The position numbers and the translations under genes are program-made. The notes under the pieces were generated by a model, which saw only the letters and a program-made list of their open reading frames with translations, searched no databases and was not told where the DNA came from. 64,000 bases of DNA. Origin: an uncultured Lachnobacterium sp. (GTDB lineage: Bacteria > Bacillota > Clostridia > Lachnospirales > Lachnospiraceae). This document shows, one piece after another, positions 1 through 64,000 of the stretch. The stretch spans positions 16,111-80,110 of the forward strand of contig CALGXR010000024.1 in NCBI GenBank assembly GCA_937935345.1, in the 5' to 3' direction. Numbering within the stretch: the stretch's first letter is position 1; each line of letters begins with the position of its first letter.

Positions 1-459
1 CGCCCGTCTCTTTGGAAGAGCAAAGAGTATGCAGTGAAAAAAATGAAGTCTGTTGTAGAACTGGTAGATGTCATGAAAGTATCGGATGAAGAGAGTATTC
101 TCCTGACAGGGGCTAAAAGTTATGAGCAGGCTGCAGAAGAAATTCTTGCTATGGGACCAAAGCTGGTTGCCATTACATTGGGAGAACATGGCGTTCTTAT
201 GGCAACAAAAAGCAGAAAAGAAATCATAAAAGCGTTTAAGACCAATGCAGTCGATACAACCGGAGCAGGGGATTCTTTCTGGGGAGGCGTATTATGCAGT
301 ATTCTTTCTATAAATAAGCCCGTAGAAAAGATGGAATGGGAAGAAATCAGAAAGTGTGCTGTTTTGGGAAATGCAGTTGCAGGATTGTGTGTGCAAAAGC
401 GAGGTGGAATACCTGCGATTCCGACGAAAGAGGCAGTGTTTGAATTTATGCAGAAATAA
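1..459 (+). CDS. Carbohydrate kinase, PfkB family (ribokinase/fructokinase-like), C-terminal fragment; the gene starts upstream of the window
   Basis: The translation contains the PfkB signature DTTGAGDSFWGG and a C-terminal lid. The reading frame is open to base 1. Stop at 457-459. Confidence 0.7.
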   Translation, partial: RPSLWKSKEYAVKKMKSVVELVDVMKVSDEESILLTGAKSYEQAAEEILAMGPKLVAITLGEHGVLMATKSRKEIIKAFKTNAVDTTGAGDSFWGGVLCSILSINKPVEKMEWEEIRKCAVLGNAVAGLCVQKRGGIPAIPTKEAVFEFMQK

Positions 460-550
460 TGAGTGTATGTTGCAATACTGGTTTCTACAACAGTTTGTGA
501 TGTGCTGTCATACCTTGTGAAGTAGTATCTGGAAAATTGTTGATTCCGGC

Positions 551-579
551 TTGACTTAATTTAACATCTCAAATATAAT
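551..579 (+). promoter_or_regulatory. Sigma-A type promoter (TTGACT-17 nt-TATAAT) upstream of the YitT-family gene
   Basis: TTGACT at 551-556, a 17-nt spacer, TATAAT at 574-579. This gives a leader of about 130 nt before the ATG at 715. Confidence 0.45.
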
Positions 580-714
580 AATTGCATACATCAGAAAACG
601 TTCACTCTTCACCGGATGAGTGGTTAAAGCGTCTGGGAGCAAATCGTAGGTGCAGTAATTTACACTGTAAGATTTGTTTCCGGGCGCTTATTTATTTTGG
701 AGGATAGATGCAAT

Positions 715-1584
715 ATGAATAAGAAAAAAGAATTATTGGTACAGATTATGTGGGAGCTTGCGGGAAGCATCTTTTATGCAATAGGTATATATAACTTCGC
801 TCTGCAGGCAGAGTTTCCTATGACAGGTTTTTCGGGTATTTCGATTATTTTATACCGGCTGTTTAATATTTCCATTGGTTTATCAACGGTCCTGCTTAAT
901 ATTCCGGTTGCGATACTGTGCTGCAAATTATTGGGCAGGAAATTTTTTGTCAGCTCAATACGATGCATGCTTTTGTCTTCTTTTATTGTTGACTATGTTG
1001 CGCCGTTATTTCCGGTGTATCAGGGAGACAGACTGCTTGCGGCATTGTGCACAGGTGTATTTTGCGGAATAGGCTATGCCATGATTTATACAAGAAATTC
1101 TTCAACAGGAGGAGCTGATTTTATCATCATGGCTGTAAAAGCATTGCGGCCTCATTTATCGATGGGCAACATCTCTTTTCTTACTGATGTCGGAATTATT
1201 CTGGTTGGAGGACTTTTGTTTCGGGATATTGACGGAATGATTTACGGCATGATAGTGAATATACTGTCTGCGGTTGTTATTGATAAAATGATATATGGCA
1301 TGAATTCAGGCAAAGTAGCCTTTATCGTCACAAAAAATGGAAAGAGAATATGCGATGTAATTGATGAATGCAGTCAGCGCGGAAGCACTATTCTTAAAGC
1401 GCAGGGAGGATATAAGCAGGACGATATTCAGGTGGTAATGTGTGCATGCAACAGTAAGGAAATGTACCAGGTGCGTAAATCCGTAAAAGATGCAGACCCG
1501 GACTCTTTTATTGTGGTTGTTGAGTCTCATGAGGTGCACGGAGAGGGCTTTAAAATGACAAATATTGGAGAAGCAGAGAACTGA
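715..1584 (+). CDS. YitT-family membrane protein (DUF161 integral membrane domain plus C-terminal DUF2179)
   Basis: Multi-TM N-terminal part and a soluble C-terminal domain typical of YitT/YpjC-like proteins. GGAGGA lies 9 nt upstream of the ATG at 715. The ATG at 697 sits inside the RBS. Confidence 0.65.
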   Translation: MNKKKELLVQIMWELAGSIFYAIGIYNFALQAEFPMTGFSGISIILYRLFNISIGLSTVLLNIPVAILCCKLLGRKFFVSSIRCMLLSSFIVDYVAPLFPVYQGDRLLAALCTGVFCGIGYAMIYTRNSSTGGADFIIMAVKALRPHLSMGNISFLTDVGIILVGGLLFRDIDGMIYGMIVNILSAVVIDKMIYGMNSGKVAFIVTKNGKRICDVIDECSQRGSTILKAQGGYKQDDIQVVMCACNSKEMYQVRKSVKDADPDSFIVVVESHEVHGEGFKMTNIGEAEN

Positions 1585-1698
1585 AACATACCTGAAACAA
1601 ATATAGTGTGAAGATTGTATATTAGCTTGAAAAAAGCTATACTAATATAATGATGTAGCGGTTTTATGGCTGAAATTATATATTTGGGAGGTAATTAC

Positions 1699-3186
1699 AT
1701 GTTAGAAAACTGGATTAAACCACAAATTCCGGAGGAGGAAGAGCTGGATGAGCGCCTGCATGCAGCACGCTCTAAGCTGTCTGTGCTTCAGATGCAGATT
1801 AAGGAGCATGGACTGCCTGTACTTGTGCTGTTTGAGGGCTGGGGTACTGCAGGAAAGGGCAGTGTGCTCGGTAAGGTAATCAAGAATATTGATCCGCGAT
1901 TTTTCAAGGTCGCAACCATGGACGAGCCGACAGAGGAGGAAGGACGCAAGCCTTTTTTATATCGGTATTTTGTAAAGATTCCGGCAAACGGGAAGCTTGA
2001 GTTTCTTGATTCCGGCTGGATGGATGAGGTAGTAAAGGATGTACTGCACGACAAGATAGGAGAGAAGGAGTACAAGAAGAAAATTGAAAGCGTGAAGCGC
2101 TTCGAGCGACAGCTGACTGACAATGGTTATCTTGTTATGAAATTTTTCTTCCAAATCAGCCGGAAGGAACAAAAAAAGCGTATTGAGGTATTAAAGGAGA
2201 ATAAGGATACCAGATGGCGTGTCAGTGGAGATGAAGACTGGCAGAATAAGCATTATGACAAGTGTATGCATGTGTTTGACAGATATCTGAATGATACAAA
2301 TTCGCCTGCAGATCCTTGGTATATAGTTGATGCAAAGAATAGAAAATGGGCTGAGCTTCAGGTGCTGGAGACGCTGGTTAGTGGAATAGAGACAGCACTT
2401 AAAAACAGTAATCTTGCTGTGCCGCTGTTACAGAATGTGTTTCCGCTTGAGAAGCTTCCAAAGCTTTCTGAGATATCACTTGACAAGGAGCTGTCTGAGG
2501 AGGAATACAAAAAGGAGCTCAAAAATCTGCAGTCTAAGCTTAGCGAGCTGCATAACAAGCTCTACAGGCGAAAGATTCCTGTTGTAATAGCATATGAGGG
2601 CTGGGATGCAGCCGGAAAGGGTGGAAATATAAAGAGAATCACAGAGGCACTGGATCCGAGAGGCTTTGAGGTGCATCCGATTGCAAGCCCGCTGCCCAAC
2701 GAGAAGGCAAGACACTATCTGTGGAGATTTTGGAACCGTCTTCCTAAGACAGGGCATATAGCCATTTTTGACCGTACATGGTATGGCAGGGTGATGGTAG
2801 AAAGACTCGAGGGCTTTTGTAGCGAGAATGAATGGCAGCGTGCCTATAATGAGATTAATGAATTTGAAAAGGAGCTGTCAGACTGGGGAGCTGTCATCAT
2901 AAAGTTCTGGGTGCAGATTGACAAGGATACCCAGCTGGCACGATTTGAGGAACGCCAGAATACTCCGGAAAAGCAATGGAAGATTACCGACGAGGACTGG
3001 AGAAACAGAGAAAAATGGGATCTGTATGAGACTGCTGTGAATGAGATGCTAAGGAAAACCAATACCACTTATGCGCCGTGGCATGTGCTTGAGTCAAACG
3101 ACAAGAAATATGCGAGAATCAAGGCACTTAGGATTGTGATTGATGCGATTGAAGCTGCTTTGGATGATAGATCACATAAAAAGTAA
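1699..3186 (+). CDS. ppk2: Two-domain polyphosphate kinase 2 family protein (polyphosphate:AMP/nucleotide phosphotransferase-like)
   Basis: Two tandem PPK2 modules, each with a Walker A loop (FEGWGTAGKG and YEGWDAAGKGG) and lid motifs. GGGAGG RBS before the ATG at 1699. Confidence 0.8.
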   Translation: MLENWIKPQIPEEEELDERLHAARSKLSVLQMQIKEHGLPVLVLFEGWGTAGKGSVLGKVIKNIDPRFFKVATMDEPTEEEGRKPFLYRYFVKIPANGKLEFLDSGWMDEVVKDVLHDKIGEKEYKKKIESVKRFERQLTDNGYLVMKFFFQISRKEQKKRIEVLKENKDTRWRVSGDEDWQNKHYDKCMHVFDRYLNDTNSPADPWYIVDAKNRKWAELQVLETLVSGIETALKNSNLAVPLLQNVFPLEKLPKLSEISLDKELSEEEYKKELKNLQSKLSELHNKLYRRKIPVVIAYEGWDAAGKGGNIKRITEALDPRGFEVHPIASPLPNEKARHYLWRFWNRLPKTGHIAIFDRTWYGRVMVERLEGFCSENEWQRAYNEINEFEKELSDWGAVIIKFWVQIDKDTQLARFEERQNTPEKQWKITDEDWRNREKWDLYETAVNEMLRKTNTTYAPWHVLESNDKKYARIKALRIVIDAIEAALDDRSHKK

Positions 3187-3223
3187 AAACAGATGTATAT
3201 AAACAAAAGATATGTAAATATGT

Positions 3224-3256
3224 AAAAAGGAGCCGGATTAAATCCGACTCCTTTAA
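3224..3256. terminator. Bidirectional rho-independent terminator between ppk2 (+) and tRNA-Lys (-)
   Basis: Stem AGGAGCCGGA/TCCGACTCCT (10 bp, 1 mismatch) with a TTAAA loop, flanked by an A-run upstream and a T-run downstream. Confidence 0.45.
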
Positions 3257-3287
3257 AGTGTTGGTAAATTAATTTGGGTACAAAAAA

Positions 3288-3360
3288 TGCGCCTCCAGGG
3301 GCTCGAACCCTGCACACCCTGATTAAGAGTCAGGTGCTCTACCAAATGAGCTAGAGGCGC
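3288..3360 (-). tRNA. tRNA-Lys (anticodon CTT)
   Basis: Reverse complement folds as a canonical cloverleaf: GCGCCTC acceptor, GCTC/GAGC D-stem, anticodon loop CTCTTAA, T-loop TTCGAGC. No encoded CCA. Confidence 0.85.
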
Positions 3361-3390
3361 AAACATCTGTGTGAATATCTGTGTCACACG

Positions 3391-3419
3391 GACAAATGAT
3401 ATTATACACAGGGTTTTAC
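3391..3419 (-). promoter_or_regulatory. Putative promoter for tRNA-Lys (TTGCAT-16-TATAAT on the minus strand)
   Basis: Minus-strand TATAAT (plus 3391-3396) and TTGCAT (plus 3414-3419), about 30-40 nt upstream of the tRNA 5' end. Confidence 0.35.
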
Positions 3420-3455
3420 AAAAATGCAAGTACTTTTTTAAAAAAATTTAAAAAA

Positions 3456-4250
3456 TTATAAAAATGACTTTAAAACATTAAGAACTCCGTTTTCCCAGTA
3501 AGGCGCACAGGTGTGTTTTGCGGCTGCGATAACCTCCTGGCGGGCGTTTGATACGGCATAGCTTGTTCCTGCATTTTGAAGCATCTCAATATCATTCAGA
3601 TTGTCACCGAAACAGCATACTTCGTCCGGAAGCAGGTCGAATCTGTCTATTAGGTATGAGAGTGCAGTCCATTTGCTGACACCCTTTGCGTTGCAGTCTA
3701 CCCATTCCTTGCCGGCGGCTGCCAGGTGAGCTTTTTTATTCCATGCCGGAATGAAAACCGGTGTACACAGCTCTTCGCATTTGTCGGGATGAAAGACAGT
3801 GAATTTGATGATGTCATTTCTGTCAAGCCCTGTGATGTCATCAACCTCACGCATCTCAAAGCCGTATGAATCACGAAGCAGATGAAAGATTGGGCTGCCA
3901 CCATCCTCTGCAAAGCAGAAATCAGGAGTAGCAGCAAAGTAATCGCATGCAGGCAGCTCATCGCGGACCATCCGGCACATGCCCTTCCATATATCCTCTT
4001 CCATAGGATAGGTCTTTAGGATTTCCTTTGGAGTGCGCACGACAGTTCCTCCATCTGTTATATACAAAAGCTTGTGCTTTATCGGAGCAAACAGCTTCAG
4101 CTCGCTTGAAAACTGTCTGCCGGAGCATACTACAAATATTATACCTTTATCTATGAGCCTGTCGATGACTGACATGTATTCTGGATCTATGAGCAGTGTG
4201 CCGTCCTTTACAAGTGTTCCGTCTATATCTGTTGCTATTAGTTTTATCAT
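3456..4250 (-). CDS. Cof-type HAD-IIB family sugar-phosphate phosphatase
   Basis: N-terminal DxDGTL motif (IKLIATDIDGTLV) and C-terminal GDNLNDIEM motif of Cof-like hydrolases. Confidence 0.8.
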   Translation of the reverse strand: MIKLIATDIDGTLVKDGTLLIDPEYMSVIDRLIDKGIIFVVCSGRQFSSELKLFAPIKHKLLYITDGGTVVRTPKEILKTYPMEEDIWKGMCRMVRDELPACDYFAATPDFCFAEDGGSPIFHLLRDSYGFEMREVDDITGLDRNDIIKFTVFHPDKCEELCTPVFIPAWNKKAHLAAAGKEWVDCNAKGVSKWTALSYLIDRFDLLPDEVCCFGDNLNDIEMLQNAGTSYAVSNARQEVIAAAKHTCAPYWENGVLNVLKSFL

Positions 4251-4500
4251 TATTTATCTCCCGGGCATATATCTTTTGAATATTCAACGATATTATTATA
4301 AGAAATTATAATCTCATATGCAAGGGACTTATTGTGTATTTATTACTGTTTGTGAAAGAAAAACAGACCCAAAAACAGAACAAAAAACAGAACAAAAAAA
4401 CAGAACATATTGAAAGTTTCCGGTTCATATTGTATCATAGTAATACTGGCTTCATCTTCAATGCGTTGAAGCAATGAAAACTAAGGGGACGATATTTACT

Positions 4501-5934
4501 ATGATAGTAGCACTTATTGAAAAAGTTTATTCTTTTTTGTGGGGAGATCTGATACACATTCCACTGCCCGGTGGTGGGAGCGTGGGAATCTCTCTTCTCA
4601 TAATTCTTTTGATTCCGACAGGAATTTATTTCACTGTAAGGACAAGGCTTTTACCAATCAGAATGTTTCCGGACATGATAAAGGCACTGACCGGTAAAAA
4701 GGAAAACAAGGACAGCCTGTCCACGTTCCAGACGCTCATTGTCTCTACGGCAACGAGAGTAGGCATGGGTAATCTGGTTGGAGTTGTGGCTGCCATATCA
4801 GTGGGAGGCGCAGGTGCGGTTTTCTGGATGTGGATAACAGCCATTATCGGTTCATCTACGGCTTTTGTGGAGGCTACACTGGCACAGCTTCACAAGGAGC
4901 CGGATCCTTTGTACTCAGGCTACCGTGGAGGTCCGGCATATTACATACACCACTACTGTGAGGACAAATCAGGCAAAAAGAAAAAACATGTAGCTATAGC
5001 TGTTTTGTTTGCCATATCGGGACTGATCTGCTGGTGCGGTATCAGCCAGGTTATAAGCAATTCTGTCACCTCATCCTTTGAAAATGCATTTGGCATACCA
5101 CCTATTTATACTACAATAATTCTGGTGGCAGTGGCTGCTGTAATAGTGCTCAGAAAAAATGCTACGGTAAAGGTACTCGACATAGTTGTTCCTATCATGG
5201 CGGTGTGCTATTTTGCCATAACCATTTTTATTATCATTAAAAATATAGGCATGATGCCATCAGTTTTTTCAAGGATATTTGAGGAAGCCTTCGGTATCAG
5301 GCAGGTGGCTGCGGGAGGCTTTGGAGCAGTGCTCATGAACGGTGTAAAGAGAGGACTTTTTTCAAATGAGGCAGGCTCAGGCTCAGCTCCATGTGCTGCA
5401 GCGGCGGCAGAGTGCGATACTCCTGTAAAGGCAGGACTGACGCAGGCGCTCGGTGTATTTATAGATACGATAGTGATCTGCAGCTGTACGGCAATGATCA
5501 TGCTCACAGTACCGGAGAATATAGTATCAGGCAAAGAGGGCATGGATTTATTACAGTCAGCTATGAGGTATCATCTTGGAGATTTTGGAGTTATTTTTAT
5601 AGCAGTCACATTGTTTTTATTCAGCTTTTCCACTTTCCTTGGTATACTTTTTTATGCAAGGAGTAATGTTGCGTACCTGTTTGGGGATAACTGGATTTCA
5701 CAGACCATGTACAAGGTGCTGGCTCTTGTTATGCTGTTTGTAGGCGGTATCGCGGCATACACATTTGTCTGGGATCTCGGAGATGTAGGAATCGGCCTTA
5801 TGACTATATTCAATACAGGTATTCTCTATCTGATGGGTGGACAGGCAATAAAGGAGCTGCGAGTCTTTGAGGAGAGTAATAAAGCACAAAGCAATAGTCA
5901 ATGTTCACAGCAGGGTGATAATGTAACGCAATAA
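4501..5934 (+). CDS. Alanine/glycine:cation symporter (AGCS family, sodium:alanine symporter)
   Basis: AGCS hallmarks (FQTLIVSTATRVGMGNLVGV, GGAGAVFWMW) and about 10 TM segments. AAGGGGA RBS before the ATG at 4501. An alternative start at 4474 lacks an RBS. Confidence 0.8.
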   Translation: MIVALIEKVYSFLWGDLIHIPLPGGGSVGISLLIILLIPTGIYFTVRTRLLPIRMFPDMIKALTGKKENKDSLSTFQTLIVSTATRVGMGNLVGVVAAISVGGAGAVFWMWITAIIGSSTAFVEATLAQLHKEPDPLYSGYRGGPAYYIHHYCEDKSGKKKKHVAIAVLFAISGLICWCGISQVISNSVTSSFENAFGIPPIYTTIILVAVAAVIVLRKNATVKVLDIVVPIMAVCYFAITIFIIIKNIGMMPSVFSRIFEEAFGIRQVAAGGFGAVLMNGVKRGLFSNEAGSGSAPCAAAAAECDTPVKAGLTQALGVFIDTIVICSCTAMIMLTVPENIVSGKEGMDLLQSAMRYHLGDFGVIFIAVTLFLFSFSTFLGILFYARSNVAYLFGDNWISQTMYKVLALVMLFVGGIAAYTFVWDLGDVGIGLMTIFNTGILYLMGGQAIKELRVFEESNKAQSNSQCSQQGDNVTQ

Positions 5935-5953
5935 CAATAGGAGATATATAAAT

Positions 5954-7309
5954 ATGAAAAGAGAATCATTTAAATCACGTCTGGGATTTATACTGGTAAG
6001 TGCAGGATGCGCTATAGGCATAGGCAATGTATGGCGTTTTCCGTATGTGACAGGTCAAAACGGTGGCGGTATTTTTGTACTGTTTTACCTTATATTTCTG
6101 GTATGCATGGGACTTCCGGTGCTTACGATGGAGCTTGCTGTAGGCCGAGCCAGCAGAAAAAGTGCTGTGATGAGCTACAAGGCTCTTGAGAAAGAGGGCA
6201 GTAAATGGCATATTCACGGATGGATAGCCATGCTTGGCTGCTACATGCTTATGATGTATTACACAACAGTCTCAGGCTGGATGGTTGCGTATTTCTTTAA
6301 ATTTTTAAAGGGAGATTTTACATCAGGCATGAATGCGGATGACACGGCGGCAGCATTTGGAAACCTGCTTGCAGATCCAAAGCAGATGGCTTTCTGGATG
6401 ATAGTTACGGTAGTGCTTGGATTTTGGGTATGCAGCCGTGGTCTGCAGAATGGACTTGAGAAAATCAGTAAATTTATGATGAGTGCGCTGCTTTTGCTTA
6501 TTATAGTGCTCGCGGTGCACAGCATTACGCTTTCAGGTGCGTTAGAGGGAGTGAAATTCTATCTTGTTCCAAATCTGGATGCGGTTTCTGAAATTGGAAT
6601 AAAGAATGTCATAACAGCAGCCATGAATCAGGCATTTTTTACGCTTAGCCTGGGCGTAGCTGCGATGGAGATATTCGGCAGCTATATGGAAAAGGACCAC
6701 ACTCTGGCAGGAGAAGGGGCAAAAATCTGTGCTCTCGATACATTTGTGGCTATCATGTCAGGGTTTATCATTTTCCCGGCATGCTTCAGCTACGGAGTGG
6801 AGGTAGGCGCAGGTCCGAGCCTTATCTTTATCACTTTGCCAAATGTATTTGTAAATATGCAGGGAGGCCGCATATGGGGATGTCTTTTCTTCATGTTTAT
6901 GACCTTTGCCAGCTTTTCAACCGTCATCGCGGTATTTGAGAATATTATGTCATTTGCCATTGATATGTTTGGCTGGTCCAGAAAAAAGGCTGCACTCGTA
7001 AACGCAGTGATAATACTCATTGCGAGTATGCCGTGTGTGCTTGGATACAACGTGTGGAGCAGTCTGCACCTTATAGGAGGCAGGGATGTGCTTGACAGCG
7101 AGGATTTTATAGTAAGTAACCTCCTTCTTCCGATTGGCTCACTTGTCTATCTGCTTTTTTGTGTGACAAAGTGGGGCTGGGGCTTTGATAAATATATAGA
7201 TGAGGCAAATACCGGAGCAGGACTTAAGATTTCGAGGAAGCTTAAGCCGTATTTTCAGTTCATACTGCCGCTTTTGATTTTGTTTATTTTTATACAGGGA
7301 TTGATATAG
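5954..7309 (+). CDS. Sodium-dependent transporter, neurotransmitter:sodium symporter (NSS/SNF) family
   Basis: N-terminal NSS signature GFILVSAGCAIGIGNVWRFPY and a 12-TM topology. Confidence 0.8.
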   Translation: MKRESFKSRLGFILVSAGCAIGIGNVWRFPYVTGQNGGGIFVLFYLIFLVCMGLPVLTMELAVGRASRKSAVMSYKALEKEGSKWHIHGWIAMLGCYMLMMYYTTVSGWMVAYFFKFLKGDFTSGMNADDTAAAFGNLLADPKQMAFWMIVTVVLGFWVCSRGLQNGLEKISKFMMSALLLLIIVLAVHSITLSGALEGVKFYLVPNLDAVSEIGIKNVITAAMNQAFFTLSLGVAAMEIFGSYMEKDHTLAGEGAKICALDTFVAIMSGFIIFPACFSYGVEVGAGPSLIFITLPNVFVNMQGGRIWGCLFFMFMTFASFSTVIAVFENIMSFAIDMFGWSRKKAALVNAVIILIASMPCVLGYNVWSSLHLIGGRDVLDSEDFIVSNLLLPIGSLVYLLFCVTKWGWGFDKYIDEANTGAGLKISRKLKPYFQFILPLLILFIFIQGLI

Positions 7310-7344
7310 TTACATATTTTTAATCAGACAGGAGAGTGTAAAAC

Positions 7345-8160
7345 ATGTTAGATCAGAATACTTTTATAGAGACAGTACAGAGCGTGGCTGAGATTATCCG
7401 TACATCAGCGGAGCCTATTGGCAGAGATGAAATCATGTCTTATTTTAAGGATATGGAGCTCAATAAGGCACAGGAGGATATGGTTTTTGAATTTCTCATC
7501 ACACCGCATGAACAGGAGGATGAGAGTGCAGGAGATTCGATGGATGCCATAGCCAGTGGGAAGAATGATAAGGATAAGCAGGATAATGAAGCTGAGCCCG
7601 ATATAGACGAGGACAGCCTCATTCCGGATTCACCTATGTTTAGGATGTATCTTGAGGAGCTTGAGGAGATACCTGATTACACAAAGGCTGAGCAGGACGA
7701 TATGTACAAAAAGCTGCTCGCAGGTGATGAGAGTGTGATACACACTATATCAAATTTCTGGCTTAAAAGTGTGCTTGCCATGGCAAAGAAGCTGGCTGTT
7801 AGCTCAGAGGGCTTTGAGGATGTAGTACAGGAGGGAAACATGGGGCTTTTCATGTGTCTTACCGAGCTCTGCGGCTGTGGGGATGAGATAGATGTGGAAA
7901 AAGAGCTTTTGGATGCCATAGAGGAGTCTATGAAAGCATGTATCAGGGAGCAGACAGGTGAGGATGAGAGCGAGAATACTGTGGTAGGAAAGGTTTCATT
8001 AGTAAACCGTGCAGTGGAGAAATTAAAATCCGATAAGGGCTTTGAGCCGAGCCTTAGTGAGCTTTCAGGCTACACCGGTGTGGATGAGGAAGAGCTTGAA
8101 AACCTTCTTGAGCTTATCAAAAAGGCTGATGTGGAGAAAAATAAACAGGACAGTAAATAA
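7345..8160 (+). CDS. Acidic sigma-70-like protein retaining only regions 1.2-2.2 (no regions 2.3-4); function unknown
   Basis: Residues around 100-175 align with SigA regions 1.2-2.2: FRMYLEEL..GDES..VLAMAKKL..FEDVVQEGNMGL versus RMYLKEIG..GDEE..VVSIAKRY..FLDLIQEGNMGL. There is no region 2.3/2.4 aromatic block and no region 4 HTH. The N- and C-terminal parts are strongly acidic. Confidence 0.5.
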   Translation: MLDQNTFIETVQSVAEIIRTSAEPIGRDEIMSYFKDMELNKAQEDMVFEFLITPHEQEDESAGDSMDAIASGKNDKDKQDNEAEPDIDEDSLIPDSPMFRMYLEELEEIPDYTKAEQDDMYKKLLAGDESVIHTISNFWLKSVLAMAKKLAVSSEGFEDVVQEGNMGLFMCLTELCGCGDEIDVEKELLDAIEESMKACIREQTGEDESENTVVGKVSLVNRAVEKLKSDKGFEPSLSELSGYTGVDEEELENLLELIKKADVEKNKQDSK

Positions 8161-8228
8161 TCTGTGTCATTTGTAGATTTGTGTCATATATTAAACCATA
8201 CCTGAATATATGAAAGGATGGAAAATAT

Positions 8229-9080
8229 ATGGCACGATTTACTAATCAGGCACAGCTTCGTTATGGCAACAATGTAGCCAATTCAAATATAGCAGTCGGA
8301 GAAATACTTGAGGTGCTTTCTGCTACAAAAACGGCAGTCAAAAACACCTACAATCAAAACGATACAATAACCTATGTGGTGAGCATCGTAAACTCCGGAA
8401 ATACCGCGATAAACGGTCTGACACTTTCTGATAATCTAGGTGCTTATACCTTTAACACCAACACTCTTGTACCATTAACCTATGTTAATAACACCGCAAA
8501 ATACTATACAAACGGCACACTCCAGGCAGCTCCTGCAGTAACCCAGGGACCGCCTCTTAGCATCACAGGCATAAGTGTCCCGGCAGGGGGCAATGCAACT
8601 GTCATCTATGAGGCAGCATTAAATGAGTATGCTCCTCTTGGCACAGAGGCATCTGTCACAAACACTGCTACAGTAAGCGGCACAGGAATCACTCCGGTTA
8701 CAGCAGCAGAGACAGTAAATGCCGAGGCTGCACCAAATCTTGCGATTACAAAGTCTGTAAGCCCGGTTCCGGTTACAGAAAACGGCACACTGACCTATAC
8801 CTTCAGGATTCAAAACTATGGAAGTGTTGCGGCAACAAACACTACAGGCGTGGTTATAACAGACACATTTGCTCCTGTTTTGAACAATCTTACAGCCGCA
8901 TTAAACGGCACAGCCTGGACTGCAGCTACAGATTATACCTACGATGAGGCGACAGGCACATTTTCGAGCACGGCAGGTGCAATCACTGTTCCGGCGGCAA
9001 CCTACACACAGGATAGCACAACAGGAGCGTGGGTTGTCACACCGGGCGAGAGCACACTTGTCATCACAGGAACCGTGTAG
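8229..9080 (+). CDS. DUF11 (conserved repeat domain) protein with two repeats and no signal peptide
   Basis: Two DUF11-type repeats (…TKTAVKNTYNQNDTITYVVSIVNSGNTAINGLTLSDNLG… and …ITKSVSPVPVTENGTLTYTFRIQNYGSVAATNTTGVVITDTFAP…). T/N/A-rich. No obvious signal peptide. Confidence 0.6.
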   Translation: MARFTNQAQLRYGNNVANSNIAVGEILEVLSATKTAVKNTYNQNDTITYVVSIVNSGNTAINGLTLSDNLGAYTFNTNTLVPLTYVNNTAKYYTNGTLQAAPAVTQGPPLSITGISVPAGGNATVIYEAALNEYAPLGTEASVTNTATVSGTGITPVTAAETVNAEAAPNLAITKSVSPVPVTENGTLTYTFRIQNYGSVAATNTTGVVITDTFAPVLNNLTAALNGTAWTAATDYTYDEATGTFSSTAGAITVPAATYTQDSTTGAWVVTPGESTLVITGTV

Positions 9081-9238
9081 TGGCAGAGGTGATTAATAAG
9101 GTTTAAGAATTGTTTAATTTAGTGGGATAGAAGTTGAAAAATATATGCAAACTATGTAAAATAAATATAGCTGTTTATGAATAAGATGATGCAGATGATC
9201 ATCAGCAGTTTAAATTGATTAACCGGGGGATAAGACAA

Positions 9239-10192
9239 ATGAATAATGCACAGTTAGTGATAGACGAAGTAAAAAAGGCAGTAAAGGGCAAGGATGATTG
9301 TATCATCAAGGCATTTGCTGCCTTTTTGGCAGGTGGACATATACTGCTTGAGGATGTGCCGGGAGTGGGCAAGACCACGCTTGCAGTAGCCTTTTCAAGG
9401 GCGATGGCTCTTGTGAATCACAGGGTACAGTTTACTCCGGATGTGCTGCCTGCGGATATTCTTGGCTTTTCGATGTATCAGAAGCAGACCGGATCATTTG
9501 TGTACCGTGAGGGCGCTGTGATGTGCAATCTGTTTCTGGCAGACGAGATTAACAGGACAAGTCCCAAAACGCAGTCAGCGCTTTTGGAGGTCATGGAGGA
9601 GGGAAATGTCACTGTGGATGGCGAGAGTAGAAAAGTCCCAAAGCCGTTTATAGTAATGGCCACGCAAAATCCAAAGGGCAGCGCCGGCACACAGCTGTTG
9701 CCGGAGTCGCAGCTTGACAGGTTTATGATATGCATGAGCATGGGATATCCATCGCATGAGGCAGAGGTGGATATCGCAAAGGGCAGGAGCATGAAGGCAG
9801 ATGAGTATACGATAAAGCCTGTTATGAATGCACAGGGGCTTGTTGAGATGCAGGGAGAGGTCGAGCAGGTATTTATCCATGACAGTATTTATTCATACAT
9901 TGTGGATCTGGTTGATGCGACAAGGACGAGTCCGTACATTGAGCTTGGAGTGAGCCCGAGAGGTACGATTGCGTGTGTGAGGATGGCAAAGGCATATGCG
10001 TATCTAAATGGGCGAAGCTATGTCATACCGTCTGATGTGGTTTCTGTATTTGCGGATGTGACAAAGCACAGAATTGTGCTAAATACCAAGGCGAGAGTGT
10101 CACACGTATCAGAGCTTTCAGTGATAGATGAGATACTAAAGGCTGTTAAGCAGCCGACAATTTATGTGAAAAAGGCAGGTAATCGTGATTAG
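9239..10192 (+). CDS. MoxR-family AAA+ ATPase
   Basis: Walker A LEDVPGVGKT, Walker B LFLADEINR, sensor motifs, and the C-terminal MoxR lid. GGGGGA RBS before the ATG at 9239. The TTG at 9215 given in the ORF track is less likely. Confidence 0.85.
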   Translation: MNNAQLVIDEVKKAVKGKDDCIIKAFAAFLAGGHILLEDVPGVGKTTLAVAFSRAMALVNHRVQFTPDVLPADILGFSMYQKQTGSFVYREGAVMCNLFLADEINRTSPKTQSALLEVMEEGNVTVDGESRKVPKPFIVMATQNPKGSAGTQLLPESQLDRFMICMSMGYPSHEAEVDIAKGRSMKADEYTIKPVMNAQGLVEMQGEVEQVFIHDSIYSYIVDLVDATRTSPYIELGVSPRGTIACVRMAKAYAYLNGRSYVIPSDVVSVFADVTKHRIVLNTKARVSHVSELSVIDEILKAVKQPTIYVKKAGNRD

Positions 10193-11222
10193 TTTTTTGA
10201 TAGGAATAATTACTGCAGCAGTAGTTTTTTATATGTCGATGATATACGGCAATGCCGCGCTGGCGCTTTTGGGCAGCTTTATGTGTGTGTTTATGGCGCT
10301 GACATTTATAGCATTGCTTGTAAAGGCGCACAGGGCAGTGGCAGCTATAAATATTCCGATAGCTATCGCCACACAGGGTGATAGCATCAGGGTAAGCCTT
10401 TCCTGCCGGCTGAAGGAGACAGGCTTTGATGGTGTTAAATACCGTGTAAAGGTGAAAAATAATTTATCCGGAGAAAAAAGTACAAAATGGCTGTCTGGAG
10501 GCAATGATTTTTTGTACAGCACGAAGTGCTGCGGCAATTATGAATTTGAGCTTGCAAGGATAAGGCTATATGATTTTTCGAGGCTTTTTTATGTCACAAA
10601 AAGAGTTAAAAAATATGTAAATGTTGAGGTGATTCCGCAGATTGATGAGATTCCTGTGAGGATAACGGACAGAGTGAGAAATTTCTTTGGGGATTCTGAT
10701 ATCTATGATGATATAAGGCCCGGGTATGATCCGTCGGAGCTGTTTGACGTCAGAGAGTTTCAAAACGGTGACAGGCTGCAGAGTGTGCACTGGAAGCTTT
10801 CTGCAAGGACAGATGAGCTGATGGTAAAGGAAAACAGCCTGCCAAAGGCATGTGCCGTGGCCGTAGTCGCAGACTTAAGGGGGATAAAGAAGGGCAGACA
10901 GGCGGATGCTTTTATGAAGCTTCTTGTCTCGCTTTCCTTTTCACTTATGGATCAAAAATGCCCTCATTATGTGGCATGGTATGATACCTTAATAAACGAT
11001 ATTGTGAGAGCCCGAGTGGATGACGAGGAGGGCTTTTATATATTCTTGAACAGTTTCCTTAAAATAAAGCCGGATACAAAGACGGATGCGCGTTTTTTGT
11101 ATGAGGAAAAGTACAGGGCAGAAAGGCTTGTGTGTCTACTTAGCGTGGACGGAAGGCTTCAGATAAAAAAGGGAGAGGAGATAGTTGGCAGAGCAGATGA
11201 AAAAAACGAGATTGTCATTTAG
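10185..11222 (+). CDS. DUF58 domain protein (vWA-like), the usual partner of MoxR
   Basis: N-terminal TM helices, then a DUF58 core (DxR..FQNGDRLQSVHWKLSART). The GTG start overlaps the moxR stop. Confidence 0.7.
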   Translation: MISFLIGIITAAVVFYMSMIYGNAALALLGSFMCVFMALTFIALLVKAHRAVAAINIPIAIATQGDSIRVSLSCRLKETGFDGVKYRVKVKNNLSGEKSTKWLSGGNDFLYSTKCCGNYEFELARIRLYDFSRLFYVTKRVKKYVNVEVIPQIDEIPVRITDRVRNFFGDSDIYDDIRPGYDPSELFDVREFQNGDRLQSVHWKLSARTDELMVKENSLPKACAVAVVADLRGIKKGRQADAFMKLLVSLSFSLMDQKCPHYVAWYDTLINDIVRARVDDEEGFYIFLNSFLKIKPDTKTDARFLYEEKYRAERLVCLLSVDGRLQIKKGEEIVGRADEKNEIVI

Positions 11223-13827
11223 GAAAAACTGCTGGCAGAGGTCTGATACAAATGAGATAAAGCCTGATTACAATAATGCGTTTACAGTGCTAAGCGTTCT
11301 GCTTACGGAGCTTGCCAATGCAGCAGCAGCAGTATTTCTTACGGTATGTGCGGTGTCTGTCGTGAATACGACTATTTCCCATGTGAGGTGTCCGTATTAT
11401 GTGTATTTATGGCTGTTTATTTTTTCGGTGATAAGCGGCTTTATAAACAGACTTGCATCGCTTGATGCAAGAAGGTGGGTGCGCCATGCGATAAATACAG
11501 GTCTGCTGCTTGTATTTGTGCTAGGAGTGTTTATCGCAAACTGGCAGGCTGCGGCGCATATAAAGGATGGCTTTTTATATGTAAAGGGCAGGTATCTTGA
11601 GATAATAAATGTGTACTATGGCACTTCGTTTGCATGCCCGAAGGGCGATAAGGCCTTTGCAGGGGCATTTGTGGGCTTTGTATCGTTTATAGCTATGCTT
11701 TTTCTGGTGACACTTGCGGTTCAAATTAAAAGAAGACGTATGCTTACATTATTTCCAACGCTTATGCTTGCGGTGCAGCTGTGCATAGGCAAAAGTCCAA
11801 GCGTCAGTGAAGTCGTTATGCTCACGCTTTGTACACTCTGGTGCCTTATCGCAGATGGCAACGCACGCACAGTGGCAGGATATGAGGCAGACGGCAGTGC
11901 ACAGGGCAATGAGGCTTTAAGGATAGTACCGGCGTTTTTATACATGGCGGCAGTGTCAGCAATACTTTTTATATGTGTATTTTCGTTTAAACCTCTTGCT
12001 GATACACTTGCCGATAAAAAGCCACAGATGCTTGCCTTTCAAAAGGATTTGGAGGGCAGCGTAAAGTCGTTCTTCAGCTCGGGAATTGATTTGCAGGATG
12101 GCACAGTTAGCAATCACTACCCAAGCTACAGCGGAAAAACAGTGATGACGGTAGAAGCATCATCAGGAGCGTCCTCTAATATTTACCTGAGGAGCTTTTA
12201 CGGTGATACCTATGAGAATGGCAGATGGATTAAAAAGTCTGATTTTTCCCGGATGGAAAAAGAGTATCACGATGCTTCAAGGATGACAGCGTGGCAGAAT
12301 GCAATCGGATTAGCCACGCTGCTTTATGGCTATTATGATGATGAGACTAATCCGGCCACCGAAAAGTATACAATCACGATGGAGAAGCTTTCCACCAAAT
12401 ACACCTATTTGCCGTACTGTATCGATCCATACAGTATAGATGCCAAAGGGGATATAGATTTTGACGAAGACTTTTTTATCACAAAGGATAAAGGAACAAA
12501 GACTATCGAGGTATCGGCGTGTCCCGGCTTTTTCGATGGTAGTCTGGAAACGTCCAGCCTTGAGCCCGAGCAGCCTCTTGAGGTCAACAATGATTTCTAT
12601 GCGGCATACAATAATTATGTAATGGAAAACTATACTGAAAAGCAGGGCGGTGACGGGATTGTTTCGGAAGATGCAAAGTGGCTTCTTAGGACAGGACAGC
12701 TCACAAGCAATATGATGTACACAGGCTATATAAGAGAAAATGATGCCAACAGGATTGCGGCAGCACAGCTGGTGCAGCAGTTTCTGACATCGAAGGCTTT
12801 TAAGTACAGCAAAAATCCTCCTTCCACAGGCGGTAAGGATGTGGTTGAGAACTTCCTCTCAAATAGCAGAGAGGGCTTTTGCGTGCATTTTGCATCGGCT
12901 GGCACGATGATACTCAGACAGATGGGGGTTCCATGCCGCTATGTAAGCGGATACTGTGCAAAGGGGGACAGCTTCAAATCCGGTGAAAATGATGGGGATA
13001 TATGCGAGGTGAAGGATTCACAGTCGCATGCCTGGGTTGAAATATATCTGGATGATTTCGGATGGATTCCTGTGGAGATGACACCGGGATATTATGAGAA
13101 CGTGACAGGTATGAATCAGTTTGACTATATTGGTGTCAACGGAAAGAAAACAAACACCGGTGCTGCTTATCATGATACTGAGCAAATGAATGATACTGCG
13201 GCAGATGAAGATAATGCAGATGAAGATGCAGTAAATGAAGATACAGAAAATACAGATGTAAAAAATGATGGCACAGCAAACAGTACATCAAGCCAATTTG
13301 TATCAGGTGATGGCAGTGAGAATGCTTTGGGTTCACGGTCAGGTGCTGATAAACGCACAGACACTCATAGCTCAAAAACAGGACTTCATATACCACCGGC
13401 GATTTTGAAAACAGTACTCTGTGTGATTTTTCTGACGGCACTTACAGCCACAATAGTTTACATCAAAAAGCGAAGAAACATTTTGTGGGAAGCAAGACTT
13501 GCCCAAAGAGTGAAAAAGGGCCGATACAGCAGGGCTGCCATCATGATAAACAACCGCATCTATAAGGAACTGGGGCATCCTTCAAAGAACAGGACAGATG
13601 AGCTTTATCTGGCTAACCTGAGGGAAAAATACTGCGGACCGGATTATTGCGGAATCCACTGGGACGAGTACATGCGCATCATACAAAAGGCTGTGTATTC
13701 ATCAGAGGGTATCACAGAGGAGGAATGCTTTATGGTGATGGAGACATGGAGACATCTGGAGAAAAAAGACATTAGACATAATTCACAAAAAAACATGTAT
13801 AAAAACAGCATGATTAACAAAAAATAA
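11185..13827 (+). CDS. Transglutaminase-like (TgpA-type) polytopic membrane protein with an acidic linker and a C-terminal cytoplasmic domain
   Basis: N-terminal multi-TM region. Transglutaminase core with Cys/His/Asp context (GFCVHFASAGTMILRQMGVPCRYVSGY … SHAWVEIYLDDFGWIPVEMTP). D/E-rich low-complexity segment, then one more TM. Overlaps the DUF58 3' end in another frame. Confidence 0.8.
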   Translation: MAEQMKKTRLSFRKNCWQRSDTNEIKPDYNNAFTVLSVLLTELANAAAAVFLTVCAVSVVNTTISHVRCPYYVYLWLFIFSVISGFINRLASLDARRWVRHAINTGLLLVFVLGVFIANWQAAAHIKDGFLYVKGRYLEIINVYYGTSFACPKGDKAFAGAFVGFVSFIAMLFLVTLAVQIKRRRMLTLFPTLMLAVQLCIGKSPSVSEVVMLTLCTLWCLIADGNARTVAGYEADGSAQGNEALRIVPAFLYMAAVSAILFICVFSFKPLADTLADKKPQMLAFQKDLEGSVKSFFSSGIDLQDGTVSNHYPSYSGKTVMTVEASSGASSNIYLRSFYGDTYENGRWIKKSDFSRMEKEYHDASRMTAWQNAIGLATLLYGYYDDETNPATEKYTITMEKLSTKYTYLPYCIDPYSIDAKGDIDFDEDFFITKDKGTKTIEVSACPGFFDGSLETSSLEPEQPLEVNNDFYAAYNNYVMENYTEKQGGDGIVSEDAKWLLRTGQLTSNMMYTGYIRENDANRIAAAQLVQQFLTSKAFKYSKNPPSTGGKDVVENFLSNSREGFCVHFASAGTMILRQMGVPCRYVSGYCAKGDSFKSGENDGDICEVKDSQSHAWVEIYLDDFGWIPVEMTPGYYENVTGMNQFDYIGVNGKKTNTGAAYHDTEQMNDTAADEDNADEDAVNEDTENTDVKNDGTANSTSSQFVSGDGSENALGSRSGADKRTDTHSSKTGLHIPPAILKTVLCVIFLTALTATIVYIKKRRNILWEARLAQRVKKGRYSRAAIMINNRIYKELGHPSKNRTDELYLANLREKYCGPDYCGIHWDEYMRIIQKAVYSSEGITEEECFMVMETWRHLEKKDIRHNSQKNMYKNSMINKK

Positions 13828-13884
13828 ATTCGTGATGAAAATTGTGTTGAAATGATAAAGCTTCTGTGATATAAACTTAAACAG

Positions 13885-13960
13885 ACGTGTTACTTTTAGG
13901 GAGGCATTTGTCGTACATAACTTTTAACAGGGTTAGTGTATGATAGGTGCCTCCTTTTTT
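13885..13960 (+). promoter_or_regulatory. RAT (ribonucleic antiterminator) plus terminator leader of the PTS gene
   Basis: ACGTGTTACT… begins the same way as the B. subtilis ptsG RAT as I remember it. It overlaps the 5' arm of a GGAGGCA/TGCCTCC hairpin that is followed by TTTTTT (13955-13960), immediately upstream of the PTS RBS. Confidence 0.5.
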
Positions 13961-14030
13961 GTCGCTGGAGCAATAAAAGAATTACAGGTGCAAATCAATA
14001 CATACCCCGCATTTATAGGAGGAAAAGCTC

Positions 14031-16268
14031 ATGAAAGACAAAATTTTTGGTGTCCTGCAGAGAGTAGGACGAAGCTTCATGCTTCCAATTGCAATCCTTC
14101 CGGTAGCAGGCTTGCTTTTAGGACTCGGAAGCTCATTCACCAACACCACAACAATTGAGACCTATGGTTTACAGTGGCTGCTCGGAGATAAAACTATACT
14201 CCATGCACTTCTTGTAATCATGAATGCGGTCGGAAGTGCCATATTTGATAATCTTCCACTCATTTTTGCGGTCGGAGTAGCAATCGGAATGGCAAAGAAG
14301 GAAAAGGAAGTGTCAGCACTTTCGGCAGTCATAGCATACTTTGTTATGAATGTATCAATCAATGCGATGCTTAAGATTTCCGGAAAAATCCTAGCAGACG
14401 GAAGCATTGCAAAGGATGTGCTCGATGGAACCATCACATCAGTATGCGGTATCCAGTCACTGCAGATGGGCGTGTTTGGCGGAATTATCGTAGGACTGGG
14501 AGTGGCAGCACTGCACAACCGTTTCTACAAGATTGAGCTGCCGAATGCATTGTCATTTTTCGGTGGAACAAGATTTGTGCCTATTATCTCAACAGTGGTA
14601 TATCTGTTTGTAGGAATTTTAATGTACTTTATCTGGCCGACAGTGCAGAACGGAATCTATGCACTCGGCGGAGTGGTGACAGGAACAGGATATTTCGGAA
14701 CACTTCTCTTTGGTATCATAAAGAGAGCTCTTATTCCATTCGGGCTGCACCATGTATTTTACATGCCGTTCTGGCAGACAGCAGTCGGTGGAACAATGGA
14801 GGTTGCAGGACATATGGTTGAGGGAGGACAGAACATCTTCTTCGCACAGCTTGCAGACTCTGCAAACATCACACATTTCAGTGCCGATGCCACAAGATAT
14901 TTCTCCGGAGAGTTCATTTTCATGATTTTCGGACTTCCGGGAGCAGCGCTTGCAATGTATAAATGTGCAAAGCCGGAAAAGAAAAAGCAGGCAGGAAGCC
15001 TTTTACTTTCAGCAACACTTGCATGTATGTTTACAGGAATCACAGAGCCTCTTGAGTTCTCATTCCTTTTCGTAGCACCGGCTCTCTTTGCAGTACAGGT
15101 AGTGCTCGCAGGAAGCGCATACATGATAGCGCATATTTTAAACATCGCGGTAGGACTTACTTTCTCAGGCGGACTGCTTGATTTCTTCCTGTTTGGTATA
15201 TTGCAGGGCAATGCCAAGACAAGCTGGATGCTCGTGATTCCGGCGGGAATAGTATATTTCTTACTGTATTACTTTATTTTCAGCTTCCTTATAAAGAAGT
15301 TTGATTTCAAGACTCCGGGCCGTGAGGATGACGATACAGAGACAAAGCTCTACACCAAGGCAGATGTAAATGCAAGAAAAGTTGCCAAGGACACAAAAGC
15401 TTCTGACGACAAAGCGACTGTAGACGAGCTCTCACAGACTATATCACGAGGTCTCGGCGGCAAAGTCAATATCTCAGATGTGGACTGCTGTGCGACAAGG
15501 CTTCGTATCACAGTAATAGACCCTGACAAGGTAAACGATGCGCTTCTTAAATCAACAGGAGCATCAGGAGTCGTGCACAAGGGACAGGGCGTACAGATTA
15601 TCTATGGACCGAGAGTAACGGTAATAAAGTCTGACCTGGAGGATTATCTTTCGAGTGTGACAGAAGAACACTTCGAGGATGATGCAGCAGAAAATAATAC
15701 AGCAGGCGCAGATGAAGCAAAGAATGAAAATGCAGCTTCAGATAAAGCACAGGAATCTGATGTGAAAGAAGAACAGGAAGCCGGCGACGTAAAAGAGCCG
15801 ACAAGCACAGTCATAATATCAAGCCCTATGACAGGAATTGCAGCAGACCTTTCAACAGCGCCGGACGAGGCATTTGCCAGCAAAATGATGGGTGACGGAG
15901 CGGTAGTCACACCTGAGGAGGGAGTCGTTGTAGCACCTGAGGATGGAACGGTTTTATTCGTTTTTGATACAAAGCATGCTTTGGGATTTACAACCGACTC
16001 AGGAATTGGTATGATAATCCATGTAGGAATTGATACAGTAAAGCTCGAGGGTAAAGGCTTTGACGTAAAGGTTGAGGCAGGACAGAAGGTGAACAAGGGT
16101 GACGTGCTTATGAAGCTTGACCTGGATTACTTAAAAGCAAACGCACCATCAGTTACCACTCCTGTCATCTGCACAGAGCTAAAGGATAATCAGAAAATCC
16201 GCCTTATCACAGACGGACCGATTAAGGCAGGAGAGCCTCTCTACGCAGTTGACACCTACGAGAAGTAA
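14031..16268 (+). CDS. ptsG: PTS glucose-family transporter EIICBA (glucose/N-acetylglucosamine-specific)
   Basis: EIIC glucose-family membrane domain. EIIB motif DVDCCATRLRI with the phosphorylatable Cys. EIIA-Glc domain with HVGIDTV and GFD histidine motifs. A Q/E/A-rich linker between domains. Confidence 0.85.
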   Translation: MKDKIFGVLQRVGRSFMLPIAILPVAGLLLGLGSSFTNTTTIETYGLQWLLGDKTILHALLVIMNAVGSAIFDNLPLIFAVGVAIGMAKKEKEVSALSAVIAYFVMNVSINAMLKISGKILADGSIAKDVLDGTITSVCGIQSLQMGVFGGIIVGLGVAALHNRFYKIELPNALSFFGGTRFVPIISTVVYLFVGILMYFIWPTVQNGIYALGGVVTGTGYFGTLLFGIIKRALIPFGLHHVFYMPFWQTAVGGTMEVAGHMVEGGQNIFFAQLADSANITHFSADATRYFSGEFIFMIFGLPGAALAMYKCAKPEKKKQAGSLLLSATLACMFTGITEPLEFSFLFVAPALFAVQVVLAGSAYMIAHILNIAVGLTFSGGLLDFFLFGILQGNAKTSWMLVIPAGIVYFLLYYFIFSFLIKKFDFKTPGREDDDTETKLYTKADVNARKVAKDTKASDDKATVDELSQTISRGLGGKVNISDVDCCATRLRITVIDPDKVNDALLKSTGASGVVHKGQGVQIIYGPRVTVIKSDLEDYLSSVTEEHFEDDAAENNTAGADEAKNENAASDKAQESDVKEEQEAGDVKEPTSTVIISSPMTGIAADLSTAPDEAFASKMMGDGAVVTPEEGVVVAPEDGTVLFVFDTKHALGFTTDSGIGMIIHVGIDTVKLEGKGFDVKVEAGQKVNKGDVLMKLDLDYLKANAPSVTTPVICTELKDNQKIRLITDGPIKAGEPLYAVDTYEK

Positions 16269-16289
16269 TATAAATGCCGGGGGAATGAT

Positions 16290-17129
16290 ATGTACAGAAT
16301 CACAAAGGTCTTAAATCACAATACAGTGCTTGCGGTAAAGGACAAGAGCGCAAGAGAATATCTGATAGTCGGCAAGGGTGTGGGCTTTGGAAAGAAAATC
16401 ACACAGTCTATTGAGCCAACGGATGAGGATTCACTGTATGAGCTGACCCAGACAAGGGACAGAGGTCCGGCAAAGGACATAGTAAAATCCATCGAGCCGG
16501 AGTATCTTGAGATTGCAAACACACTGCTCGATGATGCAGAGCATGAGTTTGGACATATAGACAGAAGCATATTGTTCCCTATGGCAGATCATATAGCATT
16601 TGCCGTAAAGCGTATGGAAAACAAAGAACAGATCAGCAATCCTTTAAACGATGACATTCGTGTGATGTTTTATAAGGAATACAAGATAGCTGAGAATATA
16701 CGCCATATACTAAAGGATAAAAAACAAATTGATATAATTGATGATGAGATTGGCTACATTACTCTTCATATTCATACATCCTTAAACAATTCAAAGGTAT
16801 CGGATGCCATGGAGATGGCGGCAGCAGTTCGAAAATGCGCCACATTTATAGAGGAAAAGATTGGAAAGCACATAGATGTCACTACTATGGCCTACAATCG
16901 CCTCATGAACCATATCCGCCACATGGTATCAAGAGCCGCGACCGGAGAAAAATTAAAGGTTGATCTCAATCAGTTTATCGAGAAAAATTATCCGGAGTCA
17001 TTCGCACTTGCAGGTGAGATATGTAAGGAGCTTGGAAAGGACTTAAATCATGAGTTTCTGGACAATGAGACAGGCTACCTTGCCATACATATCGAGCAGA
17101 TTAAGTGCGATGAGATGGTAAGTGAATGA
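16290..17129 (+). CDS. glcT: BglG/LicT/GlcT-family PRD-containing transcription antiterminator
   Basis: N-terminal CAT RNA-binding domain (MYRITKVLNHNTVL…) followed by two PRDs with conserved His. Starts 21 nt after the ptsG stop. Confidence 0.75.
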   Translation: MYRITKVLNHNTVLAVKDKSAREYLIVGKGVGFGKKITQSIEPTDEDSLYELTQTRDRGPAKDIVKSIEPEYLEIANTLLDDAEHEFGHIDRSILFPMADHIAFAVKRMENKEQISNPLNDDIRVMFYKEYKIAENIRHILKDKKQIDIIDDEIGYITLHIHTSLNNSKVSDAMEMAAAVRKCATFIEEKIGKHIDVTTMAYNRLMNHIRHMVSRAATGEKLKVDLNQFIEKNYPESFALAGEICKELGKDLNHEFLDNETGYLAIHIEQIKCDEMVSE

Positions 17130-17138
17130 TAAAATGTG

Positions 17139-17180
17139 AAAACCTTCCTGCATATTAGGTTATGTGTGGGAAGGTTTTTT
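17139..17180 (+). terminator. Rho-independent terminator after glcT
   Basis: AAACCTTCC…GGAAGGTTT stem with a T-run (17171-17180). Confidence 0.5.
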
Positions 17181-17333
17181 CTGTGAAAGAAGAACAGCAC
17201 CGGAAGAAATGAATGGGGATTTGCGTAAGATTATGTACAAATGTTTTACAATGTGGTACACTACATAGTTGTATCAACAAACATCCGATACACAAAATAC
17301 ATATGAAATCAATTTAAAGGAGATATATATACC

Positions 17334-18434
17334 ATGAAACTCGGCATAGTCGGACTTCCGAACGTCGGAAAGTCTACATTATTCAACTCACTCACAAAGG
17401 CAGGAGCGCTTTCAGCAAACTATCCTTTTGCCACAATTGACCCAAACGTAGGTATCGTTTCAGTGCCTGACGAGAGAATCGTAAAGCTCGGAGAGCTCTA
17501 TCACACAAAGAAGGTTACACCTGCAACAATCGAATTTGTTGATATCGCAGGTCTCGTAAAGGGAGCCAGCAAGGGTGAGGGACTTGGAAACCAGTTCCTT
17601 GCAAATATCCGTGAGGTAGATGCAATCGTGCACGTAGTGCGCTGCTTTGAGGACACAAACATCATCCATGTAGATGGTTCTGTAGATCCTGCAAGAGATA
17701 TCGAGACAATCAATCTTGAGCTTATTTTCTCGGATGTTGAGATTCTCGACAGAAGAATTGCAAAGATTGCAAAGCAGGCAAGAATGGACAAGACACTTGC
17801 AAAGGAGCTTGAGCTTGTCGAGGCAGTAAAGGCTCATCTTGAGGACGGAAAGATGGCCAGAACCTTTGAGGTGCCTGATGATGAGGATGCCCAGCTTTGG
17901 TTCAAGGGCTATAATCTCCTTACAGCAAAGCCTACCATCTACGCTGCAAACGTATCAGAGGACGACCTTGCAGATGACGGCGCAAACAATCCACACGTTG
18001 CAAAGGTAAGAGAGATGGCAAAGGAAGAGGGCGCAGAGGTATTTGTTATCTGTGCACAGATTGAGCAGGAACTTGCAGATCTCGATGAGGACGAAAAGAA
18101 GGAGTACCTTGAGGATTTAGGTGTTGAGTCAAGCGGTCTTGATAAGCTTGTAGCAGCCAGCTATTCACTTCTCGGACTGATTTCCTTCCTCACAGCAGGA
18201 GAGGATGAGTGCCGTGCATGGACCATAAAGAAGGGCACAAAGGCACCACAGGCAGCCGGCAAGATACATACTGACTTCGAGCGTGGCTTTATCAAGGCAG
18301 AGGTAGTCAACTATCAGGATCTTCTCGACAACGGAAGCCTTGCAGCCGCAAGAGAAAAGGGTATCGTAGGAATGGAAGGAAAAGAGTACGTTGTTAAGGA
18401 CGGAGATGTAATTCTTTTCAGATTTAATGTATAA
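17334..18434 (+). CDS. ychF: Ribosome-binding ATPase YchF (Obg-family GTPase)
   Basis: MKLGIVGLPNVGKSTLFN G1 motif and a C-terminal TGS domain. Length 366 aa. AAAGGAG RBS. Confidence 0.9.
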   Translation: MKLGIVGLPNVGKSTLFNSLTKAGALSANYPFATIDPNVGIVSVPDERIVKLGELYHTKKVTPATIEFVDIAGLVKGASKGEGLGNQFLANIREVDAIVHVVRCFEDTNIIHVDGSVDPARDIETINLELIFSDVEILDRRIAKIAKQARMDKTLAKELELVEAVKAHLEDGKMARTFEVPDDEDAQLWFKGYNLLTAKPTIYAANVSEDDLADDGANNPHVAKVREMAKEEGAEVFVICAQIEQELADLDEDEKKEYLEDLGVESSGLDKLVAASYSLLGLISFLTAGEDECRAWTIKKGTKAPQAAGKIHTDFERGFIKAEVVNYQDLLDNGSLAAAREKGIVGMEGKEYVVKDGDVILFRFNV

Positions 18435-18509
18435 TTTTATTAATAAAACGCTTTTATAAGCACAAAATCAAAAAGAAACGCATAAGATAGACCAAGGGAG
18501 GTCTGTTTT

Positions 18510-18767
18510 ATGCGTTTTCTGGATTTATGCGAAAAAGAGGTTGTGAGCGTGGAGGAGGGCAGGTTCATCGGACACGTGCGGGATTTGGAGTTTGACCCGG
18601 TCTGTGGCAAAATCTGTGCGATTATCGTGCCGGGACCGGGAAAATATATGGGAATATTCTGCAGGGATTATGAATATTGTATTCCATGGGTTAAGATTGT
18701 GAAGATTGGACCCGATATAATATTGGTAAATATATGTGAGTCTGATATGAGACACAAGCTGTTGTGA
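18510..18767 (+). CDS. ylmC: YlmC/YmxH family sporulation-associated PRC-barrel protein
   Basis: Size (85 aa) and N-terminal motif (…LCEKEVVSVEEGRFIGHV.DLEFD) characteristic of the YlmC/YmxH family. GGGAGG RBS. Confidence 0.7.
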   Translation: MRFLDLCEKEVVSVEEGRFIGHVRDLEFDPVCGKICAIIVPGPGKYMGIFCRDYEYCIPWVKIVKIGPDIILVNICESDMRHKLL

Positions 18768-18818
18768 TTAAAAAAGTGCTAAAAAAGTCAAAATCAGTAC
18801 AAAACATATTGACAACAA

Positions 18819-18847
18819 AAATTAGTATAGATATACTAAACTGTGTA
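18819..18847 (+). promoter_or_regulatory. Putative sigma-A promoter of nrdR (TTGACA-17-TATACT) whose -10 lies in the palindrome AGTATAGATATACT
   Basis: TTGACA 18819-18824, 17-nt spacer, TATACT 18842-18847. The dyad AGTATA-GA-TATACT spans 18834-18847. Confidence 0.45.
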
Positions 18848-18915
18848 TAGGTCTTTTTAAATACAGAAAGATATTTTTGCCATTCATATTATAAGATATC
18901 TACGGAGGGTGCAAC

Positions 18916-19371
18916 ATGAAGTGTCCATTTTGCAGTAGTGACAACACAAGGGTAATAGACTCAAGACCGGCTGATGACAACAGCTCTATCAGGCGCAGGA
19001 GGCTGTGCGATGATTGCGGCAAGCGTTTCACTACATATGAGAAGGTGGAGACGATCCCACTCATCGTTATAAAAAAGGACAATAACAGAGAGCAGTATGA
19101 CCGCTCCAAGATTGAAAAGGGCGTGCTTCTTGCGTGTCACAAGAGACCTATTTCAGCAGATACAATCTCAAAGCTTGTAGATGAGGTTGAGATAGAAATC
19201 TTTGCCAGAGAGGAAAAGGAAATTTCCACATCACTCATCGGAGAGCTGATTATGGACAGATTAAAGGACCTTGATGCGGTAGCATATGTGAGATTTGCAT
19301 CAGTTTACAGAGAGTTTAAGGATGTCAATACCTTTATGACGGAGCTTAAAAAGATGCTTGACACCAAATAA
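18916..19371 (+). CDS. nrdR: Transcriptional repressor NrdR (zinc ribbon plus ATP-cone)
   Basis: MKCPFCSSDNTRVIDSRP…CDDCGKRFTTYE zinc ribbon followed by an ATP-cone. 151 aa. Confidence 0.9.
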   Translation: MKCPFCSSDNTRVIDSRPADDNSSIRRRRLCDDCGKRFTTYEKVETIPLIVIKKDNNREQYDRSKIEKGVLLACHKRPISADTISKLVDEVEIEIFAREEKEISTSLIGELIMDRLKDLDAVAYVRFASVYREFKDVNTFMTELKKMLDTK

Positions 19372-19418
19372 TGTTTAGTTAGGGATTTATTTATTTTGAA
19401 AAGGATAGGAAAGCGCGT

Positions 19419-19826
19419 ATGAACATTTCCGGTATTCGCCCGAGCGAAGGCTTTTATTCATACAATTCCATAAGGTTAAACGAGCTTAGGAACAGCCAGA
19501 TTATGAGGTCTAAGCAGGCAGTGGATGACACAGCTTCACAGGCTTCTGCTACTGATGATACAGCTGATTATGAGGCTGCAAGGGCAAGGCAGAGCTTTAC
19601 ATCGCTTGATTATGCAAAGGCATATGATTCCAATGCAAGCTATGAGCTTAAGGGTGCTGACAGTGATATCAGCTCGCTTGATGTCACAAAGGCTGTATCC
19701 GATTTAGACAAGGATAAGGTATTGCAGCAGTATCAGCATTTTGTCGGCAGTGCGGATGGTATGGTTATGCAGCAGGCAGCCTTGAATGAACAGATTAACA
19801 GGGAGACAGAGAATTTTATACTATGA
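19419..19826 (+). CDS. Hypothetical protein (135 aa, S/D/A-rich)
   Basis: ORF with a weak RBS. Its stop overlaps the yqeG start (ATGA), suggesting translational coupling. No domain recognised. Confidence 0.4.
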   Translation: MNISGIRPSEGFYSYNSIRLNELRNSQIMRSKQAVDDTASQASATDDTADYEAARARQSFTSLDYAKAYDSNASYELKGADSDISSLDVTKAVSDLDKDKVLQQYQHFVGSADGMVMQQAALNEQINRETENFIL

Positions 19827-20329
19827 GTTTTTTATACCCGGGAGAGTACATTGACTCGACATACAGCATAGATTTTGATAAATTATATAAGGAGGGCTAC
19901 AGGGGCATTATTTTTGATATAGACAACACCCTTGTGACTCATGGTTCGCCTGCTGATGAGCGGGCGATTGCTTTGTTTGGGCACCTTAAGGAGCTTGGAT
20001 TTTCGTGCCTGGTGCTCTCAAACAACAAAGAGCCGCGTGTTAAGAGCTTTGCGAAGCAGGTTGGGATAAAGTATATCTACAAGGCAGGAAAGCCCAAGCC
20101 ATCAGGCTATCGTGCTGCGATGGAGAGGCTCGGCACAGATACGAAAAATACTCTGGTTGTGGGAGATCAGATATTTACGGATATCATCGGAGCCAATCTT
20201 ACTGGCATCAGGTCGATACTTGTAGCACCTATTGACCCGCATGAGGAGATACAGATTGTGCTTAAGCGTTTTATTGAAAAGCCTGTAATTGCTTGCTATA
20301 AGCGGCATTTGAAGAAAGTAAATAAATAA
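19823..20329 (+). CDS. yqeG: YqeG-type HAD-IIIA family phosphatase
   Basis: GIIFDIDNTLV DxD motif, LSNN and GDQIFTD motifs of the YqeG subfamily. 168 aa. Confidence 0.75.
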   Translation: MSFLYPGEYIDSTYSIDFDKLYKEGYRGIIFDIDNTLVTHGSPADERAIALFGHLKELGFSCLVLSNNKEPRVKSFAKQVGIKYIYKAGKPKPSGYRAAMERLGTDTKNTLVVGDQIFTDIIGANLTGIRSILVAPIDPHEEIQIVLKRFIEKPVIACYKRHLKKVNK

Positions 20330-20369
20330 TTTTAACTATAAATTTAAATTTTTTGGAGGCAGATATATT

Positions 20370-20813
20370 ATGAAGATTGCAATCGGAAACGATCACGCAG
20401 CAGTTGAGCTTAAAAAAACAATAATGGAGTACGTTGAGAGCATGGGACACGAGGTGACCAACTTCGGCACAGATTCAAGTGAGAGCTGTAATTACCCTGA
20501 GTATGGTGAGAAGGTGGCTAATGCAGTGGCATCAGGTGAGTTTGACTGCGGAATACTGATATGCGGTACAGGTGTAGGTATCTCAATAGCAGCCAACAAG
20601 GTCAACGGCATCCGCGCGGCAGTGTGCTCAGACACAGCCACAGCACGCCTTGTAAAACAGCACAACAATGCCAACATCATAGCCTTTGGTGAGAGAATTG
20701 TGGGTGTTGAGCTTGCAAAGGATATCGTAAAGGCTTATCTGACAGCCGAGTTTGAGGGTGGCAGACATGCCAAGAGAGTGGCTATGATATCAGATATCGA
20801 GGCAAGAAACTAA
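20370..20813 (+). CDS. rpiB: Ribose-5-phosphate isomerase B
   Basis: MKIAIGNDHAAVELK… and ICGTGVGISIAANK motifs. 147 aa. GGAGG RBS. Confidence 0.85.
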   Translation: MKIAIGNDHAAVELKKTIMEYVESMGHEVTNFGTDSSESCNYPEYGEKVANAVASGEFDCGILICGTGVGISIAANKVNGIRAAVCSDTATARLVKQHNNANIIAFGERIVGVELAKDIVKAYLTAEFEGGRHAKRVAMISDIEARN

Positions 20814-20853
20814 TATAAAACCAATACAAATTCATACAATAGAAAATAAATAC

Positions 20854-20882
20854 TTGAAATGTATTGCTTTTTATTGTAAAAT
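20854..20882 (+). promoter_or_regulatory. Putative sigma-A promoter of efp (TTGAAA-17-TAAAAT)
   Basis: Hexamers at 20854-20859 and 20877-20882 with 17-nt spacing. Confidence 0.45.
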
Positions 20883-20931
20883 GGACGAATGAGAGAGCTT
20901 AGGCTCGCACGATTTAAGGAGGAAGTAACTA

Positions 20932-21489
20932 ATGATTTCAGCAGGAGATTTCAGAAACGGTGTTACTATCGAGTTCGAGGGAAACATCTATCAGATTATC
21001 GAATTTCAGCATGTTAAACCAGGAAAAGGTGCAGCATTTGTACGTACAAAGTTAAAGAATATCATCAGTGGTGGTGTTGTTGAGAAGACATTCCGTCCAA
21101 CAGAGAAATGCCCTACAGCACACATTGATCGTAAGGATATGCAGTATCTTTATGCAGATGATGATTTCTATCATTTCATGGATGTTGAGACATATGACCA
21201 GATTGACTTACCAAAGGATGAGGTTGGCGATGCTCTCAAGTTTGTAAAAGAGAATGAGATGTGCAAGGTTTGCTCACACAAGGGCAATGTATTTGCAGTT
21301 GAGCCACCACTTTTCGTTGAGCTTACTGTTACAGAGACAGAGCCTGGCTTCAAGGGCGATACAGCAACAGGTGCTACAAAGCCTGCTACAGTTGAGACAG
21401 GTGCTACAGTTTATGTACCACTTTTTGTTGAGACAGATGATGTTATCAAGATTGATACAAGAACAGGTGAGTACCTTTCACGTGTATAA
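20932..21489 (+). CDS. efp: Elongation factor P
   Basis: [43 protein letters not shown] is a canonical EF-P N-terminus (the motif's central K is the residue modified in homologs). 185 aa. AAGGAGG RBS. Confidence 0.9.
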
Positions 21490-21504
21490 TCTGTAGTTTT
21501 ATGA

Positions 21505-21549
21505 GTCTGCACATATTCCGGTATGCTTGGAGTATGCGCAGGCTTTTTC
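21505..21549 (+). terminator. Terminator after efp (convergent with the flippase gene)
   Basis: GTCTGCACATA…TATGCGCAGGC imperfect 11-bp stem followed by TTTTT. Confidence 0.4.
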
Positions 21550-22871
21550 TATTTGTGTGCTGTGTGGCAGGTGAGAATCCCGACAGCAAGCGCCATAAAC
21601 ACATGAGACACAAGCATAGCCCACAGATATGCGTCTATCCCATAGCGCGGGATGAGAAGTACAATCATCAGGATTCTTATCGCACAGGTGAGCAGATTGA
21701 CAAAGAGCACCTGCTTCGCTTTGCCCAGACCGTGCAGTATGCTGCTAAGCATTCCGCTTATGTGCATCAGCGGGCAAAGAAAACACAGCCTTCTGAGGAA
21801 ATATCCGCACAGCTTCGATGAAAAAAGAAAATCCCCTATAAAATCTGACAGCATATAGAAGGTACATGTAAATACAAGTCCAAAGCACAGTCCGAATAAT
21901 GCGCAGGAGTTTATGGCTTTTGTGATTTTGGTATCCTTTCCGGCGGCATTTGCTTCAGAAATGGATGGCAGAAGCATCACGCAGGCACAGCTGCAAAGTA
22001 CACCGGGAAATAAAAGCACAGGCAGGGTGAGACCGGAAATGGTTCCGAATATGTCAAGGGCCGATGCCGGTGAGAGTCCGTAGAGCTTAAGAGTTCTTGG
22101 GATAAGCACATTTTCGATGGAGGATGAAAAGCTCACCAGTATGTAGTTTAGTGATAATGGAATGAAAAGTGCAGCCATGCCAAAGGCTGTTGTTTTCAGG
22201 CCTTTGACTGATAATTTAAAGCATGAAAAATCTTTTTTTACAGTGATAACGGAAAAGACGGTTGCGCACGCCTCGCCTGCCACGATGCCGAATATCGAGT
22301 ATACAGGCTTAAAGCCACTGCTGCCGTCTGACAGTATTGAATATATCAGATAGCAGGTGCCGATGCGCGCGGTCTGCTCAATTAATTGTGTGGCAGCGGG
22401 AACGGCAGCTTTTTTTAGGCCGTAATAGTATCCGTTTATGCAGGAATGGATGGCTGCAGGCAGTATGGAAAAGGACAATGCCTTGACAAGCGCACTACAG
22501 CGCGGCTCGCTTAAAATATAAAGGCTTATGTAGTTGGCATTGGAATACATAATAATTGTGAGTAAAAGTGCGATGACGGCTGACATAATTATTGCGCATA
22601 GGAGTATAGTCTGCCTGTTTTGAGGCTTTTCTGCAACAAGCTTTGATGTGGCGGTCTGAAAGCCGTTACAGCAGAGTGACATGCATACGGACATGAGTGG
22701 AATCACAAGCTGATAGAGTCCAAGACCTGTTGAGCCTATGACGTTATTTAGAAATATGCGAAAGAAAAATCCCATAAACCGACTGGTTGTACTGGCAAGT
22801 GTCAGAAAAATAGTTCCGGTCACAAGTGGATTGGATAAATATTTTTTTACAATCAAAAAATCACCTGTCAT
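21549..22871 (-). CDS. MOP-superfamily flippase (polysaccharide biosynthesis protein / SpoVB-MurJ-like, PST family)
   Basis: About 12-14 TM helices. The N-terminal motif …SRFMGFFFRIFLNNVIGSTGLGLYQLV matches the PST/MurJ/SpoVB consensus …SR.LGF..R..L….G..G.G.Y. The start may be ATG 22871 or TTG 22853; the latter has AGGTGA 4 nt upstream. Confidence 0.7.
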   Translation of the reverse strand: MTGDFLIVKKYLSNPLVTGTIFLTLASTTSRFMGFFFRIFLNNVIGSTGLGLYQLVIPLMSVCMSLCCNGFQTATSKLVAEKPQNRQTILLCAIIMSAVIALLLTIIMYSNANYISLYILSEPRCSALVKALSFSILPAAIHSCINGYYYGLKKAAVPAATQLIEQTARIGTCYLIYSILSDGSSGFKPVYSIFGIVAGEACATVFSVITVKKDFSCFKLSVKGLKTTAFGMAALFIPLSLNYILVSFSSSIENVLIPRTLKLYGLSPASALDIFGTISGLTLPVLLFPGVLCSCACVMLLPSISEANAAGKDTKITKAINSCALFGLCFGLVFTCTFYMLSDFIGDFLFSSKLCGYFLRRLCFLCPLMHISGMLSSILHGLGKAKQVLFVNLLTCAIRILMIVLLIPRYGIDAYLWAMLVSHVFMALAVGILTCHTAHK

Positions 22872-22922
22872 ATGTTGTCTTAGAAGTATATGTGCTTCTT
22901 TGGATATATATGACAGGTGATT
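22859..22922 (-). promoter_or_regulatory. Perfect 15-bp inverted repeat forming an mRNA hairpin that sequesters the RBS and start codon of the flippase gene
   Basis: Plus 22859-22873 AATCACCTGTCATAT is the exact reverse complement of 22908-22922 ATATGACAGGTGATT. The 34-nt spacer contains a nested AGAAG/CTTCT stem. On the minus-strand mRNA the downstream arm holds AGGUGA plus AUG and the first 4 codons. Confidence 0.45.
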
Positions 22923-23007
22923 ATTTATTGTGTGTTAAACAGCTATTTTGCGCTAAACAACTATTATACTCTTATATGACCGGTATCGTTATATTAAATT
23001 TGTGAGA

Positions 23008-23838
23008 TTAACCCATAAAGTGGCGGATAGCCTTGGCTACGCCGTCATTTTCGTTTGTGTCGGTGACGTAATCAGCCTGTGCCTTAAGTTCATCGGTTGC
23101 ATTTCCCATGGCCACGCCGATGTGTGCGGCTTTTACGATAGCCATGTCGTTTTCGGTGTCACCGACAGCCATTGTCTCATCAGCTGCTATATTCAGGATT
23201 TGAGCCAGCTTATGAAGTGCCACACCCTTGTCAACGCCTGCTTTTGTGAATTCCAGATTACCGTAGCCACCGCTTACGAGCGTGATTTCAGAGATTTTTT
23301 TCAGATGCTCAAATACTTCGTCGCGGCAGTAGTAGTTATCATTTGCATCCTTTGGGAAATTGATGGTCATTTTCTGCATATGGTAATTGTTTTCGCGCAT
23401 CATTTCAGTGATATCGTTCACACGTTTTCTGGTTGTCATGATGTATTCCTTTATAGAAGGAGGCATTTTGAGATCCTTTGCATCCTCGAGACACTTGTAC
23501 GGAGAATAGCCACAGCCGTTTATGAAGGCATCCATATGAACACGCTTTGTCATCAGGTAATCAATTATTGAAAAAGCTGTCTCATCGGAAAGGCAGTTTT
23601 CGTAAAGACATTTTTGGGTGTCAATCTCGTAGATTGCACTTCCGTTTGCAGTGATAGCGTAGCGGATGCCGGTGTCCTTAATTGCTTCAAACGGCAGTCC
23701 GCCGAATGGACGGCCGGTGGAGATGACCACATTTATCCCTGCGGCAGTTGCCTCTTTTATAGCTTTTATATTTTCCTGTGATATCTGACTTTGGTTGTTG
23801 AAAAGTGTTCCGTCGAGATCTAAAGCGATAAGTTTCAT
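23008..23838 (-). CDS. Cof-type HAD-IIB family phosphatase
   Basis: MKLIALDLDGTLFNN DxD motif and C-terminal GDTENDMAIV motif. Confidence 0.8.
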   Translation of the reverse strand: MKLIALDLDGTLFNNQSQISQENIKAIKEATAAGINVVISTGRPFGGLPFEAIKDTGIRYAITANGSAIYEIDTQKCLYENCLSDETAFSIIDYLMTKRVHMDAFINGCGYSPYKCLEDAKDLKMPPSIKEYIMTTRKRVNDITEMMRENNYHMQKMTINFPKDANDNYYCRDEVFEHLKKISEITLVSGGYGNLEFTKAGVDKGVALHKLAQILNIAADETMAVGDTENDMAIVKAAHIGVAMGNATDELKAQADYVTDTNENDGVAKAIRHFMG

Positions 23839-24037
23839 AAGAAATCCTTTCTTTTGTTTGAAAAATATAGTGTTTTAGTATATTATGGTGAATAGACTAT
23901 TGATTTTTGTGTTTTAAAATCGGTTACAATGATAATATAAATTTTCACAAATTTCAAGGATGAAGAGCACATAGCTTTTGCTTTGAAATATTTTACACTG
24001 TGGAGTGAATAACAGCTGAAACGGAAAAGGAAACGAA

Positions 24038-26488
24038 ATGACAAGAGAAGAATTCAGAAAATATATCAGAGAAAACATAGTTATCCTGGATGGCGCAACC
24101 GGTACAAACCTGATGGCGGCGGGCATGCCTGTAGGTGTGTGCCCGGAGGAATGGGTTATGGAGCATCCGCAGGTGATTCTTGATCTGCAGAGGGCATATG
24201 TCGACAACGGCACGAATATCGTTTATGCACCTACCTTTACGGGAAACAGGATTAAGCTTTTAGAATATGGCTTGCAGGAGAAAATCAATGAGATAAATAC
24301 CACTCTTGTTGGTCTGTCAAAGCAGGCTGTCGGTGACAGGGCACTGGTAGCAGCAGATATGACCATGACAGGCAGACAGCTTTTTCCTCTCGGAGACCTG
24401 ATGTTTGAGGAGCTTTTGGAGGTGTACAAGGAGCAGGCGAGGATTCTTGATGCGGCAGGCGCAGATGTTTTCGTGGTTGAGACAATGATGAGTCTTCAGG
24501 AGTGCAGAGCGGCAGTGCTTGCGATAAAAGAGGTCAGCGACCTTCCTATTATGGTGACACTCACCTACAACGAGGATGGCAGGACACTTTTCGGCACACC
24601 GCCTGAGACTGCTGTTGTTGTGCTGCAGTCACTTGGGGTGGATGCTATCGGTGTGAACTGCTCGACGGGACCGGCTGAGATGATAGCGCTTGTTGAGAAA
24701 ATGGCAGAGTACTCCACAGTACCTCTTATTGCCAAGCCAAATGCCGGGCTTCCTGAGCTTGAGGACGGTAAAACTGTATACAAGATGACTCCGGATATGT
24801 TTGCGGACGCGATGACAGGACTCGTGAAGGCCGGTGCATCCATTGTCGGAGGCTGCTGTGGCACCACGCCGGAGCATATACGTGCTCTTACCGAGGCCGT
24901 AAAGACCATGCCTGTTCATAAGCCGCTTGAGCATCATAGAAGGGTGCTTGCGTCCGAACGAAAGAATGTAGAGATTGACTTAGATGGCAACTTTACCGTG
25001 GTTGGAGAGAGAATCAACCCTACAGGCAAGAAAAAGCTTCAGGCACAGCTTCGTGAGGGAAAGCTTGACCTGGTGCGCCAGATGGCTATGGAGCAGGAGA
25101 CAAATGGTGCGAGAATACTTGACATCAATATGGGTATGAACGGTATCGATGAGAAGGAGATGATGAAATCGGTTATATATGAGGTTTCATCTACCGTGGA
25201 CTGTCCGCTTTGTATTGATTCAAGCTACGTGGGGGTAATAGAGGAGGCTCTTAAGATTTATCCGGGAAGAGCTCTCATCAATTCTATTTCCCTTGAGACA
25301 GAAAAGATGGAAAAGCTTCTGCCTCTTGCGGCAAAATACGGAGCGATGTTTATACTTTTACCGCTTTCGGACGCAGGCTTGCCGAAGGATGTGGAGGAGA
25401 AAAAGCAGATTATAAATACAATTTATGACAAGGCACTGTCGCTTGGAATGGCACATGAGGACATAGTGGTGGATGGACTTGTTGCGACAATAGGTGCAAA
25501 TCCAAAGGCTGCAATCGAGTGCTATGAGACCATTGCGTACTGCAAGGATGAGAAAAAGCTTCCTACAATATGTGGTCTTTCAAATATATCCTTCGGACTG
25601 CCTGAGCGCATGTACGTGAACACAGCGTTTCTTACTATGGCAATATGCAAGGGACTCACCATGGCTATTGCCAATCCATCACAGGAGCTTTTGATGAATG
25701 CGGCATTTGCATCGGATATGCTGCTCGACAGACCTGACAGCGATATCGCATACATCGAGCGCATGAGCAGGCTTGCGGAGGAAAAGGCACAGTACGAGAC
25801 TGTTGTTGTGAAAAAAACGGACAGTGATGCGTCAGCTTCAAACGGCACAGGTGCAGCCGGCAGTAAGGATGCGGTATTTCAGGCTGTCTTAAAGGGAAAC
25901 AAGGGCAGCATAATTGATGAAGTAAAGAAAATGCTTTCTGATGGTGCAAAGCCTGACGAGATTATTAATAACAGCCTGATTCCGGCTATTAATGAGGTGG
26001 GAGAGCTTTTTAACCAGAAGAAGTATTTCCTGCCACAGCTTATCGGCAGCGCAAATACCATGAAGCTTGCTATAGAGCATCTGGAGCCGTTACTTGAAAA
26101 GAAGGACTCTGGGGAGGATATGCCGACTCTTGTCATTGCAACGGTAGAGGGCGATATTCACGATATAGGAAAGAACCTTGTCGTGCTTATGCTTAAAAAC
26201 TATGGCTACAACGTGATTGATATGGGAAAGGATGTGCCTTGTGAGGATATCGTGAACAAGGCAATTGAGACGAATGCGGCAGTTATCGGACTGTCAGCTC
26301 TTATGACCACCACCATGATGCGCATGAAGGATGTGGTAGAAATCTGCAAGGAAAAGGGCTGTAATAGCAAGGTTGTAATCGGCGGAGCCTGCATTACACA
26401 AAGCTTTGCCGATGAGATAGGAGCCGATGGATATTCAAAGGATGCGGCAGAGTGCGTGAAGCTTGTGGAGAGACTTCTGAATAGTTAA
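24038..26488 (+). CDS. metH: Methionine synthase (cobalamin-dependent), short form lacking the C-terminal AdoMet reactivation domain
   Basis: Homocysteine S-methyltransferase domain (GCCGTTPEHI), pterin-binding domain, and B12-binding cap plus Rossmann domain (…EGDIHDIGKNLV…) showing the DxHxxG motif. 816 aa. Confidence 0.85.
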   Translation: MTREEFRKYIRENIVILDGATGTNLMAAGMPVGVCPEEWVMEHPQVILDLQRAYVDNGTNIVYAPTFTGNRIKLLEYGLQEKINEINTTLVGLSKQAVGDRALVAADMTMTGRQLFPLGDLMFEELLEVYKEQARILDAAGADVFVVETMMSLQECRAAVLAIKEVSDLPIMVTLTYNEDGRTLFGTPPETAVVVLQSLGVDAIGVNCSTGPAEMIALVEKMAEYSTVPLIAKPNAGLPELEDGKTVYKMTPDMFADAMTGLVKAGASIVGGCCGTTPEHIRALTEAVKTMPVHKPLEHHRRVLASERKNVEIDLDGNFTVVGERINPTGKKKLQAQLREGKLDLVRQMAMEQETNGARILDINMGMNGIDEKEMMKSVIYEVSSTVDCPLCIDSSYVGVIEEALKIYPGRALINSISLETEKMEKLLPLAAKYGAMFILLPLSDAGLPKDVEEKKQIINTIYDKALSLGMAHEDIVVDGLVATIGANPKAAIECYETIAYCKDEKKLPTICGLSNISFGLPERMYVNTAFLTMAICKGLTMAIANPSQELLMNAAFASDMLLDRPDSDIAYIERMSRLAEEKAQYETVVVKKTDSDASASNGTGAAGSKDAVFQAVLKGNKGSIIDEVKKMLSDGAKPDEIINNSLIPAINEVGELFNQKKYFLPQLIGSANTMKLAIEHLEPLLEKKDSGEDMPTLVIATVEGDIHDIGKNLVVLMLKNYGYNVIDMGKDVPCEDIVNKAIETNAAVIGLSALMTTTMMRMKDVVEICKEKGCNSKVVIGGACITQSFADEIGADGYSKDAAECVKLVERLLNS

Positions 26489-26517
26489 AATTTTTTAAAA
26501 TAAAATATAAAAAGTTG

Positions 26518-26546
26518 TTGACAATAAGGTGCCGACTGTATATAAT
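26518..26546 (+). promoter_or_regulatory. Consensus sigma-A promoter (TTGACA-17-TATAAT) driving the tRNA-Val/tRNA-Met pair
   Basis: TTGACA 26518-26523, exact 17-nt spacer, TATAAT 26541-26546. The tRNA 5' end is about 22 nt downstream. An inverted repeat CCGACT…AGTCGG brackets the -10 element. Confidence 0.6.
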
Positions 26547-26567
26547 AATCAAGTCGGTTGACGACAT

Positions 26568-26640
26568 GGGATCTTAGCTCAGCTGGGAGAGCATCTGCCT
26601 TACAAGCAGAGGGTCACAGGTTCGAGCCCTGTAGGTCCCA
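26568..26640 (+). tRNA. tRNA-Val (anticodon TAC)
   Basis: GGGATCT acceptor, AGCTC/GAGC D-arm, anticodon loop CTTACAA, T-loop TTCGAGC, discriminator A. Confidence 0.85.
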
Positions 26641-26666
26641 TCCTTTTAAAGGATATCAATCAATAT

Positions 26667-26740
26667 GGCGAGGTGGCTCAACTGGCTAGAGCGTCCGGTT
26701 CATACCCGGGAGGTTGAGAGTTCGAGTCTCTCCCTCGCTA
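26667..26740 (+). tRNA. tRNA-Met (anticodon CAT; elongator type, or possibly the lysidine-modified Ile2)
   Basis: Cloverleaf with anticodon loop TTCATAC. The anticodon stem lacks the three consecutive G-C pairs of initiator tRNAs. Confidence 0.8.
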
Positions 26741-26748
26741 CTTATTTA

Positions 26749-26780
26749 AGACTTGCAGTTGTTGCAGGTCTTTTTATTTT
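26749..26780 (+). terminator. Rho-independent terminator after the tRNA pair
   Basis: GACTTGCAG/TTGCAGGTC stem followed by TTTTTATTTTTT. Confidence 0.5.
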
Positions 26781-26898
26781 TTATAATGATTACAAGTACA
26801 TGATATGCAGATAATATGATATAATTATAAATATTTTTACTGTTCAGAACCACTGTTCTTGTTCTGAATAGTTATGAAAGAAACAGAAAGGGATAAGC

Positions 26899-27966
26899 AT
26901 GATAAGACCTAAAATAGGACTTGACTGGGATGATGTGACAGCCCCATTCAACAGTATAGCCATAGATATGGCGAACAAAAAATATAATATCATCCCACCT
27001 CTTTCGCTGGAGGATATAGATTCCTGGGAGAATAACGGCAGAGCCTCTGTCATAAAGGAGTTTTACCGGGATAATGCACTTTATGAGAGGCAGAAGCCTA
27101 CAGAAGAGACAAAGCGGATGATAAGAAAGCTCATGGATATTGGGGAGGTCTATTTTATCACTGCAGTGGCGCCGGGCTTCATGGGAGTGAGAGCGAGCCA
27201 GATAATGGAGGCATTTCCTGATTTCCCGACAGAAAATATCATACTTGGCAATGCAAAAAATCTCGTGCAGTTTGATATTATCTTAGATGATGCCATACAC
27301 AATGTGCTTGAGACACCGGCCACATATCCTGTACTCATGCGAAAGCCGTGGAATTCAAAAATGACAGGACTTTTATCTGTCAATAATATCACAGAGTTTG
27401 TATATCTCGTGGAGCAGATAATAAATGCGTCATTATATAGAAATAAAAATATAAACAATCCGTCGGTTGTGGCGCTTGTCGGACCATCCGGCTCGGGAAA
27501 GACAGCACTCTCAGACAGCCTGTGTACTATGGAGCAGTTTGAGAATCCAAAAACCTACTGTACCAAGCCGGGAGATAAGCACAGATATCTGACGGAGGAT
27601 GAATTTAACGCACAGGATTTTTTTGAAAAGACAAGATACGCAGGAATACAGTATGGCACCAAAATGGAGGATATAGAGGCAGTGCTTGTAAAGGGACACT
27701 TTGTCGTGATGCCGCTTGATATGTGTGGCGCCATTGCCATGAAGCGTCATTTCCCGACTGTCATAGTGTATGTGGCACGTGACAAGGAGCTCTTAATCAG
27801 GGATATCATAGAACAGGATTACCCGGTTGAAGAAAAGACACTGCGTATTCTGTCGATAGATGCAGAGAAACGCAATCGCCAGATATGTGACTATGCGGTA
27901 AATAACATGGATGTCGGTGCAGCTACGAGTGAGCTTGCAGAGATTTTGAAGAATGCACAGCTATAA
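26899..27966 (+). CDS. Fusion protein: N-terminal 5'(3')-deoxyribonucleotidase-like HAD domain (NT5C family) and C-terminal guanylate-kinase-like P-loop domain
   Basis: N-terminus KIGLDWDDVTAPF follows the DxD HAD motif of NT5C/YorS-like nucleotidases. The C-terminus has LVGPSGSGKT Walker A followed by a GK-like …YGTKMEDIEAVLVKGHFVVMPLDMCG layout. Confidence 0.55.
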   Translation: MIRPKIGLDWDDVTAPFNSIAIDMANKKYNIIPPLSLEDIDSWENNGRASVIKEFYRDNALYERQKPTEETKRMIRKLMDIGEVYFITAVAPGFMGVRASQIMEAFPDFPTENIILGNAKNLVQFDIILDDAIHNVLETPATYPVLMRKPWNSKMTGLLSVNNITEFVYLVEQIINASLYRNKNINNPSVVALVGPSGSGKTALSDSLCTMEQFENPKTYCTKPGDKHRYLTEDEFNAQDFFEKTRYAGIQYGTKMEDIEAVLVKGHFVVMPLDMCGAIAMKRHFPTVIVYVARDKELLIRDIIEQDYPVEEKTLRILSIDAEKRNRQICDYAVNNMDVGAATSELAEILKNAQL

Positions 27967-28110
27967 AATGTATTTATAGCAAGCTCTTAGTTATAAGTAT
28001 TAACACTTTTCCTAGAAAGATGGTATGATATGATTAGTTCAAGGGAACACATCCCTGAATGAAAATCAAAAATAATAACATTAACATATCATTAATAGGA
28101 GGATATTAAT

Positions 28111-29421
28111 ATGAGCAAGAAGCATTACGCAGACAGAAATTTAAAATTTGAGACATTACAGTTACATGTAGGACAGGAAACACCTGATCCGGTTACAGAT
28201 GCAAGAGCAGTTCCAATCTACCTTACTTCATCATATGTGTTCCATAACAGTGAGCATGCGGCAGACAGATTCGGACTCAGAGATGCAGGAAATATCTACG
28301 GCAGACTGACAAACCCGACAGAGGATGTATTCGAGAGAAGAATTGCAGCACTCGAGGGCGGCGTTGCAGCACTTGCTGTTGGTTCAGGAGCAGCGGCACT
28401 CACATATGCTTTCCAGGCAGTAGCACACGCAGGTGACCATATCGTAGCAGCAAAGAATATCTACGGCGGTACATACAACCTCCTGGCACACACACTTCCT
28501 GATTACGGAATCGAGGCTACATTCGTGGATCCATTCGATTATGACGGAATCAAGGCTGCCATCAAAGAAAACACAAAAGCTATCGAAATTGAGACACTCG
28601 GAAATCCAAACTCAGAGGTAGTGGATATCGAGAAAATCGCAAATATCGCACATGAGGCAGGAATCCCACTCATCGTGGACAATACCTTTGCTACACCATA
28701 CCTTGTCCGTCCGATTGAGTACGGTGCTGATATAGTGGTTCACTCAGCTACAAAGTTCATCGGTGGACACGGAACAACAATCGGTGGAGTTATCATCGAC
28801 AGCGGTAAATTTGACTGGACACAGAATGATAAATGGCCTTGGCTTGTAGAGCCAAACGTATCATACCATGGAGTAAGCTTCGCAAAGGATTGCGCACCGG
28901 CAGCATTTGCGACATATATCAGGGCAATTTTACTTCGTGATACAGGAGCAACAATTTCACCTGTTCATTCATTTATCTTCCTTCAGGGACTTGAGACACT
29001 TTCACTTCGTGTGGAGCGTCACGTGGAGAATGCACTCAAGGTGGTTCAGTACTTAAAGGACCAGCCACTTGTGGAGAAGGTGAACCATCCTTCTATCACA
29101 GAGGATAAAGAGCAGCAGGAGCTTTACAAGAAGTACTTCCCTAACGGAGGAGGCTCTATCTTTACATTTGAGATTAAGGGCGGAGCAAAGGAAGCACAGA
29201 AATTCATCGACAACCTTGAGCTTTTCTCACTGCTTGCAAATGTAGCTGATGTTAAGTCGCTTGCTATACATCCGGCTTCAACCACACATTCAGAGTGCAA
29301 CGAAGCAGAGCTTCTAGACCAGGGCATCAAGCCAAACACAATCCGTCTTTCAATCGGAACAGAGAATGTGGACGATATAATCGAGGATCTTGATGAGGCA
29401 TTCAAGGCACTTGCCGAGTAA
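28111..29421 (+). CDS. metY: O-acetylhomoserine (thiol)-lyase / sulfhydrylase (PLP-dependent, Cys/Met metabolism family)
   Basis: The 436-aa length and the ~20-residue N-terminal extension before the PLP fold (…NLKFETLQLHVGQE…) fit the MetY subfamily. PLP-lysine context …HSATKFIGGHG…. Strong GGAGGA RBS. Confidence 0.85.
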   Translation: MSKKHYADRNLKFETLQLHVGQETPDPVTDARAVPIYLTSSYVFHNSEHAADRFGLRDAGNIYGRLTNPTEDVFERRIAALEGGVAALAVGSGAAALTYAFQAVAHAGDHIVAAKNIYGGTYNLLAHTLPDYGIEATFVDPFDYDGIKAAIKENTKAIEIETLGNPNSEVVDIEKIANIAHEAGIPLIVDNTFATPYLVRPIEYGADIVVHSATKFIGGHGTTIGGVIIDSGKFDWTQNDKWPWLVEPNVSYHGVSFAKDCAPAAFATYIRAILLRDTGATISPVHSFIFLQGLETLSLRVERHVENALKVVQYLKDQPLVEKVNHPSITEDKEQQELYKKYFPNGGGSIFTFEIKGGAKEAQKFIDNLELFSLLANVADVKSLAIHPASTTHSECNEAELLDQGIKPNTIRLSIGTENVDDIIEDLDEAFKALAE

Positions 29422-29668
29422 TATATTTTGCATGATAAATACTCCTTAAACCAATAAATTGTGATCATTATAAAAAGGGACCGTGAAATTTTAATACGGT
29501 CCCTTTTACTGTGCTATGAAAAAGCGTGGATTGGATTTTTTCGCGAACATCTTGACAACCTTTTAACAATTATTGATATTCGCGGAAAATAAGTATATTA
29601 TAGTCAGTGGTGTGAAACCAGATACAGTTTTAAATAATAAATAAAATATACATAAAGGAGACATTATC

Positions 29669-30652
29669 ATGTTTGGATTTGGTCAGTTAATCGAAATATT
29701 AAAGAAAGACCCAAAGAAAATCGTATTCACAGAGGGAGAGGATCCACGTATCCTTGAGGCAGCTTCACGTTTACTTGCAAGCAACTTCTTACATCCTATC
29801 CTTGTAGGAGATCCTGAGAAGATTGCTGCAAGCGCTGAGAAGAGCGGTTTCAATATCCGTGGAGCAGAGATTATAGATCCTATGAACTTTGATCGTATGG
29901 ATGAGATGGTTGAATTATTCTGCGAGCTTCGTAAGAGCAAGGGTGTTACACCTGAGCAGGCTAAGGGAATCCTTTCATCAGCTAACTACTTTGGAACAAT
30001 GCTTGTAAAGATGGGCATTGCAGACTCTCTTCTCGGAGGAGCTACATACTCAACAGCAGATACAGTTCGTCCTGCATTACAGCTTATCAAGACAAAGCCT
30101 GGCAACACAATCGTATCTTCATGCTTTATCCTTGTTCGTCCATCTGCAACAGGTGAGAATGAGGTGCTTGCAATGAGTGATTGTGCTATCAACATTCACC
30201 CAACTGAGGATGAGCTTGTTGAGATCGCAGGAGAGTCTGCAGAGTGTGCTAGGATCTTCGGTATCGATCCAAAGCTTGCATTCTTAAGCTACTCAACACT
30301 TGGCTCAGGAAAGGGTGAGGACGTTGACAAGATGAGAAACGCAGCTCACAAGGCAAAAGAGAAATATCCAAATCTTCCAATCGAGGGAGAAATCCAGTTT
30401 GACGCAGCTGTTGCACCACGTGTAGCCCGCACAAAGTGCCCACAGTCTGAGGTTGCTGGTCATGCAAATACATTTATCTTCCCTGACATCAATGCAGGAA
30501 ATATCGGATACAAGATTGCACAGAGACTTGGTAACTTCGAAGCATACGGCCCAATCCTTCTTGGACTCAATGCTCCAATCAATGACCTTTCTCGTGGATG
30601 CAATGCAGGAGAGGTTTACTCAATGGCTATCATCACTGCAGCACTTGCATAA
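29669..30652 (+). CDS. pta: Phosphate acetyltransferase (phosphotransacetylase)
   Basis: 327 aa. …GGATYSTADTVRPALQLIKTKPG… matches the Pta signature. AAAGGAG RBS. Confidence 0.8.
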   Translation: MFGFGQLIEILKKDPKKIVFTEGEDPRILEAASRLLASNFLHPILVGDPEKIAASAEKSGFNIRGAEIIDPMNFDRMDEMVELFCELRKSKGVTPEQAKGILSSANYFGTMLVKMGIADSLLGGATYSTADTVRPALQLIKTKPGNTIVSSCFILVRPSATGENEVLAMSDCAINIHPTEDELVEIAGESAECARIFGIDPKLAFLSYSTLGSGKGEDVDKMRNAAHKAKEKYPNLPIEGEIQFDAAVAPRVARTKCPQSEVAGHANTFIFPDINAGNIGYKIAQRLGNFEAYGPILLGLNAPINDLSRGCNAGEVYSMAIITAALA

Positions 30653-30852
30653 GACATTTAATGGACTATATCCATTTTAATAAAGACCGCTCCGGTTTGT
30701 CCGGGGCGGTCTTTTATTGAAAAAAGTTACTGAAAATAATATCTTGGCGCAACAGAAGAAATAAGGTATACTATACTTAAAAACCAAAATACAGAGCAAT
30801 GACAGTTGACAATAACATGAGGTATTGTATCTGATAGAAAGAGAGACGATAT

Positions 30853-31386
30853 ATGAGAGTAGGAATGGGCTATGATGTGCACAAGCTTGTTGAAGGCAGA
30901 GATTTGATTTTAGGAGGAGTGAAGGTTCCGCATACACTTGGGCTGTTAGGCCACTCGGACGCCGATGTACTGTTGCATGCGATAATGGATGCACTCTTAG
31001 GCGCAGCAGCACTTGGCGATATCGGAAAGCATTTTCCGGATACAGACCCGGCATATGAGGGTATTTCAAGTCTCAAGCTTTTGGAGCATGTGAGAGACCT
31101 CATTGCAAAAAAGGGCTATGTGATAGAAAATATAGATGCAACGGTAATCGCACAAAAGCCTAAGCTTCGTCCGTATATTGAGCAGATGGAGCAGAATGTG
31201 GCTGATACACTGGGGATTGCAAAGGAACAGGTCAATATAAAGGCAACAACCGAGGAGTGGCTTGGCTTTACAGGCCGTGAGGAAGGAATTGCATCGCAGG
31301 CAATCTGCTCACTTACAGGTCTTTATGAGGCAAGCGTGCAGGTCGGAGGCGGATGCAGCGGCTGCGGAGGCTGTCAGGCCGATTAA
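30853..31386 (+). CDS. ispF: 2-C-methyl-D-erythritol 2,4-cyclodiphosphate synthase with an unusual Cys/Gly-rich C-terminal tail
   Basis: [12 protein letters not shown]…[10 protein letters not shown]…[12 protein letters not shown] motifs. Homology ends around residue 158; then an extra tail [23 protein letters not shown]. Confidence 0.85.
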
Positions 31387-31456
31387 TTTGAATATATAGG
31401 AAAAACATGCTAAAATAAAAAGATAGTTATAAATCATCCAAAAGGAGATATAAATA

Positions 31457-32884
31457 ATGGAGAACAATTTCAAGTTTTACAATACACTCACAAGACAGAT
31501 TGATACTGTTGTACCGCGCGTTGACGGCAAAATCGGCATGTATACATGTGGACCTACAGTTTATCATTTTGCACATATCGGAAATATCCGCTCATACATC
31601 ATGGAGGATGTGCTCGAGAAGGCACTTCGCTATGTGGGCTATGATGTAAAGCGTGTCATGAATATCACGGACGTGGGACACCTCTCAAGCGACGGAGATA
31701 CCGGAGAGGACAAGATGCTTAAGGGTGCAAAGCGTGAGCACAAGAGCGTCATGGAGGTAGCAAAGGAGTACACGGATGCCTTTTTTAAGGATTTCACGGC
31801 TGTTCACAACAGAATGCCTGATGTCGTAGAGCCTGCAACCAACTGTATTCCGGAGTTTATCAATATGGTGGAGGTGCTTATCGAGAAGGGCTATGCCTAT
31901 TTTGCAGGAGGCAATGTATATTTTGATACATCAAAGCTTGATGATTATTTTGTATTTTCTTCAGCAGTTGAGAAGGAGCAGCTTCAGGTTGGAGTGCGCG
32001 ATGACGTCGAGGAGGATGTAAACAAGAAAAATAAAAATGATTTCGTGCTCTGGTTCACACAGTCGAAGTTTGAGGATCAGGCACTTAAATGGGACAGCCC
32101 ATGGGGCGTCGGATATCCGGGCTGGCATATAGAGTGCTCATGCATCAGCATGAAGCATCTTGGAGAGTACGTGGATATCCATTGTGGAGGTGTGGACAAT
32201 ATTTTCCCACATCACACCAATGAGATCGCACAGTCTGAAAGCTATCTGGGACACGATTGGTGCAAGTATTGGTTCCATGTCAATCACCTAAATGACAGAG
32301 CCGGCAAGATGAGCAAGTCGAAGGGAGCAATACTTACAGTTTCAGTGCTTCAGGAAAAGGGCTATAATCCGCTTGCCTACAGATTCTTCTGCTTGCAGTC
32401 GCACTACAGAAAGCCTCTTGAGTTTTCATTTGATGCGCTCGACAATGCAGTTGCAGCCTACAATAAGATTGCAAAGCGTGTGGCAGAGCTTAAGTCTGAG
32501 GGCGATATTGATGAGACAGCATTTGTTGATTTTAAGAAGAAATTTACTGATGCAGTTTCAAACGATCTGAATACATCAATGGCTATAACCATAGTCTATG
32601 ATGTACTTAAGGCTGATATCTCAGACAGGACAAAGCTTGCGCTTATAGATGACTTTGAGCAGGTGCTTGATCTGGGACTTAGGGAGTCTGGAAAGGCCTT
32701 GCTTGAAGCTTCATCATCTGTTGACAGTGAGCTTGAGGCATTTATCAATGATAAAATTGCAGAGCGTGCAGCCGCTAAAAAGGCAAAGGACTTTGCGACA
32801 GCCGATGCCATAAGAGATGAGCTTCTGGCAAAGGGCGTTGCCATAAAGGATACCCGTGAGGGAGTAAAATGGGAGCTTGTATAG
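31457..32884 (+). CDS. cysS: Cysteine--tRNA ligase
   Basis: HIGN (class I HIGH) and KMSKS motifs. Zinc-binding Cys context …YTCGPTVY…. 475 aa. Confidence 0.9.
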   Translation: MENNFKFYNTLTRQIDTVVPRVDGKIGMYTCGPTVYHFAHIGNIRSYIMEDVLEKALRYVGYDVKRVMNITDVGHLSSDGDTGEDKMLKGAKREHKSVMEVAKEYTDAFFKDFTAVHNRMPDVVEPATNCIPEFINMVEVLIEKGYAYFAGGNVYFDTSKLDDYFVFSSAVEKEQLQVGVRDDVEEDVNKKNKNDFVLWFTQSKFEDQALKWDSPWGVGYPGWHIECSCISMKHLGEYVDIHCGGVDNIFPHHTNEIAQSESYLGHDWCKYWFHVNHLNDRAGKMSKSKGAILTVSVLQEKGYNPLAYRFFCLQSHYRKPLEFSFDALDNAVAAYNKIAKRVAELKSEGDIDETAFVDFKKKFTDAVSNDLNTSMAITIVYDVLKADISDRTKLALIDDFEQVLDLGLRESGKALLEASSSVDSELEAFINDKIAERAAAKKAKDFATADAIRDELLAKGVAIKDTREGVKWELV

Positions 32885-33314
32885 TATGAAGATAGACTCA
32901 TATATTAAGGAACAGTTTGGAATAAAGGATGTTGATATAAGGACATACTCGCCGCTTACACTTGCATATATCGGTGATGGCATATTTGATATTGTCATCC
33001 GCTCGGTTGTGGTGGGAAAGGGCAATACAAAGGCCAATCTGCTTCATAAGCACACAAGCAATATAGTAAAGGCACATACTCAGGCTCTTATGATAGAGGC
33101 ACTTTTACCGCATCTGACGGAGGAAGAGAGCGATGTGTATCACAGGGGGCGAAATGCCAAGTCCCCTTCCATGGCCAAAAACGCTACTATGGCGGATTAC
33201 AGAAAGGCTACAGGGCTTGAGGCAGTCATGGGCTATCTTTATCTGAAGGATGATTTCGAGAGGGTTGTTTCGCTTACCAAGCTTGGAGTGGAGCTTTTAG
33301 GAATTGAAATATAG
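32877..33314 (+). CDS. mrnC: Mini-ribonuclease 3 (Mini-III)
   Basis: YSPLTLAYIGDGIFDIVIRS RNase III-like signature. 145 aa. Overlaps the cysS stop as in the B. subtilis cysS-yazC arrangement. Confidence 0.8.
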   Translation: MYSMKIDSYIKEQFGIKDVDIRTYSPLTLAYIGDGIFDIVIRSVVVGKGNTKANLLHKHTSNIVKAHTQALMIEALLPHLTEEESDVYHRGRNAKSPSMAKNATMADYRKATGLEAVMGYLYLKDDFERVVSLTKLGVELLGIEI

Positions 33315-33331
33315 CAAAATAAGAGGAAAAT

Positions 33332-34099
33332 ATGGATAACAATAATAAAGAAAAATTTCATGAGAATTATATAGAGGGCAGAAATGCCGTGCTTGAGGCT
33401 TTCCGTTCGGGAAAGACAATAGATAAGCTTTTTGTGCTTGACGGCTGTCAGGACGGACCAATAAAGTCGATTACAAGAGAGGCCAGAAAGCATGATGCTA
33501 TCATAAACTATGTTGCAAAGGAAAGACTTGATCAGATGTCTGAGACAGGCAAGCATCAGGGTGTCATTGCAGTTTCGGCAGCATATGAGTATGCTGAGGT
33601 CTCTGACATACTGGAAAATGCCGAAAGAAAGGGTGAGCCGCCTTTTATCATCATACTTGACGGTATAGAGGATCCGCACAATCTCGGTGCAATAATCCGT
33701 ACCGCAAACCAGGCGGGTGCACATGGTATTATCATACCGAAAAGGCGTGCAGTGGGACTTACACCAACGGTGGCAAAGACATCTGCCGGTGCGATAAACT
33801 ATACACCTGTTGCCAAGGTTACCAATATCTCAAATACCATAAAGGAGCTTAAGGAAAGGGGCATGTGGTTTGTATGTGCCGATATGGGTGGTACCACCAT
33901 GTATGACTTAAACTTAACAGGTCCTATAGGTCTTGTAATAGGCAATGAGGGCGACGGAGTCAGCAAGCTTGTGAAGGAAAACTGTGATATGGTTGCATCT
34001 ATTCCTATGGTTGGCGATATCGATTCACTGAACGCATCGGTTGCGACAGGCGTGCTTGCATATGAGATAGTCAGACAGAGACTTAAGAGTGGAAAGTAG
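33332..34099 (+). CDS. rlmB: 23S rRNA (guanosine-2'-O)-methyltransferase RlmB/YacO (SpoU-TrmH family)
   Basis: N-terminal substrate-binding domain plus SpoU methylase motifs (…ILDGIEDPHNLGAIIRTA…, …IPMVGDIDSLNASVA…). Confidence 0.8.
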   Translation: MDNNNKEKFHENYIEGRNAVLEAFRSGKTIDKLFVLDGCQDGPIKSITREARKHDAIINYVAKERLDQMSETGKHQGVIAVSAAYEYAEVSDILENAERKGEPPFIIILDGIEDPHNLGAIIRTANQAGAHGIIIPKRRAVGLTPTVAKTSAGAINYTPVAKVTNISNTIKELKERGMWFVCADMGGTTMYDLNLTGPIGLVIGNEGDGVSKLVKENCDMVASIPMVGDIDSLNASVATGVLAYEIVRQRLKSGK

Positions 34100-34165
34100 A
34101 TTACAGGTCACAGGATGAGTGGCGTGTATTATGAAGTGTATATTTATAGAATAGGAAGCATATAA

Positions 34166-34771
34166 GTGGAAGATTACAGCGCATATACGGATGAAGAGCT
34201 TATTACGAGGCTTCATAATGACAAAAATGCCAATGGTGACGATAACGAAATCATGGACTATATATTGGAAAAGTATAAGCCGCTTGTGCGCAAAAAGACG
34301 AATGCACTTTACCTGATAGGCGGTGAGAATGACGACCTCATTCAGGAGGGCATGATTGGCCTGTTTAAAGCAGTCAGAGACTATAAGAGCGACAGGGAGT
34401 CTTCCTTTTGCAGCTTTGCACAGCTGTGCATCACCAGGCAGCTATGCTCGGCACTTGAGGCCTCAAACCGAAAGAAGCATATGCCGCTTAATACCTATAT
34501 ATCCTTTTCGCAGAGTGACAGCGATGGCACAGAGCTTGAGGAAATGCTGCATGATGATATTGCAAGTCCGGAGCAGCTTCTCATAGAGCAGGAAAAATTT
34601 AAGGAATTTAAGGAACAATTGTGGAATAAACTGAGTAATATGGAGAAAAAAGTGCTACAATTGTATCTGGAAGGAAATAATTATACAACGATAGCGCATA
34701 TGCTTGGTAAATCAGATAAATCAATTGACAATGCACTATCCCGTATCAGACAAAAGCTAAAAAGAAAGTAG
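34166..34771 (+). CDS. sigH: RNA polymerase sigma factor SigH (sigma-70 family, ECF-like size)
   Basis: Region 2 DLIQEGMIGLFKAVRDY and region 4 HTH (…YTTIAHMLGKSDKSIDNALSRIRQKL). Position after cysS-mrnC-rlmB matches the conserved Firmicute sigH locus. Confidence 0.8.
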   Translation: MEDYSAYTDEELITRLHNDKNANGDDNEIMDYILEKYKPLVRKKTNALYLIGGENDDLIQEGMIGLFKAVRDYKSDRESSFCSFAQLCITRQLCSALEASNRKKHMPLNTYISFSQSDSDGTELEEMLHDDIASPEQLLIEQEKFKEFKEQLWNKLSNMEKKVLQLYLEGNNYTTIAHMLGKSDKSIDNALSRIRQKLKRK

Positions 34772-34783
34772 GTGAAGCTTGTT

Positions 34784-35440
34784 ATGGAGTTTTCAAGAAT
34801 AGGTGAACACACTATAAAATGTGTTATTTCAGAAGAAGAGATATATGATCTGGGATATACAATGGATGAAATCATGAGCAATGGCGAGCGCACCCAGGAG
34901 TTTATGAATCAGATATTTGACATGGCTTCAGAAGAGTTTGGAACTGATTTTAATTCGGGAATCAAGACTGTGAGAGCGGATTTTCTGGCGGATCACACAC
35001 TTTCTCTGACGTTTTCTGAGCATCCTGCTACCGAGGGTATGATGGAGCATCTGAAGGATATTGTTAATGGACTGCTTAATTCATTGCCGGCTGAGGCTGT
35101 AGCGGCTGAGAAGGATAAGAAAGGCAGGGAAACTGTTAAAAAGCAGGATATGGTGTCTGTTGTAATGTTTATCTTTGAGAAATTTGATGTAGCTGTCAGA
35201 TTTGCAAAGATGATTAAAGGCTTGCCAATGCCATTCTCGCAGCTTTTTAAGTTTGAGGGAGAGTACTTTATGAGCATGGATTTATCGGGCTATGATGAGC
35301 ATGAGCTTGAGAAGATGTCTGTCATAGCAGATGAGTATGCAGATGATATCATTGCAGGGGCTGACAAAAGAGCTTTTCTTATGGAGCATGCAAGGGTTAT
35401 TCTTGATGAAAAGGCTATTGAGAGCCTGGCACAGCTGTAA
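34784..35440 (+). CDS. mecA: Adaptor protein MecA (ClpC adaptor)
   Basis: MEFSRIGEHTIKCVISEEEIYDLG resembles the MecA N-terminus (MEIERINEHTVKF.IS..DL..RG). Acidic C-terminal ClpC-binding domain. AGGTGA RBS before the ATG at 34784. Confidence 0.65.
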   Translation: MEFSRIGEHTIKCVISEEEIYDLGYTMDEIMSNGERTQEFMNQIFDMASEEFGTDFNSGIKTVRADFLADHTLSLTFSEHPATEGMMEHLKDIVNGLLNSLPAEAVAAEKDKKGRETVKKQDMVSVVMFIFEKFDVAVRFAKMIKGLPMPFSQLFKFEGEYFMSMDLSGYDEHELEKMSVIADEYADDIIAGADKRAFLMEHARVILDEKAIESLAQL

Positions 35441-35474
35441 AATAACTGAATAGTCACATTGAAATAAAAGCAAG

Positions 35475-35510
35475 AAAAAGTCCGCCGGATAAACCGCGCG
35501 GACTTTTTGA
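35475..35510. terminator. Bidirectional rho-independent terminator (mecA + / cheY -)
   Basis: AGTCCGC…GCGGACT stem flanked by an A-run upstream and a T-run downstream. Confidence 0.5.
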
Positions 35511-35529
35511 ATACCTATGTATAAATGAA

Positions 35530-35889
35530 TTATCCAAGTACTTTTCTGATTGACTCGATAACACGGTCAGCCTGAAATGGCTTAACGATGAAATCTTTGG
35601 CACCTGACTGGATAGCGTCAATAACCATAGACTGCTGTCCCATAGCAGAGCACATAACGCATGTAGCATTTGGGTCAGCTGCTTTAATTTCCTTTAAAGC
35701 CTGGATGCCGTCCTTGTTTGGCATAGTGATGTCGAGTGTTACAAGATCAGGCTTGAGCTCATTGTACTTTGCAACTGCCTCATTTCCGTCAGCAGCCTCA
35801 CCTGCAATCTCAAATCCACCCTTTGTAAGGATATCCTTCAGCATCATTCTCATAAATGCTGCATCATCAACTATTAAAATTCTAGCCAT
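35530..35889 (-). CDS. cheY: Chemotaxis response regulator CheY (single REC domain)
   Basis: ARILIVDDAAFMR…DITMP…K motifs (phospho-acceptor Asp, Thr/Lys). 119 aa. Confidence 0.8.
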   Translation of the reverse strand: MARILIVDDAAFMRMMLKDILTKGGFEIAGEAADGNEAVAKYNELKPDLVTLDITMPNKDGIQALKEIKAADPNATCVMCSAMGQQSMVIDAIQSGAKDFIVKPFQADRVIESIRKVLG

Positions 35890-35893
35890 GTTG

Positions 35894-36514
35894 TTAAACC
35901 TCCTGTTTGATAATCTGTTTTACTATACTTATCGGATACAACTGTAAGAGATCACTGTCTATTAAATCTCCGACAGTCAGCCTGAATGTCACCTTGACAA
36001 TATCTGTTCCGTTACACAACTCGTCCGGTATATCAAAGGTCTTCTGATAACTTGAATTGATAAGCGGAAAGCCTATGTCGGTTGGCTCGTTTAAGAGCGA
36101 AGACATTGATGTGGCTATTGTACCACACATCTGGTTCATAGCCTCCGATATGGCAGAAAGTGTAATTTCATCAAGTGTCATATCTGAAACATTACTTCCG
36201 TCGCCTCCCATCATGAGATTGGCAATAACCAATGCATCATTTAATTTTATAATAAGTAGGTTGGTTCCGTCAAGTCCTTTTGTGTAAGGAACCTTAATTA
36301 AAATTCGATCATCGTGATCGAGAGCATCCTCTTTTTTCAAAACCTCTACAATCGGAGTCGTAATATTTGTCGGTCTCTGTAGAATCATGCTCAGTGTTGT
36401 GGCAGCATTGCCTATGCAGATATTGGCTATTTCGCCTATGATATCGGCATTTTCCCTAGATATACTTTGCATTATTTTATCCTCCATATAGTTGTGGTAC
36501 CTATTTCCTAACAT
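35894..36514 (-). CDS. cheC: CheC-family CheY-P phosphatase
   Basis: Duplicated D/S-xxxE-xxN-xxxG motifs (GEIANICIGNAAT…; AISEAMNQMCG). 206 aa. Immediately upstream of cheY on the same strand. Confidence 0.75.
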   Translation of the reverse strand: MLGNRYHNYMEDKIMQSISRENADIIGEIANICIGNAATTLSMILQRPTNITTPIVEVLKKEDALDHDDRILIKVPYTKGLDGTNLLIIKLNDALVIANLMMGGDGSNVSDMTLDEITLSAISEAMNQMCGTIATSMSSLLNEPTDIGFPLINSSYQKTFDIPDELCNGTDIVKVTFRLTVGDLIDSDLLQLYPISIVKQIIKQEV

Positions 36515-36602
36515 ATATTATATCAGAGTTTTCAAAAATATCAAAGGAAATGTTTAAATTTTTTAAATTTATGTTAAAATAGTTTCAAAAGGAGATTACA
36601 AT

Positions 36603-38510
36603 ATGGGTGAAACAGAATATACAGAAGCATTAAAGATGGGAAAAAAGGAATACAGGACGAGAATTGCCAAAGGACAGTTCCCGTATCTGCCGGTGCTTGA
36701 TGAAATCTTATCAGAGGCAGATATTCAGACAGAGCAGTATATGGGGTTGGTCCAGGTGCCTTTGGATTTTGTTGTAGGAACGAGCACCATGGGCAGGACA
36801 TACTCATTTGCGGCAAACTTTATGCCGATATTGGACGAGGGAACCGAATTTGCAGTGAAGTGGTCTAATCTGTCTGATGCACAGATGAATGAGGGAATCA
36901 GAGATCCTATCAAGGCATTTGAGTATATGAACAGGTATTATGTGCTTGAGGGAAACAAGAGAGTCAGTGTGCTCAAGTACTTTAACGCTGTTTCGATTCC
37001 TGCAATTGTGACCAGAAAGATACCAAAGCTCTCAGATGACTATGATGTGAGGCTTTATTATGAGTATATGAAATTTAATGAAATCACAGGGCTTTGCTCT
37101 GTTGAGTTTACGAAGCTTGGCAATGCCGATAAGCTGCTTTCGCTTGTTGGAAAAGAGGGCAGATGGGATGATGAGACCAAGGAAAAATTTGCCAAGGTGA
37201 TGTTTGATTTTTCAAAGGTCTATAATTTTCGCGGCGGTGACAGGTTAGATATCAAGCTGGGTGATGCTATTACAGTATTTATGGAGGTCTTTGGCATGGA
37301 TGCCATGCTTGAGATGTCTGAGAATGATTACAACAAAAACATCATCAATACATGGAAGGAGTTTGCAGCAGAAGGGGAAAAGCACAAGATAAATCTGGTG
37401 CTGGATCCGAAAAAGGTACAGACAAAAAAGAGCCTGTTAAACTATCTTATTCCTCAGACTCAAAAGAAGCTCAAAGTAGTATTTTTGTATCCGAGAGAGC
37501 CTAAGACATCAGCATGGCTGTATTCGCATGAGCTTGGGCGCATGTATCTTGATGAAACCTTTTCGGACAAGCTGGAGACAGAATATGTGGCAGGTGTAGA
37601 TGAGAACAATGTGGAGCAGGTGCTTGAGGATATTATAAAGGCAGGTGCCGATATAGTTTTCTGTGTGGGACCGCAGATGATGCCAAACAGCCTAAAGGTG
37701 GCAGTTGCGCATCCGGAGGTTTACATACTCAACTGTTCGCTGAATGCGCCTCATCCTTATATCAGAACATACTATGGACGTATGTATGAGGCAAAGTTTC
37801 TCGCAGGAATGATAGCGGGAGCTGTCACAGACAATGAAAGGATTGCATATATTGCAGACTACCCGATATATGGCATGATTGCCAATATAAACGCGTTTGC
37901 TTTGGGAGTTGCAAGCGTGAATCCAAGGGCAAAGGTATATCTGGCATGGTCAAAGACCAAGGACTATGACAGGGATAAATTCCTCGCAGAAAATGACCTC
38001 CATTATGTGTCAGATCAGGATATTATTACTCCGAATGACGCGTCCAGATATTTTGGTCTGTACAAGCTTAAGGATGGCCAGGCATTAAATCTCGCCATGC
38101 CTATATGGAATTGGGGAGTGTTTTATGAGAAGCTTTTGCAGAGCGTACTGGCCGGCTCCTACAAGGCAGAAGGACAGGAGCAGGTTAAGGCACTTAACTA
38201 CTGGTGGGGCATGTCTGCCGGTGTTATTGACCTGATTTGTTCAAAGCATGTACCTTATGGAGTGAAGAGGCTTGCGGATCATTTAAAGAGCGATATCACA
38301 AAGGGTGAGGTTGTGCCGTTCTTTGGAAATATATATAACCAGAAGGGCGAGCTTAAAAACAAAGGTGAACACGAGATGAAACCGTCTGATATAATGAAAA
38401 TGGACTGGCTTGTAGATAATGTTGTGGGTAATATCCCGCCTATGAGTGAGTTTGTGGATAATGCAAAGACGGTGGTTGAACTAAAGGGTGTAGAGGAAAA
38501 TAAACTGTAA
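36603..38510 (+). CDS. Cytoplasmic fusion protein: ParB/Srx-like N-terminal domain plus BMP-family (PnrA/Med-like nucleoside-binding) C-terminal domain
   Basis: Residues around 100-145 (…YYVLEGNKRVSVLKYFNAVSIPAIV…) fit the ParB-like nuclease-domain motif (..G.RR..A.......IPAIV) with a degenerate GNKR. The C-terminal half (…VFCVGPQMMPN…IADYPIYGMIANINAFALGV…) fits the BMP/PnrA periplasmic-binding fold. No signal peptide or lipobox. Confidence 0.5.
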   Translation: MGETEYTEALKMGKKEYRTRIAKGQFPYLPVLDEILSEADIQTEQYMGLVQVPLDFVVGTSTMGRTYSFAANFMPILDEGTEFAVKWSNLSDAQMNEGIRDPIKAFEYMNRYYVLEGNKRVSVLKYFNAVSIPAIVTRKIPKLSDDYDVRLYYEYMKFNEITGLCSVEFTKLGNADKLLSLVGKEGRWDDETKEKFAKVMFDFSKVYNFRGGDRLDIKLGDAITVFMEVFGMDAMLEMSENDYNKNIINTWKEFAAEGEKHKINLVLDPKKVQTKKSLLNYLIPQTQKKLKVVFLYPREPKTSAWLYSHELGRMYLDETFSDKLETEYVAGVDENNVEQVLEDIIKAGADIVFCVGPQMMPNSLKVAVAHPEVYILNCSLNAPHPYIRTYYGRMYEAKFLAGMIAGAVTDNERIAYIADYPIYGMIANINAFALGVASVNPRAKVYLAWSKTKDYDRDKFLAENDLHYVSDQDIITPNDASRYFGLYKLKDGQALNLAMPIWNWGVFYEKLLQSVLAGSYKAEGQEQVKALNYWWGMSAGVIDLICSKHVPYGVKRLADHLKSDITKGEVVPFFGNIYNQKGELKNKGEHEMKPSDIMKMDWLVDNVVGNIPPMSEFVDNAKTVVELKGVEENKL

Positions 38511-39100
38511 TGAAGATACTATTCTTAGCTGATGAAGAGTCGAAAATGTACTGGGAATACTTTAAGAAAGAGGATTTTAAAGGGATTGATATTATTGTAT
38601 CATGTGGAGACTTAAACCCGAGCTATCTGTCCTTTCTGACAACGATGGTTGGAGTACCGCTTTTGTATGTGCATGGCAATCACGATGACAAATACAAGAC
38701 AAAGCCACCGGAAGGCTGTATATGCATTGAGGATAAGATTTATGAATATGAGGGTGTGCGGTTTCTTGGACTGGGAGGCTCAAACCGCTATAAGCCCGGA
38801 GATAATCAGTATACGCAGAAGCAGATGACAAAGCGCGTTAAGAAGCTGTGGTGGAAGCTTAAGCGTAAAAACGGCTTTGATGTGCTTGTCACTCACTCGC
38901 CCGCAAGGGGACTGCATGACGGGGAGGATACATGCCATACAGGCTTTGATGTGTTCAACAGGCTTATTGAGCAGTACAGGCCTAGGTACTTTGTGCATGG
39001 ACATGTCCATATGAGCTACGGCAGGCAGTTTGTCAGGCTTGACAAGGTGGGTGAGACCACGGTTATCAACGCGTATGAGAAATATATTGTCGAAATATAA
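38510..39100 (+). CDS. Calcineurin-like metallophosphoesterase
   Basis: GD…GNHD…GH…GH metal-binding motifs (CGDLNP, HGNHDD, VTHSPARG, HGHVH). The start overlaps the upstream stop (TAATG). Confidence 0.75.
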   Translation: MKILFLADEESKMYWEYFKKEDFKGIDIIVSCGDLNPSYLSFLTTMVGVPLLYVHGNHDDKYKTKPPEGCICIEDKIYEYEGVRFLGLGGSNRYKPGDNQYTQKQMTKRVKKLWWKLKRKNGFDVLVTHSPARGLHDGEDTCHTGFDVFNRLIEQYRPRYFVHGHVHMSYGRQFVRLDKVGETTVINAYEKYIVEI

Positions 39101-39316
39101 AATATTTCTGCCTGATTTAGAGTTTGTTTGTAAATATTTACCAATTTTAAGAATTTATTTATCACATGGCTATATTTAGGACACAATTAAGTGTTACTAT
39201 AATATCATCAAAAGGAGCTGTTGTATTTTAACGATGCGTTGGGGTACACTCAGTTCCGACTAAAAATTATTCATGTGCACCGAGTTGACGTCGCATATGC
39301 TTTTCCTCATATATAT

Positions 39317-39348
39317 TAAAAGCCACAGGTTTTATGCCTGTGGCTTTT
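39317..39348. terminator. Bidirectional rho-independent terminator (metallophosphoesterase + / tRNA-Thr -)
   Basis: AGCCACAGG-TTTTATG-CCTGTGGCT 9-bp stem with AAAA upstream and TTTT downstream. Confidence 0.5.
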
Positions 39349-39361
39349 ATAATAATAAAAA

Positions 39362-39433
39362 AAGCTGATGACGGGAATTGAACCCGTGACCCCTTCCTTA
39401 CCAAGGAAGTGCTCTACCTCTGAGCCACATCAG
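39362..39433 (-). tRNA. tRNA-Thr (anticodon GGT)
   Basis: Reverse complement gives a GCTGATG acceptor, anticodon loop TTGGTAA, T-loop TTCAATT. Confidence 0.85.
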
Positions 39434-39449
39434 CAATTATCAACTTGCT

Positions 39450-39478
39450 AAGTTTACTATATACTTCAGCATTTGTCA
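39450..39478 (-). promoter_or_regulatory. Putative sigma-A promoter for tRNA-Thr (TTGACA-17-TAAACT on the minus strand)
   Basis: Minus-strand TTGACA (plus 39473-39478) and TAAACT (plus 39450-39455), 17-nt spacer, about 15 nt upstream of the tRNA 5' end. Confidence 0.45.
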
Positions 39479-39505
39479 ACCCAATTTGAATTAAAATATA
39501 ATTTA

Positions 39506-40225
39506 TTATGAGTTATAGTAAGCCATAACCTTTGCTACATAGTTCTGTGTTTCTTTAAATGGCGGAATGCCACCATATTTGGCCACGTTGCCGGAGCCTG
39601 CATTGTAGGCAGCCAAGGCCAGAGATTTGTCACCGTTATACTGGGCGAGCTTTTCACTTATGTATCTTGCGCCACCCATGATATTCTGGTATGGGTCGTA
39701 GGCGTTTGTGACACCAAGTGAGGCAGCGGTCTGTGGCATGAGCTGCATGATACCCATGGCGCCGGAGCTGCTGGTGCACTCTGGGGAGAAGTCGGACTCG
39801 CACTTGGCGATTGACTTAAGAAATTTGGCATCTACACCGTATTTTGAGGCGGCCTCACCAAAAATTGCATCAAGCTGTGCAGAGCATGACAAGCCGGAGG
39901 CTTCGAGCTTTACGGAGGCGGAAGCAGCTGTATTATTAACTGCGGTATTGCTGCAAAGCTCTATATTTATGCCGTTTTGATCAAAGAAGCGCTGTACAAG
40001 CGACATATCAACAGAGCCACCGTTACTTTGTGCAATCAGCTTGTCGATGGCAACAGCAGCTTCTGCCTTTTTGGCATCATCAAGCACCTGACCAAAATCA
40101 GCACCGGTGCTATTGACAGTGGAGCTGTTGCTTGAGGTACTGTTATCGCCGGATACAGTAACCTGACCGGTAGTTATATTATTTTTTGGTGTATTGTCAA
40201 TATACTGAAGTACTTTAATGTTCAT
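39506..40225 (-). CDS. Lytic transglycosylase (SLT/GEWL domain) with an S/T/N-rich N-terminal region and no evident signal peptide
   Basis: C-terminal SLT motifs …ESDFSP…AMGIMQLMPQTA…AYNAGSGNV…. The catalytic Glu lies in the CESDF context. Confidence 0.7.
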   Translation of the reverse strand: MNIKVLQYIDNTPKNNITTGQVTVSGDNSTSSNSSTVNSTGADFGQVLDDAKKAEAAVAIDKLIAQSNGGSVDMSLVQRFFDQNGINIELCSNTAVNNTAASASVKLEASGLSCSAQLDAIFGEAASKYGVDAKFLKSIAKCESDFSPECTSSSGAMGIMQLMPQTAASLGVTNAYDPYQNIMGGARYISEKLAQYNGDKSLALAAYNAGSGNVAKYGGIPPFKETQNYVAKVMAYYNS

Positions 40226-40413
40226 TTTCCTTTTCCCGTTATATCTTGATTTGAATAGTTATCTCAGTTTTGAATAGTTATATCAATTATACTTAAAAAA
40301 GTAAAGACATTTACCTAATGAGAAATTATACCATAAAAATTCTTGAAAATATACCCATTTTGTTGTAGCATATGTTTTAGTACACTTTACTATGTAAAAG
40401 TTAGGAGATAAAC

Positions 40414-41682
40414 ATGAAAAAGACACCATTTGTGACAAAACAACAGGTAGAGGAAATCGTTAAAAAATTCCCTACACCATTTCATTTATATGACGAGGCA
40501 GGCATCCGCGCCAACGCGCAGGCTGTAAAGGATGCATTTGCATGGAACCCGGGCTTTAGGGAGTATTTTGCTGTAAAGGCTACTCCAAACCCATACCTGC
40601 TCAAGATTTTAAAGGATTATGACATGGGCTGTGACTGTTCATCATACACAGAGCTTATGCTTGCAAAGTCATGCGGCTTCGACGGAGAGCATATCATGTT
40701 TTCGTCAAATGATACACCGGCAGAGGAATTTGCATATGCAGACAAGCTCGGCGCTATCATCAATCTTGATGATTTCACACATATTGATTTTTTAGAGGAA
40801 ACAATCGGACATATTCCGGAGACAATAAGCTGCAGATATAATCCGGGTGGAGTATTCACACTGTCAAACGGCATTATGGACAATCCGGGAGATTCAAAGT
40901 ATGGCATGACAAAGGAACAGCTTTTTGAGGCATTCAAAATTCTTAAGTCAAAGGGAGCTAAATACTTTGGTGTGCATGCATTCCTTGCAAGCAATACAGT
41001 TACCAACGAGTATTATCCACAGCTTGCAAAGGAGCTTTTTGAGCTGGTTGTTGAGCTTAAAAACGAGACAGGCTGCGATATCAAATTTGTAAATCTTTCA
41101 GGTGGAGTTGGCGTGGCTTATAAGCCGGATCAGACACCAAACGATATATCGGTTATCGGTGCCGGTGTGCATAAGGTATACGATGAGGTATTGGTACCGG
41201 CAGGAATGGGCGATGTGGCTATCTACACAGAGATGGGACGTTTTATGATGGCTCCGTATGGCTGTCTTGTGACAAAGGCTATTCATGAGAAGCATATCTA
41301 CAAGGAGTATATAGGAGTGGATGCATGTGCGGCAAACCTTATGAGACCGGCTGTTTACGGCTCATATCATCATATCACCGTGCTCGGCAAGGAGGATGCA
41401 CCTTGTGACCATACATATGATGTGGTTGGCTCACTCTGCGAGAACTGTGATAAGTTTGCAATTGACAGACAGCTTCCAAAGATTGATATGGGAGACTATC
41501 TGGTAATACATGATACAGGAGCACACGGCTTTTCAATGGGCTATAATTACAACGGAAGACTACGCTCAGCAGAGATATTGCTTGAAAGCAATGGGGAGGC
41601 AAAGCTCATCAGAAGAGCAGAAACTCCTGCAGATTACTTTGCAACCTTTGATTGCTTTGATGATATTAAAATAACAGAGTAA
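40414..41682 (+). CDS. Type III PLP-dependent decarboxylase (Orn/DAP/Arg decarboxylase family 2; LysA- or carboxynorspermidine-decarboxylase-like)
   Basis: N-terminal TIM-barrel with …TPFHLYDEAGIRAN…FAVKATPN… (the PLP-binding Lys is in the AVKA context) and a C-terminal beta-sandwich with …GAHGFSMGYNYNGR…. Confidence 0.7.
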   Translation: MKKTPFVTKQQVEEIVKKFPTPFHLYDEAGIRANAQAVKDAFAWNPGFREYFAVKATPNPYLLKILKDYDMGCDCSSYTELMLAKSCGFDGEHIMFSSNDTPAEEFAYADKLGAIINLDDFTHIDFLEETIGHIPETISCRYNPGGVFTLSNGIMDNPGDSKYGMTKEQLFEAFKILKSKGAKYFGVHAFLASNTVTNEYYPQLAKELFELVVELKNETGCDIKFVNLSGGVGVAYKPDQTPNDISVIGAGVHKVYDEVLVPAGMGDVAIYTEMGRFMMAPYGCLVTKAIHEKHIYKEYIGVDACAANLMRPAVYGSYHHITVLGKEDAPCDHTYDVVGSLCENCDKFAIDRQLPKIDMGDYLVIHDTGAHGFSMGYNYNGRLRSAEILLESNGEAKLIRRAETPADYFATFDCFDDIKITE

Positions 41683-41686
41683 TGCG

Positions 41687-42424
41687 CTAGCGCACTTTAC
41701 AGAGTACGTATCCGAATTTTATCCATTTGCTCATATCATCAACATTATCGCTGTCGACATAAAAGGTCTCGCCGTAATTGTTGAGTGGTGTGAGCTCACA
41801 TGGGTTTGTCTGGTGGAATTTTCTGATGTAGGCGCGCTTTGTCTGCGCGTTGATAAAGATACCGGTATCGCCGTCGCGGATTGGGTTTCGACTGATTAGA
41901 AGTATATCGCCTTTATTGTATACAGGATGCATATGATTGCTTGTCACGCGGATTCCAATGTGAAGGGCATCACCGAAGGCCTTTCTGTAATTTGAGACAT
42001 CAAGCTTTTCAACGTTGTAGGAGTCAAAAATCATGCCATCGGCCATGTTGCCTGTCGGGATGAGGACGGAAATCAGATCCTCCTTATTACTGCTTTCATC
42101 CTTGTAGGCAGATAGCGCAAGCTCAGTGTCTATAATTGAGTCTATAAATATGCGCTGGTTTTTGGAAAGCTTTTTGATGCGCTTTACAAGGTCTATTACA
42201 TCGTCATTGAAGCCTGTGAGCTCGCAGGAGAAGCGTCCTGTCAGCTTGTATATCAGGTAAGCGGTGTAGATGTCGATACGGGAGGATTCTCCGTTTGCTA
42301 TTCGCTTGTAGGTGGAGAGTGATATATCAAGTGCTTTTGCAAACTGTGCCTGGGACATACCAAGCTTTATGCGTTCGCGCTCAATATTTGTCGATATGTT
42401 GTTTGCTATTTCAAGTCGGTTCAT
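41687..42424 (-). CDS. CI/ImmR-like repressor: XRE-family HTH plus S24 (LexA-like) peptidase-fold domain whose catalytic Ser appears to be replaced
   Basis: N-terminal HTH (…LGMSQAQFAKALDISLSTYKRIANGE). C-terminal S24 fold (…MHPVYNKGDILLISRN…GDTGIF…) but GNMADG where the G-S-M Ser motif is expected. Confidence 0.65.
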   Translation of the reverse strand: MNRLEIANNISTNIERERIKLGMSQAQFAKALDISLSTYKRIANGESSRIDIYTAYLIYKLTGRFSCELTGFNDDVIDLVKRIKKLSKNQRIFIDSIIDTELALSAYKDESSNKEDLISVLIPTGNMADGMIFDSYNVEKLDVSNYRKAFGDALHIGIRVTSNHMHPVYNKGDILLISRNPIRDGDTGIFINAQTKRAYIRKFHQTNPCELTPLNNYGETFYVDSDNVDDMSKWIKFGYVLCKVR

Positions 42425-42603
42425 TTATGAGCTAATCTCCCTTCTTTTTTTAAAAATAAACTCCAAATTTGGTCATGTATTGACATACACAATAAACTAT
42501 AATGGTTACTGTTGAAACATAAATTAAATATATAAGAAACGTCAATTACTGTCAAATAAAAATGTTTGTTATATAAAAAGGGAGGTGTCCTGAAACTTAA
42601 TTA

Positions 42604-42634
42604 GTGTAAGCTGAATGCGGCTTACACTTTTTTT
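42604..42634 (+). terminator. Orphan rho-independent terminator in the intergenic region (no upstream + strand ORF)
   Basis: GTGTAAGC-TGAATGCG-GCTTACAC 8-bp stem followed by TTTTTTT (42628-42634). Confidence 0.4.
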
Positions 42635-42765
42635 ATTTAAACAAATATAGCTTTATTTATGATAAGTATTAAAAATTTTTTTAAAAATAAATGTGTCTGA
42701 GGCATTGATTAGAGCACCGCTAATTGGTACAATATTTTATTATATACAAAAGAGCAGGTGAATAT

Positions 42766-43041
42766 ATGTCGCTAAGTTTCAGAAAGTGGCGGGAAATGGC
42801 ATTGACTGAGTACCCGGTAGTGAGTGATAAGTACTACAAGAAGGTGTACGAAAACATAGCCACAGATCCGCAGACAGGGGAGAGTATACTTGTACAGCTT
42901 ACATTACAGGGAGTTTTGGATAAGTGTGAGGGTACTAATTTTGAGGAGCCAATCAGAAAGTGCATTATGAAGTGTGTATACACGGGCGGTAAGCTTGAAA
43001 AGGAAATAAATAAAGTGATGAATCAGTATTATGAGGTCTAG
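42766..43041 (+). CDS. Small hypothetical protein (91 aa) immediately upstream of fbp
   Basis: AGGTGA RBS before the ATG at 42766; stop 6 nt before the fbp start. Cys-containing (CEG…CIMKC). No domain recognised. Confidence 0.45.
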   Translation: MSLSFRKWREMALTEYPVVSDKYYKKVYENIATDPQTGESILVQLTLQGVLDKCEGTNFEEPIRKCIMKCVYTGGKLEKEINKVMNQYYEV

Positions 43042-43047
43042 ATATAT

Positions 43048-45021
43048 ATGAAGAATATAGCAATTGATAAAGAACACTTACATTATTTGGAGCAGCTGTC
43101 AGAGATGTATCCGACAATAGGTAAGGCATCGTCCGAGATCATCAATCTGCAGGCTATTTTAAACCTGCCAAAGGGCACAGAGCACTTTGTATCTGATGTG
43201 CATGGCGAGTATGAAGCCTTTTCCCATGTGCTGAAAAATGGCTCGGGGGCTGTTAGAAAGAAGATAGATGATGTATTTGGTCTTGCGATGAACAAGGCTG
43301 ACAAGGCCGCACTTGCCACACTTATCTACTATCCAAGGGAGAAGATGGAGCTTATCAAGCAGGATGAGCCTGATATGGATTCGTGGTATAAGACCACTCT
43401 TTACAAGCTGATAGAGGTGTGCAAGACAGTTTCATCAAAGTATACGCGCTCCAAGGTGAGAAAAGCTCTGCCGGAGGAGTATGCGTATGTTATAGAAGAG
43501 CTCATCACAGAAAAGCCGGAGGTGTTAAACAAGGAGGCTTACTACGAGTCAATCATCAATACAATAGTGGAGTTAGGTACTGCGGAGGAGTTTATAGTGG
43601 TGCTTTCCGAGCTTATCCAGAGGCTTGCTGTTGACCATCTGCATGTGCTTGGCGATATATACGACAGGGGAGCAGGCCCGCATCTGATAATGGACAGGCT
43701 GTGCAGATATCACTCGCTGGACATACAGTGGGGCAATCATGATATCATCTGGATGGGGGCAGCCGCAGGAAACCTTGCATGCATCGCAACTGTTGTCAGA
43801 AACAGTATCAGATACGGTAATCTGGATGTAGTCGAGGAGGGCTACGGCATAAATATGCTTCCGCTTGCTACGTTTGCACTGAAGGCGTACAAGGATGACC
43901 CTTGCACCAGATTTGTGTTCAAGGTGGCTCCAAGTGGTGCAGACAATATGGAGAGTGATCTGATAAAGAAGATGCACAAGGCCATTGCCATCATACGTTT
44001 CAAGCTGGAGGGTCAGCTCATCAAGAAGTGGCCGGAGTATGGTATGAAGGAGCGACTGCTTTTGGAGCATATTGATTACAAGAATGGAACCATAGAGCTT
44101 GAGGGCAGAACCTATAAGCTGCTTGACACAAGCTTTCCAACAATTGACCCGGCTGATCCTTACAGACTGACAGAGGACGAAGAAGAGGTGATACAAAGGC
44201 TCAGGAGCTCGTTTATCCATTGCGAGAAGCTGAAAACCCACGTTGGACTGATGCTTAAAAAGGGCAGCATGTACAAGGTATATAATGGCAATCTGCTTTT
44301 CCACGGCTGCATCCCGATGGAGGAGGACGGAAGCTTTGCTAGGGTAAATATCTACGGTAAAGAGTATAGCGGCAAGGCTTTGTTTGATATACTGGAGACA
44401 TACGTCAGAAAGGCTTTTTTCTCGGATGACAGGCTGGAGAGACAAAAGGGCAGCGATATCATGTGGTACATATGGACAGCTCCATATTCTCCGCTTTACG
44501 GCAGAAATAAGATGGCTACGTTTGAGAGATATTTTATAGATGATGATGACAAGAAAGTAGAAAAGAAAAACTTTTACTATGATTATATAAACAAGCCTGA
44601 GTGTGCACAGCGTATACTTGAGGAGTTTGGTCTGCATGACGAAAGAGACCATATCATAAACGGACACGTTCCTGTGCACAGATTAAGAGGCGAAAGCCCT
44701 GTGAAGTGCGATGGCAGAGTGATAGTCATAGATGGTGGCTTTTCAAAGGCTTACCGCAGGCGCACTGGCATCGCGGGGTATACATTAATTTACAATTCAT
44801 ATGGGCTGACATTGACAGCGCATGAGCCGTTTGAATCACCGGAGACGGCAGTAAGGGATGAGAGGGATATCGTATCAAGGCGTGAGGCTGTAGAGGTGCT
44901 GGATAAGAGAATACTTGTCGGAGATACAGATGCCGGAATAAAGATGAAGGAAAAGATTGCGGATCTAAAGCAGCTTATTGCGGTATATCGTTCGGGTGAG
45001 ATTGCAGAGCGCGATGATTAG
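43048..45021 (+). CDS. fbp: Fructose-1,6-bisphosphatase class 3 (Firmicute Fbp/YydE type)
   Basis: 657 aa. N-terminal …HFVSDVHGEYEAF… and …HVLGDIYDRGAGP…WGNHD… metallophosphatase-like motifs typical of FBPase class III. Confidence 0.85.
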   Translation: MKNIAIDKEHLHYLEQLSEMYPTIGKASSEIINLQAILNLPKGTEHFVSDVHGEYEAFSHVLKNGSGAVRKKIDDVFGLAMNKADKAALATLIYYPREKMELIKQDEPDMDSWYKTTLYKLIEVCKTVSSKYTRSKVRKALPEEYAYVIEELITEKPEVLNKEAYYESIINTIVELGTAEEFIVVLSELIQRLAVDHLHVLGDIYDRGAGPHLIMDRLCRYHSLDIQWGNHDIIWMGAAAGNLACIATVVRNSIRYGNLDVVEEGYGINMLPLATFALKAYKDDPCTRFVFKVAPSGADNMESDLIKKMHKAIAIIRFKLEGQLIKKWPEYGMKERLLLEHIDYKNGTIELEGRTYKLLDTSFPTIDPADPYRLTEDEEEVIQRLRSSFIHCEKLKTHVGLMLKKGSMYKVYNGNLLFHGCIPMEEDGSFARVNIYGKEYSGKALFDILETYVRKAFFSDDRLERQKGSDIMWYIWTAPYSPLYGRNKMATFERYFIDDDDKKVEKKNFYYDYINKPECAQRILEEFGLHDERDHIINGHVPVHRLRGESPVKCDGRVIVIDGGFSKAYRRRTGIAGYTLIYNSYGLTLTAHEPFESPETAVRDERDIVSRREAVEVLDKRILVGDTDAGIKMKEKIADLKQLIAVYRSGEIAERDD

Positions 45022-45035
45022 AGAGAGGGAATAAG

Positions 45036-45575
45036 ATGTATGTAGTTGATGGGTTTGAGTTTCAGACAAAGGAAGAGGCTAGGCAGGCTAAAAAGGAAAG
45101 TGACGGGATACGATATATAAAGGAGCAGACCGATATGTCAGACCCGGACACGGTATACAAGCTGTATTTAAGGCTTAACAAGCCGGGATATTTCTATACT
45201 CAGGTCGGGCTTGCATTTCTTATTGAGCTTCGGGAATATCTGCATACGATTCCTTATATCAAGAATGAGGATATCCGTCCGATTTATATTCCTGAGGATA
45301 AAAAAGCGGTTGTCGAGGTAAAAAAACAGACGGCAGGCTATAAGAAAAAGTTCCATGTGGCATTGTTTTTTACTATTGTACTATCGGCTGCCATAGTAGC
45401 TATGTTTGGCATCACCTATGTGAGCGGACACAGTCCGTATGTGGTGGACTACGAAAACGAGCTGATAGACAAATATGAAAACTGGCAGAAGGAGCTTGAA
45501 AAAAGGGAAAAGGCAGTTGAAGAGAGGGAAAAAGCACTGGATGAAAGGCAGGATGCAGCAGAGTGGACAAAATAA
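45036..45575 (+). CDS. Hypothetical single-pass membrane protein with a C-terminal coiled coil, first gene of the TCS operon
   Basis: One TM helix (FHVALFFTIVLSAAIVAMFGI) and an EKREKAVEEREKALDERQ coiled coil. The 3' end overlaps the response-regulator start. Confidence 0.45.
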   Translation: MYVVDGFEFQTKEEARQAKKESDGIRYIKEQTDMSDPDTVYKLYLRLNKPGYFYTQVGLAFLIELREYLHTIPYIKNEDIRPIYIPEDKKAVVEVKKQTAGYKKKFHVALFFTIVLSAAIVAMFGITYVSGHSPYVVDYENELIDKYENWQKELEKREKAVEEREKALDERQDAAEWTK

Positions 45576-46243
45576 AGATACTGGTGGTAGATGATGAGAG
45601 CAGGATGAGAAAGCTCGTGCATGATTTCCTTGCAAGGGAAGGCTATGAGGTACTTGAGGCCGGGGACGGCGAGGAGGCACTTGATATATTTTATCAGCAG
45701 AAGGATATAGCGCTGCTGGTGCTTGATATAATGATGCCAAGGATAAATGGCTTTGAGGTATGCCGTGAAATAAGACAGACTTCAAAGGTGCCGATTATTA
45801 TGCTTACAGCCAAGGGAGATGAGCGTGATGAATTAAACGGCTTTGACATTGGTGCGGATGAGTATATCTCAAAGCCGTTTTCTCCCAAGATACTGGTGGC
45901 CAGGGTAAATGCTCTCCTTCGCAGGGCAAATAAGCTGGGCGAGGAGGCAGTAATAAGCGAGGCCGGTGGTATTGTGATGGACAAGACGGCGCACACTGTA
46001 GCTATTGATGGCAAGGCTATTGAGCTTTCGGTAAAGGAATTTGAGCTTTTGGATTACTTTATGAGCAATCAGGGAATCGCTCTTACAAGGGAGCGTATAC
46101 TTGACAGCGTGTGGAGCTATGATTATTTTGGCGATGCGAGGACTATTGATACACATGTGAAGAAATTAAGAAGCAAGATGGGAGCTAAAGGCGATTATAT
46201 AAAGACTGTCTGGGGTGTTGGATATAAGTTTGAGATACAGTAA
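45563..46243 (+). CDS. OmpR-family two-component response regulator
   Basis: REC domain (ILVVDDE…DIMMP…K) and a winged-helix trans_reg_C domain (…TVWGVGYKF). 226 aa. Confidence 0.85.
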   Translation: MDKIKILVVDDESRMRKLVHDFLAREGYEVLEAGDGEEALDIFYQQKDIALLVLDIMMPRINGFEVCREIRQTSKVPIIMLTAKGDERDELNGFDIGADEYISKPFSPKILVARVNALLRRANKLGEEAVISEAGGIVMDKTAHTVAIDGKAIELSVKEFELLDYFMSNQGIALTRERILDSVWSYDYFGDARTIDTHVKKLRSKMGAKGDYIKTVWGVGYKFEIQ

Positions 46244-46287
46244 GTGTTAAGCCGGGGAATAATAGATTTGGGACAAGAGGTGTCAGC

Positions 46288-47763
46288 ATGAAAAAGAAAA
46301 AAACACTATCCACACAGCTTACGCTTGTGATTTCATTTATTGTACTTCTGATAGTAGGAGTGTTTTGGTTGGCCAATAACACACTGCTGGAGAAGTATTA
46401 TGTGTTTAACAAGGAAAAAGAGATGCTTGCTGTATACAAAATGGTGGACTCGGCTGCAAAAAATGACAAGCTGTCAGATGATGCGTTTGCTGTAGCATTT
46501 GAAAAGAAATGTGTCGGCACCAATATAGATGCGGTTGTGTTCAACAAGTACGGTAAGGTCATTATTGAGGGAACCACTGACAATCAGGAAATATTTCAGC
46601 TGCTTTTGGAGGCGAGCATGTCGTCCTATTCGGCAGACTACAATAACCTGAATATGACAAGGCAGAAGGATAAAAGGCTGGGGACAGAGTATATCATCAT
46701 AAATAACAGACTGATTGACGGTAACTTTGTATACATGAAGACACCACTTGAGAGTATTAAGGAGAGCGTATCCATATCGAACCGCTTTTTTGCAATAGGC
46801 ACAGTAGCTGCTATTGTTGTGGGAGTGTTTATGGCGTATATTGTTGCGCGCAACATGACCAAGCCGATAAGGAATATGACTGAGCTGTCGACAAGGATGG
46901 CAAAGCTTGATTTTGATGCGAAATACATTGATACGGAAAACAGTGCAAAGGAGCTTTATGTGCTTGGTGAGCATATGAACGAGCTGTCGCAGACGCTTGA
47001 GCAGACCATCACAAGACTAAAGGTGGCAAACAATGAATTACAGCGTGATATAAAGAAAAAAGAAGAAATAGATGAGATGAGAAAGGAGTTTTTGTCAAAT
47101 GTGTCACATGAGCTAAAGACTCCGCTTGCTCTAATTTCGGGCTACGCTGAGGGGCTCAAGGAGGTTGTAAACGACGATGATGAGAGCCGTAACTTCTACT
47201 GTGATGTCATCATGGACGAGACTGACAAGATGAACCGCATGGTTATGAAGCTTTTATCTCTCAATCATCTGGAGGATGGCAGTGATGTGCTTGAGATGAC
47301 GAGGTTTGATTTGACACCGCTTGTCAGAGGGGTTATAGACTCATCTAAGCTTCTGGCACAGAAAAATGAGGCTGCAATTGAGTTTGACCGCACCGATTCC
47401 GTATATGTGAGCGGTGATATATACAAGATTGAAGAGGTTGTGACAAACTATATCAGCAATGCGATAAATCACTGCACAAGAGGTGGTACTATCACTGTAT
47501 CATACAGCATGTACAGCGACCGTGTGAGGGTCAGCGTGTTTAACACGGGAGAGCCGATACCTGATAAGGATATAGACAATATATGGAATAAGTTCTATAA
47601 GGTGGACAAGGCCAGAACAAGAGAATATGGCGGAAGCGGCATAGGACTGTCTATAGTAAAGGCCATTATGGAACTGCATCACAGAGGGTATGGTGTCATA
47701 AATCACAAGGATGGTGTAGAATTCTGGTTTGAACTTGAGTTATTTATTGCAAACAATGAATAA
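46288..47763 (+). CDS. Sensor histidine kinase (2 TM, extracellular domain, HAMP, HisKA, HATPase_c)
   Basis: H-box SNVSHELKTPL, N-box, G-boxes GGSGIGLSIV. About 150-aa periplasmic loop between the TMs. Confidence 0.85.
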   Translation: MKKKKTLSTQLTLVISFIVLLIVGVFWLANNTLLEKYYVFNKEKEMLAVYKMVDSAAKNDKLSDDAFAVAFEKKCVGTNIDAVVFNKYGKVIIEGTTDNQEIFQLLLEASMSSYSADYNNLNMTRQKDKRLGTEYIIINNRLIDGNFVYMKTPLESIKESVSISNRFFAIGTVAAIVVGVFMAYIVARNMTKPIRNMTELSTRMAKLDFDAKYIDTENSAKELYVLGEHMNELSQTLEQTITRLKVANNELQRDIKKKEEIDEMRKEFLSNVSHELKTPLALISGYAEGLKEVVNDDDESRNFYCDVIMDETDKMNRMVMKLLSLNHLEDGSDVLEMTRFDLTPLVRGVIDSSKLLAQKNEAAIEFDRTDSVYVSGDIYKIEEVVTNYISNAINHCTRGGTITVSYSMYSDRVRVSVFNTGEPIPDKDIDNIWNKFYKVDKARTREYGGSGIGLSIVKAIMELHHRGYGVINHKDGVEFWFELELFIANNE

Positions 47764-47822
47764 ATGTGTTACTATATGTATTATTAGGATAAAAGTCATA
47801 GAATAAGAACGGGTTTATTGCA

Positions 47823-48548
47823 ATGATGGGAAGAAATATAAAAATGGCAGCTGTGGCATTTACAGCAATTATAACGCTGACAGGCTGCGGAACAAAATTA
47901 TATGATATGACTGATGCTGAACAAAGCCTTATTGCGAATTATTCGGCATATGTTGTTGCAAAACACAATATATACCAGCAGGATGGCATGACTAACGCTA
48001 CGGAGAACCTTAAGGCGGAGGATACTGAGAAAGTGGACGAGGTGTCGCCTGATAATTCACATTCGCAGGATAATAAGACATCTGAGGCAGGAAATGACAA
48101 GAGCAGCAATTCGCAGAAAGAGCCCGCTGCCTCGCAGGAAAAGAAGGTGTCGCTTGCTGAGGCGACAGGCTACGGCAGCCTTGATATCACATATAATGGA
48201 GCTACTGAGTCGGATGTGTATAACGAGGGCTCATACTACTCTATGACGGCAGGAAGCGGTAATACTTTTGCGGTTATGAAATTTACTCTTAAAAATCCGA
48301 CGGGTGAGGATATAAATGTTGATATGTTTGGCAATGCGAGGACATATAAGGCCACTTTCCCGGATGGAAAGGAATACACGGCTGAGGGCACATTCCTTAC
48401 GTATTCCCTTAATACCTTTCAGGGAACAGTAAAGGCAGGCGGTTCGGTTGATGTGGTGTTACTCTTCAAGATACCGCAGGGCACAGCATGTGACAACATC
48501 ACGATGTCGGTTATAAAAGATAACGAAAAAAGTTTGATTGAATTATAA
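47823..48548 (+). CDS. Lipoprotein (DUF4352-like Ig-fold) adjacent to the TCS
   Basis: Signal peptide with lipobox LTGC. An S/E/K-rich linker, then a beta-rich domain. Confidence 0.6.
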   Translation: MMGRNIKMAAVAFTAIITLTGCGTKLYDMTDAEQSLIANYSAYVVAKHNIYQQDGMTNATENLKAEDTEKVDEVSPDNSHSQDNKTSEAGNDKSSNSQKEPAASQEKKVSLAEATGYGSLDITYNGATESDVYNEGSYYSMTAGSGNTFAVMKFTLKNPTGEDINVDMFGNARTYKATFPDGKEYTAEGTFLTYSLNTFQGTVKAGGSVDVVLLFKIPQGTACDNITMSVIKDNEKSLIEL

Positions 48549-48591
48549 AATATATGATATACTTAGATTACTAAGAGGCGGAGGTTGTATT

Positions 48592-49491
48592 ATGGATACA
48601 AACATATTATTGGAGTCAGGAACAAACGAGCTTGAGGTGCTTGAATTTACGTTGGGAGACAATCATTACGGCATCAATGTTGCAAAGATCAGAGAAATTC
48701 TGCAATATATGCCGGTCACTCCTGTTCCGAATACTCATCCGAGTGTTGAGGGAATTTTTATGCCACGTGACACAATGATTACGGTTATCAATTTAAAGAA
48801 TTGTCTTAACCTGCCACAGACGGATGAAAAGGGATTGTTTATCATTACAAATTTCAACAAGCTCAATGTGGCATTTCATGTAGACCAGGTCATCGGCATA
48901 CATCGCGTATCGTGGGAGAATATCATAAAGCCTGACGAGACACTGACGGGTGAACATGGCGGCACAGCTACGGGTGTTATCAAAATGAATGACAGGCTGA
49001 TAGTTATCCTTGATTTTGAGGCTATAGTAGCTTCTATCAGTCCACAGACAGGGCTTCGTGTCAACGACCTTGATGAGATGGAGGCAAGAGACAGAAGTGA
49101 TGCTACAATTCTTATTGCAGAGGATTCGGCTTTATTGTCAAAGCTCATCACTGAGTGTCTTAAGAAGTCCGGATATACCAATCTCATCGTGGAAGAGAAT
49201 GGTCAGGAGGCCTGGGATGAGATAAAGGCTATGCAGGAAAAGGGCGATATTACAAAGCATCTTGACTGCATTATAACTGATATAGAGATGCCGCTCATGG
49301 ATGGACACAGACTCACAAAGCTTGTAAAGTCGGATGCAGAGCTTAGAGATATACCGGTTATCATATTCTCTTCACTGGTAAACGAAGAGATGAGGAAAAA
49401 GGGCGAACAGCTCGGAGCAGACGCACAGCTTACAAAGCCTGAAATCGGAAAGCTTGTAGATGCGATTGACAAGTTGCTTAATAAAGCATAA
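48592..49491 (+). CDS. cheV: Chemotaxis protein CheV (CheW-like domain plus REC domain)
   Basis: N-terminal CheW-like (…LEVLEFTLGDNHYGINVAKIREIL…) and C-terminal REC (…ILIAEDSALLSKL…DIEMP…K). GAGGCGGAGG RBS before the ATG at 48592. Confidence 0.75.
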   Translation: MDTNILLESGTNELEVLEFTLGDNHYGINVAKIREILQYMPVTPVPNTHPSVEGIFMPRDTMITVINLKNCLNLPQTDEKGLFIITNFNKLNVAFHVDQVIGIHRVSWENIIKPDETLTGEHGGTATGVIKMNDRLIVILDFEAIVASISPQTGLRVNDLDEMEARDRSDATILIAEDSALLSKLITECLKKSGYTNLIVEENGQEAWDEIKAMQEKGDITKHLDCIITDIEMPLMDGHRLTKLVKSDAELRDIPVIIFSSLVNEEMRKKGEQLGADAQLTKPEIGKLVDAIDKLLNKA

Positions 49492-49562
49492 TATATTTAG
49501 ATACAAGGGGGGTGTGGCTTGTTTAGCTGCACCCTTTAATGGATTATAGATGGAGAATACTA

Positions 49563-51086
49563 ATGAGCGATAAATCGACAGAAAACTATCTGGACAATTT
49601 GCTGGATTCAATGAACAAGCTGCAGGATACAGATACGAAGATGTCTGAGGCTGATCAGGATGAGTTCCTTAAAAAGTTTGAGGATGAGCTTGAAAACGAG
49701 ACATATGATGAGTATCTGTCAAGCTTTGAAAAGGAGCTTGATAGAGAAAATGAGCAGGCCAAGGGGCAGGCTCTTAATGTACAGACTCCGGCTCCTGATG
49801 ACAAGGATGCTTCACTTGATGATATGCTCACTGAGTTTGACCGAAGGATGAAGGAAGAGGAGACTCAGGGAGATGATCAGGAAAACAAAGCAGACGATAA
49901 TCTAAGCGATGCGGTACTTAATTTTACACCGGCAGATTCCAAGATAGAGACGATGGATACAAATATGCCGGAAATGGCTGAGGATTCAAAGCAGGAGGCT
50001 TTGGAGAGTATAATAACAAATGAACCTCAGATGGTTGAAGAAATAGGTGAGCCTGATCTGGCAGGAAATGCATCAAAGGATATACTTGATATACTCGATA
50101 GTGATGGTTTGGATAATATCGGTGATCTGCTTGAAGGAAAAACCGATGAGACAGGGAATGATATAGATGATTATGCAAGCCGTCAGATGAAGGTACATGA
50201 GCCGACTGATGGAGAGCTTGATGCGCAAGGTACCGCAAAAAAGAGCCTTTTTAAAAAAATAATATCATTTTTTACAAAAGAGCCACAGTCAGATGACGTT
50301 ACAGATACACAGGGCACGGCGGATGGTATAGAAACTGACGCACAGATGCTCTCGGATGAGAATAAACAGATACTTGAAGCGCTGGATGCTAACGGAGAGC
50401 CAAACAAAGCATCGGATAAGTCTAAGAAGGGCAAAAAGCCTAAAAAAGAAAAGAAGCCTAAAAAAGAAAAAAAGCCAAAGGCTCCAAAGGAAAAGAAGGA
50501 GCGCATTGGATGGGAGAAGGGACCTAAGCTTCCTAAGGGGCCTGTTATAGTAATCTGGGTATTTGTTATGTCGATAGTTGTGTTTGTTCTCATATGTACC
50601 TTTTTGCTCGGAAACAACTCCAAGGTGACTGATGCTCAGAATACGTACAATCAGGCAATAGCTGATCTGGGACAGAATAAAGCTGATTCAATAGAGCTGT
50701 ATACAAAGGCATACAGCAGGCTGAGCGGCTTGAAGCTTTCGGGTGACGACGAGAAGCTGTACAATAAGCTGTCGGTGCTTGCTGCAGTGTCAGGCAAGTA
50801 TGATGCCTATAAGAGCTTTAGCGATTCCGGTTATGTAACCATGGCGGCGGATTCCTTGGTATGTGCGGCAGGTCGATGTGCTGTAAATGCAGACAATGCA
50901 AAGGAATACGGATGTGAGCTGCAGCTTGAGCAGCTTAAAAACATTATTTCTGATACCTTGAGCAGTCAGTATGGCTTATCATACGATGATGCCATTGCTC
51001 TGTATAATATAGATGATAGAGATGACTATACACTGGCACTGACACAGAAACTAAATGAATTAGGCATTAAAGAGGAGACTGAATAA
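49563..51086 (+). CDS. Hypothetical bitopic protein: long acidic N-terminal region, lysine-rich PKKEKK repeat, one TM helix, extracytoplasmic C-terminal domain
   Basis: D/E-rich N-terminal half. KKGKKPKKEKKPKKEKKPKAPKEKK stretch (DNA 50430-50500 is correspondingly repetitive). A single hydrophobic helix VIVIWVFVMSIVVFVLICTFLL. The C-terminal domain has a CAAGRC pair. Confidence 0.45.
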   Translation: MSDKSTENYLDNLLDSMNKLQDTDTKMSEADQDEFLKKFEDELENETYDEYLSSFEKELDRENEQAKGQALNVQTPAPDDKDASLDDMLTEFDRRMKEEETQGDDQENKADDNLSDAVLNFTPADSKIETMDTNMPEMAEDSKQEALESIITNEPQMVEEIGEPDLAGNASKDILDILDSDGLDNIGDLLEGKTDETGNDIDDYASRQMKVHEPTDGELDAQGTAKKSLFKKIISFFTKEPQSDDVTDTQGTADGIETDAQMLSDENKQILEALDANGEPNKASDKSKKGKKPKKEKKPKKEKKPKAPKEKKERIGWEKGPKLPKGPVIVIWVFVMSIVVFVLICTFLLGNNSKVTDAQNTYNQAIADLGQNKADSIELYTKAYSRLSGLKLSGDDEKLYNKLSVLAAVSGKYDAYKSFSDSGYVTMAADSLVCAAGRCAVNADNAKEYGCELQLEQLKNIISDTLSSQYGLSYDDAIALYNIDDRDDYTLALTQKLNELGIKEETE

Positions 51087-51087
51087 T

Positions 51088-51702
51088 ATGATAGCAATCA
51101 TCGATTATGGAGCAGGCAACTTGCGAAGCGTACAAAAGGCTCTTACAGCGATAGGCGAGGCGAGTATTGTGACCAGAGACAGGCATGAGATTTTAAATGC
51201 CGACAAGGTAATACTTCCGGGAGTCGGAGCTTTTGGAGATGCAATGGATTCGCTTAAAAAATATGAGCTGGACAAGGTGATTCACGAGGTCTGCGACATG
51301 GATAAGCCGTTTCTTGGCATATGCTTAGGTCTTCAGCTGTTATTTGAGGGAAGCGATGAGAGTCAGGGTGTTGAGGGACTTCATGTGCTTGACGGACAGA
51401 TACTTCGCATTCCGGATAAGGAAGGGCTTAAAATACCTCACATAGGCTGGAATTCACTTGATTTACAGAACAACGGCAGGCTGTTTAAGGGTCTTTCGCA
51501 GCATCCATATGTATATTTCGTGCATTCGTACTATCTGAAAGCGGCTGATGAGGCAATTGTCAAAGCAACGACAGAGTACAGCACACATATTCATGCGTCC
51601 GTTGAGAAAAATAATGTGTTCGCCTGCCAGTTCCATCCGGAGAAGAGCAGCACAGTCGGACTTTCAATACTTAAAAATTTTGCAGGGATAGGGGAGGCAT
51701 AA
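51088..51702 (+). CDS. hisH: Imidazole glycerol phosphate synthase, glutamine amidotransferase subunit
   Basis: [15 protein letters not shown]…GICLGLQLL (catalytic Cys) …FHPEKS. 204 aa. Confidence 0.85.
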
Positions 51703-51703
51703 T

Positions 51704-52465
51704 ATGTTTACGAAGAGAATAATCCCATGTCTGGATGTAAATAACGGACGTGTTGTGAAGGGCATAAACTTTGTTAATTTAAGAGATGCAGGTGACCCTG
51801 TTGAAATTGCGGCTGCGTATGATAAGGCAGGCGCAGATGAGGTGGTTTTTCTGGATATCACAGCGTCAAGTGACAACAGAAATACTGTTGTGGATATGGT
51901 CAGAAAGGTTGCTGAAAAGGTGTTTATACCGTTCACGGTGGGCGGCGGCATCAGAACAGTCGATGATTTTAAGGCACTGCTTAGAGAGGGGGCAGACAAG
52001 ATTTCAATAAATTCAAGTGCTATAAATACACCGCGGCTTATCAGCGATGCTGCGGATAAGTTTGGAAGTCAGTGTGTGGTTGTGGCAATCGATGCAAGAC
52101 GCCGTGCTGACGGAAGCGGCTGGAATGTATACAAGAACGGAGGCCGCATAGATACAGGTCTTGATGCCATTGAGTGGGCAATTAAGGCAAATGAGCTTGG
52201 AGCGGGGGAGATACTTCTTACAAGCATGGACTGTGACGGCACAAAGGATGGCTACGATATCGAGCTCACAAGGCTTATTGCCGATAATGTTTCGGTTCCG
52301 GTTATCGCATCGGGCGGAGCAGGTACAAAGGAGCATTTTTATGAGGCCCTGACAGAGGGAAAGGCAGATGCCGCGCTTGCAGCTTCACTTTTCCACTACA
52401 AGGAGCTTGAAATTATGGATTTAAAGAATTATCTGGCAGATAAAGGTGTGTCGGTCAGAAGATAG
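51704..52465 (+). CDS. hisF: Imidazole glycerol phosphate synthase, cyclase subunit
   Basis: [20 protein letters not shown]…, GGGIR…, SGGAG motifs. 253 aa. The start is 2 nt after the hisH stop. Confidence 0.9.
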
Positions 52466-52482
52466 GCGGGTAGATAAAGATT

Positions 52483-53160
52483 ATGAGTATGCTTGACGGT
52501 GAGTGGGCAAAGGCTGTGGGAGCCGAGTTTAAAAAACCGTATTACAGGGATTTGTACAATTTCGTGAGAGACGAATATGCCACACATGTGGTATATCCTC
52601 CGGCAGATGACATATTTAATGCCATGCATTTTACACCACTTGACAAGGTAAAGGTGCTCATCCTCGGGCAGGATCCGTACCACAATGTCAATCAGGCGCA
52701 TGGACTGTCGTTTTCGGTGCTTCCGTCTCAGAAGGATATTCCGCCATCACTGCAGAATATCTACAAGGAGCTTAACGACGATCTGGGCTGCGATATCCCG
52801 AATAATGGATACCTGAAGAAATGGGCTGACCAGGGAGTTTTGCTTTTGAATACAGTGCTCACCGTTAGGGCTCATCAGGCCAACTCACATCAGGGGCGCG
52901 GCTGGGAGAAGTTTACGGATGCAATCATAGAGGCTGTAAATGAGCAGGACAGACCTATAGTGTATATGCTCTGGGGACGTCCGGCGCAGTCAAAGATTCC
53001 TATGCTTACAAATCCAAAGCATCTGATATTGACAGCACCGCATCCGAGCCCGCTGTCGGCTTACAGAGGTTTTTTTGGCTGTAAGCATTTTAGTAAAGCC
53101 AATGAGTTTCTTAAGGAGCATGGAGTGGAGCCTGTTGACTGGCAGATAGAGGATATATAA
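52483..53160 (+). CDS. ung: Uracil-DNA glycosylase (family 1)
   Basis: …VKVLILGQDPYH…HGLSFSV…HPSPLSA motifs. 225 aa. Confidence 0.85.
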   Translation: MSMLDGEWAKAVGAEFKKPYYRDLYNFVRDEYATHVVYPPADDIFNAMHFTPLDKVKVLILGQDPYHNVNQAHGLSFSVLPSQKDIPPSLQNIYKELNDDLGCDIPNNGYLKKWADQGVLLLNTVLTVRAHQANSHQGRGWEKFTDAIIEAVNEQDRPIVYMLWGRPAQSKIPMLTNPKHLILTAPHPSPLSAYRGFFGCKHFSKANEFLKEHGVEPVDWQIEDI

Positions 53161-53187
53161 AGGACGACAATACCGGCAGATATTATC

Positions 53188-53216
53188 TTGACATAAATTG
53201 GAAAAGCGTCTATATT
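53188..53216 (+). promoter_or_regulatory. Putative sigma-A promoter (TTGACA-17-TATATT) for the downstream hypothetical gene
   Basis: TTGACA 53188-53193, 17-nt spacer, TATATT 53211-53216. Confidence 0.5.
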
Positions 53217-53266
53217 AAAAATATATAGAAGGTAACGGATTACATATTTATCAAAGGAGTGATACT

Positions 53267-53986
53267 ATGAGAGGAATAGGAATGTGGGATTCATCATCCA
53301 TATCCACACTGTTTTCCGGCGTAGGCAGCAGTAGAAGCAGCAATGCAGCGTCTTCTTTTATAGCCAATATGGATATGACTACATATAGTGGTATTAGAAG
53401 TGGCAGCTATTTCAAGCTTCTTAAGTCGTATTATGGAAATAACCTTAATTCGAAGGCCCAGTCGCTTGTGTCATCATCTGTTTCTACATCTAAGGATTCA
53501 GCGAAGACACTTGCGTCCATCGAGTCTGAGGCAGAGGATATGGTAAAGTCAGCGCAGGCTCTTTACAAAAACAGCGGCAAGGACGATACAGATGCTACGT
53601 ACAAGAAGGTGTCGGCTTTTGTGTCTGATTACAACAGTCTCATAAAGGCTGCGGACGATTCCGAGACAAAGCAGATTTCGAGAAATCTTGAGTCACTGAA
53701 ATCACTTACAGATGTCAATGCAAAGTCGCTTGCGAAGGTTGGAATCACAGTGGATTCCAAGTCCGGAAAGCTGTCTGTGGACGAGGATACCTTTAAAAAG
53801 GCTGATTCGACCAAGGTTGATGCGCTTTTTAAGGGAAACGGCTCTTATGCTTACGCAGTGGCAAGCAAGGCTTCAATGCTTGAGTATGCCGCAAAGAATG
53901 AGTCAGAAAAGACTAACACGTATGGCGCCGATGGAAGGTATACACAGGCCTACAACAGTGGATATAATTATAATATGTTTTTATAG
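53267..53986 (+). CDS. Hypothetical S/T/K-rich protein with a FliD (filament cap) C-terminal-like motif
   Basis: …KVGITVDSKSGKLSVDEDTFKKA…VDALFKGNG… resembles the conserved C-terminal segment of flagellar cap protein FliD, but at 239 aa the protein is far shorter than FliD. No signal peptide. Confidence 0.35.
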   Translation: MRGIGMWDSSSISTLFSGVGSSRSSNAASSFIANMDMTTYSGIRSGSYFKLLKSYYGNNLNSKAQSLVSSSVSTSKDSAKTLASIESEAEDMVKSAQALYKNSGKDDTDATYKKVSAFVSDYNSLIKAADDSETKQISRNLESLKSLTDVNAKSLAKVGITVDSKSGKLSVDEDTFKKADSTKVDALFKGNGSYAYAVASKASMLEYAAKNESEKTNTYGADGRYTQAYNSGYNYNMFL

Positions 53987-54029
53987 TCAAAGAAAGGCTG
54001 GGAATCCCCAATCTCGCTTTCGGCTTAAT

Positions 54030-54068
54030 AAAAAGAAGCATCCCGGTTTTGGGATGCTTCTTTTTAAT
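54030..54068. terminator. Bidirectional rho-independent terminator between convergent genes
   Basis: AAGAAGCATCCC-GGTTTT-GGGATGCTTCTT 12-bp perfect stem flanked by AAAA upstream and TTTTT downstream. Confidence 0.55.
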
Positions 54069-54078
54069 TAATTAGCGT

Positions 54079-55734
54079 TTAGTTGTCGTTTTCATCGTCC
54101 TCGCTCATTGAGTAGACCTGACGCTTACGTGCCATTTCATCACTCTCAAGATATTCGTCGTAGGTTGTGATCTTGTCGATCATTGAACCGTTTGGCAGGA
54201 ATTCTATGATTCGGTTGGCGGTTGTCTGGACTACCTGGTGGTCACGGCAGGCAAAGAGAATTACTCCCGGGAACTTTATCATTCCGTTGTTTAATGCTGT
54301 GATTGACTCCATGTCGAGGTGGTCTGTAGGCTCATCGAACATGAGCACGTTGCTTCCCATGATCATCATGCGGGAGAGCAGTACACGAACTTTTTCACCT
54401 CCGGAGAGTACTCGCATTTTCTTTACTCCATCCTCACCGGCAAAGAGCATACGGCCTAAGAAACCACGTACATATGTGGCATCCTTGATTTCTGAGTACT
54501 GTGTGAGCCAGTCAACGATGAGCTCATCAGTATCAAAGATTGTGGTATTGTCCTTTGGAAAGTATGACTGGCTTGTTGTGACACCCCATTTATATGAGCC
54601 CTCGTCCGGCTCAAGCTCTCCGGCAAGGATTTTGAACAGAGTTGTTTTTGCAAGCTCGTTTCCACCGACAAATGCAATCTTGTCATCATGGTTAACTGTG
54701 AATGAGATATTGTCAAGTACCTTTACACCATCGATGGTTTTTGAGATGCCCTCGACAAAGAGCACATCGTTTCCGATTTCACGCTCAGGACGGAAATCGA
54801 TGTATGGGTATTTACGGCTTGAAGGACGTATCTCATCAAGCTGGATTTTTTCAAGGGCACGCTTTCTGGATGTAGCCTGCTTTGATTTAGAGGCATTGGC
54901 AGAGAAACGCTGGATAAATTCCTGCAGCTCCTTGATTTTTTCCTCTTTCTTTTTGTTTGCTTCCTTCATCTGACGCACGATGAGCTGGCTTGATTCATAC
55001 CAGAAATCGTAGTTTCCGGCGTAGAGCTGGATCTTACCGTAATCCATGTCGGCGATGTTGGTGCAGACCTTGTTGAGGAAGTATCTGTCATGGGATACAA
55101 CGATGACTGTATTCTCAAAATTGATGAGGAATTCCTCAAGCCATGAGATAGCATCGAGGTCTAAGTGGTTGGTAGGCTCATCGAGAAGCAGTATGTCAGG
55201 ATTTCCAAACAGTGCCTGTGCGAGAAGCACCTTGACCTTTACTGCACCCGGCAGGTCTGCCATCAGAGTGTAGTGATCCTCTGTAGGCACACCGAGACCG
55301 TTTAAGAGAGTAGCAGCATCAGACTCAGCGTTCCAGCCGTCCATATCTGCAAACTCAGCCTCAAGCTCACTTGCACGGATTCCGTCCTCGTCTGAGAAAT
55401 CCTCCTTCATATAGATGGCTTCCTTCTCCTTCATGATATCATAGAGGCGCTTATTGCCCATGATAACCGTATCAAGTACTGTGAACTCATCGTACTTGAA
55501 GTGATCCTGCTGTAAGAATGACAGTCTCTGTCCCGGAGTGATTGCGATATCACCGCTTGTAGGCTCAAGCTGTCCTGAGAGAATCTTTAAAAATGTAGAC
55601 TTGCCGGCACCGTTTGCACCTATAAGTCCATAGCAGTTTCCCTCGGTGAATTTTATGTTGACATCCTCAAATAAAGCTTTTTTACCAATTCTTAATGTAA
55701 TATTGTTTGCACTAATCATTTTGTCTTTATTCAA
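54079..55734 (-). CDS. ABC-F family ATPase (two ABC domains, no TMD; EttA/YkpA-like translation factor type)
   Basis: Two Walker A (GANGAGKST; GGNELAKTT, degenerate second), two signature LSGG motifs, an arm insertion in ABC1, and a roughly 50-aa K/E-rich inter-domain linker. 551 aa. Confidence 0.8.
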   Translation of the reverse strand: MNKDKMISANNITLRIGKKALFEDVNIKFTEGNCYGLIGANGAGKSTFLKILSGQLEPTSGDIAITPGQRLSFLQQDHFKYDEFTVLDTVIMGNKRLYDIMKEKEAIYMKEDFSDEDGIRASELEAEFADMDGWNAESDAATLLNGLGVPTEDHYTLMADLPGAVKVKVLLAQALFGNPDILLLDEPTNHLDLDAISWLEEFLINFENTVIVVSHDRYFLNKVCTNIADMDYGKIQLYAGNYDFWYESSQLIVRQMKEANKKKEEKIKELQEFIQRFSANASKSKQATSRKRALEKIQLDEIRPSSRKYPYIDFRPEREIGNDVLFVEGISKTIDGVKVLDNISFTVNHDDKIAFVGGNELAKTTLFKILAGELEPDEGSYKWGVTTSQSYFPKDNTTIFDTDELIVDWLTQYSEIKDATYVRGFLGRMLFAGEDGVKKMRVLSGGEKVRVLLSRMMIMGSNVLMFDEPTDHLDMESITALNNGMIKFPGVILFACRDHQVVQTTANRIIEFLPNGSMIDKITTYDEYLESDEMARKRQVYSMSEDDENDN

Positions 55735-56004
55735 TCCTTTCTTATTTTAATAACCTGTTCGTTTCTGTAACACATCGTTTCTATTTTAACGTAAAACCAG
55801 TATTTTGCAAGTGTTTTACAGGCAATTTATAGCCATTGTGCCCTTTTGTACATAAATTTTACCTTGTTAATAAATATTTTAGGGTTTTTGTACAATGTAT
55901 TGCTAAAAAAACTTGATTTTTTACATCACACAAACTAAACTATTATGTAGAGACATTCTGATTCATGTCTATAATTGAACATTTATTTTACAGGAGGAAA
56001 TATC

Positions 56005-59000
56005 ATGTCTAGAGCAAAACAGTCGATGGATGGAAATACCGCTGCCGCTCATGTAGCATATGCCTACACAGAGGTTGCAGGAATCTATCCTATCACACCT
56101 TCTAGCCCAATGGCTGATACAGTTGATCAGTGGTCAGCAGCAGGACAGAAGAACATTTTCGGAAGCACTGTAAAGGTAGTTGAGATGGAGTCTGAGGCAG
56201 GTGCCGCTGGTACAGTTCACGGATCTCTTGCAGCTGGTGCACTTACTACAACATTTACAGCTTCACAGGGACTTTTACTTATGATCCCTAATATGTACAA
56301 AATCGCAGGTGAGAATCTTCCTTGCGTATTTGACGTATCAGCTCGTACAGTATCTTCACATGCACTGAATATCTTCGGTGATCACAGTGATGTATATGCT
56401 TGTCGTCAGACTGGTTTCGCAATGCTTTGTGAGACAAATCCACAGGAGGTTATGGATCTTTCACCGGTTGCACACTGTGCAGCACTTGAGGGAAAGGTTC
56501 CATTCATCAACTTCTTCGATGGATTCCGTACTTCTCATGAGATCCAGAAGATCGAGAAGTGGGATTATGAAGATCTCAAAGAGATGTGTCCAATGGATGC
56601 AGTTGCTGAATTCAGAGCACACGCTCTTAACCCAGAGCATCCAGCAGCTCGTGGATCACACGAGAACGGAGATATCTTCTTCCAGCATAGAGAGGCATGT
56701 AACAAGTTCTATGATGAGCTTCCAGCAGTTGTTGAGAAGTACATGGACAAGGTTAATGCTAAGCTTGGTACAGATTACAAATTATTCAACTACTACGGAG
56801 CACCGGACGCTGATCGTGTAATCATCGCTATGGGTTCTATCAACGATGTAGCTGAGGAAGTAATCGACTACTTAACAGCAAAGGGAGAGAAAGTCGGACT
56901 TATCAAAGTACGTCTTTACCGTCCATGGTCTTCAGAGGCTCTTCTTAATGCTATTCCAAAGACAGCAAAGAAGATCGCTGTATTAGACCGTACAAAAGAG
57001 CCAGGATCACTTGGTGAGCCATTATACTTAGACGTTGCTACAACACTTCGTGAAGCAGGTATGAACGATGTTGTATTAGTAGGCGGACGTTACGGATTAG
57101 GATCTAAGGATACACCACCTTCATCAGTATTCGCTGTATATACAGAGCTTGAGAAGGATGCTCCTAAGCACAGATTTACACTTGGAATCGTGGATGATGT
57201 TACAAATCTTTCACTTCCAGAGGTTAAGCCAGCTCCTATCACATCTGCACCTGGTACAAAAGAGTGCAAGTTCTGGGGTCTCGGCGGAGATGGTACTGTA
57301 GGTGCTAACAAGAACTCTACAAAGATCATCGGTGACCACACAGATAAATACATCCAGGCATACTTCCAGTATGACTCAAAGAAGACCGGTGGTGTTACAA
57401 TTTCTCACTTGAGATTTGGTGACAACCCAATCAGAAGCCCATACTACATCAACCAGGCAGACTTCGTAGCATGCCACAACCCTGCATACGTTATCCAGGG
57501 CATGAAGATGGTTCAGGATGTTAAGCCGGGCGGAGTATTCATGATCAACTGCCAGTGGTCAGATGAAGAGCTTGCTCATCACCTCAATGCTGACGCTAAG
57601 AAATATATCGCTGACAACAACATTCAGCTTTACACAATCAACGCTATCGACAAGGCTATCGAGATCGGAATGGGCAAGAGAACTAACACAATTCTCCAGT
57701 CTGCATTCTTCAAACTCGCTGATGTAATGCCAATCGACAAGGCTATTGAGTTCATGAAGGCTGCTGCTAAGAAGTCATACTCAAAGAAGGGTGACGCAGT
57801 AGTAGAGATGAACTACAAGGCTATTGATGCCGGTGTTGACGCTGTACATAAGGTAGAGGTACCAGAGTCTTGGAAGAATCCTGAGGCAGATGCTCCTAAG
57901 GCAGAGCGCACAGGACGTCCAGAGGTTGTTAAGCTTGTTAACGAGCTCCTTGATCCAATCGCTAAGATGGATGGAGACAGCCTTCCGGTTTCAGCATTCG
58001 CTGACAAGGCAGACGGACAGTATGTAACAGGTGCTTCTGCATACGAGAAGAGAGGAACAGCCGTTACAGTTCCACAGTGGGATCCAGAGAAGTGTATCCA
58101 GTGTAACAACTGTGCATTTGTATGTTCTCACGCTACAATTCGTCCATTCTTACTTACAGATGACGAAGTAAAAGCAGCTCCTGACAATATGAAGGTTGCT
58201 GATATGAAGCCAAAGGCAGGCGCTTACAAGTATACAATGAGCGTATCTCCACTTGACTGTATGGGATGTGGTGAGTGTATCACAGTTTGTCCTACAGCAG
58301 CTATCTCAATGCAGCCACAGGAGTCTCAGGCAGCAGAGCAGCCAGTATTTGATTACTTAGTAGCTAACGTTTCTAAGAAGACAGATGCCGGAATGGTTGA
58401 TACAACACCTAAGGGATCACAGTTCAACCAGCCACTCCTTGAGTTCTCAGGCTCATGTGCAGGATGTGCTGAGACATCTTACGCTAGACTTATTACACAG
58501 CTCTTCGGTGAGCAGATGTACATCTCTAACGCAACAGGATGTTCTTCTATCTGGGGTAACCCGGCAGCTACATCACCATACACAGTAAATATCAACTCTA
58601 AGAAGGGACCGGCTTGGTCTAACTCACTCTTCGAGGATAATGCTGAGCATGGTTTAGGTATGGAAGTTGGACAGAGATATCTCCGTGACCAGGCTATCGA
58701 GCTTGTTAAAGAGATCGCTGCATCAGACAAGGCTACAGCTGAGTTCAAGGCAGCAGCAGACAAGTTCCTTGAGACAAAGGACGACACAAAGGCAAACGTT
58801 GAGCCAACAACAGCTCTTATCGCAGAGTTAGAGAAGGCAGCAGCAGCCGGATGTGAGAAATCTAAAGAAGTACTTGCTAAGAAGGATTACCTCGGAAAGA
58901 AATCTGTATGGATCTTCGGTGGTGACGGATGGGCATATGATATCGGTTTCGGTGGATTAGACCATGTACTTGCTTCTGGTGAGAACGTAAACGTAATGGT

Positions 59001-59562
59001 ATTCGATACTGAGATGTACTCTAACACAGGTGGACAGGCTTCTAAGGCTTCTAACATCGGTGAGGTATGTCAGTTCGCAGCAGCTGGTAAAGAGACAAGC
59101 AAGAAGTCACTTTCAGAGATCGCTATGAGCTACGGATATGTATACGTTGCACAGATCGCTCTTGGAGCAAACCCAGCACAGGCTGTTAAGGCCATCACAG
59201 AGGCTGAGGCTTATCCGGGACCATCACTCATCATCGGATACGCACCTTGCGAGCTTCACGGTATCGCTAAGGGTGGTATGAACCACTGCCAGGATGAGAT
59301 GAAGAAGGCTGTTAAGGCTGGATACTGGAACCTCTTCTCATTCAACCCTGCACTCAAGGCTGAAGGAAAGAATCCATTCACTCTTACATCAAAGGCCGGC
59401 GACGGATCTTACCAGGAGTTCCTTAACAACGAGGCACGTTATACTCGTCTTATCAAGCCATTCCCAGAGAGAGCAGAGAAGCTCTTTGCTAAGTCTGAGG
59501 AGACAGCTAAGGCACGTTATACACACCTTGAGAAACTCGTTAAATTATACGGAGAGGACTAA
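56005..59562 (+). CDS. nifJ: Pyruvate:ferredoxin (flavodoxin) oxidoreductase, single-polypeptide form
   Basis: About 1185 aa. N-terminal pyruvate-flavodoxin oxidoreductase domains, two 4Fe-4S ferredoxin motifs (CIQCNNCAFVC, CMGCGECITVCP), and a C-terminal TPP-binding domain (GGDGWAYDIG). AGGAGG RBS before the ATG at 56005. Confidence 0.9.
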   Translation: MSRAKQSMDGNTAAAHVAYAYTEVAGIYPITPSSPMADTVDQWSAAGQKNIFGSTVKVVEMESEAGAAGTVHGSLAAGALTTTFTASQGLLLMIPNMYKIAGENLPCVFDVSARTVSSHALNIFGDHSDVYACRQTGFAMLCETNPQEVMDLSPVAHCAALEGKVPFINFFDGFRTSHEIQKIEKWDYEDLKEMCPMDAVAEFRAHALNPEHPAARGSHENGDIFFQHREACNKFYDELPAVVEKYMDKVNAKLGTDYKLFNYYGAPDADRVIIAMGSINDVAEEVIDYLTAKGEKVGLIKVRLYRPWSSEALLNAIPKTAKKIAVLDRTKEPGSLGEPLYLDVATTLREAGMNDVVLVGGRYGLGSKDTPPSSVFAVYTELEKDAPKHRFTLGIVDDVTNLSLPEVKPAPITSAPGTKECKFWGLGGDGTVGANKNSTKIIGDHTDKYIQAYFQYDSKKTGGVTISHLRFGDNPIRSPYYINQADFVACHNPAYVIQGMKMVQDVKPGGVFMINCQWSDEELAHHLNADAKKYIADNNIQLYTINAIDKAIEIGMGKRTNTILQSAFFKLADVMPIDKAIEFMKAAAKKSYSKKGDAVVEMNYKAIDAGVDAVHKVEVPESWKNPEADAPKAERTGRPEVVKLVNELLDPIAKMDGDSLPVSAFADKADGQYVTGASAYEKRGTAVTVPQWDPEKCIQCNNCAFVCSHATIRPFLLTDDEVKAAPDNMKVADMKPKAGAYKYTMSVSPLDCMGCGECITVCPTAAISMQPQESQAAEQPVFDYLVANVSKKTDAGMVDTTPKGSQFNQPLLEFSGSCAGCAETSYARLITQLFGEQMYISNATGCSSIWGNPAATSPYTVNINSKKGPAWSNSLFEDNAEHGLGMEVGQRYLRDQAIELVKEIAASDKATAEFKAAADKFLETKDDTKANVEPTTALIAELEKAAAAGCEKSKEVLAKKDYLGKKSVWIFGGDGWAYDIGFGGLDHVLASGENVNVMVFDTEMYSNTGGQASKASNIGEVCQFAAAGKETSKKSLSEIAMSYGYVYVAQIALGANPAQAVKAITEAEAYPGPSLIIGYAPCELHGIAKGGMNHCQDEMKKAVKAGYWNLFSFNPALKAEGKNPFTLTSKAGDGSYQEFLNNEARYTRLIKPFPERAEKLFAKSEETAKARYTHLEKLVKLYGED

Positions 59563-59732
59563 TTCATTAGTCACGGTATATACTTTATCCCACAGGGCAT
59601 TTGCTCTGTGGGATTTTTGATTAGTTTCATGTGATTACCCTATATTTTGTGGTTTTTTATTTACAAATACAATATGTAATGGTACAATATGTATGTTAAT
59701 GGTATTTAATGGAACCATCGGAGGAATACGAA

Positions 59733-60694
59733 TGTCAGGCATATTTGATAGACGTGCAAAAAGATTTGTATCAACAGAACAAGGGGAGCGGGCAGTACTT
59801 TCAAGGACAGTAATGGCATCCCGTGTAGTTAGAGATGATGTGAATCGCAGTGGAAGAATGCAGGAAAAAGAGGATAATATACAAATGGATAAAGATGATT
59901 TTTTGTTAACCCAAATTGATGAGTTTCGTGAAAAGGCAAAACGTCTTCAGGAGATGCTCAATACAAAAGAATCTAAAGCAGAGGAGCTTTCAACCATAGT
60001 TGAGGAGAGAGAAGCTAAAGCAGAGGAGCTGCAGCAGATACTCGACGAGAGACAGGAGAAAGCCGACGGTATCACAGCACAGGTTGCAAAGCAGATTGAC
60101 GTGCTTATAGAGAGTGTTCATGAAAAGATGGCTGAGATAGAGCAATCTATGAATGCAGGCATGGACAGCTTAGGCCGTCAGGTAAGCTCTGATATGGATA
60201 ATCTGGGGCGCTCGGTAAATGCCAATATGGACAATCTTGGAAGCTCTATGTCCGGTCAGATTGGTAATCTCGGACAGTCGCTTGGCAGTGAGATATCCGG
60301 TATCAGCCAGAATATAGGTCAGAGCCTTGATTTTGGTGACACCTTGGAGCAGACAAGACGTATCACTGAGGAGGGCACGGCCGCAGTTACATCAGCGGTC
60401 AATGAGGCGAATGCCCATATGCTGCAATCGCTCACTGAGCTTAATGATCAGCTTGTTTCGATTAAGGCAGAGCTGTCTGATAAGGTACATACAGAGAATG
60501 TTAAGTGCTTTAGAAATATTCAGGATCTTTTTAAGGTAATGGGAGACAAGGTAGATACTGTTTCTGAGCTTGAGAAGCAGGTTGGCACAACAAAGACCTT
60601 TGCGGTTATTTCTACGGTACTTGCAATAATCAATACATTTGGTTTTATTGCAATCGCATTGTATATATTCGGTTTCTTTGGTTCGATTTTTTAA
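59733..60694 (+). CDS. Hypothetical tail-anchored coiled-coil protein with tandem 11-residue repeats
   Basis: Heptad-rich EEL/EER segment. Five consecutive 11-mers (MDSLGRQVSSD / MDNLGRSVNAN / MDNLGSSMSGQ / IGNLGQSLGSE / ISGISQNIGQS). A single C-terminal TM helix (…FAVISTVLAIINTFGFIAIALYIFGFFGSIF). GGAGGAA RBS before the ATG at 59733. Confidence 0.45.
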
Positions 60695-60715
60695 TAAATA
60701 GTATTGTAATAGGGT

Positions 60716-60751
60716 GGTGCAATTCTTAGTCTAAGAGTTGCACCATATTTT
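60716..60751 (+). terminator. Hairpin terminator after the repeat-protein gene
   Basis: GGTGCAATTCTTAG/TCTAAGAGTTGCACC near-perfect 14-bp palindrome followed by ATATTTT. Confidence 0.35.
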
Positions 60752-60785
60752 GACATTTTATAAGGCAGGCAGAGAGGAAAATTAC

Positions 60786-62435
60786 ATGGCAAAAAAGATT
60801 GTAAGAGTTGTTGGACATAAAAATCCCGACACAGATTCTATTTGTGCGGCAATAGCGTATGCCAATCTTAAATCACAGATAGATGATACAGTGGAATACA
60901 TACCAATGAGAGCAGGCAGTATTAGTGCGGAGACAGCTTTTGTGCTGGATTATTTCAAGGCTGATACACCTGCGCTTTTGAAGGATGTTGGAACACAGAT
61001 AAAGGATATACATATCAGAAGGACTGAGGGTGTCAGCAGTAATCTATCCATGAAAAAAGCATGGGAGATGATGAAGATACTCAACGTAGTCACTCTTCCG
61101 GTTGTAAATAAGAGGGACAAGCTTGAGGGTCTGATTGTGACAAGTGATATTGCAAAGTCGTATATGGATGTGTATGACAATTCTATTCTGGCAAAGGCAA
61201 GAACCCAGTACAGGAATATTATAGAGACACTGGATGGCAAGATAGTCGCAGGCAATGAGCATGGCTATTTTGTGAAAGGAAAGGTTATAGTCGGAGCCGG
61301 TACACCTGAAACCTTAAAGGGCAATGTATGCGAGGATGATATGGTTATCATATCAGACCGTGAGGAGTCACAGCTTATATGTATTGAGGCGAACTGCAGC
61401 TGTATTATCGTGACAAGCGGCTTCGATATATCAAAGGATGTGATAAATGCCGCAAACGCTAAGGATGTGGTTGTGATCAGCACACCATACGACACATTTA
61501 CGGCATCACGTCTTATAAATCAGAGTATGCCTATAAAGTCATTTATGACAAGAGAAAATCTTATTCATTTTGATTTGGATGATTATGTGGATGATGTGCG
61601 TGATACAGTTTCAAAAATCCGACACAGGGATTTCCCGATACTCGACGAAAACCAAAATTATGTCGGCATGTTTTCACGCAGAAATTTGATGAATGCAAGG
61701 AAAAAGCAGGTGATACTTGTGGATCATAACGAGACCTCACAGGCAGTTGCCAATATTGATGAAGCTGAGATTCTTGAGATAATTGATCACCACAGAATTG
61801 GTTCTCTTGAGACAATTGGACCTGTATATTTCAGAAACCAGCCGCTTGGATGTACCGGTACCATAATCTATCAGATGTATATGGAAAAGGGAGTGGAGGT
61901 TACTCCTCAGATGGCGGGACTTATGTGTGCTGCAATACTCTCTGACACACTGGTATTCCGTTCGCCTACATGCACTCAGATTGACAAATCTACAGCGCTT
62001 ATACTTGCGGAGATTGCTCAGATAGATGTGGATGAGTTTGCCCAGAAAATGTTTGAGGCCGGAAGTAACTTTGCAAACAAGACAGAAGAGGAAATATTAA
62101 ATCAGGATTTTAAAATATTCCATTCAGGAGACTACACCTTCGGAGTATCACAGATTTCTGCACTCTCCAGAACAGAGCTGGATAAGGTACAGGCGAGAGT
62201 GGTACCTCTGCTTGACAAGATGCAGGTGGAAAAACAGCTTGATATGCTCTTTGTTATGCTCACTGATATACTTAATGAGTCTACATATCTCATCTACAGT
62301 GGCGCAGAGGCAGCGTCAATAGCAGCTTCGGCATACAATCAGCCACAGAGTAAGGATGGAATTATGCTTAAGGGTGTGGTATCCCGCAAGAAGCAGCTCA
62401 TACCTGAGCTTATAAATGTGATTAACGAGAGATAA
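60786..62435 (+). CDS. ppaC: CBS-domain-containing family II inorganic pyrophosphatase (DHH plus CBS pair plus DRTGG plus DHHA2)
   Basis: N-terminal DHH motif VVGHKNPDTDSICAAIAYA. An inserted CBS/DRTGG region. C-terminal DHHA2 (…LVDHNE…DHHR…) and substrate-binding GGH-like region. About 550 aa. Confidence 0.75.
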   Translation: MAKKIVRVVGHKNPDTDSICAAIAYANLKSQIDDTVEYIPMRAGSISAETAFVLDYFKADTPALLKDVGTQIKDIHIRRTEGVSSNLSMKKAWEMMKILNVVTLPVVNKRDKLEGLIVTSDIAKSYMDVYDNSILAKARTQYRNIIETLDGKIVAGNEHGYFVKGKVIVGAGTPETLKGNVCEDDMVIISDREESQLICIEANCSCIIVTSGFDISKDVINAANAKDVVVISTPYDTFTASRLINQSMPIKSFMTRENLIHFDLDDYVDDVRDTVSKIRHRDFPILDENQNYVGMFSRRNLMNARKKQVILVDHNETSQAVANIDEAEILEIIDHHRIGSLETIGPVYFRNQPLGCTGTIIYQMYMEKGVEVTPQMAGLMCAAILSDTLVFRSPTCTQIDKSTALILAEIAQIDVDEFAQKMFEAGSNFANKTEEEILNQDFKIFHSGDYTFGVSQISALSRTELDKVQARVVPLLDKMQVEKQLDMLFVMLTDILNESTYLIYSGAEAASIAASAYNQPQSKDGIMLKGVVSRKKQLIPELINVINER

Positions 62436-62462
62436 TACCCCAGGTTTTATACCGTGAAGCTT

Positions 62463-63299
62463 TTATTTATGTGTAGGTGTAGAGTTGAATTGCTTGCGGT
62501 ATGCACGGATAAACGAGGAATAGCTTCCGAAGCCGCAGGCATCGCAGGCGTCAGCCACACTGCTTCCGTCGCGAATCATATCACGGGCAAGAAACAGTCG
62601 CTTTGTTGTGATATATGAGCCTATGGTGCAGCCGGTTTCTTCCTTGAAGGTGTGCATCAGGTGATACCTGCTCACAAAGAATTTATCTGCCAGATCATCA
62701 ATACTTATATGATTTGTTAAATTCTTATTTAAGAAATCCAAAATCTCTACAATTTTTTTGTTTGACGAAAATGTGTTAATATACTCGATGCCACCATGCA
62801 GGGTTATACGATTGAGCTGTATCAGAAACTCTAAAAACAGGAGCTTCTGGTACAGCTCATTTGCATATTCATTGGTTTCTTTGAGTGTAGAGTCGAGTCC
62901 CTTGATTGTATCAGCCAGGCGGCTGCCCTTAGTCGCAGCGAGTCTTAGCACATGTGACTGGTTGGCATAGGCCTGCTTGAAACAGCATGCCAGGTCATAG
63001 CCCTTGCTCACATAATCGTCAATAAGCTGCTGGGAAACATATATAATGATTCTTTCATAAATTGAATCATCATTTAATATTGGCTTATGTACCTCGCCGG
63101 CATTGACAAGCACGATATCATTTTCTTTAAGGTCATAGCTGCGTCCCTCAATGCAGTAGGATACATTGCCGCGCAGATGAATCAGTATTTTGTGGAAATC
63201 ATGATAGTGGAAATCTATATTCAGCTTGTGCTCGTCTTTTAGATGAAATATTTTAAAGGGTTCCGTCAGGTAGCCTGTTTTTGCATAATTTGAATCCAT
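62463..63299 (-). CDS. AraC/XylS-family transcriptional regulator (N-terminal cupin sensor plus C-terminal dual HTH)
   Basis: C-terminal …HISIDDLADKFFVSRYHLMHTFKEETGCTIGSYITTKRLFLARDMI… AraC HTH signature. The N-terminal cupin-like region has conserved His. Confidence 0.8.
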   Translation of the reverse strand: MDSNYAKTGYLTEPFKIFHLKDEHKLNIDFHYHDFHKILIHLRGNVSYCIEGRSYDLKENDIVLVNAGEVHKPILNDDSIYERIIIYVSQQLIDDYVSKGYDLACCFKQAYANQSHVLRLAATKGSRLADTIKGLDSTLKETNEYANELYQKLLFLEFLIQLNRITLHGGIEYINTFSSNKKIVEILDFLNKNLTNHISIDDLADKFFVSRYHLMHTFKEETGCTIGSYITTKRLFLARDMIRDGSSVADACDACGFGSYSSFIRAYRKQFNSTPTHK

Positions 63300-63530
63300 G
63301 CTATGCTCCTTTGATAATTAGATGTTACTATTCACAAATATGAATGATAAACAGAGATTAATCTGTATTCCATTAATTTGTATTAAGCATAATCTAAGCA
63401 TAATCTATAACAACACAAAACGCAACATAAAACGCACAAAAAGCTATAGAAAAACCAGAAAGTGCGATGTATAATATAATAAACGTAACAATTCAGAACA
63501 ATATAAAAAACCAATAACGAGGTGACCACT

Positions 63531-64000
63531 ATGAAATTTACAAAAATGCATGGCTGTGGAAATGATTATGTATATGTAAACCTGTTTGAAGAGAAATTAG
63601 ATGACCCGGCAAGGGTGTCAATATATGTCAGTGACAGACACTTTGGAATAGGCTCAGACGGACTCATCACAATAGGACCGTCCGACAAGGCTGATTTTAG
63701 AATGAGAATATATAATGCAGATGGCTCGGAAGCCGAGATGTGCGGAAACGGCATACGCTGCGTGGCAAAATATGTGTATGACCATAAGCTTACTGACAAG
63801 ACCGAGATATCGGTTGAGACAGGAGCCGGCATCAAGTATCTCACACTATATGTGGAGGAAGGAAAGGTATCACAGGTGCGTGTGGATATGGGGGAGCCTA
63901 TTCTGACACCGGGGGATATTCCGGTGGTGAAGGCAGACGGAAGTGCTTATGATGATGACTACAGGGTGATAGATGAGCCGATTTCTGTGGGCGAAAGAAA
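63531..64000 (+). CDS. dapF: Diaminopimelate epimerase, N-terminal part (gene continues beyond the window)
   Basis: [17 protein letters not shown]… and …GNGIRC… (catalytic Cys) motifs. GAGGTGA RBS. A TGTATAAT extended -10 lies at 63468-63475. The reading frame is open to the window end. Confidence 0.8.

Follow-up and report, generated by a model that had tools for sequence, protein, structure and literature searches.

The locus examined here raises the question of what a primary sigma factor might be used for once the parts of it that read promoters are gone. In the window, the 64,000-nucleotide stretch of DNA from an uncultured Lachnobacterium sp. that was analyzed (all features below lie on its forward strand), a gene at 7345..8160 encodes a truncated SigA paralog of 271 residues, hereafter pseudo-sigma, which public sources label only as "hypothetical." An earlier note on this DNA had described it as a free-standing, highly acidic fragment of sigma regions 1.2–2.2 that could bind core RNA polymerase (RNAP) without directing initiation. 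As that note had said, the open reading frame is clean and has its own ribosome-binding site, with an ATG start, a stop codon included in the above coordinates, and a Shine–Dalgarno sequence AGGAG at 7330..7334 that can be read off the sequence 10 nt 5' of the ATG. The stop codon of the SNF-transporter gene is at 7309, which leaves a gap of 35 nt before the ATG. Around the gene, we found no terminator and no convincing promoter, the signal of our scan being no higher than the shuffled expectation. The acidic character is borne out by the computed composition (pI 4.16 and net charge -41), and the motifs quoted in the note were found at residues 100–106 (RMYLEEL), 127–130 (GDES), 143–150 (VLAMAKKL), and 157–169 (FEDVVQEGNMGLF).

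Pseudo-sigma is a true homolog of Firmicute SigA. When its single sequence was searched against the PDB using phmmer, SigA proteins were matched with E values of 3e-6 to 4e-5, and the NCBIfam RpoD model matched it with E 1.4e-11 (model positions 15–172 aligned to residues 13–170); single-sequence Pfam matches fell under the gathering thresholds. A profile built from 74 family members detects B. subtilis SigA (7ckq_F) with E 1e-32, profile positions 12–254 being colinear with SigA residues 14–262 of 371, and C. difficile SigA (7l7b_F) with E 1.8e-32. The nearest relatives are thus group 1 SigA proteins and not ECF sigma factors. The fold agrees. An AF2 model computed from the 74 sequences reached a pLDDT of 87.7 and was used instead of a model from 14 sequences (pLDDT 62.8), and the top Foldseek matches of this model were all sigma factors with probability 1.00, including 1ku2, a fragment of Taq sigmaA spanning regions 1.2–3.1. 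Homology to sigma2 and sigma3 is therefore found both in sequence and in fold (profile, Pfam r2 and r3, Foldseek), and the similarity to primary sigma factors that had been judged convincing by eye is far beyond chance by phmmer, RpoD model, family profile, and Foldseek alike.

The anatomy of the protein is richer than the regions 1.2–2.2 originally assigned to it. Its N-terminal 55 residues (7345..7509) form a three-helix domain like sigma region 1.1, a hallmark of group 1 sigma factors, as supported by the RpoD alignment, Pfam Sigma70_r1_1, and a pLDDT of 90–96. There follows an acidic disordered linker of variable length (residues 56–95, 7510..7629, net charge -13), delimited by pLDDT, indels, and charge, in which residues 61–81 have a pLDDT below 50. 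This linker, internal to the protein between sigma1.1 and region 1.2, is always there across the family, but its sequence varies, with indels of 30–60 residues between close orthologs. Region 1.2 (residues 96–126, 7630..7722) could be aligned to VRMYLKEIG of SigA and contains, within RMYLEEL, a tyrosine (Y102) that is invariant in 74/74 members. It is followed by regions 2.1–2.2 (residues 127–175, 7723..7869), identified by Pfam Sigma70_r2 and SigA alignments, and by a degenerate and acidified segment that maps on SigA to regions 2.3–2.4 and the 2.4/3.0 loop (residues 176–212, 7870..7980). Next comes a helical domain like regions 3.0–3.1 (residues 213–262, 7981..8130), which is matched by Pfam Sigma70_r3 at model positions 5–46 of 78 and whose SigA alignment reaches residue 262 (ILKIAQE). 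The protein ends with a short Lys-rich tail (residues 263–271, 8131..8160 with the stop codon), at the point where the region 3.2 finger starts in SigA. Over the 74 members, Pfam recognizes r3 in 57, r2 in 54, r1_1 in 17 (best E 3.9e-15), r1_2 in 5, and r4 in none. The suggested HMM check, expected to find N-terminal sigma regions only, thus came out as predicted for region 4 but not for region 3, which the note had declared absent. Nor is the sequence past region 2.2 foreign to sigma factors, as had been thought, since it aligns colinearly with SigA: QEGN and GxEP are separated by 68 residues, against 69 in SigA. The 2.3–2.4 segment is a degenerate SigA homolog and not unrelated sequence.

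Region 2.2 is the part of pseudo-sigma that keeps the core-binding motif. In E. coli sigma70, residues D403, Q406, E407, and N409 of this region are the main core-binding determinant and touch the beta-prime coiled-coil. The corresponding residues of pseudo-sigma are D159, Q162, E163, and N165, in a helix (residues 157–169, FEDVVQEGNMGLF, 7813..7851) defined by alignment to sigma70 and by family counts. Among the 74 members, E163 and N165 are invariant, Q162 is a glutamine in 70, and D159 is an aspartate in 66 and a glutamate in the other 8. The family alignment averages 27% identity per column; in it, D159, Q162, and G164 reach 89% conservation or more, and E163 and N165 account for two of only three invariant columns. 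No feature of the family is thus better conserved than the motif DxxQEGNxGL, and the claim that the core-binding helix has been kept stands. Conservation of this surface could also reflect recognition of the same face by a different partner. The beta-prime clamp helices are also the site where the NGN domain of NusG binds (PMC5314768).

The opposite holds for the segment that reads the -10 element in SigA. At the positions used for -10 melting and recognition, Y425 is replaced by I182, Y430 by E187, W433 by D190, W434 by A191, Q437 by E194, and T440 by K197; R451 is replaced by E208 and H455 by T212. Mostly acidic residues thus stand where SigA reads the -10 and extended -10 elements, and the basic residues contacting the DNA backbone are replaced as well. 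This residue mapping comes from a pairwise HMMER alignment of low identity, backed by the equal spacing and by agreement between the predicted helices, while the composition statistics are independent of any alignment: the segment has no aromatic residue versus six in B. subtilis SigA, and its net charge is -10 (family mean -5.7) versus +5. The WW dyad was found in 0/74 members. The predicted lack of an aromatic -10 recognition block in regions 2.3–2.4 is therefore well founded.

Further downstream, pseudo-sigma and all the full-length members stop at approximately SigA residue 262, before the region 3.2 finger, and the nine longest members share this endpoint, at position ~45 of the 78 in the r3 model. 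Neither Sigma70_r4 nor r4_2 was detected by Pfam in any of the 74 members or in the nine longest, in line with the original statement that the region 4 helix-turn-helix is missing; as a control within the window, a SigH-like ORF at 34166–34771 gives both r2 and r4. Pseudo-sigma thus resembles SigA/RpoD (7ckq_F and 7l7b_F) in its colinear sigma1.1, linker, and regions 1.2, 2.1–2.4, and 3.0–3.1, in its fold, and in the QEGN motif, but it ends before the 3.2 finger, has no domain 4, and carries an acidified segment in place of the residues reading the -10 and extended -10 elements. Judged from its sequence, it cannot be a usual promoter-specificity factor.

A clean truncation at a domain boundary, here the end of region 3.1, would be expected of the N-terminal half of a split sigma factor, in which sigma2 and sigma3 are provided here and sigma4, with -35 recognition, by a separate protein. 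Two-subunit sigma factors do exist, as SigO–RsoA exemplifies (PMC7826278, PMC8103513). SigO–RsoA and the gp55 and gp33 proteins of phage T4 resemble pseudo-sigma in that a sigma function or fold resides on a protein without domain 4; however, these proteins still melt and recognize DNA and work with dedicated, usually co-encoded partners, whereas pseudo-sigma has neither the recognition residues nor a conserved partner gene. At the 43 species-level loci of the family, no co-encoded partner of the SigO–RsoA type was seen among adjacent genes, a survey compatible with an unlinked partner, and no gene encoding sigma4 is conserved beside pseudo-sigma. Only 3 of these 43 loci (L009, L010, and L012) have an ECF sigma gene ~100 bp downstream. 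With W433/W434, Y430, Q437, and T440 now acidic or aliphatic, and the basic backbone contacts lost, we regard a split sigma factor as quite improbable.

We wondered whether the gene is functional at all, since a name limited to "hypothetical" and Pfam matches below threshold would also suit the decaying remnant of a duplicated sigA or an annotation artifact. Clustered at 50% identity, the family forms at least 150 clusters, and it appears to be confined to Lachnospiraceae. Its full-length members are mostly ~240–340 residues long (longest 387) with a constant architecture, which is intact in the 43 species-level loci, and pseudo-sigma itself is encoded by a single chromosomal gene free of internal stops, the protein being modeled with the high pLDDT given above. 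Comparison with orthologs yielded a dN/dS of 0.05–0.11 for the whole gene, which indicates strong purifying selection. The value is 0.02–0.05 for sigma1.1 and 0.05–0.08 for the degenerate 2.3–2.4 segment, which therefore is still under purifying selection; constraint is weakest in the acidic linker, at 0.27–0.44, and strongest in the folded sigma domains. With such selection and conservation, a pseudogene is effectively refuted, as the note had anticipated, and a functionless remnant or artifact has next to no probability.

We then turned to the genomic neighborhood. Pseudo-sigma had been linked functionally to the block of DUF11, MoxR, DUF58, and transglutaminase genes, but this neighborhood is found only in ~4 very close Agathobacter loci, being kept in L001, L002, and L004 and partly in L003. 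It is absent from ~38 other loci, which have unrelated and variable neighbors, and we consequently dropped the operon tie. Neighbors elsewhere are of a housekeeping nature and include two-component systems, mtnN/luxS, PEP carboxykinase, argS, enolase, trmD, mnmA, and rsmB, among others, and no conserved neighbor or partner gene emerged across the 43 loci. An origin in phages, plasmids, or defense systems was also considered and rejected. Matches on viral contigs were ordinary RpoD-like sigma factors with 20–35% identity, the one good "phage" match (MT835772.1) is a mislabeled bacterial fragment, and plasmid matches were rpoD genes. Searching PHROGs returned only a weak sigma match, and PADLOC gave no match.

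The variable neighborhood bears on whether pseudo-sigma could act away from RNAP altogether, as a partner-switching sigma mimic, titrating either an anti-sigma factor or some other regulator that binds SigA and thereby freeing or modulating real SigA. No SigA-specific anti-sigma factor is known in the host group, which counts against such a role. The precedent is PhyR, in which a degenerate ECF-sigma-like domain binds the anti-sigma factor NepR (PMC4551977, PMC5898713). The two proteins are alike in concept, each having a sigma-derived domain without DNA recognition, which PhyR uses to regulate by protein–protein mimicry, and the loss of the DNA-reading residues from pseudo-sigma next to conserved sigma-like surfaces would be in keeping with this. 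So would its sigma3-like domain, in which a set of family-specific residues is conserved (K216, A223, L227, E239, Y243, T244, and E250) that could be a partner interface. However, PhyR, which goes back to an ECF sigma factor (sigma2 plus sigma4) and carries a fused receiver, binds NepR rather than RNAP, whereas pseudo-sigma derives from group 1 SigA, keeps the core-binding motif, and lacks both sigma4 and a receiver (neither Response_reg nor r4 was found in it) or any other signaling domain. Nor is an adjacent partner gene conserved, and cognate anti-sigma and sigma genes were not found in a conserved neighborhood at the 43 loci. Moreover, the top-conserved residues are exactly those that bind the universal beta-prime clamp helices, while in a family diverged to 27% identity one would expect drift of a lineage-specific interface for an anti-sigma factor. 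We therefore consider partner switching of the PhyR type unlikely.

The charge of the protein invites another explanation. With a net charge far below zero for pseudo-sigma and of ~-30 on average for the family, and an acidic linker in every member, the sigma scaffold might serve to bring a polyanionic mimic of nucleic acid (linker and 2.3–2.4 face) to RNAP, displacing DNA or RNA from the enzyme as delta does, or might inhibit other DNA-binding proteins. Most Clostridia do not have RpoE, the acidic delta subunit (PMC8655204), and T7 Ocr, an acidic DNA mimic, binds RNAP and competes with sigma (PMC7064336). Delta of Bacilli and Ocr share with pseudo-sigma a strongly acidic character and the association with RNAP and antagonism of sigma or nucleic acid that we propose for it, but their folds are unrelated, delta consisting of a HARE-HTH domain plus an acidic tail and Ocr being a DNA-shaped dimer. 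No HARE-HTH domain was found in pseudo-sigma by Pfam, and its acidic segment is internal. The resemblance to delta and Ocr is speculative and one of functional analogy only. Since selection constrains the linker least and the folded sigma domains most, we view nucleic-acid mimicry as an improbable main function, although it overlaps with our preferred explanation and does not exclude it.

Taken together, these findings leave us evenly poised on the explanation that we prefer, namely that pseudo-sigma is a Lachnospiraceae-specific SigA paralog remodeled into a promoter-blind protein that would occupy the sigma site of RNAP. As the sigma finger and the means to recognize the -10 and -35 elements have been lost, a core-binding protein unable to initiate is the most economical reading, in which RNAP binding is inferred from the conserved motif. 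Region 2.2 would dock pseudo-sigma on the beta-prime clamp helices as it does every sigma70-family factor, with sigma1.1 and the acidic linker possibly in or near the DNA channel, and pseudo-sigma, lacking sigma4, the sigma finger, and residues that read DNA, would be unable to direct initiation. Docking without initiation would make it a rival of real sigma factors, and possibly also of NusG, at the clamp-helix site, and would hold RNAP in a DNA-repelling, non-initiating form. Its role might then be that of an endogenous sigma competitor, or of a factor storing or recycling RNAP. Because sigma4 and the 3.2 finger are missing, its affinity for core should be below that of full-length SigA, and it could compete effectively only if expressed at high levels or under regulated conditions. 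Laboratory fragments of the 1ku2 type span nearly the same domains and bind core via sigma2, but they are artificial and keep -10 recognition, whereas pseudo-sigma is a natural, separately evolving gene product with an acidified surface. More tentatively, and with somewhat less than even confidence, we propose a dedicated factor on the sigma2 site of core or elongating RNAP that presents its acidified face to DNA with sigma1.1 in the channel, competes with all sigma factors and perhaps NusG, and may mediate sequestration or recycling of the enzyme in a lineage lacking delta. Four of the conserved sigma3-like residues (K216, Y243, T244, and E250) have no explanation under the pseudo-sigma model.

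That sigma factors compete for limited core RNAP is central to how bacterial gene regulation is understood, and the known modulators of this competition comprise anti-sigma factors, Rsd, 6S RNA, Crl, delta, and phage proteins. In the literature on pseudo-sigma proteins, sigma decoys and mimics, truncated or split sigma factors, and sigma factors of Lachnospiraceae, we found no description of this family, nor of any sigma-derived protein that keeps the core-binding face with all promoter recognition lost. The family occurs in gut commensals that rank among the most abundant butyrate producers, including Agathobacter and Roseburia. If RNAP binding is true, pseudo-sigma would represent a new mode of global transcription control, and a natural tool to separate the binding of sigma to core from DNA recognition. 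It would also define a new class of global regulator, in which a sigma factor has been turned into its own antagonist.

The ORF that the earlier note had placed at 7345–8160 on the forward strand is real. It starts with ATG and encodes a 271-aa protein, with an AGGAG Shine–Dalgarno sequence at 7330–7334, 10 nt 5' of the start codon. All the sigma motifs quoted in that note are found in the protein, which is indeed highly acidic, with a pI of 4.16, 68 D+E against 27 K+R, and a net charge of −41. The resemblance to primary sigma factors is far above chance in NCBIfam, phmmer, and family profile searches. Positions 15–172 of the NCBIfam Firmicute RpoD model match residues 13–170 (E 1.4e-11), and phmmer against PDB chains retrieved SigA from S. 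aureus, B. subtilis, and C. difficile (E 3e-6 to 4e-5). The single sequence gave only subthreshold Pfam matches, to Sigma70_r3 (aa 219–260) and Sigma70_r2 (aa 141–169).

The profile of a 74-sequence family alignment (A2) matched SigA from B. subtilis (7ckq_F, E 1e-32), C. difficile (E 1.8e-32), and S. aureus (E 1.9e-31), as well as E. coli RpoD (E about 1e-20). Its positions 12–254 cover SigA residues 14–262 of 371, ending at ILKIAQE, directly before the region 3.2 finger. The protein comprises sigma1.1 (aa 1–55), an acidic disordered linker (aa 56–95; 7510–7629), region 1.2 (aa 96–126), regions 2.1–2.2 (aa 127–175), a counterpart of regions 2.3–2.4 (aa 176–212), region 3.0–3.1 (aa 213–262; 7981–8130), and a short tail. 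AlphaFold2 with a deep alignment predicted an all-helical structure (mean pLDDT 87.7), with pLDDT below 50 only in the linker (aa 61–81), and the top Foldseek matches in the PDB were all sigma70-family sigma factors (probability 1.00), including the fragment 1ku2, which covers regions 1.2 to 3.1 of Taq sigmaA. When each family member was scanned with Pfam, Sigma70_r3 was found in 57 of 74 and r2 in 54. Seventeen members match r1_1 (best E 3.9e-15), five match r1_2, and none matches r4. The nine longest members (315–387 aa) also lack r4, and in the seven that have an r3 match, it ends at about model position 42–48 of 78, a few residues from the C terminus, so their added length is linker. Hence, regions 1.2–2.2 are present and region 4 is absent as the earlier note had stated, but the protein is not limited to these N-terminal regions since it also has regions 1.1 and 3.0–3.1, and the supposedly non-sigma stretch after region 2.2 is a degenerate SigA homolog. 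The linker is an indel hot spot in an alignment of relatives (A1, columns 61–142), where the folded domains hardly vary at all. The allele in the window lacks about 30 linker residues found in the most abundant Agathobacter variants (300–301 aa; clusters of 654 and 3124 sequences), and other close relatives have up to about 60 additional ones.

Residues were mapped onto SigA by HMMER. The mapping agrees with the QEGN-to-GxEP spacing (68 residues vs. 69 in SigA) and with predicted helices 157–175, 184–204, and 208–231, which correspond to the sigma 2.2, 2.3–2.4, and 3.0 helices. We take the roles of the sigma70 positions discussed here to be established. Core-binding positions are kept, E. coli D403, Q406, E407, and N409 corresponding to D159 (D in 66 and E in 8 of 74 members), Q162 (Q in 70), E163, and N165 (both 74/74). 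In A2, where mean column identity is 27%, no column is invariant except Y102, in the MYL motif of region 1.2, and the region 2.2 residues E163 and N165. Melting and recognition positions are replaced (Y425 by I182, F427 by V184, Y430 by E187, W433 by D190, which is E/D in the family, W434 by A191, Q437 by E194, T440 by K197, and R441 by A198), and so are the basic backbone contacts K414 (M170), K418 (E174), R448 (G205), and R451 (E208, D/E in 52/74) and the extended −10 positions H455 (T212) and E458 (G215). Independently of any alignment, the 2.3–2.4 segment has a charge of −10 and no aromatic residues, compared to +5 and six in B. subtilis SigA; the family means are −5.7 and 1.8 (n = 74), and no member has the WW dyad. 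At the level of sequence, these findings show that the protein is a SigA paralog keeping the putative beta-prime-binding helix, sigma1.1, and the N-terminal half of sigma3, without sigma4, the sigma finger, or any of the DNA-reading residues. A protein acting mainly as a polyanionic mimic of nucleic acid, an explanation that overlaps with the core-binding model, appears improbable. In the sigma3-like domain, K216, Y243, T244, and E250 are near-invariant and unlike SigA (T, D, M, and K, respectively), which suggests a family-specific interaction surface beyond what the core-binding model accounts for.

Could the gene be a nonfunctional remnant? Nei–Gojobori dN/dS against orthologs at 75–98% identity is 0.05–0.11 overall, 0.02–0.05 in sigma1.1, 0.03–0.05 in regions 1.2–2.2, and 0.27–0.44 in the linker. 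The value of 0.05–0.08 in the degenerate 2.3–2.4 helix indicates that the acidified surface is kept by selection rather than decaying. A remnant is thus effectively excluded, and the earlier view that this is no pseudogene was correct.

The search for relatives, which covered 5.8 billion proteins, yielded 524, and no functional name is attached to any of them; the two with source names (Agathobacter) are called "hypothetical protein," and the others are mostly unnamed. When 1.84 billion cluster representatives were searched exhaustively with a profile, 2783 matched at E ≤ 1e-3, of which 570 reached ≤ 1e-10 and 107 reached ≤ 1e-30. The best 150 of these 2783 are all 84–390 aa, full-length ones being mostly about 240–340 aa and the longest 387. 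The most divergent representatives (about 27% identity) are annotated "hypothetical protein [Lachnospiraceae bacterium]." Scanning species-representative genomes revealed 43 loci, nearly all in Lachnospiraceae, spanning Agathobacter, Roseburia, Lachnobacterium, Frisingicoccus, Butyrivibrio, Otoolea, and Hespellia; this range was drawn from contig titles and N-terminal peptide patterns and may exceed the 43 loci. Two family loci, L041 (CAVGED010000043.1) and L004 (CAVABC010000054.1), carry the MAG labels Paludibacteraceae (Bacteroidota) and Acutalibacteraceae, which probably reflect mistakes in binning or taxonomy and not a wider host range; L004 has the full Agathobacter-type neighborhood at 75–94% identity.

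Upstream of the gene lie a sodium:alanine symporter gene and an SNF-family transporter gene; only 35 nt, with no terminator, separate the latter from the 271-aa ORF. The ORF is followed at 8229–13827 by a block of overlapping or tightly spaced ORFs encoding DUF11 (283 aa), a MoxR AAA_3 ATPase, DUF58, and a TgpA-type transglutaminase (880 aa), in which PADLOC found no match. The earlier note had tied the gene to this block, but the arrangement is confined to the closest Agathobacter relatives (L004 has two additional genes before DUF11). Elsewhere the neighbors are variable and unrelated (among them response regulator and histidine kinase, mtnN and luxS, Lon-like ATPase and PEP carboxykinase, argS, enolase, trmD, or mnmA and rsmB). 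Since no operon partner is conserved across the family loci, the MoxR connection is unsupported. In Roseburia faecis and relatives (L009, L010, and L012), an ECF sigma gene (about 173 aa) lies about 100–180 bp 3' of the sigma-like gene. A split sigma, with this protein as the front half and an unlinked sigma4 partner, is the least plausible of the functional alternatives. At the same three loci, an upstream GGDEF/response-regulator/HD-GYP gene overlaps the start of the sigma-like gene by 11–20 nt; the whole arrangement is lineage-specific.

The family is not mobile. Viral-contig matches are ordinary RpoD-like sigmas (20–35% identity), plasmid matches are rpoD genes, and PHROGs and PADLOC added nothing further on mobility. 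One phage record (MT835772.1, "UNVERIFIED: Bacteriophage sp.," 18.5 kb) has a member at 43% identity. The surrounding genes encode MatE, peptidase S51, Dus, ABC-transporter/C39 peptidase, and HlyD proteins. Phage hallmark genes are absent from the record, which is apparently mislabeled bacterial DNA.

By homology, the protein is a member of the sigma70 superfamily. However, it fails three defining tests of a sigma factor (2.3–2.4 recognition residues, 3.2 finger, and domain 4) and should not be classed as one. The window contains no canonical sigA, and an internal control for a complete sigma is encoded at 34166–34771 on the forward strand, a compact protein with Sigma70_r2 and r4_2 in a SigH-like position. 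This control gene directly follows a SpoU-type rRNA methylase gene (33332–34099) and precedes a MecA adaptor gene (34772–35440), an order recalling the B. subtilis rlmB–sigH region. The 271-aa protein is not delta, resembles neither RsoA nor gp55, and differs in architecture from PhyR. A PhyR-like decoy for an anti-sigma factor or another SigA-binding protein is unlikely. In full-text literature, we found no sigma-fold protein described as keeping core binding without promoter recognition, nor any description of this Lachnospiraceae family.

We give roughly even chances to the complete reading, a promoter-blind pseudo-sigma occupying the sigma site of RNAP. Region 2.2 would dock on the beta-prime clamp helices, promoter recognition and melting would be impossible, and an acidic face would sit where sigma normally holds the −10 nontemplate strand. 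The protein would compete with bona fide sigma factors, and possibly with NusG as well, since NusG-NGN also binds these helices (PMC5314768). RNAP would be held in a noninitiating, DNA-repelling state. Competition with sigma on RNAP by an acidic protein has a precedent in T7 Ocr (PMC7064336). Lacking the sigma parts that nascent RNA must displace, the pseudo-sigma could in principle stay on elongating polymerase. An analogy to the acidic delta subunit, absent from most Clostridia (PMC8655204), is speculative. The Lachnospiraceae pseudo-sigma might, as a tentative proposal, represent a new class of RNAP regulator.
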